Sequence record: NC_019399.1
Strand: one strand, 5' to 3'
Length of the DNA stretch: 64,000 nt
Source of the DNA: Escherichia phage vB_EcoM_ACG-C40
Shown: positions 1 to 64,000 of the stretch, one piece after another
Position numbering within the stretch: the first letter of the stretch is position 1
How the letters are laid out: the number at the start of each line of letters is the position of its first letter
Notes under the pieces: generated by a model
What the model was told of the DNA's origin: nothing
What the model saw: the letters and a program-made list of their open reading frames with translations, nothing else
Database searches by the model: none
Made by a program: the position numbers and the translations under genes

Positions 1-311
1 CAATGGCAATTTCTGAACATCTCATGCTCTACTGGAATCGTATAATAAAATAACTGTAAGTCTTTATTACTAGAATATTTAAATACACCTAGGTCTTCTA
101 GAAGGTCTGGATTATAATTGCTAAAACCGGTCTCTTCTAAGCATTCTCTTTTTGCAGCTTCCAGTGCATTCAAATCAGAACTTTCTACACGTCCCTTTGG
201 AATATCCCAGCGATGTGCCATCATTCCAGGCTTACGAGAACCAGTAACCCGACCCATAAATAAATCTTTATCTTCTGTCATGAAGATAATACCAGCTGAT
301 AATGTTTTCAT
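1..311 (-). CDS. nudE: Nudix hydrolase NudE, N-terminal part (3' end lies beyond window start)
   Basis: ATG at 311 on minus strand; Nudix-box-like GRVESSDLNALEAAKRECLEETG; start overlaps stop of 308..796 (ATGA). Confidence 0.65.
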   Translation of the reverse strand, partial: MKTLSAGIIFMTEDKDLFMGRVTGSRKPGMMAHRWDIPKGRVESSDLNALEAAKRECLEETGFSNYNPDLLEDLGVFKYSSNKDLQLFYYTIPVEHEMFRNCH

Positions 312-796
312 TTTAATTTCCTGCATTCAGTGATAAAGTTATTTAAATTTTGAGTATATTTCTTTTCATCAAAAATCTTTTGTTGTCTGCGTAGCCGCCA
401 TGGCATTTCAATGAACGTGTACCATATCCCAGATAATATTGATGCTGTAAAAATATTAACAAGTATGGTTAAAAGAATCCAATCTCCCGTTCTGTCTACT
501 GGACTTTCTCCAAAGAAGCAAAATACAAATGATGTCACAGGAAAACTAATAATATACCACAGAATCATAATCTTATCTGTGAACCAATCAGTGTTCGTTA
601 ACTTAGCACGACCATTTTGAATACACACGAATTTATCATCTGTTACAGTAGATGGCTTAACTGCTTGATATCCCATTCTAAACTCCCTAATCAGCAAATT
701 TTTCATATCTTCGGAACAGCCATTCCAGTCAACTCTATCAACTGAAATGCCATCATCCCCATCATCTAAATCATACCAGCGAGTTTTTAAAATCAT
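308..796 (-). CDS. membrane protein, paralog A (soluble N-domain + 2 predicted TM helices + basic C-tail)
   Basis: 162-aa ORF; hydrophobic segments IMILWYIISFPVTSFVFCFFG and WILLTILVNIFTASILSGIWYTF; C-tail ...NNFITECRKLK resembles tails of the next two genes. Confidence 0.6.
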   Translation of the reverse strand: MILKTRWYDLDDGDDGISVDRVDWNGCSEDMKNLLIREFRMGYQAVKPSTVTDDKFVCIQNGRAKLTNTDWFTDKIMILWYIISFPVTSFVFCFFGESPVDRTGDWILLTILVNIFTASILSGIWYTFIEMPWRLRRQQKIFDEKKYTQNLNNFITECRKLK

Positions 797-1167
797 TTGA
801 TTTTCCTACAATCATTCACGAATTCTTTCATTGATTCATTTTCAATATAAGACATGTAGTTATTATATTCTTTTAATTGTATTTTGTAATCCTTTTTTCT
901 TTGCCAATTTATTTTAAAATTATCATAATGAAAATATAAAATAATACCAAAGAATGAAAATAATGAAATCGCTATAGTATAATGAAGTTCACTCCAAACT
1001 TCTATTATATCTACTATACCGCTGACATTACTGCGGATGTTTAAAATAATACAGTCAATCATTAATCCAATAAGACTACCCGCAAGAGCTGCAGCCAACG
1101 CCACAGCAAAAATTAAAAATGACTCAGAAAACGAATATTTGACTTTATTTAGTTTTGGCTTTTGCAT
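793..1167 (-). CDS. membrane protein, paralog B (2 predicted TM helices + basic C-tail)
   Basis: 124-aa ORF; TM-like LIFAVALAAALAGSLIGLMI and AISLFSFFGIILYF; C-tail ...EFVNDCRKIK; ATGA overlap with downstream gene. Confidence 0.6.
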   Translation of the reverse strand: MQKPKLNKVKYSFSESFLIFAVALAAALAGSLIGLMIDCIILNIRSNVSGIVDIIEVWSELHYTIAISLFSFFGIILYFHYDNFKINWQRKKDYKIQLKEYNNYMSYIENESMKEFVNDCRKIK

Positions 1168-1541
1168 CGTGATTCCTTAACAAATTTCATAATTTCATCA
1201 AATTCATACGCGGCAAGTTTAAGCTGATGTTCCTTTTTAATCTTTTTACACTGTGCTTTCCAATCACGTACACGTTTACGATAATGTCTTCCTTGATACC
1301 AATATCCTATCCAATTTACAGGTACTAATAAAAGTGGAACTATTAATGGAAGAATTAGCATTAACACAAGTATTTCGCCAGAATCAATATCAGTCATAAC
1401 ATCTAAAACACCTCCAATAATCAATAGAATTACAAATGATATGAGTATAACAGGACCTATTAACACATCAGTAGAAATTATCTGACGCTTTGGTTCATAC
1501 TTCACAGGTTTACTTGGAAGGTATAGTGATGGTTTTGACAT
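1149..1541 (-). CDS. membrane protein, paralog C (2 predicted TM helices + basic C-tail)
   Basis: ORF 1149..1562; likely start is ATG at 1541 (MSKPSL...) 12 nt after TAAGGAA; C-tail ...KFVKESRCK. Confidence 0.55.
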   Translation of the reverse strand: MSKPSLYLPSKPVKYEPKRQIISTDVLIGPVILISFVILLIIGGVLDVMTDIDSGEILVLMLILPLIVPLLLVPVNWIGYWYQGRHYRKRVRDWKAQCKKIKKEHQLKLAAYEFDEIMKFVKESRCKSQN

Positions 1542-2124
1542 ATTCTCTACATTCCTTAACAAATTTTTCTAGTAATAAATCGCTTTCAAAACTAGGATTT
1601 TCCACGAATTTATCAAAAAGATCATCAACAATAGTTAAGATATTCTTTTTACTAAGAATACGTTTATTTTCATGCTTCGTTTCAGAATCAACTATAAGAG
1701 TAAAGAAATATTTCTTTCCCTGAAATTTTACTGTAGTATCAATATAGAATAAATTTGACTTTTGTAAGTTACGTTTAAACCATGCGTCACTTAAACTATA
1801 AACACCGAGATAATCAAAATCGTCGTTTAAATAACATACTGTCCATTCAGGAGAAATGAAATCAGTAAATTCAACATCAAAATCACACGTCAATGAATGA
1901 ATTGATTCAATACTGTTAATAAGTATTCCAGGACGTATTAAAGACTTTTTACCTCTGGAAAATCTTCCAGAAAGACTTTCATTAGTTTCATATGAAGAAC
2001 CCCAATAATAATTACGCCCTTCTGCCATACGTTTAAGAGCATTTAATAATTGGTCTGGAACATCAACTTGTCTTTGGAATTCTTCAAACATTGAATTGAA
2101 ATCACTTTGCATTTTCATTTTCAT
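1510..2124 (-). CDS. hypothetical protein (204 aa), C-terminus carries the same FVKECR tail motif
   Basis: Intact 204-aa ORF; 3' end overlaps the start region of the next gene. Confidence 0.55.
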   Translation of the reverse strand: MKMKMQSDFNSMFEEFQRQVDVPDQLLNALKRMAEGRNYYWGSSYETNESLSGRFSRGKKSLIRPGILINSIESIHSLTCDFDVEFTDFISPEWTVCYLNDDFDYLGVYSLSDAWFKRNLQKSNLFYIDTTVKFQGKKYFFTLIVDSETKHENKRILSKKNILTIVDDLFDKFVENPSFESDLLLEKFVKECREYVKTITIPSK

Positions 2125-2143
2125 TCCTATTTACTCCAAGTAT

Positions 2144-2161
2144 AAGGGGCCGAAGCCCCTT
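2144..2161 (-). repeat. intercistronic GC hairpin AAGGGGC-CGAA-GCCCCTT, copy 1 of 3
   Basis: Perfect 7-bp stem with tetraloop; identical core at 43093..43110 and 63084..63100, each just 3' of a minus-strand stop codon. Confidence 0.6.
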
Positions 2162-2165
2162 ATCA

Positions 2166-2759
2166 TTATTTCAGAGAATTAATGTATTCCTGAACATCGG
2201 CAGAGGTAGTTTCAACCCCAGAAATATTACCGTTAAAGGTTTCAACTCGAGCAAGGGTATCTTCAATATCAACCTTAGTCAGTGCTGCAATTTCAACTAC
2301 ATCATCAGCAGTACTAATTCCAAGGGCATTTGCTGCACGAGTTTCACGGATATATTCCAATTTAACCGCAAGTTCTTGACGAGCATCATCTAACTCAACT
2401 ACTTTCTTGGCGATTTCAATTCGCATTTCAGCATAACCGTCAGCCTTAGTAGTCAACTGCTCAGCTGTTCGACGATATAGCAAACCGAGTTTAGCATGCA
2501 TTGTTACATCTTGGCCTTCGGAAAGAAGTTTACGAATTTCACGCTCTTTTGATTCGGCCTGTCGATTCTTTTCGATAACAAGTTCACGAATACGTTTTTC
2601 TTCGTTAATAGATTTAACAGAAGCAGTTTTTAGATCTTTAATTTTATCAAGTAGTTTTGCTGCTGCGGCAGTATACTGTTCTTCGACAGATAGATTTTTA
2701 GCCATAGCAGAACCAAGTTTAGTGCGAATAAACTCAACAATTTTCTTCAGTGTGTTCAT
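2166..2759 (-). CDS. hypothetical coiled-coil protein (197 aa); weak PspA/IM30-like character
   Basis: Intact ORF rich in heptad-like E/K/R/L/A segments; family assignment is a guess. Confidence 0.5.
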
Positions 2760-2825
2760 AGTATTTCCTTAGGTTGATTAAGATTTAAAATCCGTAAAAG
2801 TAGTATTATACTCTATCATCAAGTT

Positions 2826-2863
2826 ACAGGCTCATAATATCTCAATCATGAGCCTGTGTAAAC
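2826..2863 (-). promoter_or_regulatory. early-promoter stem-loop (PeSL-like): GTTTAC -35 box followed by inverted repeat enclosing a -10-like TATTAT
   Basis: Minus strand reads GTTTAC-ACAGGCTCAT-GATTGAGATATT-ATGAGCCTGT; upstream of 2166..2759. Confidence 0.5.
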
Positions 2864-3190
2864 TTATTTCATATTATTGAAATATTCTTCAGCAATTTCA
2901 TCATTATCATGATAAACTTTAGAAGACAGTTTAACATAACTTTCAGCAGTGAACATGTTAATCACAACCTTTACAGTATACCACTGACCGTCTTCATTAC
3001 CCATTACTGCATAAGTTTCAAACATCGGATGGTCAGGACCGATAACTTTAATATCATTCACTGTACGACCGAAATCTTCTGAAACACATTTCATAAAGAA
3101 GTTGAACAGCTCACCGTAATTATCCATTTCATTCTCCAAGTTGTTTTCTGTATCAGTAGTTGATAGTTGTATAGTACCATGGAAGGACAA
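2864..3190 (-). CDS. hypothetical acidic protein (108 aa)
   Basis: Intact ORF with ATG start at 3190. Confidence 0.5.
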   Translation of the reverse strand: MSFHGTIQLSTTDTENNLENEMDNYGELFNFFMKCVSEDFGRTVNDIKVIGPDHPMFETYAVMGNEDGQWYTVKVVINMFTAESYVKLSSKVYHDNDEIAEEYFNNMK

Positions 3191-3333
3191 GGATGTAAAC
3201 CGTTTTGTGAAAAAATTTTTAAAAAGTTTTGGGGAATTCTAGGGCAGGGAGGGGAAATCAAAGGATAGGATAATATATTATAAAGGGTAGAAACTAAATG
3301 ATGTCTAGAGAGGCCTGGAAAGGCCTAGATACC

Positions 3334-3360
3334 AAAAAGCCCCAACCTTTCGGTTGGGGC
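3334..3360 (-). terminator. rho-independent terminator (minus strand)
   Basis: Minus strand GCCCCAACC-GAAA-GGTTGGGGC followed by TTTTT. Confidence 0.65.
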
Positions 3361-3364
3361 TAAG

Positions 3365-3673
3365 CCTTGCGGCAACCTTGTCGGGGTTCCACCTGCTAAG
3401 GCAAGTGTTTGTACGAAACGCCGGGATTCGAACCCGGTTATTAAGCAGTTGACGCTACTCAATATTTTTTAAAAGGCCATATCTCGACCATATCCGAACG
3501 TTCCGTCAAAAACGCTACTCGGCTTACGGCAAAGATATTTCCTCGAATCGATAATTCGGTGCGCCGTTTCTGCTGTGATGTAAGGGGACATTAACAAAAC
3601 ATAAAGATTTATTAATGCCAGTCCTTAAACAGGGAACATCAGTCCGACGACTTACCGGTAGCGACCCGGTTTC
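3365..3673 (-). ncRNA. candidate small stable RNA region downstream of tRNA-Arg
   Basis: About 300 nt with no ORF, a tRNA-like T-arm (CCGGG-TTCGAAT-CCCGG on minus strand), duplicated GAGTAGCGT motif, ends at terminator 3334..3360. Confidence 0.25.
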
Positions 3674-4024
3674 TTAATATTCTTTTAAAGCATCAATCTG
3701 TTCACGGCGTTTACGCCATAAATCAATTGCTTCATACGCAGATTCAGCATTTCGAATTAGCCGGCATTTATGTAAAGACTTATGATTTTGATATTGTGTA
3801 GATAATGGAATTGTATCTAAAAGGTCTTTACGATCAAAGTATTCGTAACCATCTAAACCAAATGAACGATTTTTGAGAAATTGCCAATGGCCAAATTCAT
3901 TTTCAACATAAACATAATCTGCATGCTGATAAAGTAAATTAATTACACGTTCAGAAATAGCAGTATCATTATGATTAAAATAGAATGTTAAATCATGAAC
4001 TACTAAATAAACATTACCTTTCAT
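3674..4024 (-). CDS. hypothetical protein (116 aa)
   Basis: Intact ORF immediately 3' of the tRNA cluster. Confidence 0.5.
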   Translation of the reverse strand: MKGNVYLVVHDLTFYFNHNDTAISERVINLLYQHADYVYVENEFGHWQFLKNRSFGLDGYEYFDRKDLLDTIPLSTQYQNHKSLHKCRLIRNAESAYEAIDLWRKRREQIDALKEY

Positions 4025-4042
4025 ATTTTCCTCACTTATAAT

Positions 4043-4118
4043 TGGTCGAGGCAGTAGGGATCGAACCTACGACCCAGGACTTAGAAGGTCCTTGCTCTTC
4101 CTTCTGAGCTATGCCCCG
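4043..4118 (-). tRNA. tRNA-Arg (anticodon UCU)
   Basis: 76-nt cloverleaf folded by hand; anticodon loop CTTCTAA; T-loop TTCGATC; encoded CCA. Confidence 0.8.
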
Positions 4119-4122
4119 TAAT

Positions 4123-4198
4123 TGGGGTGACCGATGGGAGTCGAACCCATGACTACGAGAATCACAATCTCGAGTTCTACCAACTGAACTACGGCCAC
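4123..4198 (-). tRNA. tRNA-His (anticodon GUG)
   Basis: 76 nt; acceptor GTGGCCG/CGGTCAC; anticodon loop TTGTGAT; discriminator C; CCA encoded; no encoded G-1. Confidence 0.7.
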
Positions 4199-4312
4199 AT
4201 TAATACCTACTCCAACAATCATGATGTCTTCACACGAAATTAAGAGAAGAGTGATCAGTTCAACCCCTATAATCGCGTCAAGTAGATATTAATGTGACAG
4301 TTGTCACAAATT

Positions 4313-4387
4313 TGGCGGACGTGATAGGATTCGAACCTATAACCAATCGCTTAACAGGCGATCGCTCTGCCATTGAGCTACACATCC
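4313..4387 (-). tRNA. tRNA-Asn (anticodon GUU)
   Basis: 75 nt; anticodon stem ATCGC/GCGAT, loop CTGTTAA; discriminator G; CCA encoded. Confidence 0.75.
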
Positions 4388-4391
4388 AAAT

Positions 4392-4478
4392 TGGTGGGGA
4401 GTGATGGAGTCGAACCACCCGAGTCGCAATGACAATGAATTTACAGTCCACACCGCTACCTCTACGGGATAACTCCCC
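4392..4478 (-). tRNA. tRNA-Tyr (anticodon GUA), long variable arm
   Basis: 87 nt; anticodon loop CTGTAAA; T-arm GGTGG-TTCGACT-CCATC; discriminator A; CCA encoded. Confidence 0.7.
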
Positions 4479-4490
4479 TAATTCATAATT

Positions 4491-4565
4491 TGGTGGCCCT
4501 GGGTGGAATTGAACCACCATCTGGCGATTATGAGTCGCTTGCTTGAACCTTCCAGCTACAGGGCC
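4491..4565 (-). tRNA. tRNA with CAU anticodon (Met, or Ile if lysidine-modified)
   Basis: 75 nt; anticodon loop CTCATAA; T-arm GGTGG-TTCAATT-CCACC; CCA encoded. Confidence 0.7.
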
Positions 4566-4566
4566 T

Positions 4567-4642
4567 TGGTGCTGATTGACGGAATCGAACCGCCGACCTT
4601 CTCATTACAAGTGAGTTGCTCTACCTACTGAGCTAAATCAGC
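4567..4642 (-). tRNA. tRNA-Thr (anticodon UGU)
   Basis: 76 nt; D-arm GCTC-AGTAGGTA-GAGC; anticodon loop CTTGTAA; CCA encoded. Confidence 0.8.
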
Positions 4643-4647
4643 AAAAC

Positions 4648-4737
4648 TGGCGGAGGCGATAGGATTTGAACCTATGAGTCGCCGGAGCGACTGCCGGTTT
4701 TCAAGACCGGTGCATTAAACCACTCTGCCACACCTCC
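4648..4737 (-). tRNA. tRNA-Ser (anticodon UGA), long variable arm
   Basis: 90 nt; anticodon stem CCGGT/ACCGG, loop CTTGAAA; CCA encoded. Confidence 0.8.
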
Positions 4738-4739
4738 AG

Positions 4740-4813
4740 TCTCCATACAAGGATTTGAACCTTGGACCTCCTGATCCCAAATCAGGCGCTCTACCAAACT
4801 GAGCTACACGGAG
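4740..4813 (-). tRNA. tRNA-Pro (anticodon UGG), CCA not encoded
   Basis: 74 nt; anticodon stem CCTGA/TCAGG, loop TTTGGGA; T-arm CAAGG-TTCAAAT-CCTTG. Confidence 0.75.
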
Positions 4814-4823
4814 TAAATTGAAT

Positions 4824-4897
<74 letters not shown>

Positions 4898-4902
4898 AAA
4901 TT

Positions 4903-4989
4903 TGGTGCGAGAAGTGGGACTCGAACCCACAAGGAAATCATTCCGCAGCATTTTAAGTGCTGTGCCTTTACCAATTTGACCATTCTCGC
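4903..4989 (-). tRNA. tRNA-Leu (anticodon UAA), long variable arm
   Basis: 87 nt; anticodon stem CAGCA/TGCTG, loop CTTAAAA; CCA encoded. Confidence 0.8.
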
Positions 4990-4995
4990 GTTATA

Positions 4996-5628
4996 TTATT
5001 TATTACGTGAAAAAGACTGTTCTATCAATTCTGGACACTTTCGTTCTATCCATTTTCTAGCTTTTTGTGGGCTTATACCTATTATTTTAGCAGCTTTACT
5101 AACCCATCCAAATTTAGAATAATCGATTTTAACTAATTCTTCGTAAATTTCATCAGTTAAAATCTTTTCATTAATATTTACCAGTAAATGATATAATTTG
5201 TTATCATTAGCAATTTTAATGAATCTTTTATAGTTTCCGCCTTTACTTAAACCTAATGAAGTAATTGCAGATGATATAGTAGCCGAATTTAATAATGCGT
5301 TTAAAATTTCTTCATCACTAACATTATAACGCTTTTTATTATTTTTAATATTTTTACCAGCAAAAGTATCAGTTTGCGAATGACAGTTTGGACATAATAA
5401 TCTTAAATTTGATTTAAGATGATTTTTGTTATTTCCATCAATATGGTCTAATTGTAGAACAATATGCTTATTTTGCCATTTTGAAATTTTACAAATTGCA
5501 CACTCATATGGAAAAATATTTTCTTTTATTATTTTGTCTTTTAGCTTTCCTGTACTAAAATTTGGATGTTTTCCTTCAAAAATTTCAGCTAATTTAGTAT
5601 CCATAATATGATTCCCAATTATTAACAA
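4996..5628 (-). CDS. HNH homing endonuclease with C-terminal helix-turn-helix-like DNA-binding region
   Basis: Zinc-finger HNH motif CAICK...LQLDHIDGNNKNH...NLRLLCPNCH; ORF start at 5628 is TTG, first ATG is at 5604. Confidence 0.75.
   Translation of the reverse strand: MLIIGNHIMDTKLAEIFEGKHPNFSTGKLKDKIIKENIFPYECAICKISKWQNKHIVLQLDHIDGNNKNHLKSNLRLLCPNCHSQTDTFAGKNIKNNKKRYNVSDEEILNALLNSATISSAITSLGLSKGGNYKRFIKIANDNKLYHLLVNINEKILTDEIYEELVKIDYSKFGWVSKAAKIIGISPQKARKWIERKCPELIEQSFSRNK
4996..5628 (-). mobile_element. freestanding homing-endonuclease gene abutting the 5' end of the tRNA cluster
   Basis: HNH ORF ends 6 nt from tRNA-Leu. Confidence 0.5.
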
Positions 5629-5714
5629 AGGCTCTCAAGCAAGAACCCTTGATGATAGAGGGTATTAATCAGTGCGGTATGAGTTAATAATAACAAATAA
5701 TTCTTAAAGCATAT

Positions 5715-6002
5715 TTACCATTTATGATGATACATACTTACGATGCATTCAAGACCCAAAGGATTCTTGAAAATATCATATTCAAGAGGACCTTTTTCTG
5801 TTTCAATAAAGAAATCAAAATTTACTGTATTAAATTTACGGTCTTCCTTTACTAATTTAACTTGAGAAGATGAACGGTCAATGTAAACCTTTTCAACTTC
5901 AAAACATGTTAAAATGCCATAATCATCAATCAAGGCTTTAGCTGCATCTTGATCATATTTATATCCATTTTCAATGGATGATACTTTAGCATAAAGAATC
6001 AT
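5715..6002 (-). CDS. hypothetical protein (95 aa)
   Basis: Intact ORF; last gene of a tightly packed three-gene set 5715..6588. Confidence 0.5.
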   Translation of the reverse strand: MILYAKVSSIENGYKYDQDAAKALIDDYGILTCFEVEKVYIDRSSSQVKLVKEDRKFNTVNFDFFIETEKGPLEYDIFKNPLGLECIVSMYHHKW

Positions 6003-6004
6003 TA

Positions 6005-6403
6005 TCAGCCTTCATCAACAATAGTGTGAGTATTAGCATTTACGATTTGCCACCAATCAAAGCGATTAGAATCCATCGGTTTGTTTTCATTTTCTTTGAT
6101 AATGTCACGGAGTTCATCTTCAGAGAATGCTTTAGCAATTAAATCGGTATACCCACCACGGGGATAATAATTATCACCTGCAAACAAAAGGAAATTTACC
6201 TTCCCGGAAGCAACATATGCTTCCTTAGGATACTTGTTTCCTGCGTGGTCAACCACTTCAATATAACGGTAAGGAATATCGGTTCTTTCAACCCATTGCC
6301 ATGCCGCCGCAGGGGAATCGAAAGCATCTACACCTAAACGATTATCTTCATCTTTAGACGGATTATTTTCGTAATCCGCATATACATAATATTCAACGTT
6401 CAT
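6005..6403 (-). CDS. hypothetical protein (132 aa)
   Basis: Intact ORF; start overlaps stop of 6403..6588 (ATGA). Confidence 0.5.
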   Translation of the reverse strand: MNVEYYVYADYENNPSKDEDNRLGVDAFDSPAAAWQWVERTDIPYRYIEVVDHAGNKYPKEAYVASGKVNFLLFAGDNYYPRGGYTDLIAKAFSEDELRDIIKENENKPMDSNRFDWWQIVNANTHTIVDEG

Positions 6404-6588
6404 TATTCACCTTTAGAAATTTTATCCATAACAATAGCAATTAAACCAATTAAAAATGCTACTACAAGTGAAAACACATTTTCTGCTGTAGTCAATAATC
6501 CACATATAAATCCAACAAACATTGAAAAACTAAAAGCGGAAGCAGAAATTGCAATAGCAACATTTCGAATTAATTCACAACGTTTCAT
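6403..6588 (-). CDS. small hydrophobic membrane protein (61 aa)
   Basis: Two hydrophobic segments (VAIAISASAFSFSMFVGFICGLL, FSLVVAFLIGLIAIVM); preceded by a PeSL-like promoter. Confidence 0.5.
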   Translation of the reverse strand: MKRCELIRNVAIAISASAFSFSMFVGFICGLLTTAENVFSLVVAFLIGLIAIVMDKISKGE

Positions 6589-6607
6589 TTTATTCTCCTC
6601 AGTAGTA

Positions 6608-6646
6608 GATAGGGTAATAGTATCACTACCCTATCTAAAAGTAAAC
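6608..6646 (-). promoter_or_regulatory. early-promoter stem-loop (PeSL-like)
   Basis: Minus strand GTTTAC-TTTTA-GATAGGGTA-GTGATACTAT-TACCCTATC; -10-like TACTAT in the loop. Confidence 0.55.
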
Positions 6647-6880
6647 TTATTTTTTACGAAAAATTGATTTATTTTCTGCTGCCCATTTTTCAATAACTGC
6701 AGCAGGACCAGTAACAACAATTTTATCACCGTAATCTTCTGCGGCGAGTTGACCGAAATTATCTAATGCATCACGAAGAACTCCATGAGGCATTTCACCC
6801 ATTTTATCTTTCTTGCCAGTGTAAATAAACTCAACTTTTACATCAGCAGTTTCAGCAATAAATTCTTGGTAAGTTTTCAT
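6647..6880 (-). CDS. internal head protein with capsid-targeting leader (MKTYQEFIAE)
   Basis: ORF 6647..6892; leader matches the T4 internal-protein targeting sequence as I recall it, so start placed at ATG 6880. Confidence 0.65.
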   Translation of the reverse strand: MKTYQEFIAETADVKVEFIYTGKKDKMGEMPHGVLRDALDNFGQLAAEDYGDKIVVTGPAAVIEKWAAENKSIFRKK

Positions 6881-6904
6881 TTTGATTTCCATTTGGTTTT
6901 GTTT

Positions 6905-6944
6905 TGATAGGGTAATAGTATCACAACTAAAACCCTATGTAAAC
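6905..6944 (-). promoter_or_regulatory. early-promoter stem-loop (PeSL-like)
   Basis: Minus strand GTTTAC-ATAGGGT...TACTAT...ACCCTAT; flanking sequence near-identical to the copy at 7246..7284. Confidence 0.55.
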
Positions 6945-6956
6945 AACTTTGTGAAA

Positions 6957-7214
6957 TTATTTTAAATCTTCTAATCGTTTCTTCATCTTAGAACCATTTT
7001 TAGCAATTTCTCCTGCATCGGAGCATAATGCTAAAAGTGCTTTAACTTTAGTTTGGTCTCCTTTAAAAGATGAAGGATCGACCGCAGCAGCAAGTTCTTT
7101 AATACGAGAGAAAAGACGCTCAGCTTCAGCTAAAGCCATTCCAAGCTTTACTTCCATACCGTGGGAAGATTCAGTGATAGTAGTTTTTGTAGCAAACTCT
7201 TTGAAAGTTTTCAT
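6957..7214 (-). CDS. internal head protein candidate with variant capsid-targeting leader (MKTFKEFATK...ITE)
   Basis: 85-aa ORF; leader resembles MKTYQEF; candidate gp21 cleavage site after ITE. Confidence 0.55.
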   Translation of the reverse strand: MKTFKEFATKTTITESSHGMEVKLGMALAEAERLFSRIKELAAAVDPSSFKGDQTKVKALLALCSDAGEIAKNGSKMKKRLEDLK

Positions 7215-7245
7215 TTTTATTTTCCTAATTAATTTGATGAGGTAA

Positions 7246-7284
7246 TAGTATCACTACCTCATCAGTATGTAAACAACTTTGTGA
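7246..7284 (-). promoter_or_regulatory. early-promoter stem-loop (PeSL-like)
   Basis: Minus strand GTTTAC-ATACT-GATGAGGTA-GTGATACTAT-TACCTCATCA. Confidence 0.55.
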
Positions 7285-7286
7285 AA

Positions 7287-7983
<697 letters not shown>

Positions 7984-7984
<1 letters not shown>

Positions 7985-8709
7985 TATAGTACCTTTAGTG
8001 TATTTTTAATTTTAGAAAAAAGTTCTTCAAGAGAACCATCGTTTGTAATTACTAAATCGCCATCACGAATTGGCAATCCAGCTTCTGTAATATGTGTATC
8101 ATTGGATTTTTGACCAGGACGAACTACATGAATTACTGTAGCACCCATCGCCCTAGCCGCATCCATTTCATGATCTTGACGAGTATCAGGAACGATATAA
8201 TAATCATAACCTGAGTTAAATTTATCAAGATAATCTAAAGCAAATAATTTTACCCAGTACATGCGGTCGAAGTTATTAACAATCAAATCCGTACCTAGGG
8301 CTTGCATCAGACGACGGACTGACCATTGATCTTCAATATTATTTATAACGTCAATAATCTTGTTAAATGCTACGGAATTAACTGATTCTTGTCCTTCGTC
8401 ATCAAAAACAAACACACCCTTAATTGGGCTTTTACCATTAAGATAGCAAAATGCTTGTTCCATAATCGTGATTACTTCTAATTTAGTCAGATTTAAATTA
8501 GTTTCACGATCATAGTCAATTCCTTCAAACTCTTTACGAGTTAAGCAAGGATAGTCAGTGTTTGCTGCAAATACGCCCCATGCATAAGCCAATGCATCCT
8601 TAATAGGACCTGCAAGTTGGTATTTAACTGCAGAATAATTGCTCATGATAAAATCAGCAGTAGTATCTTTTCCACTACGCTTTACACCGCTTAAAAAGAT
8701 TAGTTTCAT
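7984..8709 (-). CDS. 1: gp1 deoxynucleoside monophosphate kinase
   Basis: P-loop GVKRSGKDT; start placed at ATG 8709 (MKLIFLSG...) after GAGGAG RBS; the listed ORF begins 13 codons upstream. Confidence 0.85.
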
Positions 8710-8758
8710 GTGTTTCTCCTCAAATTTAATTAAGATTATAACACACAAAACTGAAGCA

Positions 8759-9289
8759 TTAAACTTCCGCTATAATTTTTCCATCTTTTTCTACTTGAAA
8801 ATACGTATAAGGAATCGTTGCAGTACATACTAAAGCCGGGTCTGAATCTTCTGTGTAGCTAAATTCTACTTCAGACAGGTCAGAAACCCAAGGCTTATAA
8901 AAATTTATTGACATCACGATTTCAGTTTTGCTATTATCTAAGATGTAAAGCGTAATGTACTCAGGACCTGTTTTTTGGGCAGTATTTTCACCTGTAAGAT
9001 AGTTGCTAGTTCCTAGCATCCATTCATACATTCCTATCCATGACTTAAGTTCTTCATCAACTATAAATCTCACGATGAGTGGATCGTACTCAAATGTAGC
9101 ACCTGGACGTTGTGCTCGGCCCAGTCCAAACGGCCCAGTCACGGTATCAGTAACAGGTATTCTAATTCCTGGAATAGGAACTGACTGAGCATTTAAAGTA
9201 AAAGCAGATGTAGTATTACTATGTGGTATTGATACTACAAAGTTAGTTGTATTTGCTTGGTTAAAAATTTGTTGCAGTGCTTGCGACAT
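8759..9289 (-). CDS. 3: gp3 tail completion / sheath stabiliser
   Basis: Start placed at ATG 9289 (MSQALQQIF...) after GAGGA RBS, giving 176 aa. Confidence 0.8.
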   Translation of the reverse strand: MSQALQQIFNQANTTNFVVSIPHSNTTSAFTLNAQSVPIPGIRIPVTDTVTGPFGLGRAQRPGATFEYDPLIVRFIVDEELKSWIGMYEWMLGTSNYLTGENTAQKTGPEYITLYILDNSKTEIVMSINFYKPWVSDLSEVEFSYTEDSDPALVCTATIPYTYFQVEKDGKIIAEV

Positions 9290-9395
9290 ATATTCCTCAT
9301 AATGCTTTATAACTGTTGGTGGTATAATGGGTCTAAGTCCCTTCCATTCAATTCCATTTAGAACAAACAACAGAAAAGAATGGAAGATAATAGAA

Positions 9396-10220
9396 TTAGA
9401 TATTTGACCAGACTTTGTTTGCAGAGAAACGTTTTCCTTTTGAAACGAACTGCTGAAGTGGCATTAACACAACGTTCGCCCAGTCTTTCGGGGCGATTTC
9501 AACAAGGCTACCCATAATATTACCAGGTATATATGCCTTAATCATTTGGTCTGCACCCCTAAATCCTTTCACTTGACTCCAATCAATTTTTAATTTCGTT
9601 TTATTAGTAATAGTAGGTGTATTTGCATATTGCTTTAAAAGCTCTTCTAGAAACTGTTGACGAGCTTTAGGTGGAATATAGTGCAAGTTTAATCCGTACA
9701 TTAAATTGTGCTTACCTAAACCAAGGTAAATTATCAAAGGAAATTTATCCCAGTAAGGAAGAGTTTCCTTGTGTTTAGCATCATAAGCAAAAGCATATAT
9801 TCGTCCCGGCTGCGGGCGAACAACTTTATGTCCTTTTACTTGCTTAATAGTTTCAGCAAACCATTTTCTAGTTTTATTATTAATTGCTGCGCCTTCATTA
9901 CGAATTTTATCACGCAATGTTTGTCTGAATGAATTTATCATAAGCAGTTGTCTTTCTTGCTTATTGAGTTTATTCATTGGTTTTGATTCAAGCTTTTGAA
10001 TCTTTTCAGCTGTTTTAATTCCTGAAGCATATTTTGACATTGCTGAAGTAAACGTAGAGTATTTAATTCCTCTTTCTTCAGCAAATTGCTTTCCTGTCAT
10101 TCCTTTTGCTTTGGCCTTTTTATATTCAAGACCTATCTGAATCCATTTCTTTTCGTTTAATGATTGCTTAACCTTTGGAACTTGGGGAGTGCTTTCATTA
10201 ATTATTTGAAAAATAGCCAT
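9396..10220 (-). CDS. 2: gp2 DNA end protector
   Basis: 274-aa ORF in the T4 position between 3 and 4. Confidence 0.8.
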
Positions 10221-10672
10221 TATGCCCCCTTAAAGCCAAGAGCTCGTAATCCATCTTCTGTTAGAATTCTAAATTTTATTCCACGCTTTTCAGCTAAAGA
10301 TTGTGCTGCTTTCCATTTATCAGTGTTCACAGACCAGGTATAAATTTCATTCATAAATCTTTTCTTCGCTGCGGTCGTTAGATGTGCTGGTTTAACTGGT
10401 GGTTGTGTTTCTTTTTTAGGTTTTATTTCAATAAAAAATTCTTGTCCAGAAGAATCTTTCATCCAAATATCCATGAAGTATCTACGTTTTTTCCCTTCTG
10501 CATTACAAAAATAAGGAATTACTGCTGTTTCACTACCCCATGCAATAATTTCTGGATTTTTATCTAACCATTCAAAAAAGAATTTTTCCCAATTTGATCT
10601 ATACGTAATTTTTTTAGGGTCACCTCTATACTTTGATATATTTTTAGGAACCCATTTTCCAGAATATGCCAT
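10220..10672 (-). CDS. 4: gp4 head completion protein
   Basis: 150-aa [24 protein letters not shown]...; T4 position and length. Confidence 0.85.
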
Positions 10673-10683
10673 TGGATTCTCCT

Positions 10684-10691
10684 TATAAATA
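10684..10691 (+). promoter_or_regulatory. T4-type late promoter (TATAAATA) for gene 53
   Basis: Exact TATAAATA about 29 nt upstream of the gene 53 ATG. Confidence 0.6.
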
Positions 10692-10698
10692 GATAATA

Positions 10699-10706
10699 TA
10701 TTTATA
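10699..10706 (-). promoter_or_regulatory. T4-type late promoter (TATAAATA on minus strand) for gene 4
   Basis: Plus-strand TATTTATA about 27 nt upstream of the gene 4 start. Confidence 0.5.
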
Positions 10707-10719
10707 AACAGGAGGGCCC

Positions 10720-11310
10720 ATGCTCTTTACATTTTTTGATCCGATTGAATATGCGGCCAAAACGGTGAATAAAAACGCGCCGACTATTCCTATGACAGAT
10801 ATTTTTAGAAACTATAAAGACTATTTTAAGCGTGCTCTTGCGGGATATCGCTTACGTACTTATTACATTAAAGGTTCACCACGCCCGGAAGAATTAGCAA
10901 ATGCTATATATGGAAATCCACAGCTGTATTGGGTTTTATTGATGTGTAATGATAATTATGACCCGTATTATGGATGGATTACTTCACAAGAAGCTGCTTA
11001 TCAAGCATCTATACAAAAATACAAAAACGTAGGTGGAGACCAGATAGTATATCATGTGAATGAGAACGGTGAAAAATTTTATAATTTAATATCATACGAT
11101 GATAATCCATATGTTTGGTATGATAAAGGCGATAAAGCTAGAAAATATCCTCAATATGAAGGAGCACTTGCTGCGGTCGATACGTATGAAGCGGCTGTTC
11201 TTGAAAATGAAAAACTTCGTCAAATAAAAATAATAGCAAAATCAGACATCAATTCATTTATGAACGACCTTATACGTATAATGGAGAAATCTTATGGAAA
11301 TGATAAGTAA
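10720..11310 (+). CDS. 53: gp53 baseplate wedge protein
   Basis: 196-aa ORF with GGAGG RBS; T4 position. Confidence 0.9.
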   Translation: MLFTFFDPIEYAAKTVNKNAPTIPMTDIFRNYKDYFKRALAGYRLRTYYIKGSPRPEELANAIYGNPQLYWVLLMCNDNYDPYYGWITSQEAAYQASIQKYKNVGGDQIVYHVNENGEKFYNLISYDDNPYVWYDKGDKARKYPQYEGALAAVDTYEAAVLENEKLRQIKIIAKSDINSFMNDLIRIMEKSYGNDK

Positions 11311-13024
11311 TAACCTCAACTGGTTTGTTGGTGTTGTTGAAGATAGAATGGACCCATTAAAATTAGGTCGTGTTCGTGTTCGTGTGGTTGGTTTGCATCC
11401 ACCTCAAAGAGCACAAGGTGATGTAATGGGTATTCCAACTGAAAAATTACCATGGATGTCAGTTATTCAACCTATAACTTCTGCAGCAATGTCTGGAATT
11501 GGAGGTTCTGTTACTGGACCGGTAGAAGGAACTAGAGTTTATGGTCATTTTTTAGACAAATGGAAAACTAACGGAATTGTCCTTGGCACGTATGGTGGAA
11601 TAGTTCGCGAAAAACCGAATAGACTTGAAGGATTTTCTGACCCAACTGGGCAATATCCTAGACGTTTAGGAAATGACACGAACGTACTAAACCAAGGCGG
11701 AGAAGTAGGATATGATTCGTCTTCTAACATTATCCAAGATAGTAACTTAGACACCGCAATAAATCCCGATGATAGACCACTATCAGAGATTCCAACCGAT
11801 GATAATCCAAATATGTCAATGGCTGAAATGCTTCGCCGTGATGAAGGATTAAGACTAAAAGTTTATTGGGATACAGAAGGATATCCGACAATTGGTATTG
11901 GTCATCTTATCATGAAGCAGCCAGTTCGTGATATGAACCAAATTAATAAAGTTTTATCAAAACAAGTTGGTCGTGAAATTACCGGAAATCCAGGTTCTAT
12001 TACAATGGAAGAAGCGGTAACTTTATTTGAACGCGATTTGGCTGATATGCAACGTGACATTAAATCACATTCTAAAGTAGGACCAGTCTGGCAAGCTGTC
12101 AACCGTTCTCGTCAAATGGCATTAGAAAATATGGCATTTCAGATGGGTGTTGGTGGTGTAGCTAAATTTAACACAATGTTAACTGCTATGTTAGCCGGAG
12201 ATTGGGAAAAAGCATATAAAGCTGGTCGTGATTCATTGTGGTATCAACAAACAAAAGGCCGTGCATCCCGTGTTACCATGATTATTCTTACCGGAAATTT
12301 GGAATCATATGGTGTTGAAGTGAAAACTCCGGCTAGGTCTTTATCGGCAATGGCTGCGACTGCAGCTAAATCTTCTGACCCTGCTGACCCTCCTATTCCA
12401 AATGACTCGAGAATTTTATTCAAAGAACCAGTTTCTTCATATAAAGGCGAATATCCTTATGTGCATACAATGGAAACTGAAAGCGGACATATTCAGGAAT
12501 TTGATGATACTCCTGGGCAAGAACGATACAGATTAGTTCATCCGACTGGAACTTATGAAGAAGTATCACCGTCAGGAAGAAGAACAAGAAAAACTGTCGA
12601 TAATTTGTATGATATAACCAACGCTGATGGTAATTTTTTGGTAGCCGGTGATAAAAAGACTAACGTCGGTGGATCAGAAATTTATTACAACATGGATAAT
12701 CGTCTTCACCAAATAGATGGAAGCAATACAATATTTGTACGTGGAGACGAAACGAAAACTGTTGAAGGTAATGGAACTATCCTAGTCAAAGGTAATGTTA
12801 CTATTGTAGTTGAAGGTAATGCTGACATTACAGTTAAAGGAGATGCTACCACTTTAGTTGAAGGAAATCAAACTAACACAGTAAATGGAAATCTTTCTTG
12901 GAAAGTTGCTGGGACAGTTGATTGGGACGTTGGTGGTGATTGGACAGAAAAAATGGCATCTATGAGTTCTATTTCATCTGGTCAATACACAATTGATGGT
13001 AGCCGTATAGACGTAGGTTTATAA
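11294..13024 (+). CDS. 5: gp5 baseplate hub / tail lysozyme with C-terminal beta-helix spike
   Basis: 576 aa; lysozyme core DTEGYPTIGIGHL; C-terminal VxGxxxxx repeats. Confidence 0.95.
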   Translation: MEMISNNLNWFVGVVEDRMDPLKLGRVRVRVVGLHPPQRAQGDVMGIPTEKLPWMSVIQPITSAAMSGIGGSVTGPVEGTRVYGHFLDKWKTNGIVLGTYGGIVREKPNRLEGFSDPTGQYPRRLGNDTNVLNQGGEVGYDSSSNIIQDSNLDTAINPDDRPLSEIPTDDNPNMSMAEMLRRDEGLRLKVYWDTEGYPTIGIGHLIMKQPVRDMNQINKVLSKQVGREITGNPGSITMEEAVTLFERDLADMQRDIKSHSKVGPVWQAVNRSRQMALENMAFQMGVGGVAKFNTMLTAMLAGDWEKAYKAGRDSLWYQQTKGRASRVTMIILTGNLESYGVEVKTPARSLSAMAATAAKSSDPADPPIPNDSRILFKEPVSSYKGEYPYVHTMETESGHIQEFDDTPGQERYRLVHPTGTYEEVSPSGRRTRKTVDNLYDITNADGNFLVAGDKKTNVGGSEIYYNMDNRLHQIDGSNTIFVRGDETKTVEGNGTILVKGNVTIVVEGNADITVKGDATTLVEGNQTNTVNGNLSWKVAGTVDWDVGGDWTEKMASMSSISSGQYTIDGSRIDVGL

Positions 13025-13027
13025 ATA
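13020..13027 (+). promoter_or_regulatory. late promoter (TATAAATA) overlapping the gene 5 stop codon
   Basis: Exact TATAAATA 17 nt upstream of the endonuclease ATG at 13044. Confidence 0.5.
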
Positions 13028-13043
13028 ATTCCAGAGGTGAATT

Positions 13044-13910
13044 ATGAAAAAATCTAACACAGTTCAATTTAGATACATATATAAAACAACCGTTACTAAT
13101 CCGAAAGGATTAGTACGGGTTTATATTGGTAAACATGAATCTAGATATTTTGATTTAGAAAATGATAAGTATAGAGGTTCCGGTGATTATATTAAAAAGA
13201 TACGTAATAAACCTGGTTATAAAATAGATTTTGAAATAATTGAATTTGTTTCTACTTATGAAATTCTCAATTCAAGAGAAAGATATTGGATTTCGAAATA
13301 TAAATCATCTGATATTCTATGTACCAATATAAAATCCGGCGGTGATGGTTTTTCATCCGAAGATTTGAAGAGAATGTGGTCTAATCCTGAATATAGGAAA
13401 GCTCAATTGAAGGCATTAGCTAAATCAACGTCAACTAAAGAATTTTCAGAGAAAATATCTAAAATAAACAAAGAAAGATGCGCATCGCCAGAATATCGAA
13501 AGAAAATGAGTAATGCGATGAAAACTGCTTTTGAAAATGATCCAACATTAAAAATTCGTATTTCTAATACCGTTAAATCTTTATGGAAATCCGATGAATA
13601 TAGAAACAAATTAATCAATCATCCAGGAAAAATAGAAGGAACGAAACAATCATGGAATGATCCTTTGATAAGAAAATCGAGATTAGATGCTAGAAATAAA
13701 AAACTAAGATCAGTTGAACCTTGGATTAGTATAGAAAAAGTCAAAAAACTTTGGGAGGATTTGGGAAAACCACATCCACAGAAATACAAATGGTTTAGAG
13801 AAAAAGCAATTGAACACGACCTCCCGGATGTAAGTTATAACGCAATTTTAAAAGCGTTGAAAAAATGTGATTATAAATTTACATCATTAGAGAATTCAAC
13901 AATTGGCTAA
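13044..13910 (+). CDS. GIY-YIG homing endonuclease (Seg-like) with four C-terminal repeats
   Basis: N-terminal FRYIYK...VYIGKH...YRGSG...RERYWISKY; repeats WSNPEYRK / SPEYRKK / KSDEYRNK / NDPLIRK. Confidence 0.7.
   Translation: MKKSNTVQFRYIYKTTVTNPKGLVRVYIGKHESRYFDLENDKYRGSGDYIKKIRNKPGYKIDFEIIEFVSTYEILNSRERYWISKYKSSDILCTNIKSGGDGFSSEDLKRMWSNPEYRKAQLKALAKSTSTKEFSEKISKINKERCASPEYRKKMSNAMKTAFENDPTLKIRISNTVKSLWKSDEYRNKLINHPGKIEGTKQSWNDPLIRKSRLDARNKKLRSVEPWISIEKVKKLWEDLGKPHPQKYKWFREKAIEHDLPDVSYNAILKALKKCDYKFTSLENSTIG
13044..13910 (+). mobile_element. freestanding homing-endonuclease gene between gene 5 and the 5.4/6 block
   Basis: GIY-YIG ORF flanked by conserved structural genes. Confidence 0.5.
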
Positions 13911-14439
13911 TATACTTCCAATGAGCGCTGATTTAGGAGAATCCATGGAAGGTTCTTCTATCGACGTCACCTTTACCGCTCAATTAGAAACAGGTGAAAC
14001 GTTAGTATCTATAAATATAACTAGTTACGAAGAAACTCCTGGGGTTTTAGTAGAAGAAAATCGCTTATACGGAACATATGAATCTGTGTTTGGATTTGGA
14101 AATGACGCGTTGAAATATCGTTTAGGCGATGAATTTAAAACTGCTGCTTCATGGGAAGAACTTCCTACTGATTCTGATACTCAGTTGTATTTATGGAAAG
14201 CTCCTCAAAACCTCCAGAAGACATTCACTTACGAAGTAACATTAATATATGACTACCAAGAACAAAGTGAATCTGGAGGTTCTGGCAGTAATTCTAGGTC
14301 ATCTTCTGATACTACTGAACCGACAGATCCTCCTGCTCCAGTAAGAAAAACTCTCGTTAAAAATTATACTAAAACTATAGTTGGAAATTGGAGTCGTTGG
14401 GCTAATAAATTAAGAAGCTATGTGTATGAGAGGTCATAG
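13903..14439 (+). CDS. hypothetical protein; acidic N-half, Ser/Gly-rich linker
   Basis: 178-aa ORF; a stronger RBS (AGGAGAA) precedes the internal ATG at 13945. Confidence 0.55.
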   Translation: MANILPMSADLGESMEGSSIDVTFTAQLETGETLVSINITSYEETPGVLVEENRLYGTYESVFGFGNDALKYRLGDEFKTAASWEELPTDSDTQLYLWKAPQNLQKTFTYEVTLIYDYQEQSESGGSGSNSRSSSDTTEPTDPPAPVRKTLVKNYTKTIVGNWSRWANKLRSYVYERS

Positions 14440-14733
14440 ATGTCAGGATTAAGTTATGATAAATGTGTTACTGCTGGTCATGAAGCATGGCCTCCAACAG
14501 TTGTGAATGCTACACAAAGTAAAGTATTCACTGGAGGAATTGCTGTTCTCGTAGCAGGTGATCTAATTACAGAACATACAGAAATTAAAAAGCCATATGA
14601 AACACATGGCGGAGTGACACAACCCAGAACTTCTAAGGTATATGTCACTGGAAAGAAAGCTGTTCAAATGGCTGATCCAATATCATGCGGTGATACTGTG
14701 GCTCAGGCATCATCTAAAGTATTCATTAAATAG
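14440..14733 (+). CDS. 5.4: gp5.4 PAAR-like spike tip protein
   Basis: 97-aa ORF directly upstream of gene 6; T4 gp5.4 length. Confidence 0.8.
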
Positions 14734-14741
14734 GATTTAAA

Positions 14742-16724
14742 ATGGCAAATACCCCTGTAAATTATCAATTAACAAGAACAGCAAATGCTATTCCCGAGAT
14801 ATTCGTCGGGGGTACGTTTGCTGAAATAAAACAAAACCTCATTGAATGGCTTAATGGCCAAAATGAATTTTTGGATTATGATTTTGAAGGCTCAAGATTA
14901 AACGTTCTGTGTGACCTTTTAGCTTATAATACATTGTACATTCAACAGTTTGGTAATGCTGCTGTGTATGAAAGCTTTATGCGTACTGCTAACTTACGAA
15001 GTTCAGTTGTTCAAGCTGCACAAGATAACGGATATTTACCTACTTCAAAATCCGCTGCGCAGACCGAAATTATGTTAACATGCACCGACGCATTGAATAG
15101 GAATTACATTACTATTCCTCGCGGAACTCGCTTTTTAGCATATGCAAAAGATACTTCTGTTAATCCATATAACTTCGTTTCTACCGAAGACGTTATTGCT
15201 ATTCGTGATAAAAATAACCAATATTTTCCGCGTTTAAAATTGGCCCAGGGACGTATAGTAAGAACTGAAATCATTTATGATAAATTAACACCTATTATCA
15301 TTTATGATAAAAATATTGATAGAAACCAGGTTAAATTATACGTTGATGGAGCAGAATGGATTAACTGGACAAGAAAGTCAATGGTTCATGCTGGTTCTAC
15401 ATCGACAATTTACTACATGCGTGAAACTATTGATGGAAATACTGAATTCTATTTTGGTGAAGGTGAAATTTCTGTTAATGCTTCTGAAGGAGCTTTGACC
15501 GCTAATTATATCGGAGGTCTTAAACCTACTCAGAACTCTACGATTGTTATTGAGTACATCAGTACTAATGGTGCTGACGCGAACGGAGCAGTCGGATTTT
15601 CATACGCAGATACATTAACAAATATAACTGTCATCAATATTAATGAAAATCCAAACGATGACCCAGATTTTGTTGGGGCAGATGGCGGCGGTGATCCAGA
15701 AGATATTGAGCGTATCCGCGAATTGGGTACTATTAAACGCGAAACCCAGCAACGCTGCGTAACTGCGACTGACTATGATACATTCGTTTCAGAGAGATTT
15801 GGTTCTATTATTCAAGCAGTTCAGACTTTCACTGATTCTACTAAACCTGGTTATGCATTTATTGCTGCTAAACCTAAATCAGGTCTGTATTTAACTACTG
15901 TACAGCGTGAAGATATTAAAAATTATCTCAAAGACTATAATTTAGCTCCTATTACGCCATCAATTATTTCTCCTAATTATCTTTTTATTAAGACTAATTT
16001 AAAAGTCACATATGCTTTAAATAAGCTGCAAGAATCCGAACAGTGGCTCGAAGGTCAAATAATTGATAAAATTGATCGTTATTATACCGAAGACGTAGAA
16101 ATTTTTAATTCATCTTTCGCTAAATCTAAGATGTTGACATATGTAGATGATGCAGATCATTCTATCATTGGCTCATCCGCGACAATTCAAATTGTTCGTG
16201 AAGTACAAAACTTCTATAAAACGCCTGAAGCAGGTATTAAATACAATAATCAAATAAAAGATCGTTCTATGGAATCTAATACGTTTTCATTTAATTCTGG
16301 ACGAAAGGTTGTAAATCCTGATACTGGTTTAGAAGAAGATGTATTATATGACGTTCGCATAGTATCAACAGACCGAGATTCTAAAGGAATTGGTAAAGTT
16401 ATTATTGGTCCATTTGCTTCTGGCGATGTTACAGAAAATGAAAACATTCAGCCATATACAGGCAACGATTTTAACAAATTAGCAAATTCTGATGGACGCG
16501 ACAAATACTATGTTATCGGTGAAATAAATTATCCAGCTGATGTGATTTATTGGAATATCGCTAAAATTAATTTAACATCTGAAAAATTTGAAGTTCAGAC
16601 CATCGAATTATATTCTGACCCAACCGATGATGTTATCTTTACTCGCGACGGTTCACTGATTGTATTTGAAAATGACTTACGTCCACAATACTTAACTATC
16701 GATTTGGAGCCTATATCACAATGA
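14742..16724 (+). CDS. 6: gp6 baseplate wedge protein
   Basis: 660 aa; T4 order and length. Confidence 0.95.
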   Translation: MANTPVNYQLTRTANAIPEIFVGGTFAEIKQNLIEWLNGQNEFLDYDFEGSRLNVLCDLLAYNTLYIQQFGNAAVYESFMRTANLRSSVVQAAQDNGYLPTSKSAAQTEIMLTCTDALNRNYITIPRGTRFLAYAKDTSVNPYNFVSTEDVIAIRDKNNQYFPRLKLAQGRIVRTEIIYDKLTPIIIYDKNIDRNQVKLYVDGAEWINWTRKSMVHAGSTSTIYYMRETIDGNTEFYFGEGEISVNASEGALTANYIGGLKPTQNSTIVIEYISTNGADANGAVGFSYADTLTNITVININENPNDDPDFVGADGGGDPEDIERIRELGTIKRETQQRCVTATDYDTFVSERFGSIIQAVQTFTDSTKPGYAFIAAKPKSGLYLTTVQREDIKNYLKDYNLAPITPSIISPNYLFIKTNLKVTYALNKLQESEQWLEGQIIDKIDRYYTEDVEIFNSSFAKSKMLTYVDDADHSIIGSSATIQIVREVQNFYKTPEAGIKYNNQIKDRSMESNTFSFNSGRKVVNPDTGLEEDVLYDVRIVSTDRDSKGIGKVIIGPFASGDVTENENIQPYTGNDFNKLANSDGRDKYYVIGEINYPADVIYWNIAKINLTSEKFEVQTIELYSDPTDDVIFTRDGSLIVFENDLRPQYLTIDLEPISQ

Positions 16725-19700
16725 CAGTAAAAGCACCTTCAGTCACTAGTCTCAGAATTTCCAAGTTATCCGCAAATCAGGTGCAAGTACGCTGGGATGA
16801 CGTTGGTGCTAATTTCTACTATTTTGTAGAAATCGCTGAGACAAAAACGAACTCGGGGGAAAATCTCCCGAGTAATCAATACAGATGGATTAACTTAGGA
16901 TATACTGCAAATAACAGCTTCTTTTTTGACGATGCTGACCCATTGACATCATACATTATTAGAGTAGCTACAGCTGCACAAGATTTTGAGCAGTCTGATT
17001 GGATTTATACCGAAGAGTTTGAAACTTTTGCTACAAATGCTTATACATTTCAAAACATGATTGAAATGCAATTAGCTAATAAATTCATTCAGGAAAAATT
17101 TACTCTTAATAATTCTGACTATGTTAATTTTAATAATGACACTATAATGGCTGCATTGATGAATGAATCATTCCAATTCAGCCCATCATATGCTGATGTT
17201 TCATCAATAAGTAATTTTATTATTGGTGAAAATGAGTATCATGAAATACAAGGTTCTATTCAGCAAGTATGTAAGGATATTAATCGAGTTTATTTGATGG
17301 AATCAGAAGGGATTCTATATCTTTTTGAGCGTTATCAACCTGTAGTTAAAGTATCCAATGATAAAGGTCAAACCTGGAAAGCTGTAAAGCTCTTCAATGA
17401 CCGTGTAGGATATCCTTTATCTAAGACTGTATATTACCAATCTGCGAGCACAACATATGTTCTAGGATACGACAAGATTTTCTATGGCCGCAAATCGACT
17501 GACGTTAGATGGTCAGCAGATGATGTCAGATTCAGTTCGCAGGATATAACATTTGCTAAACTTGGCGACCAGTTACATTTAGGATTTGATGTAGAAATCT
17601 TTGGTACTTATGCGACTTTACCAGCGAATGTATATCGTATAGCTGAAGCCATTACTTGTACGGATGATTATATCTATGTTGTTGCCAGAGATAAAGTTAG
17701 ATATATAAAAACGAGCAATGCACCTATAGATTCTGATCCATTATCTCCAACATATTCGGAAAGGCTATTTGAATCTGATACAATGACTATAACTGGAAAT
17801 CCTAAAGCAGTATGCTATAAAATGGATTCTATTGGTGATAAAGTTTTTGCTCTTATTATCGGTGAAGTTGAAACATTAAATGCTAATCCTAGAACGTCAA
17901 AAATAATTGATTCTACTGATAAAGGAATATATGTTTTAAATCATGACACAAAAACGTGGAAAAGAGTTTTTGGCAACACTGAAGAAGAAAGAAGACGTAT
18001 TCAACCTGGGTATGCGAATATGTCAACTGATGGTAAATTAGTTTCTCTATCTTCGAGTAATTTTAAATTTTTAAATGATAACGTTGTTAATGACCCTGAA
18101 ACTGTAGCAAAATATCAGTTAATCGGTGCCGTTAAATATGAATTTCCTCGTGAATGGTTAGCTGATAAGCATTATCATATGATGGCATTTATAGCAGATG
18201 AAAAGTCTGATTGGGAAACTTTTACGCCTCAGCCAATGAAATACTACGCAGAACCGTTCTTTAATTGGTCTAAAAAATCTAACACACGCTGTTGGATAAA
18301 CAACTCTAATAGAGCTGTAGTAGTTTATGCTGATTTAAAATACACTAAAGTTATAGAAAATATTCCGGAAACATCACCAGATAGATTAGTTCATGAATAC
18401 TGGGATGATGGTGATTGTACGATAGTAATGCCAAATGTTAAATTCACGGGATTTAAAAAATATGCGTCTGGGATGCTTTTTTATAAATCTTCTGGTGAAA
18501 TAATTTCTTATTATGATTTTAACTATCGTGTGAGAGATACAGTAGAAATTATTTGGAAGCCGACTGGAGTATTTTTAAAAGCATTTTTACAAAACCAAGA
18601 GCATGAGACTCCTTGGTCGCCAGAAGAAGAGCATGGATTAGCTGACCCTGATTTAAGACCATTAATTGGCACAATGATGCCTGATTCTTATTTGTTGCAG
18701 GATTCGAATTTTGAGGCATTTTGTGAAGCATATATTCAATATCTTTCTGACGGATACGGAACTCAGTATAATAATTTACGAAATTTAATTCGTAATCAGT
18801 ATCCACGAGAAGAGCATGCGTGGGAATATTTGTGGTCAGAGATATATAAAAGAAACATTTATTTAAATGCTGACAAACGTGATGCTGTTGCAAGATTTTT
18901 TGAATCACGTAGTTATGATTTTTATTCTACTAAAGGAATTGAAGCATCATACAAATTTCTTTTTAAAGTTCTTTATAATGAAGAAGTTGAAATTGAAATT
19001 GAATCTGGAGCTGGTACTGAATATGATATAATCGTTCAATCTGATTCTTTGACTGAGGATTTAGTAGGACAAACGATTTATACAGCTACAGGAAGATGTA
19101 ATGTTACTTATATAGAAAGAAGTTATTCTAATGGTAAATTGCAATGGACCGTGACTATACATAATCTTTTGGGGCGTTTAATAGCAGGGCAAGAAGTTAA
19201 AGCAGAAAGACTTCCTAGTTTTGAAGGCGAAATTATTCGTGGGGTTAAAGGAAAGGATTTGCTTCAAAATAATATAGACTATATTAATAGAAGTCGATCA
19301 TATTATGTAATGAAAATTAAATCCAATTTACCTTCTTCTCGTTGGAAATCTGACGTTATTCGTTTTGTTCATCCAGTAGGATTTGGATTTATAGCAATCA
19401 CGCTTTTAACTATGTTTATTAATGTCGGTTTAACTCTTAAACACACAGAGACAATAATTAATAAATATAAAAACTACAAATGGGATTCTGGATTGCCTAC
19501 TGAATATGCTGATAGAGTAGCTAAATTAACTCCAACTGGCGAAATTGAACATGATTCAGTAACAGGAGAAGCAATTTATGAACCTGGCCCAATGGCTGGT
19601 GTAAAATATCCTCTTCCTGATGACTATAATGCTGAAAATAATAATTCAATATTTCAAGGTCAATTGCCTTCTGAACGACGCAAGTTAATGAGTCCTCTAT

Positions 19701-19819
19701 TTGACGCATCTGGAACAACATTTGCACAATTTAGGGATTTAGTTAATAAACGTCTAAAAGATAATATAGGAAATCCAAGAGACCCTGAAAATCCAACACA
19801 GGTTAAAATAGATGAATGA
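16721..19819 (+). CDS. 7: gp7 baseplate wedge initiator
   Basis: 1032 aa; ATGA overlap with gene 6. Confidence 0.95.
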   Translation: MTVKAPSVTSLRISKLSANQVQVRWDDVGANFYYFVEIAETKTNSGENLPSNQYRWINLGYTANNSFFFDDADPLTSYIIRVATAAQDFEQSDWIYTEEFETFATNAYTFQNMIEMQLANKFIQEKFTLNNSDYVNFNNDTIMAALMNESFQFSPSYADVSSISNFIIGENEYHEIQGSIQQVCKDINRVYLMESEGILYLFERYQPVVKVSNDKGQTWKAVKLFNDRVGYPLSKTVYYQSASTTYVLGYDKIFYGRKSTDVRWSADDVRFSSQDITFAKLGDQLHLGFDVEIFGTYATLPANVYRIAEAITCTDDYIYVVARDKVRYIKTSNAPIDSDPLSPTYSERLFESDTMTITGNPKAVCYKMDSIGDKVFALIIGEVETLNANPRTSKIIDSTDKGIYVLNHDTKTWKRVFGNTEEERRRIQPGYANMSTDGKLVSLSSSNFKFLNDNVVNDPETVAKYQLIGAVKYEFPREWLADKHYHMMAFIADEKSDWETFTPQPMKYYAEPFFNWSKKSNTRCWINNSNRAVVVYADLKYTKVIENIPETSPDRLVHEYWDDGDCTIVMPNVKFTGFKKYASGMLFYKSSGEIISYYDFNYRVRDTVEIIWKPTGVFLKAFLQNQEHETPWSPEEEHGLADPDLRPLIGTMMPDSYLLQDSNFEAFCEAYIQYLSDGYGTQYNNLRNLIRNQYPREEHAWEYLWSEIYKRNIYLNADKRDAVARFFESRSYDFYSTKGIEASYKFLFKVLYNEEVEIEIESGAGTEYDIIVQSDSLTEDLVGQTIYTATGRCNVTYIERSYSNGKLQWTVTIHNLLGRLIAGQEVKAERLPSFEGEIIRGVKGKDLLQNNIDYINRSRSYYVMKIKSNLPSSRWKSDVIRFVHPVGFGFIAITLLTMFINVGLTLKHTETIINKYKNYKWDSGLPTEYADRVAKLTPTGEIEHDSVTGEAIYEPGPMAGVKYPLPDDYNAENNNSIFQGQLPSERRKLMSPLFDASGTTFAQFRDLVNKRLKDNIGNPRDPENPTQVKIDE

Positions 19820-20816
19820 TTCAAGTGTTATCTATCGTGCGATAGTTACTTCAAAATTTAGAACAGAAAAAATGTTGAATTTTTATAATTCAATTGGGAG
19901 TGGTCCGGATAAAAACACTATCTTTATCACATTTGGAAGATCAGAACCGTGGTCATCAAATGAAAATGAGGTGGGCTTTGCCCCACCTTATCCAACCGAT
20001 TCTGTATTAGGCGTAACTGACATGTGGACGCATATGATGGGAACAGTAAAAGTTCTTCCATCAATGCTTGACGCTGTTATTCCTCGCAGAGATTGGGGAG
20101 ATACTAGATATCCGGATCCATACACATTTAGAATTAACGATATTGTAGTGTGTAACTCAGCTCCTTACAACGCTACTGAATCAGGCGCAGGCTGGTTAGT
20201 ATATCGTTGTTTAGATGTTCCTGATACCGGAATGTGTTCAATAGCATCTTTAACTAATAAGGATGAATGCCTCAAATTAGGCGGAAAATGGACTCCTTCT
20301 GTTAGGTCAATGACTCCTCCTGAAGGTCGAGGAGATGCGGAAGGAACAATCGAACCTGGAGACGGATATGTTTGGGAATATCTTTTTGAGATTCCGCCCG
20401 ATGTATCTATAAATAGATGCACAAATGAATATATCGTAGTTCCTTGGCCTGAGGAATTAAAAGAAGATCCAACTAGATGGGGGTATGAAGATAATCTCAC
20501 TTGGCAACAAGATGATTTTGGATTAATTTACCGGGTTAAGGCAAATACTATCCGTTTTAAAGCATATTTAGATTCAGTTTACTTTCCTGATGCTGCATTG
20601 CCAGGAAATAAAGGATTTAGACAAATATCAATAATCACAAATCCTCTTGAAGCTAAAGCTCATCCAAATGACCCAAATGTTAAAGCTGAAAAGGATTATT
20701 ATGATCCAGAAGATTTAATGAGGCATTCGGGCGAAATGATTTATATGGAAAATAGGCCACCTATTATCATGGCAATGGATCAGACAGAAGAAATCAATAT
20801 TCTGTTTACATTTTAA
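19812..20816 (+). CDS. 8: gp8 baseplate wedge protein
   Basis: 334 aa. Confidence 0.95.
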   Translation: MNDSSVIYRAIVTSKFRTEKMLNFYNSIGSGPDKNTIFITFGRSEPWSSNENEVGFAPPYPTDSVLGVTDMWTHMMGTVKVLPSMLDAVIPRRDWGDTRYPDPYTFRINDIVVCNSAPYNATESGAGWLVYRCLDVPDTGMCSIASLTNKDECLKLGGKWTPSVRSMTPPEGRGDAEGTIEPGDGYVWEYLFEIPPDVSINRCTNEYIVVPWPEELKEDPTRWGYEDNLTWQQDDFGLIYRVKANTIRFKAYLDSVYFPDAALPGNKGFRQISIITNPLEAKAHPNDPNVKAEKDYYDPEDLMRHSGEMIYMENRPPIIMAMDQTEEINILFTF

Positions 20817-20821
20817 ATTAA

Positions 20822-20845
20822 GGGAGCCCATGGGCTCCCTTTTTC
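20822..20845 (+). terminator. rho-independent terminator after gene 8
   Basis: GGGAGCCC..GGGCTCCC hairpin followed by TTTTTC. Confidence 0.65.
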
Positions 20846-20846
20846 T

Positions 20847-20854
20847 TTATAAAT
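20847..20854 (+). promoter_or_regulatory. late promoter (TATAAATA) for gene 9
   Basis: Exact TATAAATA 26 nt upstream of the gene 9 ATG. Confidence 0.6.
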
Positions 20855-20879
20855 ACTATAAACTCATAAGGAAACCGCT

Positions 20880-21746
20880 ATGTTCATTCAAGAACCAAAG
20901 AAATTGATTGATACCGGCGAAATTGGTAACGCTTCTACTGGTGATATCTTATTCGACGGTGGTAATAAAATTAATAGTGATTTTAACGCAATTTATAATG
21001 CGTTTGGCGATCAGCGTAAAATGGCAGTAGCAAATGGCACTGGAGCAGATGGTCAAATTATCCATGCTACTGGATATTATCAAAAGCACTCTATCGCGGA
21101 GTACGCAACTCCAGTGAAAGTTGGCACTAGACATGATATTGATACCTCTACTGTAGGTGTTAAAGTTATTATTGAAAGAGGAGAACTTGGCGATTGTGTT
21201 GAATTCATTAACTCTAATGGATCAATATCAGTTACTAATCCTTTAACGATTCAGGCTATTGATTCAATTAAAGGCGTTTCAGGTAATTTAGTAGTAACTA
21301 GTCCATATAGTAAAGTTACTTTACGTTGTATTTCATCTGATAATTCTACGTCGGTTTGGAATTATTCTATTGAAAGTATGTTTGGTCAAAAGGAATCACC
21401 TGCTGAAGGTACATGGAATATTTCTACATCTGGGTCAGTTGACATTCCACTATTTCATCGTACTGAATATAACATGGCTAAATTGTTAGTTACATGCCAA
21501 TCAGTAGATGGAAGAAAAATTAAAACGGCAGAAATAAATATTCTTGTAGATACTGTTAATTCAGCGGTCATTTCTTCTGAATATGCTGTCATGCGGGTTG
21601 GAAATGAAACAGAAGAAGACGAAATCGCTAATATTGCATTTAGTATTAAAACAAATTATGTAACAGCGACTATAAGTTCTTCAACTGTCGGTATGAGAGC
21701 AGCAGTTAAAGTTATCGCTACGCAGAAAATCGGGGTGGCTCAATAA
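20880..21746 (+). CDS. 9: gp9 baseplate protein, long-tail-fibre socket
   Basis: 288 aa. Confidence 0.95.
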   Translation: MFIQEPKKLIDTGEIGNASTGDILFDGGNKINSDFNAIYNAFGDQRKMAVANGTGADGQIIHATGYYQKHSIAEYATPVKVGTRHDIDTSTVGVKVIIERGELGDCVEFINSNGSISVTNPLTIQAIDSIKGVSGNLVVTSPYSKVTLRCISSDNSTSVWNYSIESMFGQKESPAEGTWNISTSGSVDIPLFHRTEYNMAKLLVTCQSVDGRKIKTAEINILVDTVNSAVISSEYAVMRVGNETEEDEIANIAFSIKTNYVTATISSSTVGMRAAVKVIATQKIGVAQ

Positions 21747-23551
21747 TGAAACAAAATATTAATATCGGTAATGTTGTTGATGATGGTACCGGTGACTACC
21801 TGCGTAAAGGTGGTATAAAAATAAATGAAAACTTTGATGAACTTTATTATGAACTTGGCGATGGAGATGTTCCATATTCAGCCGGTGCCTGGAAAACTTA
21901 TAATGCTTCATCCGGTCAAACATTAAAAGCTAAGTGGGGAAAATCATACGCTATTAATACCTCTTCTGGAAGAGTAACTTTACAACTTCCTAAAGGAACT
22001 GTTAATGATTATAATAAAGTAATTAGAGCTAGGGATGTATTTGCAACATGGAACATTAATCCAGTTACTTTAGTAGCTGCTTCTGGGGATACAATTAAAG
22101 GGTCGTCATCGTCAGTTGAAATTAATATTCAATTTAGTGATTTAGAGCTCGTTTATTGTGCTCCAGGACGTTGGGAATATGTCAAAAACAAACAAATTGA
22201 CAAAATTATTAGTTCAGATATTAGTAATGTAGCACGTAAAGAATTTTTAGTCGAAGTTCAAGGACAAACAGACTTTTTAGATGTTTTCCGCGGAACTAGC
22301 TATAATGTTAATAACATCCGAGTAAAACACCGTGGTAATGAATTATATTACGGCGATGTATTTAGTGAAAACAGTGACTTTGGCTCTCCTGGGGAAAATG
22401 AAGGAGAATTGATTCCTCTTGATGGATTTAATATTAGGTTAAGACAGCCTTGTAATATTGGTGACACTGTTCAAATTGAAACATTTATGGATGGTATATC
22501 ACAATGGAGAAGTTCATATACAAGACGCCAAATAAAAGTATTAGATTCAAAATTAACGTCAAAAACTTCTTTAGAAGGAAGTATTTACGTTACTGATTTA
22601 TCAACAATGAAATCAATTCCATTCTCTGCATTTGGATTAATTCCTGGAGAACCTATTAATCCTAATTCTCTTGAAGTTCGTTTTAATGGAATTTTACAAC
22701 AACAGGCTGGAACAGCAGGATATCCTCTGTTTTTGTGTGAAGGTGCTAACTCAGATACGCAAGCAGGATGTATATCTCTTGGTGGTGAATGGAAAGAATC
22801 TAACACAGATTATTCTATAGAATATGAAGATGGAAAACCTGTCAGTCTTTTATTTGATAGAAAATTTGAATCAGGTGATATAATCGTTATAACATGGTTT
22901 AATAATGATTTAGGAACTCTTTTAGAAAAAGATGACATTATTGAATTAACTGATGACCGTTATGTTAGTAAAGGATCATCTACTGAAGTTACTGGGGATG
23001 TAGCCTTAACAGATTTTGATAAAATCGGTTGGCCAAATGTTGAAAAAGTTGATTCTTATACTAGAACGTATAATTCAATATCATCTATTTTCGATAGCAT
23101 TTATCCCGTAGGTTCAATTTATGAAAATGCTATAAACCCAAATAATCCGGTGACTTATATGGGGTTTGGTTCGTGGAAATTATTTGGTAAAGGACAAGTT
23201 TTAGTAGGATGGAATGATGATGTTACAGATCCAAACTTTGCATTAAACAATAATGATTTAGATTCTAGCGGAAATCCTTCACACACTGCCGGTGGAACAG
23301 TTGGAACAACGTCAGTAACGCTTGAAAATGCAAATCTTCCTGCGACTAAAACTGACGAAAGAGTTTTAATTGAAGATGAAAATGGATCAGTTATTATTGG
23401 AGGTTGTCAATATGACCCAGATGAAACTGGTCCTATATATACAAAATATCGTGAAGACTATGCAACAACAAACTCTTCACATACTCCTCCTACTAATATT
23501 AGTAATATTCAACCGTCTATTACTGTATACCGTTGGATAAGGATTGCATAA
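21746..23551 (+). CDS. 10: gp10 baseplate wedge / short-tail-fibre attachment
   Basis: 601 aa. Confidence 0.95.
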
Positions 23552-24210
23552 TGAGTTTACTTAATAATAAAGCGGGAGTTATTTCCCGCTTAGCGGATTT
23601 TCTTGGTTTTAGAACTAAGAAAAATGATATTTCGATTATGAATAATCAGCCAGTAGGCGCTGTAACAATTTCACAAATATCAAAAGGTTTTTATGATTCA
23701 AATGTAGAATCTGCTATCAATGACGTTAGAAATATGGCAGAGCAACCGGTTGGAGCTGTATTAGTTAATATAAGCGGCGTATCTCCTACTGGCGTGCAAC
23801 AAACCGACTATTGGTCATTTGAAGGAACTGTTACTGATACTTCAGTCAAATCAGGTGACCCAGTTATTGTTAACATGTTTGGTATTCCAGTTAAAGCTAC
23901 TAATGGAATGACTTCAATTGAATTTACTAGTGCCGTTAGAATAGCTCTACAGGAAATGGTTGTAAAATTTATTGCAATTGATTCATTTGAAGACCATCCT
24001 ACCATAGGAAATAAAATACAAGTTAAGTATTTAGATAACCAAGAACATATCTTAGAACAATACTCTGATAAAGGAATTACTTTCAAACAGGAAATAATTT
24101 CTCCTTCTAAACCTGGGTATGGAACTTGGCAATTATTAGGTGCGCAAACTGTTACGCTAGATAGTCACACACAACCTACAGTATTTTATTATTTTGAGAG
24201 AGTAGCATGA
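23551..24210 (+). CDS. 11: gp11 baseplate wedge protein
   Basis: Start placed at ATG 23551 ([10 protein letters not shown]...), giving 219 aa; the listed ORF starts 6 codons upstream. Confidence 0.9.
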
Positions 24211-25757
24211 GTAACAATACATATCAGCACGTATCAAATGAATCAAAATATGTTAAATTCGATCCTACTGGATCGAATTTTCCTGGCACTGTTACGACAG
24301 TACAGTCTGCATTATCAAAAATAAGTAATATCGGCGTAAATGGTATTCCTGATGCAACTATGGAAGTTAAAGGAATAGCAATGATTGCGTCAGAGCAAGA
24401 GGTTTTAGATGGAACTAATAATTCTAAAATCGTTACACCAGCTACATTAGCAACAAGATTATTGTATCCAAATGCTACTGAAACTAAATATGGTTTAACG
24501 CGTTATTCAACAAATGAAGAAACATTAAAAGGCTCAGATAATAATTCATCAATAACACCACAAAAACTGAAATACCACACTGACGATGTGTTCAAAAATA
24601 GATATTCGTCTGAGTCATCAAACGGGGTTATTAAAATATCATCTACACCTGCAGCTTTGGCTGGAGTTGATGATACTACTGCGATGACTCCGCTAAAAAC
24701 CCAAAAACTTGCAATGAAATTAATTTCGCAAATAGCTCCTTCAGAAGACACTGCAACAGAATCGGTGAGAGGAGTAGTTCAATTATCTACTGTTGCACAA
24801 ATTCGTCAAGGAACTCTCCGCGAAGGATATGCAATTTCCCCGTATACCTTTATGAATTCTGTTGCAACACATGAATATAGGGGTGTTATACGCCTAGGAA
24901 CGCAGACTGAAATTAATAATAATTTGGGTGGTGTTGCAGTAACAGGTGAAACACTAAATGGTCGAGGAGCTACCGGTTCTATGCGTGGAGTAGTTAAATT
25001 AACGACACAAGCCGGTATTGCCCCTGAAGGTGATAGCTCTGGAGCATTAGCATGGAACGCAGATGTAATTAATACTCGTGGTGGACAAACTATTAATGGT
25101 TCTTTAAATTTAGACCATCTTACAGCAAATGGAATTTGGTCACGCGGTGGAATGTGGAAAAATGGCGATCAACCTGTTGCCACTGAAAGATATGCGTCCG
25201 AACGAGTTCCGGTTGGAACTATTATGATGTTTGCGGGTGATTCAGCACCTCCAGGTTGGATTATGTGTCATGGTGGAACCGTGTCAGGTGACCAATTTCC
25301 TGATTATAGAAACGTAGTTGGAACAAGATTTGGTGGCGATTGGAATAATCCTGGCGTTCCTGATATGCGGGGTCTTTTCGTCAGAGGAGCCGGCACAGGC
25401 GGTCATATTTTAAATCAACGTGGACAAGATGGCTATGGAAAGGATAGACTGGGCGTAGGATGTGACGGAATGCATGTTGGTGGTGTTCAGGCACAACAAA
25501 TGTCATACCATAAACATGCTGGTGGTTGGGGTGAATATAACAGAAGTGAAGGCCCATTTGGCGCGTCAGTTTATCAAGGATATCTTGGAACTAGAAAATA
25601 TTCCGACTGGGATAATTCTTCATACTTCACTAATGATGGATTTGAATTAGGTGGACCGAGAGATGCTCATGGTACACTTAATCGTGAAGGATTAATTGGT
25701 TATGAAACTAGACCATGGAATATATCATTAAACTATATTATTAAAGTTCATTACTAA
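24207..25757 (+). CDS. 12: gp12 short tail fibre
   Basis: 516 aa; N-terminus [13 protein letters not shown]; Gly-rich C-terminal domain. Confidence 0.95.
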
Positions 25758-25766
25758 GGATTACAA

Positions 25767-27224
25767 ATGATTGAATTAAAAGAGTTACCTTTTGTTGATA
25801 GCGTTCCTGACGAAGGTCAGGAACGTATTTCATGGATTAAAAATGGTGAAGAAATATTAGGAGCTAGTACTAAGTATGGAAATGATGGATCAATGAATAG
25901 ACCAATTGTTTCCGTGTTTAAAAACGTCGAAGTTCTTGATGAAAATGTGGGAATTCTTAAAACTGCCATTGAAACATCACAGAAAGATATTAAAACAATT
26001 CAAGGAGTTTTAGATGTATCAGGAGATATAGAAGCACTATCGCAGATCAGTGTTAATAAAAATGACATATCGAATTTAAAGACACTTACCAGTGAACACA
26101 CTGATATATTAACTGGAACTAATAATACAGTTGACAAAATTATTGCTGATATAGGTCCATTTAATGATGAAGAAAACTCTGTTTATAGAACAATTAGAAA
26201 TGATTTATTGTGGATTAAACAGGAATTAGGACAATATTCTGGCCAAGACATTAACGGTCTTCCTGTTGTTGGTAATGCTAGCACAGGAATGAAACACAGA
26301 ATAATAACAAATAGTACATTATTATCTTCACAGGGCATTCGTTTAAGCGAATTAGAAAATAAATTTACTGAATCTGACGTAGGATCATTAACTGTTGAAG
26401 TTGGTAAATTACGTGATGAACTTGGTAATAAACCAGTAGATTTTGGGCCAAATATTTATAATAGATTAAACACCATAGATGATAAACAAACTTTAATAAT
26501 TTCTGATATAGCAGAAATTAAATCTTCTATTGGATACCCAGAAAATGTTTCTATAATAACAGAAATTAATAATAACAAAAGTAGCATTGAAGCTATTAAT
26601 AATGAATTAAATCAGAGTGAAGGTGTTAAACAGCGCTTAACGGCTATTGAAACTTCTATAGGTTCAGATGATATTCCTTCTAGTATTAAAGGAAAAATTA
26701 AAAATCACACAACTTCTATTGAGTCTTTAAACGGAATTGTTGGTGAAAACACTTCGTCTGGTTTAAGAGCGAATGTTTCGTGGTTAAATCAAATTGTTGG
26801 AACTGACTCCAGCGGAGGACAACCGTCTCCTTCTGGATCTCTATTAAATAAAGTTTCAGTGCTTGAAGGAGAAGTTTCAGTTTTAAACAATAATGTTCAA
26901 AATATACAAGTTGAAATAGGAAATAATAGAACAGGAATTAAAGGTCAAGTTATTGAACTTACTTCACTTATAAATGGAAATAATCCTGACGGATCAACTG
27001 TTGAAGAACGAGGATTAACTAATTCTATAAAAACGAATGAAACCAACATTGCGGCAGTCACACATGAAGTAAATACAGCTAAAGACAATATATCCTCTTT
27101 ACAGAGCAGCGTTCAAGCTCTACAAGAAGCAGGTTATATTCCTGAAGCTCCAAAAGATGGCCAAGCTTACGTTCGTAAAGACGGCGAATGGGTACTACTT
27201 TCTACCTTTTTATCACCAGCATAA
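25767..27224 (+). CDS. wac: fibritin (whisker antigen control) with C-terminal foldon
   Basis: 485 aa coiled coil; C-terminal [27 protein letters not shown]. Confidence 0.95.
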
Positions 27225-27227
27225 CAT

Positions 27228-27243
27228 GGGGCCGCAAGGCCCC
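27228..27243 (+). terminator. GC hairpin after wac (weak terminator or RNA stability element)
   Basis: GGGGCC-GCAA-GGCCCC; no clean U-tract. Confidence 0.4.
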
Positions 27244-27255
27244 AAAGGATTTTAA

Positions 27256-28957
<1,702 letters not shown>

Positions 28958-28998
28958 TAAATATTATAAACTAATTAAAGCCCAGATTAGGAGAAATC

Positions 28999-32139
<3,141 letters not shown>

Positions 32140-32167
32140 TATTAAAGCATATTAAAGAGGATTAAAA

Positions 32168-34147
32168 ATGACTTTATTATCTCCGGGCATTGAGCTCAAA
32201 GAAACTACGGTTCAAAGCACCGTGGTTAATAACTCTACTGGTACAGCAGCTTTGGCCGGTAAATTCCAGTGGGGTCCTGCTTTTCAGATTAAACAGGTTA
32301 CAAACGAAGTAGATTTAGTTAATACTTTTGGTCAACCTACAGCTGAAACTGCTGACTATTTTATGTCTGCAATGAATTTCTTACAATATGGAAATGATTT
32401 GCGAGTTGTGCGCGCTGTCGATAGAGATACCGCTAAAAACTCATCTCCGATTGCTGGTAATATTGAATACACAATTTCTACCCCAGGTAGTAACTACGCG
32501 GTTGGAGATAAAATCACGGTCAAATATGTTTCAGAAGATGTTGAAACAGAAGGTAAAATTACCGAAGTAGATGCTGATGGAAAAATTAAGAAAATTAATA
32601 TTCCTACTGCAAAAATTATTGCTAAAGCTAAAGAAGTTGGCGAATACCCAACATTAGGTTCTAACTGGACTGCAGAAATTTCTTCATCTTCTTCCGGTTT
32701 AGCTGCAGTAATAACTCTTGGAAAAATTATTACTGATTCCGGTATTTTATTAGCTGAAATTGAAAATGCTGAAGCTGCTATGACAGAGGTTGACTTTCAA
32801 GCAAATCTCGAAAAATACGGAATTCCAGGAGTAGTAGCTCTCTATCCAGGCGAATTAGGCGATAAAATTGAAATTGAAATCGTATCTAAAGCTGACTATG
32901 CGAAAGGCGCTTCTGCATTACTGCCAATTTATCCAGGCGGTGGTACTCGTGCATCTACTGCTAAAGCTGTATTTGGATATGGGCCGCAGACTGACTCGCA
33001 GTACGCTATTATAGTTCGTCGAAATGATGCTATTGTTCAAAGCGTTGTTCTTTCAACTAAGCGTGGTGAAAAAGATATTTACGATAGTAACATCTATATT
33101 GATGACTTTTTCGCAAAAGGTGGTTCAGAATATATTTTCGCAACTGCGCAAAACTGGCCAGAAGGCTTCTCTGGAATTTTAACTCTGTCTGGTGGATTAT
33201 CATCAAATGCTGAAGTAACAGCAGGAGATTTAATGGAAGCCTGGGACTTCTTTGCTGACCGTGAATCTGTTGACGTTCAGTTGTTTATTGCGGGTTCTTG
33301 TGCCGGTGAATCTTTAGAAACAGCATCTACTGTCCAAAAACACGTCGTTTCAATTGGGGATGCTCGCCAGGATTGCTTAGTATTGTGCTCACCACCGCGC
33401 GAAACTGTAGTTGGAATTCCTGTAACTCGTGCAGTAGATAATTTAGTTAACTGGAGAACTGCGGCAGGTTCATATACTGATAATAACTTTAATATTAGTT
33501 CAACCTACGCAGCAATTGATGGTAACTACAAATATCAGTATGACAAATATAATGATGTCAATCGCTGGGTTCCATTAGCAGCTGATATTGCCGGTTTATG
33601 TGCAAGAACCGATAACGTTTCTCAGACTTGGATGTCTCCAGCTGGTTATAATCGTGGTCAGATTCTTAACGTTATTAAACTTGCTATTGAAACTCGCCAA
33701 GCTCAGCGCGACCGTTTATATCAAGAAGCTATCAACCCAGTAACTGGTACAGGTGGTGATGGTTACGTATTGTATGGTGATAAAACAGCTACTTCTGTTC
33801 CTTCTCCATTTGATCGTATTAACGTTCGTCGTCTGTTTAATATGTTGAAAACGAATATCGGACGTAGTTCAAAATATCGTTTGTTCGAATTAAACAACGC
33901 GTTTACTCGTTCATCATTCCGCACAGAAACTGCCCAATACTTACAGGGAATTAAAGCTCTCGGTGGAATTTATGAATATCGTGTAGTTTGCGATACAACA
34001 AATAACACTCCGTCAGTAATTGATAGAAATGAGTTTGTTGCAACATTCTACATTCAACCGGCGCGCAGTATAAATTATATCCAGCTTAACTTCGTAGCAA
34101 CTGCTACTGGTGCAGATTTCGATGAGTTAACTGGTCTTGCTGGTTAA
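32168..34147 (+). CDS. 18: gp18 tail sheath protein
   Basis: 659 aa. Confidence 0.95.
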   Translation: MTLLSPGIELKETTVQSTVVNNSTGTAALAGKFQWGPAFQIKQVTNEVDLVNTFGQPTAETADYFMSAMNFLQYGNDLRVVRAVDRDTAKNSSPIAGNIEYTISTPGSNYAVGDKITVKYVSEDVETEGKITEVDADGKIKKINIPTAKIIAKAKEVGEYPTLGSNWTAEISSSSSGLAAVITLGKIITDSGILLAEIENAEAAMTEVDFQANLEKYGIPGVVALYPGELGDKIEIEIVSKADYAKGASALLPIYPGGGTRASTAKAVFGYGPQTDSQYAIIVRRNDAIVQSVVLSTKRGEKDIYDSNIYIDDFFAKGGSEYIFATAQNWPEGFSGILTLSGGLSSNAEVTAGDLMEAWDFFADRESVDVQLFIAGSCAGESLETASTVQKHVVSIGDARQDCLVLCSPPRETVVGIPVTRAVDNLVNWRTAAGSYTDNNFNISSTYAAIDGNYKYQYDKYNDVNRWVPLAADIAGLCARTDNVSQTWMSPAGYNRGQILNVIKLAIETRQAQRDRLYQEAINPVTGTGGDGYVLYGDKTATSVPSPFDRINVRRLFNMLKTNIGRSSKYRLFELNNAFTRSSFRTETAQYLQGIKALGGIYEYRVVCDTTNNTPSVIDRNEFVATFYIQPARSINYIQLNFVATATGADFDELTGLAG

Positions 34148-34163
34148 TACGGTGCATTCTAAA

Positions 34164-34181
34164 GGCCTGTTTCGGCAGGCC
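34164..34181 (+). terminator. GC hairpin after gene 18 (GGCCTG..CAGGCC)
   Basis: Stem-loop between gene 18 stop and the late promoter; no U-tract. Confidence 0.4.
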
Positions 34182-34182
34182 A

Positions 34183-34190
34183 TATAAATA
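34183..34190 (+). promoter_or_regulatory. late promoter (TATAAATA), distal, for gene 19
   Basis: Exact TATAAATA. Confidence 0.55.
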
Positions 34191-34241
34191 CACTATATCC
34201 TTAATTCTTTAATTCTATATGCCCTAGGTTAAACATAGGGA

Positions 34242-34249
34242 TATAAATA
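34242..34249 (+). promoter_or_regulatory. late promoter (TATAAATA), proximal, for gene 19
   Basis: Exact TATAAATA 15 nt upstream of the gene 19 ATG. Confidence 0.6.
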
Positions 34250-34263
34250 CTACAGAGGCTAAT

Positions 34264-34755
34264 ATGTTTGTAGATGATGTAACACGAGCGTTTGAATCTG
34301 GTGATTTTGCTCGACCTAACTTATTCCAAGTAGAAATTTCTTATCTTGGACAAAATTTTACATTCCAATGTAAAGCCACTGCTTTACCAGCTGGTATTGT
34401 AGAAAAAATTCCAGTCGGATTTATGAACCGTAAAATTAACGTAGCAGGCGATCGTACATTCGATGACTGGACTGTTACAGTAATGAACGATGAAGCTCAT
34501 GATGCTCGCCAGAAGTTTGTTGATTGGCAAAGCATTGCTGCTGGTCAAGGAAACGAAATTACTGGTGGAAAACCTGCAGAGTATAAAAAGAGCGCTATTG
34601 TTCGTCAATATGCTCGTGATGCTAAAACAGTAACAAAAGAAATTGAAATTAAAGGTCTGTGGCCTACTAACGTGGGTGAACTTCAATTAGATTGGGATTC
34701 AAACAATGAAATCCAAACCTTTGAAGTAACTCTTGCTCTCGATTATTGGGAATAA
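34264..34755 (+). CDS. 19: gp19 tail tube protein
   Basis: 163 aa. Confidence 0.95.
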   Translation: MFVDDVTRAFESGDFARPNLFQVEISYLGQNFTFQCKATALPAGIVEKIPVGFMNRKINVAGDRTFDDWTVTVMNDEAHDARQKFVDWQSIAAGQGNEITGGKPAEYKKSAIVRQYARDAKTVTKEIEIKGLWPTNVGELQLDWDSNNEIQTFEVTLALDYWE

Positions 34756-34787
34756 AATGAATGGGGAGAAATCCCCATCCTGCTTAA

Positions 34788-36412
<1,625 letters not shown>

Positions 36413-36413
<1 letters not shown>

Positions 36414-36652
36414 TGGAAGGTTTAATTGAAGCTATTAAATCAAACGACCTCGTAGCCGCTCGTAAATTATTTGCTGAAGCCATGGCTGCAAGAACGACTG
36501 ATTTAATTAAAGAAGAAAAAATCGCTATCGCTCGTAATTTCTTAATCGAAGGTGAAGAACCTGATGACGAGGATGATGACGAAGACGAAGATAGTGATGA
36601 TAAAGACGACAAAAAAGACAAAGACTCTGACGAAGACGAGGATGATGAATAA
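36413..36652 (+). CDS. 67: gp67 prohead core protein with acidic tail
   Basis: 79 aa; C-terminal D/E-rich tail. Confidence 0.9.
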
Positions 36653-37077
36653 TGCTTCTGATCCCTGAAACTCATGAATTAGTTCTCGAGAATGTCGAAG
36701 CACTTATTCCTGAAGCACAGGGTCGCTTTGACGAATTGTCTTCTGCTTTAAATAAAGACGATATAAATACAATTGTCGAGAATATGCTTGATGATGAAAC
36801 TGATTTAGCGGTTGCATTAGCTTCTATTAATGAAAATATGCCGTTAAATGAATTTATCGTTAAACATGTTTCTGCCCGTGGTGAAATTACTCGCACTAAA
36901 GATCGCAAAACCCGCGAACGTAATGCATTTCAAACTACCGGGTTGTCTAAAGCAAAACGTAGACAAATTGCTCGTAAAGCTACCAAAACGAAGATTGCCA
37001 ATCCAGCAGGTCAATCTCGTGCTCAGCGTAAGCGTAAAAAAGCTCTTAAACGCCGTAAGGCATTAGGATTAAGCTAA
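36652..37077 (+). CDS. 68: gp68 prohead core protein
   Basis: 141 aa; basic C-terminus. Confidence 0.9.
36762..36769 (+). promoter_or_regulatory. late promoter candidate (TATAAATA) inside gene 68
   Basis: Exact TATAAATA; function unproven. Confidence 0.35.
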
Positions 37078-37715
37078 TGAATGAACCCCAATTACTAATT
37101 GAAACTTGGGGTCAACCTGGCGAAATTATTGATGGCGTACCAATGCTTGAATCTCATGATGGAAAAGACTTAGGTTTAAAACCGGGTTTATACATCGAAG
37201 GAATATTCATGCAAGCGGAAGTCGTCAATAGAAATAAACGTCTTTATCCAAAACGTATATTAGAAAAAGCGGTAAAAGACTATATTAATGAGCAAGTTTT
37301 AACTAAACAAGCTCTCGGAGAATTAAATCATCCTCCACGCGCTAATGTTGACCCGATGCAAGCCGCTATCATTATAGAAGATATGTGGTGGAAAGGAAAT
37401 GACGTATACGGACGAGCTCGTGTTATTGAAGGTGACCACGGTCCTGGAGATAAATTAGCAGCTAATATTCGTGCCGGATGGATTCCAGGAGTTTCTTCTC
37501 GTGGATTAGGTTCATTGACTGACACAAATAAAGGTTATCGTATCGTAAACGAAGGATTCAAATTAACTGTAGGTGTTGATGCAGTATGGGGTCCAAGTGC
37601 TCCAGATGCATGGGTAACTCCTAAGGAAATTACCGAATCACAGACGGCGGAAGCCGATACAAGTGCCGATGACGCCTATATGGCTCTCGCAGAGGCCATG
37701 AAAAAAGCGTTATAA
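37077..37715 (+). CDS. 21: gp21 prohead core protease
   Basis: 212 aa. Confidence 0.95.
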   Translation: MNEPQLLIETWGQPGEIIDGVPMLESHDGKDLGLKPGLYIEGIFMQAEVVNRNKRLYPKRILEKAVKDYINEQVLTKQALGELNHPPRANVDPMQAAIIIEDMWWKGNDVYGRARVIEGDHGPGDKLAANIRAGWIPGVSSRGLGSLTDTNKGYRIVNEGFKLTVGVDAVWGPSAPDAWVTPKEITESQTAEADTSADDAYMALAEAMKKAL

Positions 37716-37718
37716 ATA
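37711..37718 (+). promoter_or_regulatory. late promoter (TATAAATA) for gene 22
   Basis: TATAAATA overlapping the gene 21 stop, 28 nt upstream of gene 22. Confidence 0.6.
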
Positions 37719-37745
37719 TTATTATCTAAACAACAGGACTACAAA

Positions 37746-38555
37746 ATGCTTAAAGAACAACTGATTGCTGAAGCGCAAAAAATTGATGCTTCCGTTGCTC
37801 TTGATAGTATTTTCGAATCAGTTAATATTTCTCCGGAAGCAAAAGAAACTTTCGGCACTGTATTCGAAGCTACCGTCAAGCAGCACGCCGTTAAATTAGC
37901 TGAATCTCATATCGCTAAAATTGCTGAAAAAGCAGAAGAAGAAGTAGAAAAAAATAAAGAAGAAGCAGAAGAAAAAGCTGAGAAGAAAATCGCTGAGCAA
38001 GCTTCTAAATTCCTTGACCATCTTGCAAAAGAATGGCTCACTGAAAATAAATTAGCAGTAGATAAAGGTATCAAAGCCGAACTGTTTGAATCCATGCTTG
38101 GTGGATTGAAAGAGCTCTTCGTTGAACACAACGTTGTTGTTCCAGAAGAATCAGTTGATGTTGTAGCTGAAATGGAAGAAGAACTGCAAGAACATAAAGA
38201 AGAATCAGCTCGTCTGTTCGAAGAACTCAATAAGCGTGACGCATATATCAATTATGTGCAGCGTGAAGTGGCATTGAGCGAAAGTACTAAAGATCTGACT
38301 GAGTCTCAAAAAGAAAAAGTCTCTGCTCTGGTCGAAGGTATGGATTATTCAGATGCATTCTCAAGTAAATTGAGTGCAATCGTAGAAATGGTGAAGAAAT
38401 CTAATAAAGATGAAAGCACTATTACTGAGAGTATAAATACTCCTGATACTGAAGCAGCCGGACTGAATTTCGTCACTGAAGCTGTAGAAGATAAATCTGC
38501 ACAAGGTGCAGAAGATATTGTAAGTGTATATGCGAAAGTCGCATCTCGTTTCTAA
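37746..38555 (+). CDS. 22: gp22 major prohead scaffolding core protein
   Basis: 269 aa, acidic coiled coil. Confidence 0.95.
   Translation: MLKEQLIAEAQKIDASVALDSIFESVNISPEAKETFGTVFEATVKQHAVKLAESHIAKIAEKAEEEVEKNKEEAEEKAEKKIAEQASKFLDHLAKEWLTENKLAVDKGIKAELFESMLGGLKELFVEHNVVVPEESVDVVAEMEEELQEHKEESARLFEELNKRDAYINYVQREVALSESTKDLTESQKEKVSALVEGMDYSDAFSSKLSAIVEMVKKSNKDESTITESINTPDTEAAGLNFVTEAVEDKSAQGAEDIVSVYAKVASRF
38432..38439 (+). promoter_or_regulatory. late promoter (TATAAATA) for gene 23, inside the 3' end of gene 22
   Basis: Exact TATAAATA about 135 nt upstream of gene 23. Confidence 0.55.
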
Positions 38556-38573
38556 TTTTAAAGGTTAACACAA

Positions 38574-40133
38574 ATGACTATCAAAACTAAAGCTGAACTT
38601 TTGAACAAATGGAAGCCATTACTGGAAGGTGAAGGTTTACCGGAAATTGCTAATAGCAAACAAGCGATTATCGCTAAAATCTTTGAAAACCAGGAAAAAG
38701 ATTTCCAGACAGCTCCGGAATATAAAGACGAAAAAATTGCTCAGGCATTCGGTTCTTTCTTAACAGAAGCTGAAATCGGTGGTGACCACGGTTACAATGC
38801 TACCAACATCGCTGCAGGTCAGACTTCTGGAGCAGTAACTCAGATTGGCCCAGCTGTTATGGGTATGGTACGTCGTGCTATTCCTAACCTGATTGCTTTC
38901 GATATTTGTGGTGTTCAGCCAATGAACAGCCCGACTGGCCAGGTATTCGCACTGCGCGCAGTATATGGTAAAGACCCAATCGCTTCCGGTGCTAAAGAAG
39001 CATTCCACCCAATGTATGGTCCAGATGCAATGTTCTCTGGTCAGGGTGCTGCTAAGAAATTCCCAGCTCTGGCTGCTAGCACACAAACCACAGTAGGTGA
39101 TATCTATACTCACTTCTTCCAGGACACTGGTACTGTGTATCTGCAAGCTTCTGCTAAAGTAACAATTAGCGCAACTGACGCAGCTAAATTAGATGCTGAA
39201 ATTAAGAAACAAATGGAAGCTGGTGTACTGGTAGAAATCGCTGAAGGTATGGCTACTTCTATCGCTGAACTCCAGGAAGGTTTCAATGGTTCTACCGATA
39301 ACCCATGGAATGAAATGGGCTTCCGTATCGATAAGCAAGTTATCGAAGCTAAATCTCGTCAGCTGAAAGCTGCTTACTCTATCGAATTAGCACAGGACCT
39401 CCGCGCTGTTCACGGTATGGATGCTGATGCTGAACTGTCTGGCATTCTGGCTACAGAAATTATGTTGGAAATCAACCGCGAAGTTGTTGATTGGATTAAC
39501 TACTCAGCTCAGGTTGGTAAATCTGGTATGACCCTGACTCCGGGTTCTAAAGCTGGTGTATTTGACTTCCAGGACCCAATCGATATTCGTGGTGCTCGCT
39601 GGGCAGGTGAATCCTTTAAAGCTCTGTTGTTCCAGATTGACAAAGAAGCAGTTGAAATTGCTCGTCAGACTGGTCGCGGCGAAGGCAACTTCATTATCGC
39701 TTCCCGTAACGTAGTTAACGTTCTGGCTTCAGTTGATACCGGCATTTCTTATGCTGCACAGGGTCTGGCTACCGGCTTTAACACTGATACTACCAAGTCA
39801 GTATTTGCCGGTGTTCTGGGCGGTAAATACCGTGTATATATCGACCAGTATGCTAAACAGGATTATTTCACTGTAGGTTATAAAGGTCCGAACGAAATGG
39901 ATGCTGGTATTTACTATGCTCCATATGTAGCTCTGACTCCGCTGCGTGGTTCCGATCCGAAGAACTTCCAACCGGTAATGGGATTCAAAACTCGTTACGG
40001 TATCGGTATCAACCCATTTGCAGAATCCGCTGCTCAGGCTCCGGCTTCTCGCATCCAGAGCGGTATGCCTTCTATTCTGAATAGCCTTGGTAAAAACGCT
40101 TACTTCCGCCGTGTATATGTTAAAGGTATCTAA
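38574..40133 (+). CDS. 23: gp23 major capsid protein
   Basis: 519 aa; N-terminus MTIKTKAELLNKWKPLLEGEGLPEIANSKQ. Confidence 0.95.
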   Translation: MTIKTKAELLNKWKPLLEGEGLPEIANSKQAIIAKIFENQEKDFQTAPEYKDEKIAQAFGSFLTEAEIGGDHGYNATNIAAGQTSGAVTQIGPAVMGMVRRAIPNLIAFDICGVQPMNSPTGQVFALRAVYGKDPIASGAKEAFHPMYGPDAMFSGQGAAKKFPALAASTQTTVGDIYTHFFQDTGTVYLQASAKVTISATDAAKLDAEIKKQMEAGVLVEIAEGMATSIAELQEGFNGSTDNPWNEMGFRIDKQVIEAKSRQLKAAYSIELAQDLRAVHGMDADAELSGILATEIMLEINREVVDWINYSAQVGKSGMTLTPGSKAGVFDFQDPIDIRGARWAGESFKALLFQIDKEAVEIARQTGRGEGNFIIASRNVVNVLASVDTGISYAAQGLATGFNTDTTKSVFAGVLGGKYRVYIDQYAKQDYFTVGYKGPNEMDAGIYYAPYVALTPLRGSDPKNFQPVMGFKTRYGIGINPFAESAAQAPASRIQSGMPSILNSLGKNAYFRRVYVKGI

Positions 40134-40146
40134 TCTTTGACGATTT

Positions 40147-40177
40147 AAGGGACCTTCGGGTCCCTTTAGTTGTTTTT
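40147..40177 (+). terminator. rho-independent terminator after gene 23
   Basis: AAGGGACC-TTCG-GGTCCCTT followed by T-rich TAGTTGTTTTT. Confidence 0.65.
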
Positions 40178-40181
40178 ATGG

Positions 40182-40189
40182 TATAAATA
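40182..40189 (+). promoter_or_regulatory. late promoter (TATAAATA) for gene 24
   Basis: Exact TATAAATA 28 nt upstream of the gene 24 ATG. Confidence 0.6.
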
Positions 40190-40216
40190 AATCATATAAA
40201 CTGAAAGGAAAGCGCA

Positions 40217-41500
40217 ATGGCTAAAATCAACGAACTTCTGCGCGAATCAACCACAACGAATAGCAACTCAATCGGTCGCCCAAATCTCGTTGCTTTGACT
40301 CGCGCTACCACTAAATTAATATATTCTGACATTGTAGCAACGCAAAGAACTAATCAACCTGTTGCTGCTTTTTATGGTATCAAATACCTTAACCCGGATA
40401 ACGAATTTACATTTAAAACTGGTGCTACTTACGCTGGCGAAGCTGGGTATGTAGACCGAGAACAAATCACAGAATTAACAGAAGAGTCTAAATTAACTCT
40501 CAATAAAGGCGATTTATTCAAATATAATAATATCGTTTATAAAGTATTAGAAGATACACCATTTGCTGATATTGAAGAAAGCGATTTAGAATTAGCTCTT
40601 CAGATTGCAATCGTTCTTTTAAAGGTTCGTCTATTTTCTGATGCTGCAGTAACAAGCAAATTTGAAAACTCTGATAGCGAAATTGCGGATGCTAGATTCC
40701 AGATTAATAAATGGCAAACCGCAGTTAAATCTCGTAAACTTAAAACTGGCATCACAGTTGAATTAGCACAAGATTTAGAAGCAAACGGATTCGATGCTCC
40801 TAATTTCTTGGAAGATTTGCTTGCAACTGAAATGGCGGATGAAATCAATAAAGATATTCTGCAGTCTTTGATTACAGTATCAAAACGCTATAAAGTTACA
40901 GGAATTACTGATACTGGATTCATTGATTTGAGTTATGCATCTGCACCTGAAGCTGGTCGTTCATTATACCGAATGGTGTGTGAAATGGTTTCACATATCC
41001 AGAAAGAATCAACTTATACAGCAACGTTCTGTGTTGCTTCAGCTCGTGCCGCTGCGATTCTTGCTGCATCAGGTTGGTTAAAACATAAACCAGAAGATGA
41101 CAAATATCTTTCACAAAATGCCTACGGGTTCTTAGCTAATGGTTTACCGCTTTATTGCGATACCAACAGTCCATTAGATTATGTAATCGTTGGCGTAGTA
41201 GAAAATATTGGTGAAAAAGAAATTGTTGGATCAATTTTCTATGCTCCGTATACAGAAGGTCTTGACTTAGATGACCCTGAACATGTAGGTGCATTTAAAG
41301 TTGTTGTTGATCCAGAAAGCTTACAACCGTCTATCGGTTTATTAGTTAGATATGCTTTATCAGCAAATCCTTATACCGTAGCAAAAGATGAAAAAGAAGC
41401 AAGAGTAATTGATGGTGGAGATATGGATAAAATGGCGGGTCGTTCAGATTTGTCTGTTTTATTAGGTGTTAAGCTACCAAAAATTATCATTGATGAATAA
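40217..41500 (+). CDS. 24: gp24 capsid vertex protein
   Basis: 427 aa; gp23 paralog. Confidence 0.95.
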   Translation: MAKINELLRESTTTNSNSIGRPNLVALTRATTKLIYSDIVATQRTNQPVAAFYGIKYLNPDNEFTFKTGATYAGEAGYVDREQITELTEESKLTLNKGDLFKYNNIVYKVLEDTPFADIEESDLELALQIAIVLLKVRLFSDAAVTSKFENSDSEIADARFQINKWQTAVKSRKLKTGITVELAQDLEANGFDAPNFLEDLLATEMADEINKDILQSLITVSKRYKVTGITDTGFIDLSYASAPEAGRSLYRMVCEMVSHIQKESTYTATFCVASARAAAILAASGWLKHKPEDDKYLSQNAYGFLANGLPLYCDTNSPLDYVIVGVVENIGEKEIVGSIFYAPYTEGLDLDDPEHVGAFKVVVDPESLQPSIGLLVRYALSANPYTVAKDEKEARVIDGGDMDKMAGRSDLSVLLGVKLPKIIIDE

Positions 41501-41504
41501 AACA

Positions 41505-41532
41505 AAGGGACCGAAAGGTCCCTTTTTTATTT
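41505..41532. terminator. bidirectional rho-independent terminator between convergent gene 24 and rnlB
   Basis: AAAGGGACC-GAAA-GGTCCCTTT with T-rich flanks on both strands. Confidence 0.65.
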
Positions 41533-42535
41533 AACTTACCAATTCAATCCAAGCCGGACGAAGTACATCTTGTACCATTTTAACTAATTCCTTCTTAATC
41601 AAAGAAGGATTATCCGCTTGAGTTAGAGTAATACCTTCACGAGAAGTTTCTTCCAAAATATCTTGAACAGTTAGCCCCATCACCTTTCCAAAATCTTTTG
41701 GACCAATTTCACCAATTTTAGAAATAACGTTATTTACTCGGTTCAGTGTAACGTAGCAAGCTAAAATTCCCACCAATTTGTTATCAGCTTCTGATAGTTC
41801 AACTTTAGCTTTAATAGGCTTATCAGACTTTTTCTTTTCACTAAATTTGGAATTCTTGCATTTGATGGCTACACGATTTCCATTATGAAGTCAAGAAGGA
41901 TAACAAGGTTTCAATACATATCCTTCAGCGGTAAATACTTCGCCTTTGGCTTCAGCTTTCCAAACACATTTGTTAGCGTCAACTAATCCAGCATGGTCTA
42001 CTGTAAAATTATAATCTTGGACGACAGAATCTAAATCATTTGGCAATTTAATAAGCTCTTCAAATTTACCGCGACCTAAAAGTGGAGCCATTTTAAATTT
42101 AAATGTATTACAAAATGATTCCATCATATAATCATCGACATAAGTCACATCACCACTTTCTGTAGTGACAATAATGTCAAATACATAAAAATCTTTATCG
42201 CCATAATCGACATTCTTCTGAATGCCAGGTCCAGCGAATTCGCCAAAGACTTGATAAGATACAACCGCTGAGGTTTCCATAATATCTTGTACTGCTTTAA
42301 TAGAATCTTCGTAATTCTTTAGAATAATTTCATACCCAAAGAAATCTTCAGCAGGAAGAATCGGTCCAGTACGTTTAGCGCAAGTTACTTTATCACGCTC
42401 AATAATCAATGAGAAATTTGTGCCGTGAATCTTTTCACGAGCTACCCACTCCCCACCAGTCAATCCCAAGCTATAAAGTTTTTCAATAAATTTAGAGTTG
42501 TAATGATTTTCAAGACTGCTATACTTTTTAAACAT
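41531..42535 (-). pseudogene. rnlB: RNA ligase 2 (rnlB) interrupted by an in-frame TGA at codon 215
   Basis: ORF 41891..42535 (214 aa, KxHGxN with K35) stops at TGA 41891..41893; same frame continues ...LHNGNRVAIK... into ORF 41531..41776; total 334 codons. Confidence 0.8.
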
Positions 42536-42544
42536 AATTAATCC

Positions 42545-42823
42545 TCAAAATGTAATTTCTAACCAATCACCATCACGCTGATCACTATTGACTTTAAAGC
42601 TGAATCCTTCTTTTCTCAGCCAATCACCAATTTCTTCAGTAATCAATTTATCACGAGCAATACAATAATAACTAAAATGTGTTTTACCTTGTTCAGCTGC
42701 TTTATTAGCAAGTTCCGAAAAATCTTTAATAAAACACTCTAGCTTAAACTGTTTACTTTTAAGTGCTTTTTCGCGCAATTGATTAGCAAAAGATTCATTT
42801 TCATAAAGATCATACTGTTCCAT
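42545..42823 (-). CDS. hypothetical protein (92 aa)
   Basis: Intact ORF between rnlB and hoc. Confidence 0.6.
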   Translation of the reverse strand: MEQYDLYENESFANQLREKALKSKQFKLECFIKDFSELANKAAEQGKTHFSYYCIARDKLITEEIGDWLRKEGFSFKVNSDQRDGDWLEITF

Positions 42824-43025
42824 TTTTCACCTTTTTATTGATATGTCTTTTTCTATAGACGACTTTTTCTCGAGTTTCAAATTTATTTTTAGCAGTCATA
42901 GCTCGAGCCCATAATACAGCCACTTCTTTTGCCTGTAAGTTTAATTCACGAGCAATTTCAATGAATGACTTTCCAGACTCATGAAGAGTAAACACCACAA
43001 CCTCAGTTCTCATAATCAATCTCAT
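42810..43025 (-). CDS. hypothetical protein (71 aa)
   Basis: Intact ORF. Confidence 0.55.
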   Translation of the reverse strand: MRLIMRTEVVVFTLHESGKSFIEIARELNLQAKEVAVLWARAMTAKNKFETREKVVYRKRHINKKVKNGTV

Positions 43026-43092
43026 GTTATCGAGTTGATGCCATTATATACATCATTTTCTGAGTATGTTTTGTGTGCTTTCAAAATGAAGA

Positions 43093-43110
43093 AAGGGGCC
43101 GAAGCCCCTT
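43093..43110 (-). repeat. intercistronic GC hairpin AAGGGGC-CGAA-GCCCCTT, copy 2 of 3
   Basis: Identical to the copies at 2144..2161 and 63084..63100. Confidence 0.6.
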
Positions 43111-43129
43111 ATGATTATGATTATGATTA
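43109..43129 (-). repeat. hexanucleotide tandem repeat (TAATCA)x3.5 giving four in-frame TAA stops at the hoc 3' end
   Basis: Minus strand CCA-TAA-TCA-TAA-TCA-TAA-TCA-TAA. Confidence 0.7.
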
Positions 43130-44258
43130 TGGATAGGTGTAGATGATACCAGTTTCTAAAGCAGTTTTATGAATGATGTATCCATTGCGTGATTCTTGAA
43201 CATCAACTTCTGGATAGTCTTTCATCATCTTCTGAAGAGTGTAACGATGCAGGTAGTATTTACTGTCTGGATCTTCAGTTTTCCAATCTTTACCTTCTTC
43301 GGTCATTTTTTGGATTTCATCCATAACCCACCAACCGCACCAGATATAAGCTGAAGTACGATGTGGAAGAGGATGAACATAAGGTAGTTCACCTTCTGGT
43401 TCTGGAGCAACTTTATCAGTTACCTGAACTTGACCTTCTGCTGTAATAGTTTTGCTATCATAATCAGTTGCAGTAACGACAGCAGTAACTTCAATAGTTT
43501 GACTTCCAACAGATGAGGTATCGACAGTATATACGTTAGTTGACCCTTCTACAGGAGAAGAATCTTTCTTCCATGAGTAAGTAATTTGTGCTTCTTCTGG
43601 AGCACCCGTAACATTAGCCGTAAATGTAGCCGAAGCATCTTGCTGAACATTAATAGAAGGAGGAGTCAATGTAACCTGTGGATTCATTGTCTTCTTATTA
43701 ACTGTCAATGATACTTCATTAGAAGTAACTTCCTTTTCATTGTAATTTTCAGCAGTTACTTGCGCTACACACTTGATTTTTTTTAACTCCACTTGTGTCA
43801 GGAGTGTAATTGAATGTAGCGTCAGTTGCTTTGTCTACAGGAGAACCGTCAACGTGCCATTGATACGTAGGGTTTGCACCTGATGGCTGTGAAGCTAAGG
43901 CAGCGGTAAATTCAATTGGAGTTCCAATCACTCCAGCATCAGGGCTACCAGGAGTTACAGCTAAAGTAGTTGTTTGTGTCTTATTTTGAACTGTGATAGT
44001 TGTACTAATTTCTGCTGTTTCAGGTTCAGATTCTGCAACTTGATTGGTTGCAACTACTTTAATAGTCTTTTGACCGGCAGGTCCTTTTAGTACATAACTA
44101 AAAGTTGCTGACGTTTCTTCCTGTGGAGCGTCGTCTACAGTCCAAGCATATGTAATAGATCCATCTCCAGTTTGACCACTGGGTGTAGCAGTAAACTGCT
44201 GAGTCTGATCTATAACTCCAGTAGGTGTTTTAGGAGTTATATCAACTGTAAAAGTCAT
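43127..44258 (-). pseudogene. hoc: hoc outer capsid protein with a +1 frameshift in an A8 homopolymer
   Basis: N-terminal ORF 43749..44258 and C-terminal ORF 43127..43792 are both Hoc-like; frames switch at 43777..43784. Confidence 0.8.
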
Positions 44259-44267
44259 AAGTTATCC

Positions 44268-44948
44268 TTATTTTAATGTTACGAAAGAAGAGTTGCGTGT
44301 TTCACGAATTAAAACTGATCCGTCACGGTTAATGTAATAAATTAAGCTAAATAAAGTTTGGTGTGCTGACGCATGTTCAAAACTAGTTGGGTGAGATTTC
44401 CAATCAGGAGTTTCAGCAATCCATTGATAAATCCACCAAGGAACAGTACAGAATCCTGGATTTTTTCCAATCAACTGAAGATTCGGGCTAAAGTTTTCCG
44501 GAAGAGTAAATACAGACGGCTTTTCAGATTCAATAATCTCAGCTACAGCCTGTTCAAATTTTTCTTCAACAAATGGAGTATCTTCAATCAAAACATCGGT
44601 ATTTTCAGGAATTTTATCTGTTTCTACTACTTCAATTTTAATGTCAGATTTAACCGGAGAATCAATCAAAAGTGCTGCTTCTGGATTGACTTCTTCATCG
44701 TCATATTTTAACCCCTCTGCAGCATCAGCAGCATCAATTAAGTCTTTAATAGATAACCCATCAGTCTCCGGCATAGGTTCACTAGCGAGCTTCTGGAGGG
44801 CTTCTTCAATATCAACAACGATATTATCAAAAGATTTATTCTTTTTGACCTTTATACCAAACTGTTCAGCATATTCAGCTAATTTAGCTTTAGCTTCTTT
44901 GTTATCATCAAGAGCCTTCAGCTCTGCAATATAATCTTTATCTATCAT
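44268..44948 (-). CDS. inh: Inh, inhibitor of prohead protease gp21
   Basis: 226-aa acidic protein in the T4 position after hoc. Confidence 0.8.
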   Translation of the reverse strand: MIDKDYIAELKALDDNKEAKAKLAEYAEQFGIKVKKNKSFDNIVVDIEEALQKLASEPMPETDGLSIKDLIDAADAAEGLKYDDEEVNPEAALLIDSPVKSDIKIEVVETDKIPENTDVLIEDTPFVEEKFEQAVAEIIESEKPSVFTLPENFSPNLQLIGKNPGFCTVPWWIYQWIAETPDWKSHPTSFEHASAHQTLFSLIYYINRDGSVLIRETRNSSFVTLK

Positions 44949-44961
44949 AATATTTCCTCAG

Positions 44962-44969
44962 TATAAATA
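44962..44969 (+). promoter_or_regulatory. late promoter (TATAAATA) upstream of the segE-like gene
   Basis: Exact TATAAATA 29 nt upstream of ATG 44998. Confidence 0.5.
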
Positions 44970-44997
44970 TAGATATATTTATTACTCGGAAAATAGT

Positions 44998-45615
44998 ATG
45001 TACCACTTTGTATATGAAACAACAAATCTAATAAATGGTAAAAAGTATATAGGAAAACACTCTACTGATGACTTGAATGATGGTTACCTTGGTTCCGGTA
45101 AGGCAATTCAGCAGGCTATAAAGAAATATGGTGAAAACAATTTCTCTAGAACAATACTAAAAGAGTTTAAAACTTCCGAAGAAGCGTACATGTATGAAGA
45201 AGAAATTATAACTCCTGAAATAATAAAAAGCAAAAATTATTATAATATGAAACCTGGCGGAATTGGTGGAATTGTTATGACTACAGAGGTTATAGCAAAG
45301 ATGAAAGAATCTTCCGCTAAGAGATTTGAAAACTCACCGGGCACGGTATTAGGTACAACTTGTTACACTAATGGAACTAAAAATATTTTTATTAAGCCTG
45401 GAGAACTTGTTCCAGAAGGATTTGTAAAAGGGATGGTTCATCCTAATAGAAAGTCCAGAAAAGGATGTAAAGTCAAACCGACTACCACAGGAACTTTTTG
45501 GGTCAATAATGGTGCAATAAATAAATTAATACAACCAGACGGTATTATTCCCGACGGATTTATTAAAGGTCGTCTCATGAAAAGAGATTCTAAAGGCAAA
45601 TTTAGTAAGGCATAA
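44998..45615 (+). CDS. segE: GIY-YIG homing endonuclease, SegE-like
   Basis: 205 aa; YHFVYETTNLINGKKYIGKH...YLGSG...EEAYMYEEE...YNMKPGG. Confidence 0.75.
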   Translation: MYHFVYETTNLINGKKYIGKHSTDDLNDGYLGSGKAIQQAIKKYGENNFSRTILKEFKTSEEAYMYEEEIITPEIIKSKNYYNMKPGGIGGIVMTTEVIAKMKESSAKRFENSPGTVLGTTCYTNGTKNIFIKPGELVPEGFVKGMVHPNRKSRKGCKVKPTTTGTFWVNNGAINKLIQPDGIIPDGFIKGRLMKRDSKGKFSKA

Positions 45616-45617
45616 TT

Positions 45618-47126
45618 ATGGATATTAAAGTACATTTTCACGACTTCAGTCATGTACGCATCGATTGTGAAGAGAGCACGTTCCACGAATTAAGAGATTT
45701 CTTTTCGTTTGAGGCCGATGGATATAGATTTAACCCTCGCTTCAGATATGGCAACTGGGATGGACGAATTCGTCTTTTAGATTATAATCGCCTTCTTCCA
45801 TTCGGTTTAGTCGGGCAAATTAAAAAGTTCTGCGATAACTTTGGCTATAAAGCCTGGATTGACCCACAGATTAACGAAAAAGAAGAATTATCAAGAAAAG
45901 ATTTTGATGAATGGCTTTCTAAATTAGAAATCTATTCAGGAAATAAAAGAATTGAACCGCATTGGTATCAAAAAGATGCAGTGTTCGAAGGATTAGTTAA
46001 TCGTCGTAGAATTCTTAATCTTCCAACATCCGCAGGTAAATCTTTAATTCAAGCTTTGCTTGCTCGGTATTATTTGGAAAATTATGAAGGCAAAATTCTT
46101 ATTATTGTTCCAACAACTGCTCTGACAACTCAGATGGCTGATGACTTTGTTGACTATCGTTTATTCAGTCATGCAATGATAAAGAAAATCGGTGGTGGAG
46201 CATCAAAAGATGATAAATATAAAAATGATGCACCGGTCGTTGTTGGTACATGGCAAACTGTAGTAAAACAACCGAAAGAATGGTTCTCACAGTTTGGAAT
46301 GATGATGAATGATGAATGTCATCTTGCTACAGGAAAAAGTATTTCATCTATCATATCAGGTTTAAATAACTGCATGTTCAAATTCGGTTTGTCTGGTTCA
46401 TTACGTGATGGCAAAGCCAATATCATGCAGTATGTTGGAATGTTCGGTGAAATATTTAAGCCAGTAACGACCTCTAAATTAATGGAAGATGGACAAGTAA
46501 CTGAGTTAAAAATTAATAGTATTTTTCTTCGCTATCCCGATGAGTTCACTACTAAATTAAAGGGAAAAACTTATCAAGAAGAAATAAAAATTATTACTGG
46601 GCTTAGTAAAAGAAATAAATGGATCGCTAAATTAGCTATTAAGCTTGCGCAAAAAGATGAAAACGCTTTTGTCATGTTTAAACATGTATCGCACGGTAAA
46701 GCTATTTTCGATTTAATTAAAAATGAATACGATAAAGTTTATTACGTATCAGGGGAAGTTGATACCGAAACCCGCAATATAATGAAAACCTTAGCTGAAA
46801 ATGGTAAAGGAATAATTATAGTAGCGAGTTATGGTGTATTTTCTACTGGTATTTCAGTTAAAAATCTGCATCATGTTGTTTTAGCGCACGGTGTTAAATC
46901 TAAAATTATTGTATTGCAAACAATAGGTCGCGTATTACGTAAGCATGGTTCTAAGACAATAGCAACAGTCTGGGACCTCATAGATGACGCGGGCGTGGTT
47001 TCTAAATCAAAAACATCTTCTAAAAAATACTCGCATTTAAACTATCTTTTAAAACATGGACTTGATCGTATTCAGCGTTATGCTGATGAAAAGTTTAATT
47101 ATGTGATGAAAGAGGTTAAACTTTGA
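45618..47126 (+). CDS. uvsW: UvsW DNA/RNA helicase
   Basis: 502 aa; motifs LPTSAGKS and DECH. Confidence 0.9.
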   Translation: MDIKVHFHDFSHVRIDCEESTFHELRDFFSFEADGYRFNPRFRYGNWDGRIRLLDYNRLLPFGLVGQIKKFCDNFGYKAWIDPQINEKEELSRKDFDEWLSKLEIYSGNKRIEPHWYQKDAVFEGLVNRRRILNLPTSAGKSLIQALLARYYLENYEGKILIIVPTTALTTQMADDFVDYRLFSHAMIKKIGGGASKDDKYKNDAPVVVGTWQTVVKQPKEWFSQFGMMMNDECHLATGKSISSIISGLNNCMFKFGLSGSLRDGKANIMQYVGMFGEIFKPVTTSKLMEDGQVTELKINSIFLRYPDEFTTKLKGKTYQEEIKIITGLSKRNKWIAKLAIKLAQKDENAFVMFKHVSHGKAIFDLIKNEYDKVYYVSGEVDTETRNIMKTLAENGKGIIIVASYGVFSTGISVKNLHHVVLAHGVKSKIIVLQTIGRVLRKHGSKTIATVWDLIDDAGVVSKSKTSSKKYSHLNYLLKHGLDRIQRYADEKFNYVMKEVKL

Positions 47127-47815
47127 ATTATAAATTAATATATGATAATTTAATTAATAGAGCCCAGAATCGGGCTCGCCTTAATGGATACACTGAAACT
47201 CATCATATAATTCCTAGATGTATGGGTGGTACAGATGATAGGTGTAATTTAGTAGAACTAACAGCTGAAGAACATTTTATAGCCCATAAACTTTTAGCTA
47301 AAATTCATCCAAATCATTACGGTATAATTAAAGCCGTTATATGTATGGGAATGAACTCAAAGACTCATGAAAGACACGTTAATAAATCTTACGCATGGGA
47401 ACGTCGTAAAATGGCAGAACTTCAATCCGGTGAAGGTAATCCATTTTACGGAAAACACCATACGGAAGAACATAAACAATATATGTCAAAACTCATGAAA
47501 AGTCGTCCAATTACATGGGGAAATAAAATTAGTAAAACTAAAAGAATGAACCCAACAAAATGGACCGAAGAAGCTAAAAGATTACATTCAATCAATCAAT
47601 CGGGTAAAAATAATGGCATGTATGGAAGGAAACATTCCGCTAAATCTATTCAGAAAATTAAAGATAACATGCCAGATAATTCAGGAGCTAATAACCCAGC
47701 TGCTAAACCTATAGAAGTAAATGGTGTTAAATATAAATGTATGAAAGACGCTTCTAAAGCTACTGGATTATCAATGTACAAACTAAGAATACTCAGAAAA
47801 ACAGTTAATTTATAA
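47123..47815 (+). CDS. HNH homing endonuclease with NUMOD-like DNA-binding repeats
   Basis: HNH core THHIIPRCMGGTDDRCNLVELTAEEHFIAH; repeats GNPFYGKHHTEEHK and NNGMYGRKHSAKS; ATGA overlap with the uvsW stop. Confidence 0.8.
   Translation: MNYKLIYDNLINRAQNRARLNGYTETHHIIPRCMGGTDDRCNLVELTAEEHFIAHKLLAKIHPNHYGIIKAVICMGMNSKTHERHVNKSYAWERRKMAELQSGEGNPFYGKHHTEEHKQYMSKLMKSRPITWGNKISKTKRMNPTKWTEEAKRLHSINQSGKNNGMYGRKHSAKSIQKIKDNMPDNSGANNPAAKPIEVNGVKYKCMKDASKATGLSMYKLRILRKTVNL
47123..47815 (+). mobile_element. freestanding homing-endonuclease gene inserted between uvsW and uvsW.1
   Basis: HNH ORF lies exactly between two genes that I recall as adjacent in T4. Confidence 0.55.
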
Positions 47816-47829
47816 GGGCTTCGGCCCTT
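47814..47829 (+). terminator. GC hairpin (AAGGGC-TTCG-GCCCTT) after the HNH gene
   Basis: Tetraloop hairpin immediately before the uvsW.1 RBS; no U-tract. Confidence 0.4.
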
Positions 47830-48071
47830 TGGAGAAAAAGATGTTACTAGAATTTAAACAATTTCTTTATGAAGCTTCTATTGATGAATTTATGGGTAAA
47901 ATTGCCTCTTGTCAAACATTAGAAGGTTTAGAAGAACTTGAAGCTTATTATAAGAAAAGAGTTAAAGAAACTGAATTAAAAGATACTGATGACATCTCAG
48001 TCAGAGATGCTTTGGCAGGAAAAAGAGCTGAATTAGAAGATTCAGACGATGAAGTAGAAGAAAGCTTTTAA
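47829..48071 (+). CDS. uvsW.1: UvsW.1-like small acidic protein
   Basis: 80-aa ORF with GGAG RBS; position and size fit T4 uvsW.1. Confidence 0.7.
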   Translation: MEKKMLLEFKQFLYEASIDEFMGKIASCQTLEGLEELEAYYKKRVKETELKDTDDISVRDALAGKRAELEDSDDEVEESF

Positions 48072-48077
48072 ATTAAA

Positions 48078-48110
48078 AAAGGCCCAACCAAAAAGGAAGG
48101 GCCAAAACTA
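48078..48110 (-). terminator. possible minus-strand terminator downstream of the small ORF at 48127..48294
   Basis: Minus strand GGCCC...GGGCC followed by TTTTTT; stem is short. Confidence 0.3.
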
Positions 48111-48126
48111 TAGACTAAAGGTCACA

Positions 48127-48294
48127 CTATAGCAAAAGTTGCGTTTCATTTAATTGTTCTTCCGAACTTTCTGAAACTGGTAGTTCTTTAATGTAATTAT
48201 AGCAAGGCCCAGGATGTACAGGACCTTTGTCTGTTTCAACAACCAATGCAGAATCGATTGGAGTTTTACAGACAACACAAATCTTATCTGACAT
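48127..48294 (-). CDS. small Cys-rich protein (55 aa), zinc-ribbon-like; not in the ORF track (under 60 aa)
   Basis: Hand-translated: MSDKICVVCKTPIDSALVVETDKGPVHPGPCYNYIKELPVSESSEEQLNETQLLL. Confidence 0.45.
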   Translation of the reverse strand: MSDKICVVCKTPIDSALVVETDKGPVHPGPCYNYIKELPVSESSEEQLNETQLLL

Positions 48295-48322
48295 GATTGT
48301 CTCCTCTGAATTATATATCTAT

Positions 48323-48547
48323 TTATACAACTCTCATATGCATATCAATGCCCATATCTTTAGAATAAAAATATTCATCAAGATATCCGGCAAATTTTCC
48401 TTTAATATAAAGAACATCTTCACCGCACGGGTGGTCGGCCAGGATACGAATATCCTGACGCTTGAGATTATACTTTTTCATTAAGAATTGAATTTCCGTT
48501 TCGAATTCTTCTTCATAATTAAAAGCATCATCAATGCTATATTTCAT
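48323..48547 (-). CDS. hypothetical protein (74 aa) downstream of uvsY
   Basis: Start overlaps the uvsY stop (ATGA). Confidence 0.6.
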   Translation of the reverse strand: MKYSIDDAFNYEEEFETEIQFLMKKYNLKRQDIRILADHPCGEDVLYIKGKFAGYLDEYFYSKDMGIDMHMRVV

Positions 48548-48960
48548 TATTTTCCAGCCTCAAATGCTCGCATGTCTTGAATATGCTTAATAGCAAATCC
48601 GCGTGATTTAATAGCATCAAGAGCTCCGCTACAGAAATCCAATAAAATCCCCCAATACTGCAACGAGGTATCAACCTTTAAAACATCCTTATCAGCTGAT
48701 AGAACTGTCTTCATTTCTGATTTCTCGTAACGATCCATACTAAATTCATCACCATCTCCTCGTCCCGAGTAGTAGTCTAATTTAGCTTTAAGAGCAACTT
48801 TTTTCTGTGCATCAATTCTAAGCATTTCCTTTTTAATACTTGAATGCTTATTAAGCCATTTACTATATAACATCACATTATTAGCTGCTTCATACTGTAA
48901 TTTAGTCGAATCTATAAACACATCTTTCTTCAATTCTTCTTGAAGATCTTCTAATCTCAT
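48547..48960 (-). CDS. uvsY: UvsY recombination mediator
   Basis: 137 aa; MRLEDLQEELKKDVFIDSTKLQYEAANN... Confidence 0.9.
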   Translation of the reverse strand: MRLEDLQEELKKDVFIDSTKLQYEAANNVMLYSKWLNKHSSIKKEMLRIDAQKKVALKAKLDYYSGRGDGDEFSMDRYEKSEMKTVLSADKDVLKVDTSLQYWGILLDFCSGALDAIKSRGFAIKHIQDMRAFEAGK

Positions 48961-49000
48961 ATTGTTCTCTATTCAATTGTTATTGGATGGACTTAGATTC

Positions 49001-49028
49001 ATTATACCACGTTTATACGTGAAGCATT
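49001..49028 (-). promoter_or_regulatory. T4 middle-type promoter candidate for uvsY (MotA box + -10)
   Basis: Minus strand AATGCTTCA, 13 nt, TATAAT; about 40 nt upstream of the uvsY ATG. Confidence 0.45.
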
Positions 49029-49425
49029 ATACTCTATTACTGGAAGCCAGTTGTAGTTTTATCTGCTCAATATCATCAGGGTTATCGATGACTGAAAAGC
49101 GTATTTCTACTATCAAAGTATAATCATCATAAACCGGTATTACATTAACTGCTAATTTATCAATACGTGGCTCATAGTTTCTTACTGCGCTTTCGATATT
49201 ACGCTCAACCGTGTCAGCAGTAAGAGGAGTCATATTCTCAAAAAGTTGGTCAGATAAATCGCATCCAAATTCAGGGTCAAACGGTCTTGAACCTTTTCTT
49301 GTTGTAATAATTCCTAAAAGACTATTTTTAATTGACCTTAATCCAAGTGATCTTGAAACGTCTTTGTTCCAATCCATTTTCATCTCTGGGTCAATATCAG
49401 AATAAAGCTTATTAATATTTGCCAT
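49027..49425 (-). CDS. 25: gp25 baseplate wedge protein
   Basis: 132 aa. Confidence 0.9.
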   Translation of the reverse strand: MANINKLYSDIDPEMKMDWNKDVSRSLGLRSIKNSLLGIITTRKGSRPFDPEFGCDLSDQLFENMTPLTADTVERNIESAVRNYEPRIDKLAVNVIPVYDDYTLIVEIRFSVIDNPDDIEQIKLQLASSNRV

Positions 49426-50051
49426 TACAATAGCTCAAAGAATTCTTTGAGTCCTCTTATTACATGAGCGTGAGTTTTTCCACACTCTGGACACTTAATT
49501 GGAACAGCCAAATAAACAGTAGGCTTTAAAAGCATATCTTTTATAGCTACAATATCTGACTCTGTGATGATAGAATATAAATCTTCTAGTTCCTTTTCAT
49601 TTAAGTCTTCAACTGGAATGCTTTCCCCGTTAGCATGAATCGTTTCTATACATGATACTATCATGTGGGCTATATTTTTATCATCAAAAATTTTAGGGTA
49701 TCGGAATTTAATTTTAATGTCACCCAGTGTATACCAAAGGTCTTCTGGTGCATCTATTTGTGTATGTAATAGATTTATATGGGTTGGTATTTCAGTTCCG
49801 CAGGTGCACTTCCAGGAGTTTTCGTGATTAACTTCTCCAAGAGAATGCGCCCATAAATGAATCAACAATAGTTCTGATTCTTGGCGATTTAAATCTTTTG
49901 CATTTGTACAGTCTTTGATTAGCTTTTTAACAATCTCTTCTACTGAACCATTCTTTTTAGCAGTAATAAGTTCTAGATATTCTTTAAGAGTAAATGCGCG
50001 ACAGTTGATTATTTTAGAACCAACTCTCACATCAAATTTGTATTCATACAT
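49425..50051 (-). CDS. 26: gp26 baseplate hub protein
   Basis: 208 aa; ATGA overlap with gene 25. Confidence 0.9.
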
Positions 50052-50072
50052 ATTTAGCTCCTTTATTTATCA

Positions 50073-50080
50073 TATTTATA
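50073..50080 (-). promoter_or_regulatory. late promoter (TATAAATA on minus strand) for genes 26 and 25
   Basis: Plus-strand TATTTATA 22 nt upstream of the gene 26 start; overlaps the plus-strand promoter. Confidence 0.5.
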
Positions 50081-50084
50081 AATA
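50077..50084 (+). promoter_or_regulatory. late promoter (TATAAATA) for gene 51
   Basis: Exact TATAAATA 18 nt upstream of the gene 51 ATG. Confidence 0.55.
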
Positions 50085-50101
50085 GAATAAAAGGAGCATC
50101 T

Positions 50102-50854
50102 ATGGCAAACATTATTCGTTGTAAATTACCAGATGGTGTTCATCGTTTTAAACCATTTACGGTAGAAGATTATCGAGATTTTTTGTTAGTTCGAAACGAT
50201 ATAGAACATCGGTCACCACAAGAACAAAAAGAAATAATTACTGATTTAATTGATGATTATTTTGGAGACTATCCGAAGACTTGGCAACCATTTATATTTT
50301 TGCAGGCATTTGTAGGTTCAATAGGTAAAACTAAAGTACCAGTCACATTTGTATGTCCAAAATGTAAAAAAGAAAAGACAGTTCCATTTGAAATATATCA
50401 AAAAGAATTAAAGGAACCTATTTTTGATGTAGCTAATGTTAAAATTAAATTAAATTTTCCTTCTGAGTTTTATGAAAATAAAGCAAAGATGATTACTGAA
50501 AATATTCATTCTGTTCAAGTAGATGAAATGTGGTATGATTGGAAGGAAATTAGTGAATCGAGTCAAATAGAACTTGTTGACGCCATCGAGATAGAAACAT
50601 TAGAAAAAATTCTCGATGCAATGAATCCTATTAATTTAACATTGCACATGTCGTGTTGTGATAAGTACATTAAAAAATACACTGATATAGTAGATGTGTT
50701 TAAGCTATTAGTTAATCCAGATGAGATATTTACTTTTTATCAAATTAATCACACGCTTGTAAAAAGTAATTATAGCTTAAATTCAATAATGAAAATGATT
50801 CCTGCCGAGCGCGGATTCGTATTAAAACTGATTGAGAAGGATAAACATCAATGA
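50102..50854 (+). CDS. 51: gp51 baseplate hub assembly catalyst
   Basis: 250 aa. Confidence 0.9.
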
Positions 50855-52023
50855 GTATGTTACAACGTCCTGGATATCCAAATCTCAGCGTTAAATTATT
50901 TGAGAGTTATGACGCTTGGAGTAATAATAGATTTGTTGAATTAGCTGCTACTATTACCACATTAACTATGCGTGACTCTCTTTATGGTCGAAATGAAGGA
51001 ATGCTGCAGTTTTATGATTCTAAAAATATCCACACAAAAATGGATGGAAATGAAATAATTCAAATTTCTGTAGCTAATGCAAACGATATTAATAATGTTA
51101 AAACACGAATTTATGGATGCAAGCATTTTTCCGTGTCAGTAGATTCAAAAGGCGATAACATCATTGCTATTGAATTGGGAACTATTCATTCTATAGAAAA
51201 TCTTAAATTTGGTAGACCATTTTTCCCTGATGCAGGTGAATCTATAAAAGAAATGCTTGGTGTCATTTATCAAGACCGCACATTATTAACTCCAGCAATA
51301 AATGCTATAAATGCTTATGTTCCTGATATTCCATGGACTAGTACATTTGAAAATTATTTGTCCTATGTAAGAGAAGTTGCTCTAGCTGTAGGAAGTGACA
51401 AATTTGTATTTGTGTGGCAAGACATCATGGGAGTTAACATGATGGACTATGATATGATGATAAATCAAGAACCATATCCAATGATTGTAGGTGAGCCAAC
51501 TTTAATAGGTCAATTCGTCCAAGAATTGAAATATCCATTAGCATATGATTTTGTTTGGTTGACTAAATCAAACCCGCATAAACGTGATCCAATGAAAAAT
51601 GCTACTATCTATGCTCATTCGTTTTTAGATTCTTCACTGCCAATGATTACTACAGGAAAGGGTGAAAACTCTATTGTAGTGTCAAGGTCAGGTGCTTATT
51701 CTGAAATGACTTATAGGAATGGCTATGAAGAAGCTATTCGTCTTCAAACTATGGCGCAATATGATGGCTATGCTAAATGTTCTACTGTCGGTAATTTTAA
51801 CTTGACTCCTGGTGTTAAAATTATTTTTAATGATAGTAAAAACCAATTTAAAACAGAATTTTACGTTGATGAAGTTATCCATGAATTATCAAATAATAAT
51901 TCAGTAACTCATCTATATATGTTCACTAATGCAACGAAACTGGAAACAATAGACCCAGTTAAGGTTAAAAATGAATTTAAATCTGATACTACCACTGAAG
52001 AAAGTAGTTCTTCCAATAAGTAA
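50851..52023 (+). CDS. 27: gp27 baseplate hub protein
   Basis: 390 aa. Confidence 0.95.
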
Positions 52024-52504
52024 TAAAGAAGTTTCTATTCCTAAGATGGGTCTTAAACATTATAACATTTTAAAAGATGTTAAAGGTCCTGATGAAAATT
52101 TAAAACTTCTTATTGATTCTATTTGTCCGAATTTATCACCGGCAGAAGTTGATTTCGTTTCTATTCATTTATTGGAATTTAATGGAAAGATTAAATCTCG
52201 TAAAGAAATAGATGGTTATACTTATGATATTAATGACGTTTATGTATGTCAAAGATTGGAATTTCAATACCAAGGAAATACATTTTATTTTAGACCTCCT
52301 GGAAAATTTGAACAATTTTTAACGGTGAGCGATATGTTATCTAAATGCTTGCTTAAGGTCAACGATGAAGTTAAAGAAATTAATTTTCTTGAGATGCCAG
52401 CATTCGTTTTAAAATGGGCAAATGATATTTTTACAACTTTAGCAATTCCTGGCCCTAATGGTCCAATAACTGGAATTGGCAATATTATTGGATTATTTGA
52501 ATGA
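51971..52504 (+). CDS. 28: gp28 baseplate hub distal subunit
   Basis: 177 aa; overlaps the gene 27 3' end. Confidence 0.85.
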
Positions 52505-54273
52505 AAAAGCCACAAGAAATGCAAACGATGCGTAGAAAAGTTATTTCAGATAATAAACCAGTTCAGGAAGCGGCTAAATCCGCTTCTAACACTTTATCTG
52601 GGCTTAATGACATTTCTACAAAATTGGATGATGCTCAAGCTGCTTCTGAATTAATAGCTCAAACCGTTGAAGAAAAATCGAATGAAATAATTGGAGCAAT
52701 TGACAATGTAGAAAGCGCAGTGAGTGATACTACTGCTGGTTCTGAGTTAATTGCTGAAACTGTAGAAATTGGCAACAATATTAATAAAGAAATCGGTGAA
52801 TCACTCGGAAGTAAATTAGATAAATTAACGAGTTTACTAGAACAAAAAATTCAAACAGCTGGAATTCAACAGACAGGAACCAGCTTAGCTGTAGTCGAAA
52901 GTGCTATTCCCGTTAAAGTTGTTGAGGATGATACAGCTGAATTTGTTGGTCCATTATTACCAGCTCCTGAAGCAGTTAATAATGATCCTGACGCTGATTT
53001 TTTCCCTGCCCCTCAACCAGTTGAACCTAAGCGAGAGTCACCGGAAGAAAAACAGAAAAAAGAAGCATTTAATTTAAAATTATCTCAAGCTTTAGATAAA
53101 TTAACAAAGACTGTTGATTTTGGATTTAAAAAATCCATTTCAATTACTGATAAAATATCAAGCATGCTATTTAAGTATACTGTCAGTGCTGCTATTGAAG
53201 CTGCTAAAATGGTTGCATTAATAATGGCTGTTGTTATTGGAATAGACCTACTGATGGTTCATTTTAAATATTGGTCAGATAAATTTTCAAAAGCCTGGGA
53301 TTTGTTTAGCACTGATTTTAAAACTTTTTCAAGCGAAACCGGAACTTGGGGTCCTTTATTACAGAGCATCTTTGAATCTATTGATGAAATTAAAAAGTTC
53401 TGGGAAGCGGGAGATTGGGGCGGTTTGACGGTAGCTATTGTAGAAGGGCTTGGAAAGGTTCTTTATAATTTAGGAGAACTTATTCAGCTTGGAATGGCTA
53501 AATTATCAGCAGCAATTCTTCGAGTTATTCCTGGTATGAAAGATACTGCTGACGAAGTAGAAGGAAGAGCACTGGAAAATTTCCAAAATTCTACTGGAGC
53601 ATCTCTCAATAAAGAAGACCAGGAAAAAGTTGCGAATTATCAAGATAAACGAATGAATGGAGACCTTGGTCCGATAGCAAAAGGATTAGACAAAATTGCG
53701 AACTGGAAAACTCGTGCATCTAACTGGATTCGTGGTGTTGATAATAAAGAAGCATTGACAACTGATGAAGAACGCGCAGCAGAAGAAGAAAAATTAAAGC
53801 AGCTTTCACCAGAAGAAAGAAAAAATGCTTTAATGAAGGCTAATGAAGCCCGTGCCGCGATGATTCGTTTTGAAAAATATGCTGATTCAGCTGATATGAG
53901 TAAAGACTCAACAGTTAAATCAATTGAAGCTGCTCATGAAGACCTTAAAAAACGAATGAATGATCCGGATTTAAATAATTCACCAGCAGTTAAAAAAGAA
54001 CTTGCTTCTAGATTTGCTAAAATTGATGCCACTTATCAAGAGCTCAAGAAAAATCAACCTGAAGCAAAACCTGAAACTTCTGCTAAATCACCAGAAGCAA
54101 AACAGGTCCAGGTGATTGAAAAGAACAAAGCACAACAAGCTCCTGTTCAACAAGCATCTCCTTCAATCAATAATACTAATAATGTTATTAAGAAAAATAC
54201 TGTCGTTCATAATATGACACCTGTCACAAGCACAACTGCTCCTGGTGTATTTGGTGCGACGGGAGTTAATTAA
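52501..54273 (+). CDS. 29: gp29 tail length tape-measure / hub protein
   Basis: 590 aa. Confidence 0.95.
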   Translation: MKKPQEMQTMRRKVISDNKPVQEAAKSASNTLSGLNDISTKLDDAQAASELIAQTVEEKSNEIIGAIDNVESAVSDTTAGSELIAETVEIGNNINKEIGESLGSKLDKLTSLLEQKIQTAGIQQTGTSLAVVESAIPVKVVEDDTAEFVGPLLPAPEAVNNDPDADFFPAPQPVEPKRESPEEKQKKEAFNLKLSQALDKLTKTVDFGFKKSISITDKISSMLFKYTVSAAIEAAKMVALIMAVVIGIDLLMVHFKYWSDKFSKAWDLFSTDFKTFSSETGTWGPLLQSIFESIDEIKKFWEAGDWGGLTVAIVEGLGKVLYNLGELIQLGMAKLSAAILRVIPGMKDTADEVEGRALENFQNSTGASLNKEDQEKVANYQDKRMNGDLGPIAKGLDKIANWKTRASNWIRGVDNKEALTTDEERAAEEEKLKQLSPEERKNALMKANEARAAMIRFEKYADSADMSKDSTVKSIEAAHEDLKKRMNDPDLNNSPAVKKELASRFAKIDATYQELKKNQPEAKPETSAKSPEAKQVQVIEKNKAQQAPVQQASPSINNTNNVIKKNTVVHNMTPVTSTTAPGVFGATGVN

Positions 54274-54281
54274 GGAATAAT

Positions 54282-55376
54282 ATGGCAATTGTTAAAGAAA
54301 TAACTGCTGATTTAATTAAAAAGTCCGGTGAAACAATTTCAGCCGGACAGAGTACTAAATCAGAAGTAGGAACTAAAACATACACAGCCCAGTTTCCAAC
54401 TGGGCGTGCTAGTGGTAATGACACTACAGGGGACTTCCAGGTAACAGATCTATATAAGAATGGATTATTATTTACTGCATACAATATGTCATCTAGGGAT
54501 TCTGGAAGTCTTAGAACGATGAGATCTAACTACTCTTCTTCATCTTCGAGTATTTTACGTACAGCCAGAAACACTATCAGTAATACAGTATCAAAACTAT
54601 CAAATGGACTAATATCAGATAATAATTCAGGAACAATAAGTAAAGTTCCTGTTGCAAATATTCTTTTACCTAGATCTAAATCTGACGTCGATACGTCATC
54701 ACATAGATTTAATGATGTTCAAGATAGTCTTATTACAAAAGGTGGAGGTACTGCTACTGGTGTGCTAAGCAATATGGCTTCAACCGCAGTATTTGGAGCG
54801 CTGGAAAGTATAACACAAGGTATAATGGCTGATAATAATGAACAGATTTATACGACAGCCAGAAGCATGTACGGCGGTGCTGAAAATAGAACTAAAGTGT
54901 TCACTTGGGATTTGACTCCGCGCTCAACAGAAGATTTAATGGCTATTATTAATATCTATCAGTATTTTAACTATTTTTCTTACGGTGAAACTGGTAAATC
55001 TCAATATGCTGCTGAAATAAAAGGATATTTAGATGAGTGGTACCGTTCTACTTTTATTGAGCCGTTAACTCCAGAAGATGCAGTTAAAAATAAGACGTTA
55101 TTTGAGAAAATGACATCGAGTTTAACTAACGTTCTTGTAGTTTCAAACCCGACAATTTGGATGGTGAAAAACTTTGGTGCAACATCTAAGTTTGATGGAA
55201 AAACGGAAATATTCGGTCCATGTCAAATCCAGAGTATCAGATTTGATAAAACACCTAATGGTAACTTTAACGGATTAGCTATTGCTCCAAATCTCCCTAG
55301 TACATTTACTCTCGAGATTACTATGAGAGAAATTATCACGTTAAACCGTGCTTCTTTATATGCGGGGACTTTTTAA
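54282..55376 (+). CDS. 48: gp48 baseplate tail-tube cap
   Basis: 364 aa. Confidence 0.95.
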   Translation: MAIVKEITADLIKKSGETISAGQSTKSEVGTKTYTAQFPTGRASGNDTTGDFQVTDLYKNGLLFTAYNMSSRDSGSLRTMRSNYSSSSSSILRTARNTISNTVSKLSNGLISDNNSGTISKVPVANILLPRSKSDVDTSSHRFNDVQDSLITKGGGTATGVLSNMASTAVFGALESITQGIMADNNEQIYTTARSMYGGAENRTKVFTWDLTPRSTEDLMAIINIYQYFNYFSYGETGKSQYAAEIKGYLDEWYRSTFIEPLTPEDAVKNKTLFEKMTSSLTNVLVVSNPTIWMVKNFGATSKFDGKTEIFGPCQIQSIRFDKTPNGNFNGLAIAPNLPSTFTLEITMREIITLNRASLYAGTF

Positions 55377-56341
55377 TGTATTCTTTAGAGGAATTTAATA
55401 ATCAAGCAATAAACGCAGATTTCCAACGTAATAATATGTTCAGCTGTGTTTTTGCTACAACTCCATCAACTAAAAGCTCTTCGTTGATAAGTTCAATTAG
55501 CAACTTTTCTTATAATAACTTGGGCCTAAATTCAGATTGGTTAGGATTAACTCAAGGCGATATTAATCAGGGAATTACTACGCTAATTACAGCTGGCACA
55601 CAAAAACTGATAAGAAAATCAGGGGTTAGTAAATATCTTATTGGTGCCATGAGTCAACGTACAGTTCAAAGTTTATTAGGCTCATTTACAGTTGGTACAT
55701 ATTTAATTGACTTCTTTAACATGGCATATAACTCATCTGGATTGATGATATACTCTGTAAAAATGCCAGAGAATAGATTATCCTATGAAACTGACTGGAA
55801 CTATAATTCTCCTAATATTCGTATAACTGGGAGAGAATTAGACCCTTTGGTTATTTCATTCAGAATGGATTCAGAAGCTTGTAACTATCGTGCAATGCAA
55901 GACTGGGTTAACGCTGTTCAAGACCCAGTAACTGGATTGCGTGCTTTGCCGCAAGATGTCGAGGCAGATATTCAGGTTAATCTTCATTCTCGCAATGGAT
56001 TACCACATACTGCGGTGATGTTCACTGGATGCATTCCAGTGTCCGTAAGCGCTCCTGAGTTATCATATGATGGAGATAACCAAATAACTACATTTGATGT
56101 TACTTTTGCGTATAGAGTGATGCAGGCTGGAGCAGTTGATAGACAAGCTGCCCTTGAATGGCTTGAATCTGCTACTATAAATGGTATTCAAAGCGTTCTC
56201 GGAAATAGTGGAGGTGTTACTGGACTATCTAATTCGCTTTCACGACTTAGTAGATTAGGGGGAACTGCAGGAAGCATTTCAAATATTAATACTATGACAG
56301 GAATTGTCAATTCGCAGAGTAAAATATTAGGAGCAATATAA
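55376..56341 (+). CDS. 54: gp54 baseplate tail-tube initiator
   Basis: 321 aa. Confidence 0.95.
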   Translation: MYSLEEFNNQAINADFQRNNMFSCVFATTPSTKSSSLISSISNFSYNNLGLNSDWLGLTQGDINQGITTLITAGTQKLIRKSGVSKYLIGAMSQRTVQSLLGSFTVGTYLIDFFNMAYNSSGLMIYSVKMPENRLSYETDWNYNSPNIRITGRELDPLVISFRMDSEACNYRAMQDWVNAVQDPVTGLRALPQDVEADIQVNLHSRNGLPHTAVMFTGCIPVSVSAPELSYDGDNQITTFDVTFAYRVMQAGAVDRQAALEWLESATINGIQSVLGNSGGVTGLSNSLSRLSRLGGTAGSISNINTMTGIVNSQSKILGAI

Positions 56342-56343
56342 CA

Positions 56344-56373
56344 ATGGGGACCTTTCGGTCCCCATATTTTTAT
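56344..56373 (+). terminator. rho-independent terminator after gene 54
   Basis: ATGGGGACC-TTTC-GGTCCCCAT followed by ATTTTTATTT. Confidence 0.65.
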
Positions 56374-56660
56374 TTACGGAATGAAATGAAAGCAGAAACT
56401 GAAGCAACTAAACTGTCTTCAATATAAACTTCAATTTTTACCGGAGCTTCTGACTCAAATTTACCTGTTACTACACCTTGGAAAATACTTTCAGTCTGTT
56501 CTGGTTTTGAAAAATTTTCAGAAGGAAAAATTCCGAACTTTTTATCTGTTCCAAAAATTTTAATAAATTCATCGTAAACTGCTTCATTAAAAGCATTATC
56601 AGCAGGAATAACGCCTTCAACGACGAGCTCTTGGCCTAAAAAGCGTAAAGAAGATTTCAT
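56370..56660 (-). CDS. hypothetical protein (96 aa) downstream of the alt region
   Basis: Intact ORF. Confidence 0.55.
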   Translation of the reverse strand: MKSSLRFLGQELVVEGVIPADNAFNEAVYDEFIKIFGTDKKFGIFPSENFSKPEQTESIFQGVVTGKFESEAPVKIEVYIEDSLVASVSAFISFRK

Positions 56661-56689
56661 TTTGTGTTCCTCATGTTATGTCAGTAAGA

Positions 56690-57078
56690 CTACTGTAACA
56701 CAACACGAGGGACTTGTAAACTACATTTTGAACTTTTTAGTACGCGTAATAGGCATGCGTCGATTTTATACTGTTTCATTGTTTGAAGAGCAGTATCAAA
56801 AACAGCATTAATGACACCAATTGGATTTCCACCCAAGTTTTTAAGCTTAACTAATGATAGTTTCTCATTAACACCTATCATTACGATATGCATCATTTTG
56901 TCGCCTGGTTTAACGTTTTATCTGTATCACCGCCAGAGGTGTATGTACAAAATCTAAATCCAGGAAGCACGCTTTCTTCGCCGGCTTGAATAGCAAAAAT
57001 TTGTGGTATTTTATGCTTAGGATTTAAGTTAACAACCGGCGCCGAAGCGCCGTCAAATAATTATGTAATAAGTTCCAT
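56690..57078 (-). pseudogene. degenerate tandem duplicate of the alt 5' region (about 125 codons) with a nonsense codon and a frameshift
   Basis: Starts 3 nt after the alt stop: MELIT-TAA-LFDGASAPVVNLNPKHKIPQIF...CTYTSGGDT..., then MMHIV...QYKIDACLLRVL in another frame. Confidence 0.7.
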
Positions 57079-57081
57079 GAT

Positions 57082-59133
57082 TTATCCTTGAACGAACTTG
57101 TAAGGCATGTTTGCAATATCTATGCAAGACGCAATAATTCCAAGAGATGATTCTACTTTCTGTTTAACATTTGATGAAACAAATGATGCAAAGTCAACTC
57201 TGTCTTCTATATCACCTGTCATTGTAACCAATTCACCAGTTTCCATTAAATGGTCTCCGTCATAGATTACCGATTCGGTGAGTTCTTCTGTGGTCATAAC
57301 TTCAGCTTGAATAAGCTTGTTGTTAGTTCTAACTGTTCCATCGTTGTAAGATGCATCGGTTATTTTATTAACTTTGACCATTAATCCACGTGGCAAAATG
57401 ACTTCCATTTCATTTGAAGGCGCTAAACTTCCACCGGGTAAAACAACATTAACCTTATCAGCCCCAGTAATAACCCATCCAATTCCAACTAAATTATCGC
57501 TAGAATTTACTAGTCCTTCATCAGTTTTATCAATAGAAACACTTAGACGCTTTTCGTCTGGTAAAACACCCACAGATGAATCAGTCATCCAAGTACCAAA
57601 AATATTTGGATATAATGATGTTGACACAAAGTTTCTAAAATAAAAAACTCGATTTTTTACCATTGCTTCGTATATTGAAGGTAACATTCGTTGTGAACGA
57701 TACAAAGTAATACCTTTTGGTAATCGTTCACCATTTTTAAAGGCTGAATCTAAATTATCAATGGCTTGTTCTATTTCAGGTGCTGTTAAAATACTTGTAC
57801 GCTCATCTGGATTATATAATCCCAAAAGAGCATTATTTATGTCTACATATCCTGAACCTACGTATTCACGAATTCCGCGTTTTTGTGCTGGTGTGTATTT
57901 AGATGAATCTTTATTTTCGACTATAGGATGTAATGACCATCCAGCGGTAAGAGCATATCCACGTAATTCTCTTCGAATAATCTTTGTTTTTATTGCATTC
58001 CAAGAATTTTGTACTAACTCATTTGCAGCATCTTGGTTTAAATGCGAATGTCTGTTAATATTTCTTTCAAACCAAGCACCTTTATATTTTTCTAAAGTAT
58101 CATCGACGATAGAAGCAATAGTTTCTAAAGTTTTTATTGAAGTAATAGATTCTTTTCGTAATTTTTCTAAAGCTTTATTTTTTATTTCTGCATTAATAAT
58201 GGATTCTTTATCTTCAGGAATTATAGAAGCTTCTCTGAATGCCATCCCAGCTGTAACACTGCTAAGAGCATTCTCTAGTGCAAATCCTGAAGTAGAAATT
58301 ACCGTTAATTCATTAGAATCAGAAATTAAAGGAGCGTCCGCTGGTTTATTTAATTCTGCCGCTGAAGCCTCAAATTTTTGAAACATCGGTGTTTCAAATC
58401 TAGAAGATTCCAACGACTGACTTTGTGCAATTGCTCTACGGGAAATTTTAACTTTAACGATTACAGCTTGATCAGAACGTTTATCATTTTCTTGTGCAAT
58501 AGATGCTGCAATTGCCTCATTTTTAGTTACTTGAGCTCCAGTATCTTTATTGATATAAACATCACCGACCTTCGATTCAACTTTAGTAAAGAGCTCGGTA
58601 CTAATTTCCGGAACCCCTGGAATGTCTTCTAGTGATACATTTTTGCGATGTATAAGAATATATGCATACTTTTTATCATAATCCCAGAGTTCCTTAAGAA
58701 GGACGTATCTGCCACCTGAACGACTACGGATAAGTCTATCAGCAATAACTTGAATTTGTCGAGCTTGACCAGCGGTTTTAGACTTAAGAATACGGAGCAT
58801 ACAGGCATCAATTTTATACTGACGCATCGTTTGCATTGCAACAGTAAAAACCGAATTGATATAATTAATTGGGCTTGGACCAAGACCTTTCAATTTAGCA
58901 ATTGAACCTTTAGCGGTTAATGTAAAAGGAACAATATGCATCATTTTATCGCCCATCTTTAAATCACGATTAGTATCACCTCCAGATGTATAGGTACATA
59001 AACGAAAGCCTGGTTGTTCAATTGCGTCATCAACATGAACTGAAAAAATTTGCGGTATTTTCTTCTTTGGATTTAAGTTTGTAATCGGAAGAGTAGTATC
59101 TTCGTCAAATAATTCTGTAATTAGTTCCATCAT
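57082..59133 (-). CDS. alt: Alt ADP-ribosyltransferase (head-packaged, modifies host RNA polymerase)
   Basis: 683 aa; N-terminus MMELITELFDEDTT; T4 position. Confidence 0.9.
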   Translation of the reverse strand: MMELITELFDEDTTLPITNLNPKKKIPQIFSVHVDDAIEQPGFRLCTYTSGGDTNRDLKMGDKMMHIVPFTLTAKGSIAKLKGLGPSPINYINSVFTVAMQTMRQYKIDACMLRILKSKTAGQARQIQVIADRLIRSRSGGRYVLLKELWDYDKKYAYILIHRKNVSLEDIPGVPEISTELFTKVESKVGDVYINKDTGAQVTKNEAIAASIAQENDKRSDQAVIVKVKISRRAIAQSQSLESSRFETPMFQKFEASAAELNKPADAPLISDSNELTVISTSGFALENALSSVTAGMAFREASIIPEDKESIINAEIKNKALEKLRKESITSIKTLETIASIVDDTLEKYKGAWFERNINRHSHLNQDAANELVQNSWNAIKTKIIRRELRGYALTAGWSLHPIVENKDSSKYTPAQKRGIREYVGSGYVDINNALLGLYNPDERTSILTAPEIEQAIDNLDSAFKNGERLPKGITLYRSQRMLPSIYEAMVKNRVFYFRNFVSTSLYPNIFGTWMTDSSVGVLPDEKRLSVSIDKTDEGLVNSSDNLVGIGWVITGADKVNVVLPGGSLAPSNEMEVILPRGLMVKVNKITDASYNDGTVRTNNKLIQAEVMTTEELTESVIYDGDHLMETGELVTMTGDIEDRVDFASFVSSNVKQKVESSLGIIASCIDIANMPYKFVQG

Positions 59134-59154
59134 ATCCTCTCTAGTGTTTATTCT

Positions 59155-59162
59155 ATTTATAA
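59155..59162 (-). promoter_or_regulatory. late promoter (TATAAATA on minus strand) for alt
   Basis: Plus-strand TATTTATA 22 nt upstream of the alt start. Confidence 0.5.
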
Positions 59163-59167
59163 AATTA

Positions 59168-59185
59168 AAGGCCCGAAGGCCTTTA
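59168..59185 (-). terminator. GC hairpin AAAGGCC-CGAA-GGCCTTT overlapping the 3' end of the 62-aa ORF
   Basis: Perfect 7-bp stem with tetraloop. Confidence 0.4.
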
Positions 59186-59371
59186 GTAATCTAGTGGTAA
59201 GAGAGTACGATATATTTCAAACTTTGGTCCTTTTTCATAGGCATCAAATGCTTCTGTGAATTTATTATAAGCGTATGCATCTACAAATTCGAGAATGACT
59301 TGTGATACAGAAGTAGAAACATCTCCACCTTCTTTTTGAGCAATGACAATTGTTTCTAAGTAAGCTTTCAT
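59183..59371 (-). CDS. hypothetical small protein (62 aa) between gene 30 and alt
   Basis: Intact ORF; start overlaps the gene 30 stop. Confidence 0.5.
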   Translation of the reverse strand: MKAYLETIVIAQKEGGDVSTSVSQVILEFVDAYAYNKFTEAFDAYEKGPKFEIYRTLLPLDY

Positions 59372-60831
59372 AAACCAGTTACCTCATGAAAATCACCAAA
59401 TACATCTTCGAACGTATTAGCTTTAGTTTTATCTTCGCGTAAACGAATCGCAATCGGAAGAAATAATTTAACGTAATCAGTGCGGCCATCAGATTTTAAC
59501 CAACCGTTGCATTCGCACTCTAGAATTTTTCCAATATAATAATTTTGGTTTTCCATAATGCGAGTACGGTCAAGTTCATGCGATTTTACACCGGCTTTAT
59601 CTTTTAAGCCTGAACCAGCATTTACTTTAATTTTTCCACACTCTGACTCAAGAATAAATCCGCCTGCTTTAGTAGGGTCTTTACGGTGAGGATAAATTCC
59701 TACAATTTTTAAATCAACATCAATTACTTCTTTAAATTTATAGAGATTTTTTGAACGGGCATTTTCCCATAACCCATCAACGTTTTTGAGAATAATACCT
59801 TCAAGACCTTGGTCAATATACTTTTTGTAAATTACCTTAGCTTCATCTAGGTTATTTACTACCTGGTTTTCAATTAAAATTACTTTATCACAGCCTGATG
59901 TCATTTGTTCTAGTTTAGAAAAACGTACATCATACTTTAAACGAAATGCAGGAAGACCATATATTTCTACTAATGGAACATAATCCCAGACCTGAAACTT
60001 CATGCATTGAGCTTCTTTTTCTGAAATAGTTCCCTTTAAAGATTTATTAGCGATTCCATTAGAAGCAGTACGTGATTCAGCTACTTCGGCGAATTCTTTA
60101 GCTTTACTAATTTCAGGATAAGCATCAAAAAGAAAATCTAGGCCTTCTGGCTCCTTTTTAACTTGCTCATGGTATACCAATTCGCCATCAATTAACACGC
60201 CTTCTGGATGAATCTGGCGGGCTTCAGCGGTCATTTTGATTAATTCTTCCTTAAGAAGATCTAATCCTAGATATTCATTACCGGCTCGTGATAAAAGACG
60301 AACATCATCTAATTCATCACCTCTGACTTCGGCAAAGCACCGAGCCCCATCAGCTTTTAACTGGGCAAAGGCTGGAAATTTGATATTCTTATTAATGCCT
60401 TTTTCATCATAAGAACTTGCAAGCATTTGAGGTTGTTCAGGAATTAAACCTGGCCAAACTTTGTTTGCAATAGATACTGAAGCACCACATTCAAGGTCTC
60501 GCATCATCACTCGACGCAAAACTTCAACATCATCTTTTTTACCGTCAGTAATATATCCAGTTAATTCCTCAATTGCTGCATTTCCAGTCAATTTCCGAGT
60601 AGCTAATGTGAATTCAATGAAGTCAAGCATATCGGTAAGAGTCAACATTCCAAAACTCTGGGTAGCAATACCAGGTTTAGGCCATTTCTTGATATAATAC
60701 TGCAGCCCACGAGAATAAGTCAGACGATATACTCGTTTAAGCAATTCATTATCTTTATTCTTTTCAAGAATTGCTTGCTTCTGCTTAGTTGAACCAATAG
60801 ATGCTATTTCGTTCAGAATTTTAAGAATCAT
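59368..60831 (-). CDS. 30: gp30 ATP-dependent DNA ligase
   Basis: 487 aa; adenylation motif QLKADGARC. Confidence 0.95.
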   Translation of the reverse strand: MILKILNEIASIGSTKQKQAILEKNKDNELLKRVYRLTYSRGLQYYIKKWPKPGIATQSFGMLTLTDMLDFIEFTLATRKLTGNAAIEELTGYITDGKKDDVEVLRRVMMRDLECGASVSIANKVWPGLIPEQPQMLASSYDEKGINKNIKFPAFAQLKADGARCFAEVRGDELDDVRLLSRAGNEYLGLDLLKEELIKMTAEARQIHPEGVLIDGELVYHEQVKKEPEGLDFLFDAYPEISKAKEFAEVAESRTASNGIANKSLKGTISEKEAQCMKFQVWDYVPLVEIYGLPAFRLKYDVRFSKLEQMTSGCDKVILIENQVVNNLDEAKVIYKKYIDQGLEGIILKNVDGLWENARSKNLYKFKEVIDVDLKIVGIYPHRKDPTKAGGFILESECGKIKVNAGSGLKDKAGVKSHELDRTRIMENQNYYIGKILECECNGWLKSDGRTDYVKLFLPIAIRLREDKTKANTFEDVFGDFHEVTGL

Positions 60832-61097
60832 TGTTCATCCTTTAGAGTTTGGTTTACAGCTCTATTATAAATCAATTCATCATTAAGCTCAGTCAAAGAC
60901 TTATGATATGTGGTTCTAACTTTATTTCCTTGCATCCAGTGCTTGACGTAAATGAAACCTTGCTCTACGCATTTTTTAAAAATTCGTTCGTCTTTTTGAG
61001 CTCGGAATTCTGGATTGCATCTAAAAAATTGATTTACGTGACCGTAATCACGTGTAGTATTACCTTCATTTTCATAAATAGTGTGAACAACAAACAT
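60828..61097 (-). CDS. hypothetical protein (89 aa)
   Basis: Intact ORF coupled to gene 30. Confidence 0.55.
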   Translation of the reverse strand: MFVVHTIYENEGNTTRDYGHVNQFFRCNPEFRAQKDERIFKKCVEQGFIYVKHWMQGNKVRTTYHKSLTELNDELIYNRAVNQTLKDEQ

Positions 61098-61933
61098 TAG
61101 AATGCTCCTTGGAAAATATTATCACCACAAGTAGGTCTATTATACAAATACTCTATGCCACCGGGTTTAATATAGTTCCATGTCTGAAACGGATGCGTCT
61201 GATATGGATGATATGGATTATAAGGATTAAATCCAGGAGTTCTCCAGGTAGTGTTCCAAGGAAAAGAATCGTTTTTAATCATCTTTTCAATTACATCTTT
61301 TATAGCTTTTTCACTATCAAAACTTTCTTTATTTTCCTTCGGTGAAAAAAGCTTATTTTCTACATCATTCCATGTATAAACTCGCTGAGCAGTTTTTGGA
61401 ATATTGTCACGCTCTCCTCGAGCCATCCAATAAACAGGAACATTTAATATTTCACTCGCATGATCGCAGTGGTGAGCGAGATCGTCAATATAACAAATTA
61501 CGTTATATTTCTCTTTTGCCTTTTTGAACAGCTCTTCTTTTGAAGAATCATGACCACACATCAGTACTTCTGAGAAGGCACCAGGAAAAAGAGCATTCAA
61601 ATTAAATTGACGATTCAGCAGAGCGTCAATAGAATCACCCAGCGCTGTAACAGCTACAAAATTATAATCTTCTTTTAATTTGTTAATTACACACAGAGCA
61701 TCTTTATATGGAGACAAGTAACGAATAAAATCTGAACGATTGTATTTTTCAATTAACTTGACACCAAGTTCTTCATCACAATTAAAAAGTTTACCAGGAG
61801 AAATAAATTTTTCATCTTGGATCATTTTTAAAATATGTTCCAACGGAAGATTATATTTCTGAGCAAAATAAGGAAGGCCTGATTGCCAGCTTAAACATAC
61901 TCCATCAATATCAGTTAAAATAGTAGGCTTCAT
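61097..61933 (-). CDS. HAD-superfamily hydrolase, deoxyribonucleotidase-like, with aromatic/Pro-rich C-terminal extension
   Basis: HAD motif I ILTDIDGV near the N-terminus; later ICYIDDLAHH; tail ...WNTTWRTPGFNPYNPYHPYQTHPFQTW. Confidence 0.6.
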   Translation of the reverse strand: MKPTILTDIDGVCLSWQSGLPYFAQKYNLPLEHILKMIQDEKFISPGKLFNCDEELGVKLIEKYNRSDFIRYLSPYKDALCVINKLKEDYNFVAVTALGDSIDALLNRQFNLNALFPGAFSEVLMCGHDSSKEELFKKAKEKYNVICYIDDLAHHCDHASEILNVPVYWMARGERDNIPKTAQRVYTWNDVENKLFSPKENKESFDSEKAIKDVIEKMIKNDSFPWNTTWRTPGFNPYNPYHPYQTHPFQTWNYIKPGGIEYLYNRPTCGDNIFQGAF

Positions 61934-62394
61934 AGAGAGTCTCTTAATAGGTTTAACACATCAATAAATTCAGCTTCGGTTAGTATTGTATCATCTTTTG
62001 TTAGACCACTAGCCATGCTGTGCTTCAAAACTTTTCCTTTCGAGGCTTGTAATGCATCGCGAAAGCCCTTGTTTTGAATCGCTGCTTCAAAATATGCATT
62101 TGTGTATAATTCTTTCCACGCCGGGGAGTATCTTGAAAACGGAACTCCAAGCCAGAAGAGGGTCCCACGGTCCTGAGCTCTAGCATAAGACCTTCCAGCT
62201 TGTTGAGCGGCAAGCCCGGATAACCCAAATATACGTTTTTGTTGTTCAACGTTTTTCACCTTGCATCCTTGGAGGAATCCTTCAAGACCTCCAAATTGAA
62301 TACCATCCATAACGAAAGGCCATTGGGCGAAATTACTTAATGCACATGATGGCCACCTAAAATTGCTTCTAATCTCTAACTCAGACATTTTCAA
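61930..62394 (-). CDS. NADAR/YbiA-like domain protein (candidate N-glycosidase / ADP-ribose-processing enzyme)
   Basis: 154 aa; motif ALSNFAQWPFVMDGIQFGGLEGFLQGCK resembles the YbiA signature as I recall it. Confidence 0.5.
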   Translation of the reverse strand: MKMSELEIRSNFRWPSCALSNFAQWPFVMDGIQFGGLEGFLQGCKVKNVEQQKRIFGLSGLAAQQAGRSYARAQDRGTLFWLGVPFSRYSPAWKELYTNAYFEAAIQNKGFRDALQASKGKVLKHSMASGLTKDDTILTEAEFIDVLNLLRDSL

Positions 62395-62587
62395 TGCTTA
62401 TAATTTCAACATCAGCCCAATGACCATAGCAAGGAAGACGAAATTCAACTGGCCAGTTAGGGTCCTTTTCTAATATAATAGACTTAACTTGTGGTTCTTC
62501 ATGTTCATCAGTATATGGATTTTTATCTGTTACTTTATATGTGACCTTAATGTACTGAATTCCAAAAATCTTATTAATTATATTCAT
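62381..62587 (-). CDS. hypothetical protein (68 aa)
   Basis: Intact ORF. Confidence 0.5.
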   Translation of the reverse strand: MNIINKIFGIQYIKVTYKVTDKNPYTDEHEEPQVKSIILEKDPNWPVEFRLPCYGHWADVEIISIENV

Positions 62588-62781
62588 ACTAGTTCCTTTA
62601 ATCCGTAAATAGGAGATAATTCATCACCCATACGAAGGTCTTCATTTCCATCTACCCAGGAAACAATATAAGCCTCTTTTATTTGAACACCACTCCATTT
62701 AAATGGAGGTAGAACCTTAGAAATTAATCCAGGTATACCAATTCCCTTTAATTCAACAGTTTGACCTAAAAAGAATTTCAT
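62584..62781 (-). CDS. hypothetical protein (65 aa)
   Basis: Intact ORF. Confidence 0.5.
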   Translation of the reverse strand: MKFFLGQTVELKGIGIPGLISKVLPPFKWSGVQIKEAYIVSWVDGNEDLRMGDELSPIYGLKELV

Positions 62782-63068
62782 TAGAACCTCATCTGAAAAC
62801 CGTGCGATTTAACATTACCGCCGCCAATATCAGAGATATTAATTTCGCGCGCAATTGTAGGGTCAATGTCAATTTCACGATTGAGTTTAGTGATAGCTAA
62901 AGTATCGCGCCCATTTACAGTACGAAACTCTAAAGGACAAACCACATCAACGTAGTTTTTAATCGATTCACTGGTAGGCTGCAAATGAGCAGGAAGGTCT
63001 TTAGGCGCCTTTGAGAAAACCACTTCACAGAAATTTTTGCGGGTATCAAAATAAGTAGTCATAAACAT
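62781..63068 (-). CDS. hypothetical protein (95 aa)
   Basis: Intact ORF. Confidence 0.5.
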   Translation of the reverse strand: MFMTTYFDTRKNFCEVVFSKAPKDLPAHLQPTSESIKNYVDVVCPLEFRTVNGRDTLAITKLNREIDIDPTIAREINISDIGGGNVKSHGFQMRF

Positions 63069-63083
63069 AGTATTTTCCTCAGT

Positions 63084-63100
63084 AAGGGGCCGAAGCCCCT
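63084..63100 (-). repeat. intercistronic GC hairpin AAGGGGC-CGAA-GCCCCT, copy 3 of 3
   Basis: Same core as the copies at 2144..2161 and 43093..43110. Confidence 0.6.
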
Positions 63101-63109
63101 CATTTTATT

Positions 63110-63475
63110 TTAAATATCAAATTCGTTAAGAACTACATCAAAGATTGCTTCAAGATGCTCAGGTTTAGCTCTGTTACTCAGAATATGACGAATCCAAGTT
63201 TTAACCAGAAGCTTGCGATTAACGCCATTCCAGCAAGGATGAGTCCCTAAATCGCGTTGACGAAAATCATCATCCAAAGCAATTTTGAAGTTGGAACCTT
63301 CCATTGTGATTGAAACCGTGATGCCATTTTCAAATCGCATATAAACGTAGTTAGGAGTCATATACTGTTCAATTTCGCATACTGATCCATTTTGATGTTT
63401 CCAAAGGCAAATAGTATCAATAGAACCTGCAATACCATTAGAAACATATTTACGTTCAAAGTTGATGTAGTTCAT
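63110..63475 (-). CDS. hypothetical protein (121 aa)
   Basis: Intact ORF preceded by GGAG RBS and a PeSL-like promoter. Confidence 0.55.
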   Translation of the reverse strand: MNYINFERKYVSNGIAGSIDTICLWKHQNGSVCEIEQYMTPNYVYMRFENGITVSITMEGSNFKIALDDDFRQRDLGTHPCWNGVNRKLLVKTWIRHILSNRAKPEHLEAIFDVVLNEFDI

Positions 63476-63501
63476 TTTTATTCTCCGAGATGTTTAATTG
63501 C

Positions 63502-63541
63502 GGTACAGGTATATAATATCATATCCTGTACCAAAGTAAAC
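63502..63541 (-). promoter_or_regulatory. early-promoter stem-loop (PeSL-like)
   Basis: Minus strand GTTTAC-TTT-GGTACAGG-ATATGATATTATATA-CCTGTACC. Confidence 0.55.
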
Positions 63542-63543
63542 AA

Positions 63544-63876
63544 TTATTTTACTACTTTCCAGTGCTGCATGTCAAGTTTACCAACTTTTTTCATCTTCTC
63601 AATTAAGCGTTCGGCGCGTTGGCGAGCTGTAACATAATACCATTCACCTAATTCATTTTGTTCAATTTTTCCAACGATTACTGTGTTCAATTCATAAATC
63701 CAACCAGTAAAGAAATTATGAACTTGAATTGTAAAGGTGAAATCTGTTCCCATGCCTTCTGTTGTTTCTACTTCAATAATATCACCTTCAACTGCCATTA
63801 AGAACCACATAGTTTCATCATATTTACCGTTGAAGCATTTAGTTTTAACTGCAGCGTTCAGATTAATCGTTTTCAT
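63544..63876 (-). CDS. hypothetical protein (110 aa)
   Basis: Intact ORF. Confidence 0.55.
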   Translation of the reverse strand: MKTINLNAAVKTKCFNGKYDETMWFLMAVEGDIIEVETTEGMGTDFTFTIQVHNFFTGWIYELNTVIVGKIEQNELGEWYYVTARQRAERLIEKMKKVGKLDMQHWKVVK

Positions 63877-63883
63877 TTTATTC

Positions 63884-63934
63884 TCCTTTGTTTGTGTAAG
63901 ATAATACTATCACAAAGGAACCATACTGTAAACA
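63884..63934 (-). promoter_or_regulatory. early-promoter stem-loop (PeSL-like)
   Basis: Minus strand GTTTAC...TCCTTTGT-(loop with TAGTAT)-ACAAAGGA; upstream flank matches the copies at 6944 and 7284. Confidence 0.5.
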
Positions 63935-63949
63935 ACTTTGTGCAATCTT

Positions 63950-63981
63950 TGGAAAATAAAAAAGGACTCCCGAAGGAGTCC
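63950..63981 (-). terminator. rho-independent terminator (minus strand) at the window end
   Basis: Minus strand GGACTCC-TTCG-GGAGTCC followed by TTTTTTATTTTCC. Confidence 0.6.
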
Positions 63982-64000
63982 TCAACTTATGCTTTCTGCT

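Follow-up and report, generated by a model that had tools for sequence, protein, structure and literature searches.

Free-standing Seg enzymes are able to cut hundreds of base pairs away from their own gene. The Seg enzymes of phage T4 (SegA-SegG) and intronless homing, reviewed in PMC2988022, provide the precedent for the gene described here. Seven free-standing endonuclease genes of T4 are thought to have no promoters of their own (PMC2988022). I-TevI, encoded in the td intron of T4, is expressed late from the sequence TATAAATA immediately upstream; this box and a sequence similar to the homing site overlap, and the enzyme represses at its own late promoter (PMC2988022). For T6 SegB, a role in the amplification of anti-defence genes was recently assigned (PMC13096335).

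The window analyzed here is a stretch of 64,000 nt of a Tequatrovirus genome (Escherichia phage vB_EcoM_ACG-C40, NC_019399.1). An ORF of 288 aa on the + strand (13044-13910; ATG at 13044, stop at 13908-13910) sits between gene 5 and gene 5.1. From its sequence, we read this ORF with good confidence as a functional gene for a free-standing homing endonuclease of the Seg-type GIY-YIG family, which forms part of a small mobile cassette located where gene 5 meets gene 5.1 in a T6-like phage. The core reading of the earlier note, i.e. a Seg-type GIY-YIG endonuclease gene that follows a late-promoter-like box and encodes repeats in its C-terminal part, is supported, and the site is empty in T4. Public T6 records already label the gene "seg-like"; literature searches by gene name, accession, and locus returned nothing.

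Between gene 5 (11294-13024) and gene 5.4 (PAAR, 14440-14733), only the endonuclease ORF and gene 5.1 are found. This agrees with the earlier description of one endonuclease gene and one 178-aa ORF, the latter being gene 5.1. Its length of 178 aa depends on a TTG start at 13903; in the T4 and T6 records, gene 5.1 starts at the ATG matching 13945, after TAGGAG, and the resulting 164-aa frame (13945-14439, + strand) forms the downstream flank of the cassette. The gene order is 5 / seg-like / 5.1 / 5.4 in the window, identical to T6, and 5 / 5.1 / segC / 5.3 / 5.4 in T4, where the site between 5 and 5.1 is empty and segC and 5.3, both missing from the window, lie further downstream. Gene content at this locus therefore differs from that of T4, so that the objection named in the earlier note, identity with T4, fails. 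T4_ev151 appears to carry both the seg-like gene and segC, as do LH2, Manna, CJY920, and SP21535 judging by match length.

The limits of the cassette were defined against HEG-less phages, with both junctions aligned with T4, Elenatom, and T6. An inserted block of 902 nt (13000-13901, + strand) replaces the 13 nt ATCGAGGATTGAC of T4, T2, and Elenatom. At the left junction, ...CAATTGATGG is followed by TAGCCGT; at the right junction, ...TTCAACA is followed by ATTGGCTAA. The block includes a recoded 3′ end of gene 5 (13000-13024, + strand), in which DGSRIDVGL-stop replaces DGSRIDIG-stop, mostly by synonymous changes together with one I-to-V substitution and one extra Leu. Hence, the carrier allele has its last eight gene 5 codons recoded and the conserved sequence split, and it differs from the empty allele at or near the presumed target. 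Among HEG-less phages, 15 loci spread over several genera have the T4-type ending SGQYT(I/V)DGSRIDIG-stop, their complete gp5 mostly being only 57-78% identical. ATT GGC TAA (13902-13910, + strand) represents the final two codons and the stop of the ancestral gene 5 and today closes the endonuclease ORF. A comparison of the last 35 nt of the ORF with the gene 5 end upstream of ATTGGC gave approximately 13 matches in 22 AT-rich positions, too weak to call.

Among the records of the phage collection, the site is empty in 486 and occupied by the gene in 31, and four show deletion scars instead; partial CEV1 contigs with the gene come in addition. Nearly all uninterrupted T4-type junctions (485 of the 486) are at least 99% identical over 111 nt. 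The gene is thus a free-standing ORF between conserved genes, present or absent in close relatives and always at one fixed site. The scar alleles (ESh36, 215Ecol030PP, LF73P3, and LF73P1) represent at least two independent deletion events. These natural gene-removing deletions end at a second copy of TTATAAAT (13871-13878, + strand), which forms a direct repeat with 13019-13026. We also considered the 35-nt HEG tail in ESh36-type phages as the ancestral state before insertion. This was rejected because, in each of the three cassette variants, the conserved C-terminus of the endonuclease is encoded by this tail and because the break falls exactly between the two 8-nt direct repeats. The scars still have the recoded and presumably resistant site.

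Three diverged variants of the cassette have identical junctions, and their coding sequences share only 73-83% of nucleotides. F2 and CEV1 share 421 of 421 cassette nucleotides, with gene 5 flanks 87-99% identical. The N-terminal domain of the window gene is nearer to the SRR10822052 variant (81% vs. 71% to F2), the C-terminal parts are nearer to F2 (87-93% vs. 74%), and, as judged from these identities, the variants are mosaics of one another. The mosaic variants and the cassette shared by F2 and CEV1 in diverged flanks are at most indirect hints of preferential inheritance in mixed infection. As a natural cross, T4_ev151 yielded no readable co-conversion tract because it has more than 100 differences from T4, T6, and the window across the 6-kb locus. 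All copies examined contain an intact ORF of 287-288 aa. Most domain-by-pair comparisons of the three variants gave dN/dS values of 0.04-0.12 (for the N domain of window and F2, dS was saturated and no ratio is given); by this measure, the ORF is under strong purifying selection.

The predicted nuclease domain (13071-13352, + strand; residues ~10-103) contains Y11-I12-Y13, Y27-I28-G29, Y43-x-G45-S46-G47, E79, and N95. A profile of 13 homologues matches the catalytic domain of I-TevI (1LN0, E = 1.7e-6); eight of the 13 match PF19835 (SegE_GIY-YIG) and four match PF01541. Among 66 sequences, the columns Y13, Y27, G29, Y43, G45, S46, G47, E79, N95, G99, and G100 are invariant, and the motifs Y11-I12-Y13 and Y27-I28-G29 show no or almost no variation in either the set of 13 or that of 66 relatives. 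The spacer between GIY and YIG is five residues longer than in the relatives. In the AlphaFold model, the N-terminal domain adopts the GIY-YIG alpha/beta fold with a pLDDT of ~90 (~91 for the strands 10-18 and 24-31). E79 and N95, equivalents of E75 and N90 of I-TevI, align with its erE and yNia motifs in the HMM alignment, and BLASTP against T4 SegC showed 30% identity over 96 aa (E = 9e-5).

A Pfam search of the protein itself produced no GIY-YIG or NUMOD match at E ≤ 1, so that the profile search suggested in the earlier note came back silent. The group I intron endonuclease model of NCBIfam reached 19.7 bits against a cut-off of 56, and the protein falls below every curated GIY-YIG or NUMOD model, PF01541 and PF19835 included. 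Assignment of the GIY-YIG domain hence stands on the profiles of the relatives, the motifs, the fold, and the SegC alignment, and not on a direct Pfam match. No conserved residue was found aligned with the catalytic Arg27 of I-TevI. The corresponding region is a low-confidence loop in the model, the I-TevI segment bearing R27 is an insertion relative to the relatives of the endonuclease, and R34 and R44 of the endonuclease are not conserved among these. Absence of a residue aligned with R27 is shared by T4 SegC, which is reported to be active (PMC2988022).

Downstream of the nuclease domain follows a predicted helical array of 17-residue repeats (13356-13715, + strand; residues ~105-224), with unit cores starting at 115, 133, 149, 167, 184, and 206. 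In the strong copies, the sequence follows [WC]-x-x-[PD]-E-Y-R-x-K. Three copies stand out clearly, at residues ~105, 139, and 174; they are spaced by 34-35 aa and reached diagonal scores of 38, 32, and 31, compared with a 95th percentile of 30 for the best scores of shuffles; one weak copy lies at ~197 (score 15), and degenerate units in between lead to a period of ~17 aa. Four repeats of about 17 aa had been described earlier; the period and the rough count hold, with about six units being the better figure, three of them strong and one weak.

The array probably consists of about six helical units related to NUMOD3. An HMM built solely from 27 canonical G[KR]..S.E units scored the protein at 9.8 bits, which was matched by one of 2000 shuffles; an earlier version of this HMM was discarded, as it was contaminated by orthologous-position units of close relatives (ERC...EF[RK]). 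In the relatives P0008 and P0011, true NUMOD3 is aligned opposite the repeats of the endonuclease, and P0124 and P0259 combine both repeat types. In Pfam searches, arrays of this type are instead attributed to GerD, in some cases with scores exceeding the threshold of that model. The repeat also forms perfect tandem arrays in other proteins; a string search of the literature for the motif gave nothing relevant. Tentatively, the unit W-x-D-P-E-[YF]-R-x-K-h-S may be a distinct, unmodelled modular DNA-binding repeat and a sibling of NUMOD3, swapped among GIY-YIG, HNH, T7-endonuclease-I-like, intein-HNH, and Mom-type proteins; the array, as the stretch of the gene exchanged most recently, would then set target choice and might also bind the diverged target copy at the late promoter of its own gene, comparable to the self-repression of I-TevI. 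A C-terminal module of three helices (13728-13868, + strand; residues ~229-275) is, with low confidence, probably of helix-turn-helix or winged-helix type.

Regarding expression, the ORF is preceded by a Shine-Dalgarno sequence, GAGGTG (13034-13039, + strand), with GAGG at 13034-13037 and 6 nt before the ATG; the region CAGAGGTRAATTATG is retained in all cassette variants. Folding of 12985-13075 revealed no hairpin masking the ribosome binding site as in I-TevI or segB (z = -0.03). An exact T4 late-promoter-type box, TATAAATA, lies at 13020-13027 on the + strand, as noted earlier, overlapping the gene 5 stop TAA (13022-13024) and separated from the ATG by 16 nt (13028-13043), a suitable distance for a T4 late promoter. 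The window contains 15 such boxes on the + strand and seven on the - strand, with 7.75 expected per strand from base composition. Ten of the 15, i.e. the endonuclease box and nine others, are placed 14-28 nt before an ORF start, and those at 32132 and 37711 likewise overlap the TAA of the upstream gene. Given this excess and this placement, the box before the endonuclease ORF is more than chance.

Is this box a working promoter? As an alternative, the gene could be promoter-less and translated only from read-through of the late gene 5 mRNA, which we regard as rather unlikely. Gene 5 is located upstream on the same strand, and a scan of 12700-14800 for sigma-70 promoters and terminators found nothing above shuffle level on the + strand and hence no terminator-like site between gene 5 and the ORF, so that a promoter is not strictly needed. 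Such read-through was proposed for T4 segC, segF, and segG. Moreover, a transcript from the box would begin only a few nucleotides upstream of the Shine-Dalgarno sequence, a start position predicted from T4 late start sites. Yet the box is exact and arises over the new gene 5 stop only through the recoded codons and the added Leu codon. It is invariant in the three diverged variants, although neighbouring synonymous sites vary, and shares its geometry with the nine other pre-ORF boxes, with spacings that include 14 and 17 nt and the overlap with an upstream TAA.

The protein itself might also be something other than an active homing enzyme. It could have been domesticated as a DNA-binding protein, for instance a regulator or an exclusion factor against competitor phages, which is kept for the benefit of the phage. 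The missing Arg at the R27 position, the second role of I-TevI as repressor of its own late promoter (PMC2988022), and the function of T6 SegB in amplifying anti-defence genes (PMC13096335) point in this direction, and purifying selection on all domains is compatible with any function. The catalytic Tyr, Glu, and Asn, however, are invariant across the 66 relatives. Patchy occurrence (31 of ~520 records), identical junctions in different backgrounds, and mosaic exchange are the signature of a selfish element, and the recurrent clean loss of the gene speaks against an indispensable function, which leaves domestication improbable. Even less credence, to the point of near-dismissal, is given to a decaying, inactive remnant on its way to loss. 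Deletion of the gene in four records by at least two independent events and the missed Pfam models would fit such decay, but the ORF and its catalytic motifs are intact in all copies examined, and dN/dS stays at ~0.04-0.12 with dS reaching saturation.

For the preferred reading of a functional homing endonuclease, we infer cleavage, homing, and promoter activity from the sequence. The enzyme would be produced at late times of infection, with transcription starting at the TATAAATA box of the gene, reading through from late gene 5 transcription, or both. During co-infection with an empty-site phage, the NUMOD3-like helices and the putative C-terminal helix-turn-helix would bind a long asymmetric site near the end of gene 5, and the tethered nuclease domain would cut close by. 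The presumed target would lie in or near ...GATGGATCGAGGATTGACATTGGCTAA... of the empty allele, a position that we infer only from the junction and the recoding. Repair would copy the cassette from the carrier genome by intronless homing, and the carrier itself would be spared, as we propose, because its site is split and recoded.

Overall, the gene is genuine but a rather unremarkable representative of a familiar class, uncharacterised yet already annotated. It extends the classic intronless homing model of T-even phages by another free-standing Seg-type endonuclease, located at a new site, and the genomes capture each stage of its life cycle: virgin sites (486), occupied sites in three mosaic variants (31), and scars (four). 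The presumed target comprises the last codons of gp5, whose tail-spike end carries the gp5.4 tip (PMC12407873); invasion would hence leave an essential structural protein with one residue substituted and one more appended. Practical value is modest and lies in a candidate long-site nuclease and in a repeat module of wide occurrence that current domain libraries either overlook or list under GerD.

Among known systems, T4 SegC resembles the endonuclease gene in being a free-standing GIY-YIG gene within the interval from gene 5 to gene 6, in its Seg-type motif (Y-I-G ... Y-x-G-S-G ... E ... N), and in its presence/absence polymorphism among T-even phages. The two differ in position (5 / 5.1 junction vs. 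5.1 / 5.4 for segC) and in the DNA-binding half, which is of another kind and about twice as long in the window protein. Furthermore, five additional residues separate the GIY motif from the YIG motif in the window protein, and its gene is preceded by a late-promoter-like box; segC, in contrast, is described as having no promoter (PMC2988022). With NUMOD3/IENR2 (PF07460), the array shares the period of ~17 residues and the core [ST]-x-[ED]-x-[RK]-x-[KR]-h-S, but it has W-x-D-P-E-Y-R in place of G-K-x-H-S-x-E, and the Pfam NUMOD3 model gives no match. Among solved structures, I-TevI gives the best match to the nuclease domain, and it has the same architecture of N-terminal nuclease, extended NUMOD3-type helices, and (with low confidence for the window protein) C-terminal helix-turn-helix; as in I-TevI, target-like sequence, here a diverged copy of the presumed target, overlaps the box of the window gene. 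Unlike I-TevI, the window gene is not intronic and has no hairpin masking the ribosome binding site, and its protein lacks a zinc finger, shows no equivalent of R27, and, where I-TevI has a single NUMOD3 helix, carries about six repeat units.

The window is a segment of a Tequatrovirus genome, and its part from 12500 to 15000 shares 99.4% identity with Shigella phage ESh30 and Yersinia phage PYPS2T and 98.4% with T6. Between gene 5 (baseplate hub and tail lysozyme, 11294-13024) and gene 5.1 (PHROG 1168, ending at 14439) lies a plus-strand ORF of 288 aa (13044-13910), with GAGG at 13034-13037, 6 nt ahead of its ATG; gene 5.4 (PAAR spike tip, 14440-14733) and gene 6 (starting at 14742) follow. 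This order (5 / seg-like ORF / 5.1 / 5.4 / 6) is also that of T6. T4, in contrast, has the order 5 / 5.1 / segC / 5.3 / 5.4 / 6 where just 34 nt separate gene 5 from gene 5.1, so that segC and 5.3 are absent from the window and the seg-like ORF is present instead. The T6 record labels the ORF 'seg-like hypothetical protein ... T6ncORF142', and further records have 'homing endonuclease' or 'putative Seg-like homing endonuclease, GIY-YIG family'; the gene is thus already annotated, although a literature search for it found no paper on the gene. Two minus-strand ORFs of 71 aa (13403-13618) and 56 aa (13619-13789) lie fully within it, and neither shows any sign of being a gene. The earlier note had correctly described the 288-aa ORF, within 13020-13910, and had placed a single 178-aa ORF between it and gene 5.4. 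Both ORFs were recovered, but for the second, gene 5.1, a start at ATG 13945 (the equivalent of the annotated start in T4 and T6) is more probable than the TTG at 13903.

The window matches T4 and phage Elenatom exactly up to and including CAATTGATGG (12999) and resumes the match at ATTGGCTAATATACTTCC (13902); the intervening cassette of 902 nt (13000-13901) stands in for 13 nt, ATCGAGGATTGAC. The cassette supplies its own gene 5 end (GGT AGC CGT ATA GAC GTA GGT TTA TAA; in T4, GGA TCG AGG ATT GAC ATT GGC TAA). As a result, gp5 ends in DGSRIDVGL rather than DGSRIDIG, and the added TTA codon creates TATAAATA across the gene 5 stop. On the right side, the endonuclease ORF enters the ancestral gene 5 ATT GGC TAA and ends on its stop. 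On the left, TAAATAATTCCA (13022-13033, preceded by GTAGGT) is a near-copy of ancestral TAATATACTTCCA, which is retained at 13908-13920 behind ATTGGC; the gene is therefore bracketed by an imperfect target duplication. Simple homing does not predict such a duplication.

The T4-type gp5 end is conserved over several genera, in most of which whole gp5 is just 57-78% identical, and the DNA at the gene 5 end is nearly invariant, synonymous sites included. Conserved sequences of this kind within essential genes are typical homing endonuclease targets. Between Tequatrovirus and Mosigvirus-like phages, the DNA hardly varies over the last ~16 gene 5 codons and the spacer of 34 nt (compared at L005, i.e. 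T4, 3140-3265 and at L006, L008-L013, L016, L017, and L021 around position 3966). These phages also have, in the frame of gene 5.1, an ORF beginning at the ATG in ...TTGATGG..., exactly at the left junction of the cassette; it would extend gp5.1 to 184-185 aa, a form that the insertion would cut off. In carriers of the endonuclease gene, gp5 ends in ...IDVGL or ...VDVGL, otherwise in the conserved ...IDIG. This C-terminus is the end of the beta-helix where the gp5.4 spike tip attaches, and this end of gp5 is the binding partner of gp5.4 (PMC12407873).

The earlier note had assigned the ORF to the Seg-type GIY-YIG endonucleases and had named the lack of a profile match as an outcome against this reading. 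Formally, that outcome was obtained, as no GIY-YIG or NUMOD model of Pfam matched the protein at E ≤ 1, and the NCBIfam group I intron endonuclease model reached only 19.7 bits against a cut-off of 56. The indirect evidence is nevertheless consistent and stronger. The protein matched PHROG 314 'homing endonuclease' (1.2e-25) and, in BLASTP, T4 SegC (30% identity over 96 aa, E 9e-5). When its 13 detectable homologues were combined into a profile, this matched the I-TevI catalytic domain 1LN0 (E 1.7e-6); eight of the 13 match PF19835 (SegE_GIY-YIG) and four PF01541. A second-round profile search reached 2861 proteins, many with PF19835, PF01541, NUMOD3, or the I-TevI DNA-binding domain. In an alignment of 66 sequences, the invariant columns (Y13, Y27, G29, Y43, G45, S46, G47, E79, N95, G99, and G100) comprise the GIY, YIG, Glu, and Asn positions as well as the Seg-type Y-x-GSG motif. 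A 5-residue insertion between GIY and YIG and a diverged loop following YIG are the probable reasons why Pfam does not detect the protein. No counterpart of I-TevI Arg27 was identified in the protein; SegC, for which activity has been reported (PMC2988022), gave the same picture.

Self-comparison of residues 101-230 gave the best diagonals at offsets 69 (score 38), 34 (32), and 35 (31), followed by 18 (27), 17 (20), and 23 (15). As the first three exceed the 95th percentile of the top scores of shuffled sequences (30), three repeat copies are clear (SEDLKRMWSNPEYRK, SKINKERCASPEYRK, and SNTVKSLWKSDEYRN), and a fourth, KQSWNDPLIRK, is weak. Given the degenerate units KEFSEKISK and DPTLKIRIS in between, the underlying period is ~17 residues; the array comprises about six units, with cores beginning at residues 115, 133, 149, 167, 184, and 206. 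The four ~17-aa repeats of the earlier note are roughly right but undercount the array. The structure model has one helix per unit (pLDDT 91-95 for residues 140-190). The repeat core, [ST]-x-[ED]-x-[RK]-x-[KR]-h-S, lines up in register with that of the DNA-binding repeat NUMOD3, and the corresponding alignment positions in relatives hold true NUMOD3; an HMM of 27 canonical NUMOD3 units gave the protein 9.8 bits, a score that one of 2000 composition-preserving shuffles reached. The W-x-D-P-E-Y-R form is also common outside this protein: metagenomic proteins that contain HNH, T7 endonuclease I-like, GIY-YIG, intein-HNH, or Mom-type domains carry it as perfect 17-residue tandem arrays, and a search with one such array returned 5023 cluster representatives at E ≤ 0.001. 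Among proteins found starting from window 13356-13907, long and perfect W-x-D-P-E-[YF]-R-x-K-h-S arrays are present in P0121-P0130 and P0133-P0281, also joined to REase_MTES_1575. Pfam has no dedicated model for the 17-residue W-x-D-P-E-[YF]-R repeat and tends to call the arrays GerD (up to 82 bits) or STI1-HOP_DP. This unmodelled repeat is one of the two most useful additional results of the analysis; the other is the complete 'life-cycle' series of alleles at the locus.

Of the records in the phage collection, 486 have the 111-nt T4-type junction uninterrupted (485 at ≥99% identity), and 31 have the endonuclease gene, which also occurs in partial CEV1 contigs. Four phages (ESh36, 215Ecol030PP, LF73P3, and LF73P1) carry scar alleles, in which the final 35 nt of the ORF come immediately after the recoded gene 5 end (L022, i.e. 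ESh36, 1195-1240; L026, LF73P1; L027, 215Ecol030PP). The break lies between the 8-nt direct repeats TTATAAAT (window 13019-13026 and 13871-13878). In LF73P1, the left recoding is F2-type and the right tail T6-type, which implies at least two independent deletions. Scar phages retain the altered site and are predicted to resist re-invasion. The cassette itself exists in three variants (window/T6; F2/ZQ3/CEV1; a Logan contig from SRR10822052), with 73-83% nucleotide identity in the coding sequence and 74-86% protein identity. Common to all three are GATGG|TAGCCGT, the extra Leu, TATAAATA, CAGAGGTRAATTATG, an internal GATTATAAATTT, and the terminal GGCTAA. Most domain-by-pair comparisons gave dN/dS of 0.04-0.12; the window-F2 comparison of the N domain had saturated dS and gave no ratio. 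The variants are mosaics of one another: the N domain of the window copy has 81% nucleotide identity to the SRR variant versus 71% to F2, whereas its repeat region and C-terminus have 87-93% to F2 versus 74% to the SRR variant. Between F2 and CEV1, 421 of 421 cassette nucleotides are identical, against 87-99% in the gene 5 flank.

As previously noted, TATAAATA (13020-13027) overlaps the gene 5 stop (13022-13024), with a spacing to the ATG of 16 nt, not 17. The window contains 15 such boxes on the plus strand (7.75 expected from base composition) and seven on the minus strand. Ten of the 15 are followed by an ORF start after 14-28 nt, including spacings of 14 nt (box 34242) and 17 nt (box 50077), and two others, at 32132 and 37711, overlap an upstream TAA exactly like the endonuclease box. 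Because of this excess and placement, and its conservation in the three variants, the box is likely a working late promoter. Transcripts reading through from gene 5 would express the gene as well; no hairpin masking its RBS was found ahead of it. A near-consensus box, TATAAATT (13872-13879; GATTATAAATTT in all three variants), lies within the 3′ end of the ORF, 65 nt ahead of the gene 5.1 ATG 13945. By analogy with the embedded promoters of other T4 endonuclease genes, it might serve gene 5.1, or it may simply code for D-Y-K-F.

Other endonuclease genes occupy the same interval. T4 segC (140 aa) and 5.3 (56 aa; L005 3697-4292) form a single unbroken 196-aa ORF in T4_ev151 (L001 3427-4017; ...GPRGPRGKTLKMCGANN...), so that gene 5.3 looks like the C-terminal DNA-binding part of SegC, detached via a frameshift. 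In a Mosigvirus-like genome (IMGVR_UViG_2706795394_000001, L008 4789-5466), a 225-aa SegC-like ORF (37% identity over 129 aa) separates gene 5.4 from gene 6, which brings the endonuclease insertion sites in the gene 5 to gene 6 interval to three.

Going by Seg and I-TevI homing precedents (PMC2988022), the endonuclease would be synthesised late in infection, and its repeat helices and C-terminal module would bind a long target around the end of gene 5. The tethered GIY-YIG domain would then cut the DNA of a co-infecting phage at the empty allele, with the cassette copied over during recombinational repair; the carrier's own site is split and recoded. The probable late promoter and a diverged copy of the presumed target overlap here, an arrangement also known from I-TevI, so that the enzyme might conceivably repress its own expression. 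The feature is real and was correctly read in the earlier note; it is a new, uncharacterised addition to a well-known kind, and the databases already call it seg-like.

Follow-up and report, generated by a model that had tools for sequence, protein, structure and literature searches.

The RNA ligase 2 gene (rnlB) of Escherichia phage vB_EcoM_ACG-C40 is interrupted by a single in-frame TGA, and the interruption is probably a genuine and very recent nonsense knockout of a dispensable accessory gene, not a new mechanism. We analysed a window of 64,000 nucleotides of this genome (sequence record NC_019399.1), in which rnlB occupies positions 41531-42535 on the minus strand. Translation of the frame gives a single run of 334 codons ending in TAA, with one stop inside, a TGA at codon 215 (41893..41891; changed base, position 41891) whose fourth base is C. 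In the list of open reading frames the gene appears as a 214-aa ORF at 41891..42535 and a remnant ORF at 41531..41776, both in the same frame. The features of the locus are as follows.

41531..42535, minus strand: orthologue of rnlB (T4 gene 24.1); 334 codons plus TAA, with one stop inside; gap-free against 2HVQ; 99.4% nucleotide identity to rnlB of phage 232Ecol030PP
41891..42535, minus strand: the ORF that is actually open, rnlB codons 1-214 plus TGA; most of the adenylyltransferase domain, ending before motif V
41891..41893, minus strand: premature opal codon 215 (TGA then C); TGG (Trp) in T4 and in six of six close relatives
42416..42433, minus strand: nucleotidyltransferase motif I, KIHGTN, with the adenylylated Lys35; residues 35-40, invariant across 20 aligned family members
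41849..41875, minus strand: motif V, RVAIKCKNS, with K225 and K227; past the stop and untranslated unless there is readthrough; nearly invariant in the family
41570..41800, minus strand: Rnl2 C-terminal domain, residues ~246-322; sequence intact (Pfam T4_Rnl2_C, PF18043, E 7.9e-25)
42542..42546, minus strand: Shine-Dalgarno sequence GAGGA, 6 nt 5′ of the rnlB ATG, overlapping the stop of gene 24.2; read from the sequence
41497..41522, no strand assigned: GC-rich hairpin GGGACC-TTTC-GGTCCC with A and T runs on its flanks, between the convergent genes rnlB and 24

Apart from the internal stop, the frame closely resembles T4 Rnl2 (gp24.1; PDB 2HVQ, 1S68). The two proteins share their length, motifs I-V and the C-terminal domain, and they align without a gap (2HVQ, E 2e-223). 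Relative to the crystallised T4 enzyme, there are only four differences, namely A76E, N193K, W215stop and R217H. Codon 215 is TGG in T4 and TGA here, so that the normal product here is 214 aa long and lacks motif V and the C-terminal domain. The genomic position is also that of T4, with rnlB downstream of inh-hoc-24.3-24.2 and convergent with gene 24. The expression signals of rnlB, its Shine-Dalgarno sequence and terminator, are intact; specifically, the hairpin at 41497..41522 is an intact bidirectional intrinsic terminator, and in phage DalCa the annotation gives the matching hairpin as a rho-independent terminator for either strand.

The first-pass annotation, made from the letters and the ORF list alone, had read the two ORFs as pieces of one 334-codon frame without an indel, and the translation and the gap-free alignment to T4 agree on this point. 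Its identification of the gene as RNA ligase 2, with Lys35 in the motif KIHGTN, is borne out by the end-to-end match to T4 Rnl2. It had also put a Trp at this place in T4 and proposed a one-base change from TGG to TGA at codon 215, which is what the alignment to T4 and the TGG of all six close relatives show.

The window belongs to a Tequatrovirus. In the phage collection, no record exceeds 98.0% identity to a 24-kb piece around the stop; Shigella phage ESh30 comes closest, and the Yersinia PYps phages, HY03 and T6 rank next. The closest rnlB that we found is that of phage 232Ecol030PP (PP355090, WZX06152), which differs at 6 of 1005 nucleotides, five of these differences being synonymous. Its TGG is intact, its Rnl2 is the same protein except at residue 215, and it is annotated as a full-length RNA ligase 2. 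At rnlB position 645, this genome has A and the close relatives have G (6/6), and this A is the sole private base of the genome within rnlB, which indicates that the lesion is very recent. Furthermore, 20 of the 26 variable sites of rnlB among close relatives fall at third codon positions, indicating that the gene is otherwise under purifying selection among its intact close relatives. We propose that a recent G:C-to-A:T transition turned the TGG of Trp215 into the opal codon TGA.

The family alignment places the lesion beside a strongly conserved element. The T4 group has Trp at position 215, where members further away have Phe, Tyr, Ile or Leu, and the motif V segment directly 3′ of this position, RVAIKCKNSKFSEKKKSDK, is nearly invariant. 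The fourth base C at codon 215 and the flanks of the codon are a context inherited from the TGG-bearing ancestor.

The TGA allele itself is unrecorded, although the phenomenon is an ordinary one. Phage records were searched with 61 bases centred on the TGA, and none of the 480 matching records contained the exact 61-mer, 76 of them differing by exactly one base. The exact 214-aa product had no match in an index of 153 billion genes, and the site had no match whatever in 5,426 complete E. coli genomes. A TGA-bearing 26-mer had no match in IMG/VR or JGI metagenomes, a search of little power given that the TGG control matched one IMG/VR contig only. In addition, a family search with the N-terminal 214 residues returned 120 clusters, almost all of 330-341 aa. 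None of them stops near residue 214, and the few shorter members end elsewhere. A natural end of the protein at this position, which the first-pass annotation had named as one of two findings that would overturn its interpretation, is thereby ruled out.

The TGA at codon 215 is likely to be real, judging from the pattern of variation around it. In the 3.7 kb around the stop (gene 24, rnlB, 24.2, 24.3 and the 3′ part of hoc), there are eight private substitutions relative to six relatives, seven of them synonymous and the eighth the nonsense change. Since random base-call errors would be mostly non-synonymous, the private variation in this segment appears to be genuine and filtered by selection. 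Across the whole window, we compared ~78 genes held in common with ESh30, and only rnlB, by its stop, and hoc, by a frameshift, are disrupted. Both of these genes are dispensable or thought to be so, and the large essential structural genes, which make up most of the window, are untouched.

The competing explanation is a sequencing, assembly or consensus artefact, in which the true codon of the phage is TGG, the A at 41891 being either miscalled or a minority variant that entered the consensus. The TGA allele is found in this one sequence only, and the nearby hoc frameshift consists of an added A within the window's sole homopolymer of 8 bases, a typical error of long-read or flow chemistry. 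The cytosines of T-even phages are heavily modified, which can disturb some base callers, and on the plus strand the rnlB change reads C to T. However, the rnlB stop lies outside any homopolymer, and the other seven private substitutions of the 3.7 kb, being all synonymous, look like variation that has passed selection and not like noise. Moreover, the ~78 other genes contain neither a stop nor a frameshift, and the two lesions that do occur are both in genes known or thought to be dispensable, with the large essential genes intact. We therefore consider an artefact unlikely, though it keeps a real minority share of the probability. The earlier statement that the neighbouring essential genes are intact stands for gp23, gp24 and others, which are whole, but it does not extend to hoc, a nearby non-essential gene that is frameshifted.

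The head-decoration gene hoc (43127-44258, minus strand) shares its strand with rnlB and is located upstream of it, with 1.9 kb between the two lesions. Two ORFs represent the gene, 43749..44258 (169 aa) and 43127..43792 (221 aa), and their frames differ. The break consists of one extra A, a run of eight here against seven in the closest intact relative (MZ234013). No homopolymer in the 64-kb window is longer than this run, which reads T8 on the plus strand at 43777-43784. The frameshift could stem from real slippage in this non-essential gene or from a sequencing error in the homopolymer, and it does not settle the question of reality versus error, because the longest homopolymer is the likeliest site for slippage and for a miscall alike.

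At the protein level, translation would stop after residue 214 and yield a fragment of ~24 kDa that retains motif I (Lys35) and lacks motif V and the C-terminal domain. The N-terminal fragment matches the Pfam RNA_ligase profile (PF09414) over residues 29-211 (E 2.5e-22; 80 bits against a cutoff of 27) and spans profile positions 2-158 of 171, the final 13 positions being lost to the stop. The T4_Rnl2_C domain (PF18043) lies wholly past the codon-215 stop. The motif V codons (K225, K227) are present and unchanged, but they are 3′ of the in-frame TGA and are not joined to motif I without readthrough. Of the features expected of an Rnl2-family gene, the sequences for motif I, the ligase domain and the C-terminal domain are thus all present, and an uninterrupted frame of ~330-340 codons joining motif I to motif V is absent.

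The biochemistry of T4 Rnl2 bears on what such a fragment could do. Residues R55, K225 and K227 are key to adenylylation of the enzyme (PMC3149579), and the C-terminal domain is needed for step 2 of ligation and for nick binding (PMC3884662). The commercial truncated T4 Rnl2 (1-249) is alike in being shortened at the C terminus with the adenylyltransferase fold retained (PMC3149579, PMC3884662). This protein keeps K225 and K227 and performs steps 1 and 3 of ligation only (PMC3149579; PMC3884662), whereas the 1-214 fragment here is cut off short of motif V and is expected to have no activity. Specifically, because both lysines and the C-terminal domain are missing, the 214-residue fragment should be inactive, with neither self-adenylylation nor nick sealing, a prediction drawn from the 1-249 truncation and from point mutants of the enzyme. 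We also considered reinitiation that would rebuild the enzyme from two pieces. This was rejected, as the nearest in-frame start-type codons, TTG254 and GTG255, would give the C-terminal domain only and leave motif V untranslated.

A low level of full-length ligase may nevertheless be made. Poole, Brown and Tate are said to have found in 1995 that UGA followed by C, the arrangement at codon 215, is the weakest termination context. In E. coli K-12, readthrough of UGA by Trp-tRNA amounts to ~2% at 37 °C and 4% at 25 °C (PMC10570021), and at UGA the RF2 of K-12 is a poorer terminator than its B-strain counterpart, the fourth base also being of importance (PMC5373646). Competition between Trp-tRNA and RF2 at the UGA, with the C after it favouring readthrough, would let a small percentage of the protein reach full length with the Trp restored, and would do so without being a regulatory device. 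It is plausible that on some hosts a few percent of fully wild-type Rnl2 arises in this way, through insertion of Trp at codon 215.

Any such leak appears to be a passive by-product, with no sign of selection for readthrough. The tRNA cluster of the window (4043-4989) contains no tRNA with a UCA anticodon (TCA), which could act as an opal suppressor, and no Trp tRNA. Folding of the 106 nt that start at the stop is no better than that of shuffled sequences (z = −0.40), giving no indication of RNA structure 3′ of the stop. We judge the leak to be incidental because neither a suppressor tRNA nor a stimulatory structure was found, and because the TGA is not conserved. The first-pass annotation had offered two alternatives, a recently inactivated accessory gene and a leaky opal codon. 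The leaky codon is biochemically plausible, as Trp-tRNA restores the wild-type residue, but it fits less well than recent inactivation, which has on its side the sole private base, the loss of motif V and the C-terminal domain, and the breaks of rnlB elsewhere.

A stronger version of the readthrough reading holds that the opal codon is maintained by selection, either for a low level of full-length Rnl2 (a few percent, dependent on the RF2 allele of the host) or for a functional 214-aa protein. If this were true, the 214-aa fragment might, for example, bind ATP or RNA and thereby serve as a decoy against host defence. UGA-C is said to be a weak terminator, and the 119 codons past the TGA are still fully intact. 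Furthermore, the near-cognate reader of UGA, Trp-tRNA, would restore exactly the ancestral residue (PMC10570021). Against these points, the TGA is conserved nowhere, being found in none of the 480 phage records and having no counterpart in the protein clusters (0/120 end near residue 214). It is the sole private change of the gene, so that the frame past it has stayed intact for want of time to decay and not through selection, and its flanks are the same as in the TGG-bearing relatives. The region 3′ of the TGA shows no better-than-shuffled fold, as noted above, and the cluster is without a UCA-anticodon or Trp tRNA. We consider selected readthrough to be very improbable.

A further explanation is that UGA is read as Trp throughout the genome (genetic code 4), or that the phage encodes a suppressor. 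In its favour, some phages reassign stop codons, and the stop in rnlB does replace a Trp codon. However, no other in-frame stop occurs among the ~78 genes compared with ESh30, and TGA ends genes in the normal way, for example gene 24.2 directly upstream of rnlB. The ten tRNAs are standard and none has a UCA anticodon, and the genome is 98% identical to coliphages that use the standard code. The ~78 genes without an in-frame stop and the tRNA set effectively refute an alternative genetic code, and we give this explanation hardly any weight.

The preferred reading, a recent nonsense mutation in an accessory gene, has parallels in other phages. In the closely related Tequatrovirus vB_EcoM_DalCa (MH992510; L002 1601-2605), rnlB is likewise split by a single-base change to an opal codon, GGA to TGA at codon 283, and the halves are annotated as 'RNA ligase 3' and 'RNA ligase 2'. 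The DalCa stop removes part of the C-terminal domain only, whereas the stop described here removes motif V as well. In phage HY03 (NC_031047; L003 1601-2604), another close Tequatrovirus relative, a 1-nt deletion at codon 113 breaks rnlB, and the two parts are each annotated as an 'RNA ligase' coding sequence. The breaks in DalCa, in HY03 and here are independent events at different positions. Truncated Rnl2 also occurs in other long contigs, for example as the 238-aa product of Citrobacter phage CF1. Shortened Rnl2 products are present in the protein database (P0012, 285 aa; P0033, 156 aa; P0055, 278 aa; P0093, 238 aa).

In T4 infection, no biological function has yet been assigned to Rnl2 (PMC3884662). 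The knockout would be tolerated because Rnl2 is accessory, with no known requirement for growth. Taken on the sequence comparisons, rnlB appears to be useful in nature and expendable in the short term. Beside DalCa and HY03, the present genome adds one more natural case of T4-type phages tolerating the loss of RNA ligase 2, and a tolerated loss fits a role of Rnl2 that is probably host-specific. The most fitting description is that of a known accessory gene carrying a recent nonsense allele, an incipient pseudogene, and the appropriate annotation of the locus is rnlB with an internal stop (pseudogene or nonsense allele) instead of two hypothetical proteins. If the stop is real and the phage stock is available, the phage would provide a natural rnlB knockout for screening hosts for an Rnl2-dependent phenotype.

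The comparison with ESh30 also revealed differences in gene content. Three ESh30 genes, two encoding homing endonucleases and one a hypothetical protein, have no counterpart at the corresponding places of the window. These genes and places, with the ESh30 sequence pieces given by their labels L006 and L007, are as follows.

L006 10374-11186: ESh30-only gene; corresponding place in the window ~28182-28187
L007 9036-9695: ESh30-only gene; corresponding place in the window ~9290-9400
L007 13809-14474: ESh30-only gene; corresponding place in the window ~4100-4300

A tblastn search with these genes found only distant paralogues elsewhere in the window (47123-47581 and 44998-45582). Mobile endonuclease genes commonly form such a presence/absence mosaic among T-even phages.

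The tRNA cluster at 4043-4989 (minus strand) comprises ten genes, for Arg-TCT, His, Asn, Tyr, Met/Ile-CAT, Thr, Ser-TGA, Pro, Gly and Leu-TAA. The ESh30 cluster lacks the His, Asn and Tyr tRNAs; conversely, the tRNA-Gln that precedes tRNA-Leu in ESh30 is absent here, where unrelated sequence (4990-5100) takes its place. Just downstream of tRNA-Arg, ARAGORN reports at 3411-3506 (minus strand) a 96-nt 'tRNA-???' with a two-base anticodon, for which no Rfam family reaches threshold. In T4, the small stable RNAs C and D occupy the corresponding place. The region is ~95% identical to ESh30, in which it is annotated with short hypothetical ORFs only.

Follow-up and report, generated by a model that had tools for sequence, protein, structure and literature searches.

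The 64-kb window analysed here, which is the whole stretch of 64,000 nucleotides taken from Escherichia phage vB_EcoM_ACG-C40, carries the gene hoc (highly immunogenic outer capsid protein) on its minus strand, in the gene order inh - hoc - 24.3 - 24.2 - rnlB that is also found in the annotated T6, UKE3-1, PYps35T and T2 loci. The features of this locus and the other features of the window referred to below are listed in Table 1. The ribosome-binding site of hoc overlaps the stop codon of inh and hoc is therefore read straight after inh, while a strong intrinsic terminator hairpin with a T-rich tail is located downstream of hoc. Between the hoc stop codon and this hairpin, the hexamer TCATAA, each unit of which contains TAA, is repeated three times in tandem; it is present as a single copy in T6, and 12 nt are missing here in PYps35T, so that the array is a small length-variable repeat. 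Two homing-endonuclease-like open reading frames (ORFs) flank the uvsW gene. One of these ORFs encodes a GIY-YIG protein of the SegE type (PF19835, E 3e-9), and NUMOD3 motifs (E 7.5e-14) are present in the other. No nucleotide similarity to the closest relative, PYps35T, was found over either of them, suggesting that they are probably mobile insertions. In addition, a 288-aa ORF directly after the gp5-like gene is located in a stretch of about 900 bp that is dissimilar to PYps35T, and it had no Pfam match at E <= 0.001.

Table 1. Positions of the hoc features and of other features in the 64-kb window of phage vB_EcoM_ACG-C40.
Feature	Position	Strand	Remarks
hoc, whole locus	44258..43127	minus	
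hoc ribosome-binding site AAGGA	44269..44265	minus	overlaps the inh stop codon (44270..44268)
hoc N-terminal ORF	44258..43749	minus	169 aa, ending in ...TSGVKKNQVCSASNC and a stop; ORF table
hoc C-terminal open frame	43792 to 43127	minus	221 aa, one base ahead (+1); reads ...KKIKCVAQVTAENYNEKEV... (KKIKCVAQVTA)
SD-like GGAG (Gly GGA plus the G of Val GTT)	43790..43787	minus	2 nt upstream of the A-run; sequence read
A8 homopolymer, frameshift site	43784..43777	minus (T8 on plus)	sequence read and relatives
hoc C-terminal coding part, +1 frame	43776..43127	minus	from IKCVAQ... to a TAA stop codon
First ATG in the open C-terminal frame (MNPQV...)	43687..43685	minus	preceded by AAGAAG; sequence read
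TCATAA hexamer, three tandem copies	43126-43109	minus	between hoc stop codon and terminator hairpin
Intrinsic terminator hairpin AAGGGGCTTCGGCCCCTT with T-rich tail	43110..43093	minus	downstream of hoc; strong hairpin
gp4 head-completion ORF	10220-10672	minus	7-run at 10609-10615; in frame
288-aa ORF	13044-13910	plus	directly after gp5-like gene
gp22 scaffold ORF	37746-38555	plus	7-run at 37948-37954; in frame
Homing-endonuclease-like ORF, flanking uvsW	44998-45615	plus	
Homing-endonuclease-like ORF, flanking uvsW	47123-47815	plus	

Read directly on the minus strand, the sequence across the break in hoc is ...ACAAGTGGAGTTAAAAAAAATCAAGTGTGTAGC..., and the codons over the break are ACT CCT GAC ACA AGT GGA GTT AAA AAA AAT CAA GTG TGT AGC GCA AGT AAC TGC TGA. 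The A8 run claimed by the sequence-only reading was thus present, at the position given in Table 1. In the nearest relatives the site has an A7 run, which encodes Lys-Lys and the first base of an Ile codon. Hoc is expected to be encoded by a single uninterrupted frame, and the A8 run of ACG-C40 splits it into a 169-aa and a 221-aa frame. The 169 codons of the N-terminal ORF consist of 160 authentic Hoc residues, which span the first Ig domain and most of the second, and 9 out-of-frame codons (NQVCSASNC) followed by a TGA stop; the sequence-only reading had put this tail at 13 codons, which is too many. In a search of the protein database, the 169-aa ORF matched with 100% identity the 'head outer capsid protein' that has been deposited for ACG-C40. 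The C-terminal ORF resumes one base ahead as IKCVAQVTA, as proposed from the sequence and as listed in the ORF table, and when one A was removed from the run in silico a 376-aa product was obtained, the length that had been estimated for the restored gene. Because the repaired gene carries no second lesion, the change in ACG-C40 hoc is regarded as recent. Based on the Pfam domain positions, Ig domain 2 is interrupted by the break, at residue 161. The first in-frame ATG of the C-terminal frame, at 43687, could start a putative product of 186 aa with Ig domain 3 and the capsid-binding domain, and in a relative with an A6 run (L018) an ORF of 186 aa was called downstream of its break, the matching length suggesting that it starts at the homologous ATG.

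The identity of the gene as hoc, already proposed in the sequence-only reading, was well supported, since T4 Hoc (PDB 5vf3_Z) and the 376-aa product of the repaired gene align over their whole length (residues 1-376 on 1-376, E 1.9e-209). It also matches PHROG 1149, 'Hoc-like head decoration' (E 6e-123), has matches to the Pfam families PKD, I-set and Ig_3 at residues 100-171 and 193-277, and is covered over residues 312-376 by the C-terminal PHROG 21694. The domain architecture and roles described for Hoc (PMC10385173) are consistent with the repaired product. The gene of the window is a Hoc orthologue in all respects but one, the intact reading frame. The same source places capsid binding in the C-terminal domain, residues 281-376, and calls the gene non-essential in the laboratory, which agrees with the dispensability assumed by the sequence-only reading. 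Because the capsid-binding domain is lost by the break, the 169-aa product should not attach to capsids, and Hoc would be expected to be absent from the virions.

The length of Hoc differs by whole Ig domains among close relatives, with 283 aa for two Ig domains, 376 aa for three and approximately 471 aa for four, as compared at the loci L004 (PYps35T, 13295-14710), L015-L017, L090 (Bas39) and P0007/P0016. The repeated Ig domains carry paralogous copies of the motif TSGVK(R/K)IKC approximately 288 nt apart, and the three-Ig allele of the window looks hybrid, with a junction just downstream of the A-run. These sequence comparisons suggest that Ig domains may be gained and lost in Hoc by recombination between the repeats.

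The nearest hoc relatives, fHoEco02, teqhad and 101112UKE3-1, all have A7 at the site and an intact hoc of 1131 nt, indicating that the state in the window is A7 plus one base. The hoc gene of fHoEco02 is 98.8% identical to the window downstream of the run, while those of teqhad and 101112UKE3-1 are 98.7% and 99.1% identical, respectively, upstream of it. Over 133 nt of flanking sequence, fHoEco02 and teqhad have 5 differences each from the window, the fewest among the relatives compared, and no record at least 99% identical to the window was present in the phage collection. A query of 78 nt across the site matched 117 phage records, and among the first 60 of these 117 records listed, 54 had the in-frame length, 5 were one base short and 1 was one base long. 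The same pattern was observed in a spread sample of further records, where SV76 and more T2 records joined the class that is one base short.

The hoc genes of two other T-even phages are disrupted at the same run. In T6 the site reads GGAGTTAAAAAGAATTAA (also given as GTTAAAAAGAAT), with one extra A at the same codon, and two independent records are identical. The T4 sequence at this site, which we take to be GTTAAAAGAAT / GGAGTTAAAAGAATTAAA, lacks this base, and the T4-type records are one base shorter than T6 over this stretch; the T6 hoc is annotated as two coding sequences or not at all. In T2 the site reads GGAGTTAAAAAATC, an A6 run that is one base short, and the gene also has deletions of 11 bp and 2 bp. 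The 11-bp deletion and the base missing from the A6 run amount to 12 bases lost (L007, NC_054931, 620-1800), so that the frame returns after the run, and it is then lost again through the 2-bp deletion, which is located close to the 3' end, making the gene a multi-lesion pseudogene. The T2 and T6 records either show hoc as two annotated fragments or give no annotation for it.

Beyond T6 and T2/SV76, the latter with A6, DNA look-ups identified A6 at the run in PM107, 101117BS1, UPWr_E2 and Logan SRR29423813, and PM108 is likewise one base short at the hoc site (A6). Three further samples yielded assemblies with A8 at the run (Logan ERR3531242, Logan SRR8865578 and ENA ERZ28496081), although these A8 alleles may share ancestry through recombination and need not be independent events. 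PM105 carries the T6-type extra A at the first site, on other flanks, together with A6 at a paralogous site. We also considered whether the T6-type null allele is widely spread and rejected this, as only three T6 records had it at 100% and PM105 has it on different flanks. At the protein level, 9 of about 16 clusters of truncated Hoc N-terminal fragments recovered by the protein database search end exactly in ...GVKK before the tail; five of them have the +1 tail (N...), namely ACG-C40, two from Logan/ENA, T6 and one further from Logan, and four have the -1 tail (SSV or LSV, then a stop), namely CE1, UPWr_E2 and two from SRA/ENA. Among alleles with 0 differences over the 133-nt flanks, A6 (PM107, 101117BS1), A7 (Bas39) and A8 (Logan ERR3531242) all occur. 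As judged from sequence, the run thus has two of the marks of a contingency locus, A7 giving the intact product and A6 or A8 a truncated one, with length polymorphism on identical flanks. One-base changes were commoner at A7 than at A4-G alleles. In four-Ig Hoc variants, the TSGVK(R/K)IKC copies at paralogous sites are mutated as well; Bas39 (FriedrichMiescher, MZ501066, L090), for example, has an intact A7 at the first site and a G5 versus G4 frameshift at the paralogous site in the next Ig domain (locus position approximately 1489), and the annotation divides the gene into 'Hoc part 1/part 2'.

Some of the searches were specific to the window's own allele. No record in the phage collection had A8 on the window's own flanks, the A8 pattern had 0 matches in IMG/VR, and the exact truncated ORFs of the window were absent from the contig index and occurred once in the protein database. 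The gapped pattern GGAGTTN{5,10}TYAARTGYGTAGC matched 7 loci in IMG/VR and 67 in metagenomes, which were mostly chance matches; two loci were read directly (L010 and L013), and the hoc sites with an A-run-type allele recovered in this way numbered six, too few for a census.

The run is also exceptional within the window itself. Only one A/T run of at least 8, the A8 of hoc, was found in the 64 kb, in comparison to 29.5 expected from dinucleotide-preserving shuffles, and the hoc run is therefore not a chance feature. A/T runs of at least 7 were found at three loci in comparison to 86.6 expected matches, a depletion of about 20-fold in the window. Codon usage in the 66 long ORFs of the window followed the same direction, since AAA makes up 81% of the Lys codons and yet only 2 of 27 Lys-Lys pairs flanked by A (those of hoc and gp4) are coded AAAAAA, in comparison to 17.8 expected. 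The genome thus avoids long A-runs by using AAG, and hoc is a rare exception and the broken one. The only two other A/T 7-runs in the window are located in the gp4 and gp22 ORFs (Table 1). Both gp4 and gp22 are essential in T4. Their 7-runs are potential slippage-lethal sites, and they would be useful internal controls for the accuracy of homopolymer sequencing. Runs of at least 7 A are thus strongly avoided elsewhere yet retained in the hoc of many genomes, an observation that is explained equally well by selection for mutability and by a relaxation of constraint in a gene that the phage can do without.

The frameshifted hoc of ACG-C40 is already in the published record. Chibeu et al. 2012 (PMC3347319) sequenced this phage with 454 pyrosequencing as the sole method, at a coverage of 195-930x. 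They described "two versions of Hoc", for which they suggested translational frameshifting, and their paper contains neither a confirmation of the site nor protein data on Hoc. Our literature searches found no published description of a frameshift hotspot in hoc, and we believe that the recurrence of one-base changes in either direction at this run across T4-like phages, T2 and T6 among them, is new. The sequence-only reading had offered a null allele, a sequencing error or a slippage site as explanations, and the same three remain, with a real or population-level slippage allele now favoured. The in-frame state of the relatives speaks against programmed slippage, and the sequencing-error option was kept because the ACG-C40 genome was obtained by 454 sequencing.

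The main competing explanation is that the eighth A is an artefact of homopolymer overcalling, so that the real phage has A7 and an intact hoc, which we consider possible but less probable than a real allele. The typical consensus error of 454 sequencing is the gain or loss of one base in long homopolymers, and the break sits in the single longest homopolymer of the window, in a genome for which 454 was the only platform and for which no confirmation of the site was reported (PMC3347319). The A7 of the nearest relatives, and the perfect 376-aa Hoc with no other lesion that the removal of one base yields, also speak for an overcall. Against this, the 454 coverage was high, and hoc alone among the 87 reference ORFs compared in the window is split across frames, which indicates that the assembly is not riddled with homopolymer errors and led us to reject a generally error-ridden assembly. 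The gp4 and gp22 genes, which carry A7/T7 runs, are intact, and the other 1-bp differences from PYps35T look intergenic, as judged by their sequence context. A8 was also present in the three assemblies from other samples, one of which has SPAdes-style contig names, and the A6 state occurs in many recent genomes, so that frameshifted alleles at this run are biologically real in the phage group.

Programmed recoding, in which A8 would be a designed slippery site and +1 ribosomal frameshifting or transcriptional slippage would give the 169-aa and the 376-aa Hoc in a set ratio, appears very improbable to us, even though translational frameshifting is what Chibeu et al. 2012 (PMC3347319) proposed for the two Hoc versions. 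The codons AAA AAA AAU, read from the sequence, would let tRNA-Lys re-pair perfectly after a +1 shift to give ...GVKKIKC..., and some transcriptional slippage can be supported by A8 runs, as in about a tenth of apoB product and in some IS elements, which use 8 A's (PMC1088944). The GGAG, which precedes the run by 2 nt, might in principle promote a +1 shift as well, but its presence is explained by the conserved TSGVK coding motif, whose Gly-Val codons recur in each Ig domain and fix it. The A site would hold neither a slow nor a stop codon, the next codon being AAU, an ordinary sense codon, and no stable RNA structure beyond that of shuffled controls was found downstream of the run (z = -0.04). 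The frameshifted arrangement is not conserved, as the closest relatives have A7 and one ORF and, of the first 60 records listed, 54 had the in-frame length. Among the relatives, runs one base short and runs one base long both exist and T2 has added lesions, and the shifts in both directions together with the accumulation of lesions in T2 are the marks of mutation and not of recoding. The 169-aa product ends inside an Ig fold and has no capsid-binding domain, and no role for it is therefore apparent.

Building on the lesion, its exact repair, the in-frame relatives and the recurrence at the same run, we consider the best reading to be that hoc was switched off in ACG-C40 by an A7 to A8 insertion through replication slippage at a recurrent hotspot, a reading we hold with somewhat better than even confidence. 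One-base gains and losses in both directions on identical backgrounds are the classical signature of replication slippage. A recent preprint (bioRxiv 10.1101/2025.10.21.683753) showed that homopolymers of at least 6 in T2, T4 and T6 are hypermutable and give reversible frameshifts, with a mean indel frequency of 2.9e-4 over 168 T2 repeats, and named such sites phage 'contingency loci'. In the case of hoc, strand slippage of the replicative DNA polymerase on the homopolymer would have added one base to A7, translation of the A8 gene would stop after the 160 authentic residues and 9 out-of-frame codons, and the allele would persist because hoc is non-essential. Indels in both directions would recur at this tract in T4-like phages, where A6, A7 and A8 are all found on one background, and since the hotspot works both ways the sequenced A8 may be one phase of a mixed, reversible population. 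The allele may also be leaky, as slippage of RNA polymerase or of the ribosome could still yield a little full-length Hoc from A8, which is close to the slippage threshold of approximately 9 nt and occasionally productive (PMC1088944), and internal initiation at the ATG at 43687 would be a second possible route to partial function.

That the Lys-Lys A7 tract in Ig domain 2 of Hoc and the paralogous tracts of longer variants form an evolved on/off switch, as opposed to a merely tolerated weak spot, is a further step that we regard as rather unlikely. If it were true, T4-like phages would keep a mixture of Hoc-decorated and bare capsids via reversible A6/A7/A8 slippage, hedging the benefits of Hoc (mucus or cell-surface adherence and dispersion) against its costs (immunogenicity, synthesis and host targeting), and ACG-C40 would have been sequenced in the off phase.

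The slippage allele that we favour bears on annotation and application in several ways. The split hoc of ACG-C40 is better annotated as a frameshifted gene or pseudogene, or flagged, than presented as two proteins or as a programmed frameshift. Hoc is a platform for T4 display and vaccines and a proposed mucus-adherence factor of T4-like phages, and ACG-C40 and several of its relatives are candidates for phage therapy. If a large share of T4-like phages, from nature and from the laboratory alike, switch Hoc off at one predictable A-run, the Hoc status of a phage cannot be assumed from its species identity, and as immunogenicity, mucus binding and aggregation depend on that status, checking at the A-run is advised. 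The hoc run also offers a natural test case for the proposed phage contingency loci.

Several known systems may be compared with the break in the window. In T6, hoc is disrupted at the same run as in the window, the difference being that its insertion is in an A4-G context and not in A7. In T2 the gene is again disrupted at the same run, but deletions of 11 bp and of 2 bp are present in addition and it is therefore an old pseudogene, while the window has a single, cleanly repairable lesion. In the lattice work of Yanagida in the 1970s, T2 and T6 capsids were reportedly without decoration proteins. Among systems that give two products, T7/K1F gene 10A/10B (a -1 shift) and lambda G/GT yield proteins with different C-termini from one locus, and they are the model invoked by the ACG-C40 authors. 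The T7/K1F and lambda sites are conserved, however, and shift by -1, whereas hoc needs +1, has relatives in frame and gives a short product without the capsid-binding domain. In tssM of Citrobacter rodentium (PMC4256274), and in the A8 of apoB and in IS elements (PMC1088944), a poly-A frameshift is partly corrected in RNA, giving truncated and full-length products; efficient rescue by transcriptional slippage usually needs at least 9 A/T, whereas hoc has A8 and its frameshifted state is not conserved.

Other parallels are offered by slippage sites. The contingency loci T2 agt and T4 rIIA (Gomez, Barrick and Waters, bioRxiv 10.1101/2025.10.21.683753) are homopolymers of at least 6 in non-essential T-even genes, where, as proposed for hoc, one-base polymerase slippage toggles the gene. 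Length variants among close relatives are a shared feature, although hoc was not highlighted in that study. For the T2 A6 run at the hoc site, the row shown gave 0 variants among 2238 reads. At the hotspots of Streisinger in T4 rII and lysozyme, and in bacterial phase-variable poly-A and poly-G tracts, the run misaligns in replication with a frequency that rises with its length. The Streisinger cases are frameshifts of plus or minus one base as at hoc, and they were established genetically whereas the case for hoc comes from comparative sequence, on which the lesion in ACG-C40 appears to work like a Streisinger hotspot or a contingency-locus allele.

Follow-up and report, generated by a model that had tools for sequence, protein, structure and literature searches.

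Comparison of occupied and empty alleles indicates that the uvsW helicase gene of Escherichia phage vB_EcoM_ACG-C40 carries, nested in its last codons, a 689-nt cassette that encodes an HNH protein and supplies the helicase with a substitute C-terminal tail and stop codon. Judged by homology, distribution and gene structure, the HNH ORF is very probably a Mob-type free-standing HNH homing endonuclease gene specific for the uvsW/uvsW.1 junction. The window that we analyzed is a 64,000-nt stretch of one strand of the phage sequence record (NC_019399.1), and the features of the locus are collected in Table 1. The gene itself is not a new discovery, being already annotated in T6, PST and other phages, where carrier records usually label it "homing endonuclease". 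No earlier description appears to exist of its mode of insertion, within the last codons of uvsW, and our literature search returned no paper on this uvsW-junction HNH protein.

Table 1. Features of the uvsW locus, in positions of the window
Feature	Position	Strand	Details
segE, GIY-YIG free-standing homing endonuclease gene, independent neighbour	44998..45615	+	Pfam SegE_GIY-YIG
uvsW helicase gene, host gene of the insertion	45618..47126	+	502 aa; Pfam UvsW_N, ResIII, DEAD, Helicase_C
Diverged uvsW stretch adjoining segE	45619..45728	+	24-27% divergence vs 1-4% deeper in uvsW; fixed differences
Distal half of the diverged stretch upstream of the insert, candidate target/immunity region	46991..47033	+	22 of the 30 fixed differences
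Proximal half of the same stretch, changes almost all synonymous	47039..47111	+	...HLNYLLKHG(L/I)DRIQRYADEKFNYVMK; codon classification
Insertion relative to empty alleles	47112..47800	+	689 nt, between ATGAAA and ACAGTTAATTTATAA; boundary ambiguous by shared GAAA
Shine-Dalgarno GAGG of the HNH ORF	47112..47115	+	7 nt 5' of TTG, in the replacement uvsW tail
Replacement uvsW tail E-V-K-L-stop, from the cassette	47112..47126	+	KEVKL, then stop; holds the HNH Shine-Dalgarno and start codon
Putative HNH homing endonuclease ORF	47123..47815	+	230 aa; TTG start; stop TAA 47813..47815
GC-rich hairpin within the 5' end of the ORF	47160..47177	+	GAGCCC-AGAATC-GGGCTC; corresponds in position to the internal terminator of T4 mobE
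HNH (beta-beta-alpha-metal) catalytic motif	47189..47296	+	residues 23-58: YTETHHIIPRCMGGTDDRCNLVELTAEEHFIAHKL; invariant H28, N42, H51, H55
C-terminal DNA-binding region: two NUMOD3 repeats, then I-TevI-like helix-turn-helix module	47402..47770	+	Pfam NUMOD3 x2, best residues 94-122
Ancestral uvsW end T-V-N-L-stop, serving here as C-terminus and stop of the HNH ORF	47801..47815	+	identical to the uvsW end in all empty alleles
Hairpin GGGCTTCGGCCC	47816..47827	+	GGGC-UUCG-GCCC; 3' of uvsW in empty alleles, 3' of the HNH gene here
uvsW.1, downstream neighbour, unchanged	47841..48071	+	76 aa; Pfam UvsW-1, E 1.7e-30; annotated coordinates in RB32, T2

Architecture of the insertion

The limits of the cassette come from a comparison of the junction in 12 carrier and 10-11 empty loci. 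T4, T2, RB32 and others share an empty junction in which ATGAAA is followed by ACAGTTAATTTATAA and the hairpin, and the carriers have 689 nt exactly at that point. The aligned junctions place the insertion point within the last five codons of uvsW. The start of the cassette doubles as the end of the helicase gene, the TTG start of the HNH ORF sharing 4 nt (TTGA) with the uvsW stop, and the Glu at position -4 of uvsW (codon GAG) was found in four of six carrier lineages and is absent from the 10 compared uvsW tails without the HNH gene. With the tail and stop that the cassette substitutes for its own, the helicase keeps its 502 aa, which is also its length in T4-type empty alleles with segE (e.g., ECML-134); in records without segE it is annotated as 503 aa. 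At the other end, the HNH ORF exits through the displaced uvsW tail and stop, and the native hairpin and the initiation region of uvsW.1 (Shine-Dalgarno GGAG, then ATG at 47841) are thus left untouched.

A preliminary description of this DNA had reported a 230-aa HNH protein with NUMOD-like repeats that overlaps the uvsW stop by 4 nt, and the ORF, the motif and the Pfam NUMOD3 matches all agree with it. It had also placed the gene between uvsW and uvsW.1, ending in a GC hairpin just before the uvsW.1 ribosome-binding site. The junction and the order of these elements stand, but the position is not strictly intergenic, lying inside the last five uvsW codons.

Domains and family placement of the HNH protein

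The HNH motif can be read by eye in the ORF (HHIIPRCMGG..N..EH..H), and its residues H28, N42, H51 and H55 are unchanged across 50-53 homologs, lineages down to 54% identity included. In an AlphaFold model (pLDDT 89), strands are predicted at residues 25-28 and 43-46 and a helix at 48-61. The Pfam HNH profile (PF01844) scores below its gathering cut-off (16.0 vs 21.4 bits, E 0.014, residues 23-44), and hence the gene is placed in the Mob family by homology and not by this profile. The N-terminal region is homologous to T4 MobE (BLASTP, 51% identity over about 103-106 aa, E 1e-31), and the HNH domain is 59% identical to that of T4 MobD and 44-45% identical to those of MobB and MobC. Two further properties of the Mob family, which has been reviewed along with the Seg family (PMC2988022), are likewise found here, namely sporadic presence at one fixed site among close relatives and a free-standing organization, with the gene having its own Shine-Dalgarno and start, and uvsW and uvsW.1 being separate ORFs in empty alleles.

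The C-terminal half carries an I-TevI-type DNA-binding module with Pfam NUMOD3 in two stretches (E 7.5e-14; 51.8 bits vs a cut-off of 20.4). The I-TevI DNA-binding domain (PDB 1i3j) matches residues 157-216 (E 0.006) and is also the top Foldseek match of the protein model; PF20987 stays under its threshold (14.7 vs 27). PHROG 655 'homing endonuclease' matches at 2e-60, and Pfam searches found no GIY-YIG domain in the protein. Nor does it belong with the group I intron-encoded endonucleases of TIGR01453, a profile that reaches 30.2 bits (cut-off 56.05) and aligns with the C-terminal DNA-binding half only.

Distribution, selection and mobility

The HNH gene is present in 47 of 499 Tequatrovirus records, about 90% of which have an uninterrupted uvsW/uvsW.1 junction, and in 13 of about 145 Jiaodavirus records. 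T6 and PST possess it; T4, T2 and RB32 do not. Orthologs from ten lineages (54-98% identity) lie, each one, between uvsW and uvsW.1. The survey used GenBank phage records instead of IMG/VR, where a scan with UvsW.1 gave 17 loci with too few close relatives, and a scan with the HNH protein gave mostly distant paralogs (<50% identity) in unrelated contexts, which were left out. T4 has the order segE-uvsW-uvsW.1 with nothing between the latter two, as the preliminary description had stated, and the counter-case that it had raised, of the same gene residing at this site in T4 and all close relatives, does not hold.

On the other side of uvsW, the segE ORF is 98.5-99.4% identical to segE of T4 strain 147, ECML-134 and Ge15, and the T4 reference record has a segE annotation at this inh/uvsW site too. 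All four combinations of segE and HNH gene presence and absence exist, and therefore two unrelated endonuclease genes flank uvsW independently. The flanking of uvsW by endonuclease genes on both sides, as first described, is thus borne out, the segE-like ORF being real and the HNH gene assorting independently of it. The accompanying suggestion of repeated homing into this locus is supported by the insertion, the Mob homology, the sporadic distribution and the independence of the two genes.

Among 11 intact copies of the HNH gene dN/dS is 0.06, and 29 polymorphic codons vary synonymously only, against 10 with an amino-acid change; by these codon comparisons the copies are under purifying selection. 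One of the 12 copies (BF15) is frameshifted, slippage in an (AATC)n run having deleted 4 nt. Distances among HNH haplotypes correlate poorly with those of their flanks (r = 0.20), and the cassette lies on mosaic backgrounds, a pattern consistent with biased inheritance and co-conversion of flanks. Since its nucleotide diversity (0.024) resembles that of uvsW (0.029), the element does not represent a recent sweep.

The diverged uvsW stretch linked to the gene

Carrier and empty alleles are separated by 30 fixed differences, all of which fall within the 115 nt upstream of the insert (46991..47105), with none downstream; divergence in this stretch is 26-29% against a background of 2-4%. In its distal half the UvsW peptide of carriers reads ...VVSKSKTSSKKYS in place of VKPKSANTKKKYV, and the fixed differences of the proximal half are at 47039, 47060, 47078, 47081, 47084, 47093, 47102 and 47105. 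The whole diverged stretch is found in exactly the 47 carrier records, none of which has a T4-type distal half, and four records (LH2 and OES_C-1/2/3) have the distal half without the HNH gene. The Jiaodavirus carriers, which are Klebsiella phages, show the same signature, with 23% divergence in the 100 nt upstream of the insert. They retain the ordinary VKPKSANAKKKYV peptide in UvsW, and so their immunity, if any, would rest on synonymous changes. Around the empty junction, 10 diverse loci without the HNH gene show no variation over 60 nt (within-group divergence 0.002). We also considered a common 'travelling' uvsW tail across carrier genera and rejected it, the stretches being 72-79% identical and no closer than the between-genus background. 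Alternatively, the diverged stretch may be passively retained donor-phage sequence, persisting only because its 26% divergence blocks internal crossovers.

Expression signals

In a scan around the gene with the sigma-70 promoter consensus, promoter-like sites were no commoner than in shuffled sequence, and the late-promoter consensus TATAAATA is absent within 45000..48300. In nine of ten lineages no local fold of the HNH ORF is stronger than the hairpin within its 5' end, whose stem sequences vary by lineage. This hairpin lacks the U-tract of a canonical terminator, and the sole terminator-like call near the gene in a terminator scan is this same hairpin read on the minus strand. An 11-bp AU-rich stem hiding the Shine-Dalgarno and start (47090-47100 with 47114-47124) was discarded, other lineages lacking it.

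A model for homing and its rivals

T4 MobE offers a precedent for how such a gene may operate: it has no promoter, its reading frame contains a hairpin terminator 27 nt past the AUG, and the enzyme nicks T2 nrdB at nt 122-126 (PMC2790892). By analogy, the HNH gene would share the uvsW transcript, and coupling to uvsW termination would give it a low level of translation; the conserved 5' coding hairpin, acting as the internal terminator of mobE does, would attenuate it further. Where a carrier and a phage without the gene infect the same cell, the HNH protein, binding through its NUMOD3/helix-turn-helix tail, may introduce a nick or a cut at the uvsW 3' end of the latter. Repair by recombination with the carrier genome would then transfer the cassette to it, along with the neighbouring uvsW sequence of roughly 115 nt. 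The one-sided divergence of this sequence and its strict linkage to the gene are indirect evidence for such cleavage. One step further, the diverged 46991..47105 would render carrier genomes immune to their own enzyme; the predicted target would then most likely lie in the distal half, 79-121 nt upstream of the insert, in parallel with the MobE nick about 120 nt inside nrdB.

Hence, we tentatively propose, as a reading with somewhat less than an even chance of being right in full, that the element is a 'tail-swap' homing cassette. It would insert in-frame in the last 1-6 uvsW codons (in at least three genera), with a tail doubling as its own ribosome-binding site, borrow the resident stop and uvsW.1 initiation, and protect the carrier through a recoded uvsW segment of about 45 nt, 79-121 nt upstream, with LH2 and OES_C-1/2/3 being resistant alleles. 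If true, these four sequenced phages would show the gain-decay-loss cycle of homing endonuclease genes at its resistant stage.

The target might instead span the empty uvsW/uvsW.1 junction, such that insertion alone confers immunity and the 115-nt stretch is hitch-hiking donor DNA. We regard this as rather unlikely, though it would fit the invariance of the 60 nt around the empty junction in the 10 diverse HNH-less loci and the normal UvsW peptide of the Jiaodavirus carriers, and high divergence alone would suppress crossovers and keep the stretch linked to the gene. Against it, the characterised free-standing T4 endonucleases cut away from their genes, as MobE does about 120 nt into nrdB; the divergence is strictly confined to one side; and half-stretch recombinants occur only in the HNH-lacking class (four records, vs 0/47 carriers with a T4-type distal half). 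That the ORF is an inactive or decaying relic, spread by descent and ordinary recombination only, appears improbable given the dN/dS of 0.06 with 29 synonymous-only vs 10 amino-acid-changing codons, catalytic residues invariant across lineages only 54% identical, intactness of 11 of the 12 copies, and an insertion site that is occupied in at least ten lineages and vacant in about 90% of close relatives. These points have to be set against the frameshift in BF15, an HNH diversity resembling that of the flanks, the weak TTG start, and the defunct homing endonuclease genes that T4 itself has, e.g., I-TevIII.

The same strong purifying selection might suggest domestication of the gene for a phage function, such as excluding competitors through uvsW damage or setting uvsW.1 expression, and its position in a chain of overlapping or close ORFs (uvsW to HNH to uvsW.1), along with the documented marker exclusion by T4 homing endonucleases, points the same way. 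We nevertheless consider this highly improbable: about 90% of relatives are without the gene, exclusion is a population-level outcome of homing and not a separate mechanism, and no other activity is suggested by the sequence. The last reading, of a uvsW split by an intron or intervening element encoding an endonuclease, stems from annotations in PST, G28 and Metamorpho (uvsW-A/uvsW-B, 'group I intron endonuclease', and a joined CDS in phage Metamorpho), from the single 587-aa uvsW of the T4 reference record and from the weak TIGR01453 match. However, the fused T4 uvsW ORF is a known sequencing error (PMC1524935; PMC6486255), T4 strain 147 has the corrected, unfused sequence, and the TIGR01453 match is below cut-off and covers just the shared DNA-binding half. 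Every empty allele has the uvsW TAA and then the hairpin, with uvsW.1 having its own Shine-Dalgarno and ATG, and no Rfam family, group I introns included, matched at E<=1 in 44900..48300. The empty-allele junctions and this Rfam result rule out the group I intron or split-gene reading, for which we see practically no chance.

Implications

With the HNH gene, which the classic phage T6 also carries, the T4 Mob family would gain a sixth insertion site and a further enzyme; the only tested members of this family are MobA and MobE. The existence of three natural allele classes (putatively sensitive, carrier and half-recoded empty) makes it possible to map the target of the predicted HNH nickase; how a nick drives homing is listed as an open question in the field (PMC2988022). 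The insertion also explains a recurrent misannotation of the locus, as 'split helicase uvsW-A/uvsW-B', 'group I intron endonuclease', 'GIY-YIG endonuclease', joined CDSs, or a gene starting at Met34. More generally, two unrelated selfish elements appear to have recoded uvsW, one at each end, and the gene presents a compact case of homing endonucleases making local islands of divergence in phage genomes that are 97-98% identical.

Comparison with known systems

T4 MobE resembles the HNH gene in that its start overlaps the stop of the upstream host gene, in being promoterless (the HNH gene has no recognisable promoter of its own), and in having a GC-rich hairpin about 30-40 nt past the start codon. 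Its experimentally determined target lies about 120 nt into the neighbouring gene, and the diverged stretch linked to the HNH gene is of similar scale. In contrast to the HNH protein, MobE has 141 aa with no NUMOD3/helix-turn-helix tail, lies between nrdA and nrdB and not in the last codons of a gene, targets nrdB and not uvsW, starts with AUG (TTG here), and has a short U-tract after its hairpin (none here). T4 MobA, MobB, MobC and MobD, of which only MobA is characterised, share the N-terminal HNH domain (MNY..Y..L...HHIIP..GG..N..L..EH, 44-59% identity), and an 88-91-nt DNA stretch of the HNH gene is 85% identical to T4 mobB; these proteins differ in their unrelated C-terminal domains and other insertion sites. 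The overall layout of an N-terminal HNH domain, extended NUMOD-type linkers and a C-terminal helix-turn-helix recurs in I-HmuI and I-HmuII of Bacillus phage introns (PDB 1u3e), which are strand-specific nickases that still promote homing. I-TevI (PDB 1i3j / 1t2t) differs in being intron-encoded and in having a GIY-YIG and not an HNH nuclease domain.

T4 SegE, whose homing is experimentally proven, is like the HNH gene a free-standing homing endonuclease gene that flanks uvsW and adjoins a diverged uvsW stretch of roughly 110 nt, but it belongs to an unrelated nuclease family and occupies a truly intergenic site (inh/uvsW) on the 5' side. Insertion within a host-gene reading frame, as seen here, has parallels in the mobE of Aeromonas phage Aeh1, in nrdA, and in T4 mobA, in gene 39/60, both of which split the host gene into two functional pieces. 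Unlike Aeh1 nrdA or T4 39/60, uvsW stays in one piece, with its last five codons displaced and replaced by the element itself.

An HNH homing endonuclease gene of the Mob family beside uvsW

The preliminary description placed a 230-aa ORF between uvsW and uvsW.1, and the overlap with the uvsW stop that it reported is seen as a TTGA shared by the uvsW TGA and the TTG start of the HNH gene. The NUMOD-like repeats that it described correspond to two NUMOD3 stretches recognized by Pfam, the hairpin before the uvsW.1 ribosome-binding site is GGGCTTCGGCCC, followed by GGAG and then the uvsW.1 ATG, and the segE-like gene on the other side of uvsW matches the Pfam model for SegE. All features listed in the preliminary description are therefore borne out.

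Features of the uvsW locus (window coordinates unless a comparison locus is named)
Feature	Coordinates	Strand	Details
segE-like ORF	44998..45615		SegE_GIY-YIG (Pfam)
uvsW	45618..47126		UvsW domains (Pfam)
Shine-Dalgarno GAGG	47112..47115		7 nt 5' of HNH start
HNH ORF	47123..47815	+	230 aa, TTG start; from ORF listing
GC-rich hairpin	47160..47177		37 nt after HNH start codon
UUCG-loop hairpin GGGCTTCGGCCC	47816..47827		directly after HNH ORF TAA (47813..47815)
uvsW.1	47829..48071		Pfam UvsW-1 within this interval; ATG at 47841
Distal-half-only allele, LH2	L133 1801-1952
Distal-half-only allele, OES_C-1	L134 1801-1952

The HNH gene is a member of a well-known family, its product being recovered by the PHROG 655 'homing endonuclease' profile (2e-60). 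Over the first ~100 residues, identity to T4 MobE is 51% (E 1e-31); MobD matches at 59% across 75 residues, and MobB and MobC at 44-45%. Alignments of 50 and 53 homologs contain eight invariant residues (H28, P31, G36, N42, L46, H51, H55 and L58), a set that reads as the H-N-H pattern. Confident AlphaFold models (pLDDT 89 for the whole protein and 92.5 for the N-domain) have predicted strands at 25-28 and 43-46 and a helix at 48-61, matching the expectation for a beta-beta-alpha-metal finger. As the Pfam HNH score of 16 bits lies under the 21.4 threshold, Mob membership is based on homology to the Mob proteins and not on PF01844 or structure. In its C-terminal half, the protein is similar to the I-TevI DNA-binding domain (PDB 1i3j; E 0.006), which is also the top Foldseek match, and a sub-threshold TIGR01453 match is confined to the same half; this resemblance explains the labels 'group I intron endonuclease' (G28, G2540-3, G8) and 'GIY-YIG homing endonuclease' (Nispero, Metamorpho) in some records. 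Over 88-91 nt covering the HNH motif (47189-47279), the DNA is 85% identical to mobB of T4 (NC_000866 38511-38598) and its relatives, although the proteins are only ~44% identical overall; mob paralogs may have undergone gene conversion, or constraint at the codon level may be strong.

The gene is already deposited, mostly as 'homing endonuclease' or 'mobD/MobE' (T6, PST, HY03 and others). Searches of openly accessible literature gave no account of a homing endonuclease gene at uvsW/uvsW.1, and none is listed there in a 2010 review of the mobile elements of T4 (PMC2988022). Annotation of the locus is uneven: PST has 'uvsW-A/uvsW-B' with the HNH gene as 'mobD' and a note 'MobE', Metamorpho has a joined uvsW+uvsW.1 CDS across the HNH gene, the start is called at Met34 in W143 and ESh30, so that the HH of the motif is lost, and segE is labelled 'Tail tape measure protein' in T6 record AP018814.

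An in-frame exchange of the uvsW tail

The window is from a Tequatrovirus and is ~98% identical to ESh30, PYPS2T and T6 across the locus. Ten HNH-less loci (T2, RB32, T4 strain 147, ECML-134, PYps15T, G50, Sfk20, Ge15 and two metagenomic contigs) have the empty junction ...AATTACGTAATGAAA|ACAGTTAATTTATAA-GGGCTTCGGCCC, and a 689-nt insert lies at the bar in 12 of 12 carrier loci (window 47112..47800, with a boundary made ambiguous by a shared GAAA). Owing to this position, uvsW ends in MKEVKL* in place of MKTVNL*, still at 502 aa; the replacement tail GAG GTT AAA CTT TGA holds the Shine-Dalgarno of the element and the overlapping TTG; and the HNH ORF ends in LRK-TVNL*, by which the old uvsW tail and stop are read in their old frame. 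In PSD2002, the HNH ORF ends in MKQVDL*, as uvsW does in relatives that lack the HNH gene (comparison locus L010, for example), and uvsW has a new tail, MKEVQI*, with GAGG and TTG. The Klebsiella phages of Jiaodavirus have a 677-nt insert within GTAAAT|CTATGATT, such that the HNH ORF ends on the resident last codon and stop, overlapping the uvsW.1 ATG. A Glu at position -4 of UvsW, whose GAG creates the Shine-Dalgarno, is present in four of six carrier lineages versus none of the ten HNH-lacking tails compared. These alignments show the insertion architecture.

An intron-encoded HNH gene is ruled out, uvsW and uvsW.1 being separate genes in the empty alleles; an Rfam search of 44900..48300 gave no family match at E<=1. 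The T4 reference record has a fused 587-aa uvsW, which is known to result from a sequencing error (PMC1524935, PMC6486255). At 4180-4200 of that record (NC_000866, our L001; approximately window 47801-47827) the sequence is AATTTAATAAGCTTCGGCCC, versus AATTTATAAGGGCTTCGGCCC in every other phage, T4 strain 147 included; the error lies within the GC hairpin and abolishes the stop codon of uvsW, giving rise to the fusion. It is still spreading into the annotations of other phages.

uvsW is recoded at both ends

When 12 carrier and 10 empty loci were aligned with the insert deleted in silico, all 30 fixed differences fell within 46991..47105 of uvsW and none 3' of the insert. Between-group divergence in this stretch is 26-29%, against a background of 1-5% over the remaining uvsW and downstream, except at the segE-linked 5' end of uvsW. 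A BLAST search with 46975..47122 at >=95% identity matches exactly the 47 carrier records. The comparisons show one-sided divergence linked to the element. In the last 180 nt of uvsW, 18 changed codons are synonymous (including the TAA-to-TGA stop) versus 11 non-synonymous, eight of which convert CGVKPKSANTKKKYV to AGVVSKSKTSSKKYS; the remainder comprise an I->L change at 47061 and, in the replacement tail, T->E and N->K. Jiaodavirus is also one-sided, with 23% divergence over the 100 nt upstream and no differences among carriers there. As a positive control, we compared alleles carrying and lacking segE, whose homing is experimentally proven: they diverge by 24-27% in the first ~110 nt of uvsW (45619..45728), returning to background by ~45780. 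Thus, the uvsW of the window has been recoded at each end beside different, unrelated homing endonuclease genes.

Distribution, selection and mobility

The HNH gene (>=95% identity) is present in 47 phage records and the uvsW-3'/uvsW.1 region in 499, i.e. ~9% carriers, both counts taking in duplicate RefSeq and GenBank entries. PST, HY03 and UFV-AREG1 are carriers; comparison with T4, T2, T6 and RB phages adds T6 as a carrier, whereas T2, RB32 and T4 lack the gene, T4 having the order segE-uvsW-uvsW.1 with nothing between the latter two, as the preliminary description had it. A 69%-identical ortholog occupies the same position in 13 of ~145 Jiaodavirus records, and 54-70%-identical proteins from PSD2002, Morganella phage Rgz1 and six metagenomic contigs are encoded at uvsW/uvsW.1 in every case examined, two contigs stopping short of uvsW.1. 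Judged from these records, the distribution is sporadic and site-specific. All four combinations of presence and absence of segE and the HNH gene are seen among 22 loci; they are independent elements.

The 11 intact Tequatrovirus copies compared give a dS of 0.105 and a dN of 0.006 (ratio 0.06), and 29 polymorphic codons are synonymous-only versus 10 with an amino-acid change, a pattern indicating purifying selection on the HNH gene. One copy, in BF15 (L110), has lost a 4-nt unit (47591..47594), with a frameshift and truncation after residue ~195; the (AATC)3 run at 47590-47601 within the ORF is a slippage site. Haplotypes of the HNH gene have been reshuffled against their flanks (r = 0.20); the window and UFV-AREG1, for instance, are 0.1% apart in this gene, and only one of them has segE. 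Diversity in the HNH gene (0.024) is similar to that in uvsW (0.029); the element is established as a resident polymorphism and is not sweeping afresh. The uvsY.-2/uvsY.-1 interval is another small variable spot: HY03 (L112) and F26 (L113) have ~95 extra nt there (~3870-3990, approximately window 48300) and a uvsY.-1 slightly longer than at other loci, and the LH2 ORF there is shortened.

Expression

Neither a sigma-70-like excess nor a T4 late-promoter consensus was found in or just before the HNH gene. The nearest exact late-promoter consensus on the + strand, TATAAATA at 44962-44969, lies 29 nt 5' of the segE start and agrees with the reported own upstream promoter of segE. Because its start overlaps the uvsW stop, the HNH gene is probably coupled to uvsW in translation; translational coupling has been proposed for nrdA/mobE (PMC2988022). 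TTG-start carrier lineages (Tequatrovirus, PSD2002 and locus L121) all have AAAGAGGT at the junction (window 47112-47125; equivalents in L115-L122), a strong Shine-Dalgarno arising from the UvsW Thr/Gln->Glu change, and in ATG-start lineages (Roth77, Rgz1 and locus L122) the Shine-Dalgarno is weak or lacking, which looks like a trade-off holding expression low.

The GC-rich hairpin early in the ORF is structurally conserved, with a counterpart in the same place in loci L115, L117, L119, L121, L122, L129, L130, L131 and L132 and in T4 mobE. No other 32-nt segment of the ORF folds more stably in nine of ten orthologous lineages, and in the tenth this position ranks second; the stems (GAGCCC, GAGAGGC, TTAGAAGCC, AAGGTCTC, AGGGCTCG, GAGAAGCC, TCTCGGGG) and the encoded peptide vary between lineages. 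T4 mobE has TTCCCGAGC-TCAG-GCTCGGGAA at the equivalent position, and its hairpin terminates 30-50% of transcripts experimentally (PMC2790892). As the hairpin at 47160..47177 has no U-tract, its predicted attenuation of HNH transcription follows from this homology and not from a terminator consensus.

Predicted homing mechanism and target

We propose that, in co-infection, the HNH protein would nick or cut phages without the gene at the 3' end of their uvsW, that repair would then transfer the cassette together with the adjoining uvsW segment, and that carriers would be protected by their recoded segment. Four HNH-less records, LH2 and OES_C-1/2/3, are natural recombinants: the distal half of their diverged stretch (46991..47033, encoding VVSKSKTSSKKYS) is of the carrier type, and the proximal half and the empty junction are of the T4 type. 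The reciprocal class, in which the HNH gene would accompany a T4-type distal half, has no member among the 47 carriers. The sample is small, with ~two independent recombinants, OES_C-1/2/3 probably being one lineage. This asymmetry is expected if the target lies in the distal half, where a cleavable copy would be intolerable for carriers and a recoded one would render empty alleles resistant. The asymmetry also fits an older distal variant that was already polymorphic when the element first inserted beside it. The LH2 and OES_C-1 alleles may be either resistant alleles or the ancestral haplotype. The in-frame tail-swap, the two-ended recoding of uvsW and these half-recoded empty alleles are useful details of an element that is easily tested.

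A target spanning the empty uvsW/uvsW.1 junction itself seems to us rather unlikely. The reading that we prefer, a target within the distal half, has a parallel in MobE, which nicks T2 nrdB at nt 122-126, ~120 nt from mobE (PMC2790892); with similar spacing, the distal half of the diverged stretch lies 79-121 nt from the insert.

Follow-up and report, generated by a model that had tools for sequence, protein, structure and literature searches.

A copy of the T4 middle promoter PuvsY, with a probable oriF-type second role, between gene 25 and uvsY of Escherichia phage vB_EcoM_ACG-C40

Organization of the gene 25/uvsY locus

The window, that is, the whole stretch of 64,000 nucleotides analysed here (Escherichia phage vB_EcoM_ACG-C40, NC_019399.1), was assigned to Tequatrovirus. 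Over the 2.1 kb round the site, Escherichia phage vB_Eco_OMNI12 is 99.3% identical, and these 2.1 kb are covered at a minimum of 95% identity by about 500 T4-like records. The genes, promoter elements and predicted positions at the locus are as follows.

49027..49425, minus strand: gene 25 (baseplate wedge), the upstream late gene; Pfam GPW_gp25
49020..49028, minus strand: MotA box AATGCTTCA, at -34..-26 with the predicted start as +1; it opens with the two A's that also end the gene 25 stop codon
49007..49019, minus strand: spacer CGTATAAACGTGG, 13 nt, ending in TGG (49009..49007), an extended -10 (TGn)
49001..49006, minus strand: sigma-70 -10 element TATAAT, a perfect hexamer at -12..-7
48994, minus strand: predicted transcription start (A), transferred from the mapped T4 PuvsY start 115371
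48983..49000, minus strand: discriminator and initial transcribed motif GAATCTAAGTCCATCCAA, kept across genera and common to a few other MotA-type promoters
48961..48993, minus strand: remainder of the uvsY 5' leader (+2 to +34), with one copy of CCAATAACAA; the full leader is 34 nt from 48994
48970..48967, minus strand: Shine-Dalgarno-like AGAG, seven bases before the uvsY ATG
48547..48960, minus strand: uvsY CDS, 137 aa; Pfam UvsY PF11056, E 4.5e-52
45618..47126, plus strand: uvsW helicase gene, 502 aa, 97.8% identical to T4 UvsW residues 1-502

An earlier sequence-only reading had described a MotA-type promoter at this position, and the sequence, coordinates and distances that it gave (13-nt spacer, 40 nt to the uvsY ATG) proved exact on direct reading. 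The minus strand here reads ...AGT AAT AGA GTA TAA TGC TTC ACG TAT AAA CGT GGT ATA ATG AAT CTA AGT CC..., in which AATGCTTCA (49028..49020) is followed by the spacer CGTATAAACGTGG (13 nt, 49019..49007) and TATAAT (49006..49001), with 40 nt (49000..48961) between the hexamer and the uvsY ATG (48960). The element had been placed inside the 3' end of gene 25, which is wrong: the gene 25 stop codon TAA occupies 49029..49027, its two A's are the sole overlap with the 9-mer, and 26 of the 28 bases of the element are intergenic, within the 66-nt gap between gene 25 and uvsY.

A separate observation was made at the neighbouring uvsW gene. Relative to T4, the window carries a 686-bp insertion (47112-47797, plus strand) exactly between uvsW and uvsW.1, the latter being ORF 47829..48071 (Pfam UvsW-1). 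The ORF of the insertion (47123..47815) encodes a homing-endonuclease-like protein of 230 aa with two NUMOD3 motifs and an HNH-like HH...N...H segment. At least 80% of the insertion is carried by 47 phage records, and some match was found in 70. In the T4 reference record, uvsW and uvsW.1 are annotated as one fused CDS of 587 aa.

Promoter class

T4 PuvsY is a mapped MotA/AsiA-dependent middle promoter with its start at 115371 (PMC2988021, Table 1, where about 58 promoters are listed), and that review (Hinton 2010) credits it to Hinton 1991, Guild 1988, Menkens & Kreuzer 1988 and Gruidl & Mosig 1986. The consensus of the MotA box is given there as (a/t)(a/t)(a/t)TGCTTtA, and TGn precedes the -10 element in about half of T4 middle promoters (PMC2988021). 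The fit to this consensus claimed by the sequence-only reading was borne out, AATGCTTCA matching it and being identical to the T4 box. In T4, position 115371 is an A seven bases past TATAAT; it corresponds to 48994 in the window, with which the earlier expectation of a start near 48990 is consistent. With +1 at 48994, G-31, C-30, T-29 and T-28 fall in the box and TATAAT at -12..-7, exactly the register described where box and -10 element are 13 bp apart (PMC2988021). Two features of T4-type middle promoters were found, a box centred near -30 and a good -10 element at 12 +/- 1 bp from it (perfect TATAAT, 13-bp spacer).

Other classes of promoter were considered and rejected. The site was absent from a -35/-10 scan, and no sigma-70 -35 hexamer was found (at most 2/6 matches to TTGACA at 16-18 nt spacing); a T4 early or host sigma-70 -35/-10 promoter was rejected for want of a TTGACA-like hexamer 16-18 bp before the -10 element. 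A T4 late (gp55) promoter was likewise rejected, since no late-promoter core TATAAATA occurs between 48961 and 49029, and TATAAACG in the spacer is only a 6/8 match. The nearest minus-strand copies of TATAAATA lie at 50073-50080 (before gene 26) and 48320-48327 (before uvsY.-2). In the gap between gene 26 (minus strand) and gene 51 (plus strand), two divergent TATAAATA cores (50073-50080, minus strand, and 50077-50084, plus strand) share four bp.

The frequency of such sites was compared with that in shuffled sequence. In a test that was post hoc, AATGCTTCA-N11-13-TATAAT was counted twice in the window, with 0.00 expected from 100 shuffles. For the consensus taken from the literature, TGCTTYA-N11-13-TATAAT, the count was three with 0.07 expected, and for the looser TGCTTYA-N11-13-TANNNT it was eight with 2.5 expected.

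Neither motA nor asiA was found within the 64-kb window by tblastn, as the T4 map predicts, so we infer their presence in this genome from relatives; the nearest, OMNI12, encodes MotA 97.6% and AsiA 100% identical to T4.

Comparison with T4 and other Tequatrovirus genomes

Alignment of the site with T4 (AF158101) gave 97% column identity over 273 columns. The window and T4 PuvsY share the position in the gene 25/uvsY gap, the 9-bp MotA box, TGG-TATAAT and the 13-bp spacing, and they are identical from -12 to +16, which includes the first 16 transcribed bases. They differ by two adjacent substitutions in the spacer (CGTTAAAACGTGG in T4, CGTATAAACGTGG in the window) and in the leader, which is 44 nt long with two copies of CCAATAACAA in T4, whereas that of the window is 34 nt long with one. 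The single copy (48975-48984 in the window) was also found in all five environmental Tequatrovirus contigs examined, the tandem pair of T4 being at 115342-115361; judging from these sequences, the duplication appears to be specific to T4 and its closest kin. Both spacer variants are present among the environmental contigs (n=5). The spacer also contains an inverted repeat, CACGT-ATAA-ACGTG (49007-49021, minus strand), whose T4 version is CACGTT-AA-AACGTG and which is not kept in other genera.

Two further T4 promoters were compared. Window positions 8735-8760 (minus strand), just upstream of gene 1 (dNMP kinase), correspond to the known T4 P1 (start 75393) and have an identical AATGCTTCA box and TATAAT, but with an 11-nt spacer and without the motif that follows the -10 element of PuvsY. 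T4 PnrdC.7 shares that motif (TATAATGGTTCTAAGCCC) but has a CGCTTTA box and lies outside the window.

The claim of a MotA-type middle promoter serving uvsY was supported, the element being a positional and sequence ortholog of T4 PuvsY. We consider it very likely that it is this phage's copy of that middle promoter, with a probable oriF-type second role. MotA dependence and the exact start site are predicted here from T4 PuvsY.

Conservation in other genera

The gene order 25-uvsY is kept in many T4-like genera. Junctions were extracted from representatives of Mosigvirus, Karamvirus, Dhakavirus, Gaprivervirus, Marfavirus, Klebsiella RCIP0102, Citrobacter Ursula, Acinetobacter Maestro and Serratia PS2. 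A GCT-containing box was found 18-19 bp before a perfect TATAAT in all of them except PS2, the distance in Maestro being 20 bp. Columns without variation in a nine-sequence alignment were those of GCT in the box, of TATAATG and of a single T close to the start, and the spacer and distal leader varied across the nine genus-level relatives. Invariant elements combined with a free spacer are the pattern that would be expected if selection acts on a promoter. The end of gene 25 contains both box and spacer in RCIP0102, where TATAAT overlaps the stop codon; in the Marfavirus representative, the box is within the end of gene 25 and TATAAT lies past the stop. A location inside gene 25 thus holds for those relatives and not for the window. 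Nolan et al. 2006 (PMC1524935) described MotA-type promoters together with motA for RB69 and 44RR, and did not do so for RB49, RB43 or Aeh1.

Inspection of the junctions also drew attention to gene starts. The annotated uvsY start is too far upstream in LH01, where the ATG is inside the MotA box (T-AATGCTTCA), and it lies inside TATAATG in AnYang and SP18. The conserved M-K/R-L-E-D-L start of uvsY is 60-90 nt further down than these annotations, and the promoter locus exposes errors in the uvsY start of three public records.

Proposed expression of uvsY

Sigma appropriation has PuvsY as one of its standard model promoters. In this process, AsiA binds and remodels region 4 of sigma-70, and MotA bridges sigma-70 and the box at -30 (PMC2988021). 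Sigma appropriation is the most likely mechanism here as well: early in infection, AsiA-remodelled region 4 would be unable to read a -35 element, MotA would bind sigma-70 and the box centred at -30 (49028..49020), and sigma region 2 would read TGG-TATAAT (49009..49001). Transcription would begin at about 48994 and yield a 34-nt unstructured leader followed by uvsY and two small genes downstream of it, uvsY.-1 and uvsY.-2, and synthesis of the recombination mediator UvsY would fall in the middle period, ahead of the late genes. A structured RNA or known RNA family in the leader was rejected (the fold z-score of -1.5 was not significant, and Rfam gave no match at E <= 1).

Extended -10 promoters can function without a -35 element. 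Since TGG directly precedes TATAAT, the site might instead be an ordinary extended -10 promoter of the host type (TGnTATAAT), read by polymerase with unmodified sigma-70, with TGCTTCA incidental and uvsY expressed early and independently of MotA; that TGn occurs in about half of middle promoters (PMC2988021) was also counted in its favour. The GCT core, however, is kept 18-19 bp before TATAAT in eight genus-level representatives from enterobacterial phages (20 bp in Maestro) with the spacer free, the T4 ortholog is listed as MotA-dependent, and TGn itself is not kept in most other genera. We regard this explanation as very unlikely, while some MotA-independent initiation could occur by way of the TGn. 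A further alternative is that most uvsY expression comes from read-through beginning at the late promoter upstream of gene 26 and that the MotA-like site is a chance match without function. A TATAAATA late core is indeed present upstream of gene 26 (50073-50080, minus strand), and no minus-strand terminator was found between gene 25 and uvsY; yet only 0.07 sites of the consensus with TATAAT are expected per window, and this one is orthologous to a mapped promoter and kept across genera, so that we give chance almost no credence. The lack of a minus-strand terminator between the two genes does make late read-through into uvsY plausible in addition to the middle promoter, and such transcription from the late promoter of gene 26 probably contributes to uvsY expression. 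The only hairpin, at 49039-49051, was discarded as a terminator, as its T-run is on the plus strand and it is inside the gene 25 CDS.

Relation to the T4 origin oriF

The sequence-only reading overlooked the T4 role of PuvsY as the core of the replication origin oriF. The T4 record places oriF (ori uvsY) at 115321 with the remark 'primer RNA is same as transcript for gene uvsY'. According to the review of Kreuzer and Brister (PMC3016281), T4 oriF consists of a MotA-dependent promoter and a downstream unwinding element, and the uvsY transcript hybridises to the DNA just downstream to form a persistent R-loop, which is probably cut by RNase H into the leading-strand primer. No particular sequence is required for the R-loop, and heterologous unwinding elements can take the place of the native one; the origin is switched off as middle transcription comes to an end and the late helicase UvsW unwinds the R-loop (PMC3016281).

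In the window, the first ~60-100 bp of uvsY are the counterpart of the R-loop/unwinding-element region of T4 oriF. Orthology extends over the ~100-bp minimal origin, with only 2 spacer substitutions and a 10-nt leader deletion near the origin. By homology with T4, the uvsY transcript would probably double as the R-loop at an origin, and origin function is likely here on the strength of that homology. The window resembles T4 oriF in the promoter half, in the homologous, modestly A+T- and purine-rich downstream DNA and in encoding uvsW nearby; it differs in that the unwinding region is 10 bp shorter and the origin role is putative.

The composition of the downstream DNA was determined as well. 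From +1 to +100 it is 71% A+T against a window mean of 64.4%, ranking at about the 7th percentile among the least stable, and the RNA-like strand is 63% purine. When all middle promoters of T4 were measured in the same way and ranked by A+T, the proven origin promoters PuvsY and P34i came only 18th and 43rd of 60; since they are unremarkable in this respect, composition cannot decide origin function. Duplex stability and purine richness were dropped as discriminators, the signal being weak and the T4 origin promoters not separated.

The locus might be a promoter only, the origin function of T4 oriF having been lost through the shorter leader and unwinding region and the spacer changes. The 10-nt deletion and two spacer changes relative to T4 are compatible with such a loss, as is downstream DNA that is just moderately A+T-rich. 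The single-copy leader is common, however, being present in 5/5 environmental Tequatrovirus contigs, and the T4 duplication is the exception; the T4 R-loop has no sequence requirement and its unwinding element is exchangeable (PMC3016281); and the remainder of the ~100-bp minimal origin is identical to T4. Loss of the origin was accordingly considered unlikely, and a promoter with an oriF-type second role remains the preferred reading.

A motif downstream from the -10 element

PuvsY belongs to a small subset of MotA-type promoters with the initial-transcribed motif TATAATG..TCTAAGTCC.T(T)CC, in full TATAATG[GA]nTCTA[AG]G[TC]CCnT(T)CC. The consensus after the -10 element, TATAATGGTTCTAGGTCCTT, is the sequence kept after TATAAT at the uvsY junction in other genera, and a scan of IMG/VR gave three copies of TATAATGNNTCTARGTCC per Tequatrovirus genome.

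The third match to the strict consensus in the window, at 9303-9328 (plus strand), reads TAATGCTTTATAACTGTTGGTGGTATAATGGGTCTAAGTCCCTTCCATTC and lies in the gap between gene 3 (8759..9289, minus strand) and gene 2 (9396..10220, minus strand), on the opposite strand to both. At 9300-9352 (plus strand) this site reads as a full MotA-type promoter, with TAATGCTTTA, 13 nt, TGG-TATAAT and then GGGTCTAAGTCCCTTCC; its start is predicted at about 9335, and from there it would run antisense into gene 2. The T4 copy (TATAAT at 75988-75993) is identical, and the site is kept in the same orientation in Mosigvirus and Dhakavirus and has GTGGTATAATG..TCTAAGTCC.T(T)CCA in common with the uvsY promoter. A further copy of the module was observed in the srd/modA gap of T4 (AF158101 11860-11910, plus strand), where AAAAATGCTTTAAAACTTTCATGGTATAATGAATCTAAGTCCTTCC runs antisense to modA and stands back-to-back with the early promoter of srd. 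This T4 site, outside the window, has kept its antisense orientation in a distant genus. In other genera the module is also found in sense orientation before rnlB and cd.3, so it is at least a reusable promoter cassette.

The complete T4 genome was assembled and all 58 listed promoters were extracted; the motif is absent from most of them. With a weight matrix restricted to the 18 nt that follow TATAAT, four T4 sites reached 19.8-23.6 bits against a shuffle maximum of 18.1, these four sites being among the seeds of the matrix: PuvsY, PnrdC.7 (53.3 kb), the gene 3/2 gap (start predicted at ~76000, plus strand) and the srd/modA gap (start predicted at ~11897, plus strand). All four are also preceded by a MotA box and TGG-TATAAT, features outside the matrix. 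Neither of the two plus-strand sites (gene 3/2 and srd/modA) was found in the 2010 promoter list, and both are antisense to all their neighbours. When a matrix was built from non-T4 sequences and applied to the 58 T4 promoters, the three highest scores were 15.1 bits for PnrdC.7, 8.5 for PuvsY and 2.2 for P34i, with a median of -10.8; the inclusion of the oriG promoter P34i in this ranking is suggestive, but its score is weak and its resemblance had been noticed beforehand.

Candidate roles of the motif are the tuning of open-complex formation or promoter escape, a feature of the 5' RNA, or R-loop propensity. RNA pairing as its cause was not supported, as no covariation was found in three genera and no partner in the uvsY leader; at the site designated B, 5' CUUCCAUUC does pair with the region round the AUG of an antisense ORF 45 codons long. 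The identification of the site designated C with T4 oriA was also not supported, the annotated oriA being ~5 kb off and in the opposite direction. On the boldest reading of this PuvsY subset, conserved across genera, the motif would mark promoters whose transcripts form primer R-loops, a proposal that we hold to be unlikely.

Implications

The promoter is real, was rightly interpreted and is already known, and nothing about it departs from the known T4 family. For annotation, uvsY can be described as a gene of the middle period whose promoter is defined and whose transcript is predicted to start at 48994. The published T4 dRNA-seq data comprise 150 starts, 22 of them antisense (bioRxiv 10.1101/2024.04.04.588121), and could offer a cheap check on the motif-bearing antisense promoters. 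If the boldest reading of the motif were true, the motif would be a sequence signature common to T4 origins, which was lacking according to the 2010 review. The locus itself is flagged as a probable oriF-type replication origin of this phage.

Follow-up and report, generated by a model that had tools for sequence, protein, structure and literature searches.

A probable deletion remnant of a second Alt-type ADP-ribosyltransferase gene next to alt in Escherichia phage vB_EcoM_ACG-C40

The DNA analysed, referred to here as the window, is a 64,000-nucleotide stretch of Escherichia phage vB_EcoM_ACG-C40 (NC_019399.1) and is a T4-type (Tequatrovirus) segment. On the minus strand gene 30 (DNA ligase), alt.1, alt, a degenerate Alt-like stretch at 56690-57078 and alt.-3 follow one another, with genes 54 and 48 on the plus strand beyond alt.-3. 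Comparison of the open reading frames (ORFs) of the window with T4 shows that this is the order annotated in T4. All features described below are on the minus strand unless stated otherwise. The resident alt gene (57082-59133) is full length, encodes the head-packaged ADP-ribosyltransferase of 683 amino acids and is the ortholog of T4 alt; as argued below, it provides the context of the remnant and not its source. The Pfam family ADPrib_exo_Tox is recognized at residues 375-615 of Alt (E = 1.4e-34). A PDB sequence search with Alt returned only distant matches to the catalytic domain, in CdtA-type toxins, and none for the N-terminal region. The TAA stop of alt occupies 57084-57082 and is followed by ATC and then by a second ATG at 57078-57076, with which the Alt-like stretch begins.

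Downstream of that stretch lies an intact alt.-3 gene (56370-56660), which encodes 96 amino acids, belongs to DUF5498 (PF17602, E = 5e-64) and matches T4 alt.-3. T4 mutations that extend the C-terminus of this protein to 110 or 117 residues lead to escape from the CmdTAC defence system (PMC11618068). In the window alt.-3 has the wild-type length, and its promoter is untouched by the deletion considered to have formed the remnant. Between the converging alt.-3 and gene 54, at 56344-56365, a hairpin with a 9-bp stem has a terminator-like score on both strands, and a bidirectional terminator is annotated at the matching position in fPS-65.

Reading from 57078 downward, 3 nt past the alt stop, ATG GAA CTT ATT ACA TAA encodes MELIT and a stop. 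The TAA (57061-57063) is codon 6, at the position of the Glu of MMELITE in Alt. T4 and all the intact paralogs described below have GAA here, and the nonsense codon kills the alt.-1 ORF in the window. Past it the frame stays Alt-like through FCTYTSGGDT and is then lost at a run of four A (56916-56919) that has five in the intact paralogs, a 1-nt deletion at column 166 of the allele alignment. Some 20 nt further on, at AAAATGATG, the shifted frame reaches a TGA (56895-56893) that overlaps the ATG (56896-56894) reopening the original frame. The initial annotation had described MELIT with its stop, the Alt-like frame beyond it and the ORF that follows, all of which we confirm. It was also right that frame is lost, but it placed the shift at the AAAATGATG run and not at the A-run upstream.

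The reopened ORF (56690-56896) encodes 68 amino acids, MMHIVMIGVNEKLSLVKLKNLGGNPIGVINAVFDTALQTMKQYKIDACLLRVLKSSKCSLQVPRVVLQ, re-enters the frame of the paralog at Met61/Met62 and is the ortholog of T4 alt.-2. It crosses the deletion junction, continues out of frame over the last codons of the paralog and then over the alt.-3 promoter, and terminates at a TAG. Its final 13 codons (SKCSLQVPRVVLQ) are not derived from Alt in frame; this tail is an accidental read over the last codons of the paralog and the early promoter of alt.-3.

That promoter (56692-56721), of the sigma-70 type with GTTTAC, a 17-nt spacer and TACAGT, was identified by a promoter scan and is annotated in Lutter and fPS-65. The -10 box (56692-56697) reads TACAGT only in the window, the 19 other alleles compared (13 remnant and six intact) having TATAGT, and this T to C change moves the alt.-2 stop by one codon to give 68 residues here as opposed to 67 in T4. 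Lying at the 3' edge, the promoter is probably the only functional element inside 56690-57078. Near the other edge, 26 nt into the paralog frame, a hairpin (57039-57052; GGCGCTTCGGCGCC / GGCGCUUCGGCGCC) has a perfect 5-bp G+C stem and a UUCG loop. The sequence codes for Gly-Ala-Ser-Ala-Pro, and the sequence of Alt at this place is unrelated. It is invariant in 20 of 20 alleles and present in both the minimum-free-energy (MFE) and centroid structures. We considered GGCGCTTCGGCGCC as a terminator or attenuator between alt and the paralog and rejected it: there is no U-tract, the terminator scan did not call it and its folding is unexceptional against shuffled sequences (z = -1.05).

The similarity of the stretch to the 5' end of alt is far above chance. 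Within the window blastn gives 70.5% identity over 200 nt (E = 2e-20) and a global alignment 64.3% over 347 aligned nt, whilst the frame-repaired remnant matches Alt residues 2-118 in tblastn with 61.5% identity over 117 amino acids (E = 3e-47). The proposal that an Alt-like stretch lies directly after alt is thereby borne out, although its estimated length of about 125 codons is reduced to the 116 (57078-56732) over which Alt-type homology extends.

The relatives of the phage carry something larger at this position. A BLAST search of GenBank phage sequences with the 392-nt stretch matched 549 records, and in most of these the match is confined to positions 1-350, at 93-97% identity, and lies beneath a gene annotated as a full-length Alt-like ADP-ribosyltransferase. 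In HP3, RB18, T2, RB51, bov10K1 and fPS-65 this gene, of 2,058 bp and 685 codons, extends from 3 nt past the alt stop to a point 60 nt short of alt.-3; the records of RB18 and RB51 label it alt.-2. The intact paralog and Alt share 41% identity overall, rising to approximately 65-70% over the first 235 residues or so. The paralog has ADPrib_exo_Tox at residues 413-620, with arginine, Ser-Thr-Ser and Glu-x-Glu motifs that align with those of Alt, and it ends in ...KFKM* where Alt ends in ...KFVQG*.

The part retained in the window (56732-57078) corresponds to codons 1-116 of the 685, that is T4 alt.-1 and most of alt.-2, and ends midway in the block conserved between Alt and the paralog (residues 1-235). 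Its nucleotide identity to the first 350 nt or so of the paralog is 97.5% in HP3 (L004:4998-5351) and 95.8% in RB18. The last 20 nt, approximately, of the paralog and the DNA downstream are 95-97% identical to the window as well. The window aligns to HP3 as two blocks, with an overlap of 9 nt.

The junction (56732-56740) is a single copy of a 9-bp repeat, CTAAAAAGT, of which the intact paralogs hold two copies 1,699 bp apart, the left copy falling at codons 114-116 and the right copy four codons ahead of the stop. In HP3, T2, RB51, bov10K1 and fPS-65 their positions within the extracted stretch are 346 and 2045; in RB18 the left copy is CTAAAGAGT instead of CTAAAAAGT. The flanks in HP3 are CGCGTA CTAAAAAGT AAAACAAATG on the left and GGAATGT CTAAAAAGT TCAAAATGTAG on the right. 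The window has CGCGTA CTAAAAAGT TCAAAATGTAG, the left flank joined to the right. Adjacent to the junction, 56721-56731 hold the 3' end of the paralog itself, its last three codons (Phe-Lys-Met) and TAG stop, now in another frame within the alt.-2 ORF. The HP3 and RB18 paralogs end ...ATG TCT AAA AAG TTC AAA ATG TAG and the window reads CTAAAAAGTTCAAAATGTAG. A partial copy of the 5' end of alt could not contain these codons.

The six intact genomes have 2,125 nt between the alt stop and the alt.-3 start, as opposed to 424-426 nt in 14 remnant genomes (the window and 13 others), and this difference points to an out-of-frame deletion of 1,699 bp. In T4, short direct repeats are well known to give rise to deletions. 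The remnant has lost codons 117-682 and with them the whole catalytic domain (residues 413-620), and the frame-repaired product of 116 amino acids matches no Pfam family, ADPrib_exo_Tox (PF03496) included. Nowhere else does the window hold the missing DNA: searched with the deleted segment of HP3, it yields no more than weak, paralogous hits within alt.

In a BLAST census of the GenBank phage collection the deleted segment (1,651 nt, at least 80% covered) was present in 402 Tequatrovirus records and the deletion junction in 88. The intact gene is therefore the common state, some 4.5 times more frequent than the remnant, and the two-gene tandem arrangement is most likely ancestral. The 23-nt junction sequence was also sought by exact match among the viral contigs of IMG/VR, where it occurred in only two, too few for a census. 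A 50-nt match of 96% to the junction, the 3' end of alt.-2 and the alt.-3 promoter is also present at the extreme end of the 32-kb record of Staphylococcus phage SAJK-IND (MG010123.1, 31847-31896), and may represent a contaminating T4-like read in that assembly.

We compared 14 remnant alleles (of the 88 junction records) with six intact paralogs (of the 402). The codon 6 TAA occurs in six of the 14 (the window, Lutter, AV120, BYEP01, SG1 and F26, not T4) and in none of the six intact genes. The deletion in the A-run is present in 12 of the 14, T4 among them, and absent from AV120, SG1 and all six intact paralogs. In F25 a further 1-nt deletion at the junction changes the C-terminus of the alt.-2 ORF. 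Of the four ways in which the A-run deletion and the nonsense codon could be combined, three are seen among the remnant alleles, which fits independent hits after the 1,699-bp deletion and later recombination between alleles. Two substitutions recur in the remnants, TTC to TTA at codon 111 (11 of 14) and AAG to AAA at codon 57 (10 of 14), and are candidates for derived changes linked to the junction.

Variants private to the remnants, read in the original frame, comprise eight synonymous, ten non-synonymous and one nonsense change, and those private to the intact genes comprise 13 synonymous and no non-synonymous changes. The contrast (8:11 against 13:0) gives p = 6e-4 by Fisher's exact test, with the caveats that counts are small and that some variants scored as private may be unsampled ancestral polymorphism. 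As judged from these alleles, constraint is relaxed in the remnant. Three marks of a pseudogene coincide here: an intact, longer ortholog at the same locus, lesions that disrupt the frame and relaxed constraint.

Expression data are available for T4. Time-resolved omics detected alt.-1 and alt.-2 transcripts, of class 'middle', and neither protein, whilst Alt.-3 protein was detected (PMC9697503, Table S2). Alt.-2 went undetected where many other small T4 proteins were found (PMC9697503, Table S2), although for a protein of 7 kDa absence from shotgun proteomics is weak negative evidence. A terminator scan found none between alt and the remnant, which suggests that the two are co-transcribed. 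The claim of the initial annotation that the stretch is a pseudogene is upheld by the nonsense codon, the frameshift, the relaxed constraint and the absence of a detected T4 protein.

The initial annotation also supposed that the copy includes the capsid-targeting region. Alt carries a 7-residue N-terminal propeptide, which is removed by the gp21 protease (reviewed in PMC9026906). The MELITE motif of the Alt-like paralog and of the T4 remnant is the counterpart of this propeptide, and in the window the codon for the Glu at its end has become TAA. Capsid targeting is a moot question for this phage because translation stops after five residues.

Taken together, we consider with a probability of about 0.9 that a second, full-length gene for an Alt-type ADP-ribosyltransferase was truncated by a deletion of 1,699 bp and that 56690-57078 is its non-functional remnant. 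A whole alt-type gene would have been duplicated in tandem long ago, to sit between alt and alt.-3 as it does in most Tequatrovirus genomes. In an ancestor shared with T4, illegitimate recombination or replication slippage involving the two 9-bp copies of CTAAAAAGT would have removed 1,699 bp. The deletion is out of frame and would have fused the 116 N-terminal codons to the last 11 nt of the gene and the early promoter of alt.-3. The stump, free of selection, would then have lost one nucleotide in the A-run, giving the split seen in T4 as alt.-1 and alt.-2, and in the lineage of the window the GAA to TAA nonsense change at codon 6 was presumably added later. The stump is probably still transcribed with its neighbours and most likely gives no functional protein.

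That there was a single ancestral event is unproven because the same repeats would give an identical junction each time. In the flanking sequences the distances between remnant genomes equal those between remnant and intact genomes, nearest neighbours are mixed and the flanks are mosaic. We had considered whether the deletion-bearing phages form one clade, and these distances reject it. Given the mosaic flanks, the deletion allele has either moved by recombination or recurred. Over the last 500 nt of alt (57085-57584 in the window, and its counterpart in loci L001-L019) there are deeply diverged allele classes with a mean pairwise distance of approximately 12%, whereas divergence downstream of the remnant is only 3-4%. 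These classes show no correspondence with whether the paralog is present or absent, and the locus is thus a recombination mosaic.

The deletion allele is found in approximately 18% of sequenced Tequatroviruses, on mosaic backgrounds. It may be asked whether loss of the paralog was adaptive, spreading by recombination or recurring because the paralog is costly on some hosts, for instance where a host defence senses it, or whether the 68-residue Alt.-2 has acquired a role in controlling Alt packaging. We regard both as unlikely, positive support being confined to the frequency of the allele and its mosaic flanks.

Several other explanations of the stretch deserve consideration. Was it ever longer than it is now? 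The initial annotation took it for a partial tandem duplication, in which only the first 125 or so codons of the resident alt were copied and the copy decayed in place. Homology to the alt 5' end and a position directly after alt agree with this, as does the wording in T4 RefSeq, 'duplication of the first part of gene alt', yet the stretch is 95.8-97.5% identical to the paralog 5' end in relatives and only 64% identical to alt. It retains the last three codons and the TAG of the paralog, unlike the 3' end of alt, and breaks at a 9-bp repeat that occurs twice in the intact gene, a gene some 4.5 times commoner than the remnant. This explanation, to which we attach almost no credence, is already refuted as far as sequence comparison is able to refute it. 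What was duplicated was a whole gene, and the duplication is old. Since the remnant keeps both the 5' end and the last codons of the paralog, its short length results from the later 1,699-bp deletion between the 9-bp repeats.

Does the stretch retain a function? The same deletion origin could be accepted and the 68-residue Alt.-2 supposed to be translated and kept, for example as a mimic of the Alt N-terminus that modulates prohead incorporation or the activity of Alt. All 14 remnant alleles keep the ORF open, but its C-terminus is frameshifted in F25, and its final 13 residues arise by accident, from reading a stop codon and a promoter out of frame. T4 transcribes the ORF, yet the protein is undetected there (both PMC9697503, Table S2). 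The parent frame is kept, an AGG 8 nt upstream of the ATG, also a legacy of the parent gene, could plausibly act as a weak ribosome-binding site, and no terminator intervenes between alt and the remnant; the upstream alt.-1 ORF, a possible translational coupler, is however dead in the window. The fragment ends in the middle of the conserved block of residues 1-235, and private variants in the alt.-2 part are three non-synonymous to three synonymous where the same codons show only synonymous changes in the intact paralogs. We judge a functional Alt.-2 to be quite unlikely. Alternatively the DNA might be kept as a cis element, either for the spacing or context of the alt.-3 promoter or because the GGCGCUUCGGCGCC hairpin is a signal for RNA stability or processing at the 3' end of alt mRNA. 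The promoter is indeed inside 56690-57078, but it takes up only the last 30 nt or so, and the hairpin at 57039-57052, although invariant in the 20 alleles and present in the MFE and centroid folds, is in a region that folds no better than composition-matched shuffles (z = -1.05) and has no U-tract. The approximately 300 nt between promoter and hairpin gather indels and non-synonymous changes freely, and retention as a cis element seems very unlikely. The favoured interpretation is still of a decayed deletion remnant.

The locus itself is already known: for more than 20 years the T4 annotation has carried it as an interrupted copy of the beginning of alt. The entry for these genes in T4 RefSeq (NC_000866) says that alt.-1 and alt.-2 'together reflect an old duplication' of the start of alt with a stop codon introduced, and Nolan et al. 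2006 (PMC1524935) list the two as paralogous duplications of alt. We searched the literature for an explicit description of a deletion origin of alt.-1/alt.-2 and found none. The remnant is an ordinary decaying pseudogene and of little significance alone. The useful result is the corrected origin, according to which T4 and this phage would be derived by deletion, whilst most T-even phages, T2 included, carry two complete Alt-type enzymes. It would follow that alt.-1 and alt.-2 should not count as protein-coding genes, nor be called 'ADP-ribosyltransferase' as they are in several GenBank records, and that work on injected ADP-ribosyltransferases confined to T4 misses a second, uncharacterised enzyme common among its relatives.

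The closest known system is T4, and the comparison with the small ORFs beside its alt gene identifies the stretch with the alt.-1 (NP_049810) and alt.-2 (NP_049809) locus. Orientation and neighbours are the same, the 425 nt that separate the alt stop from the alt.-3 start are 97.6% identical (NC_000866), and the deletion junction and the A-run frameshift are common to both. They differ in that T4 alt.-1 is an open frame of 61 residues, which the codon 6 TAA cuts to five codons in the window; alt.-1 and alt.-2 are not both open here. The record LR597660, named 'T4_ev151' (L001 3117-3541), is 99.5% identical to the window across the remnant, compared with 97.6% for the T4 reference, and does not have the T4 reference allele at this place.

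The full-length 'Alt-like RNA polymerase ADP-ribosyltransferase' paralog of T2, RB18, RB51, HP3 and approximately 400 other Tequatrovirus records occupies the same position, and its first 116 codons and its last three codons with the stop are 95-97.5% identical to the window. It encodes 685 amino acids with ADPrib_exo_Tox, whereas the window is without the 1,699 bp that encode this domain. T4 Alt (gpAlt) is the head-packaged, injected mono-ADP-ribosyltransferase; the remnant shares homology with its N-terminal part but is without the catalytic domain and its frame is broken. Beyond Tequatrovirus, Nolan et al. 2006 (PMC1524935) report two duplicates of alt in Aeromonas phage 44RR, one full-length and one partial. 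In the Krischvirus RB49 (NC_005066) ORF183c (RB49p183; L020 6490-7314) is a shortened Alt-family gene directly downstream of alt and before gene 54. RB49p183 is an intact ORF of 274 amino acids, whose annotation likens it to the catalytic, C-terminal part of Alt, and represents the opposite half of the protein to that retained in the window.
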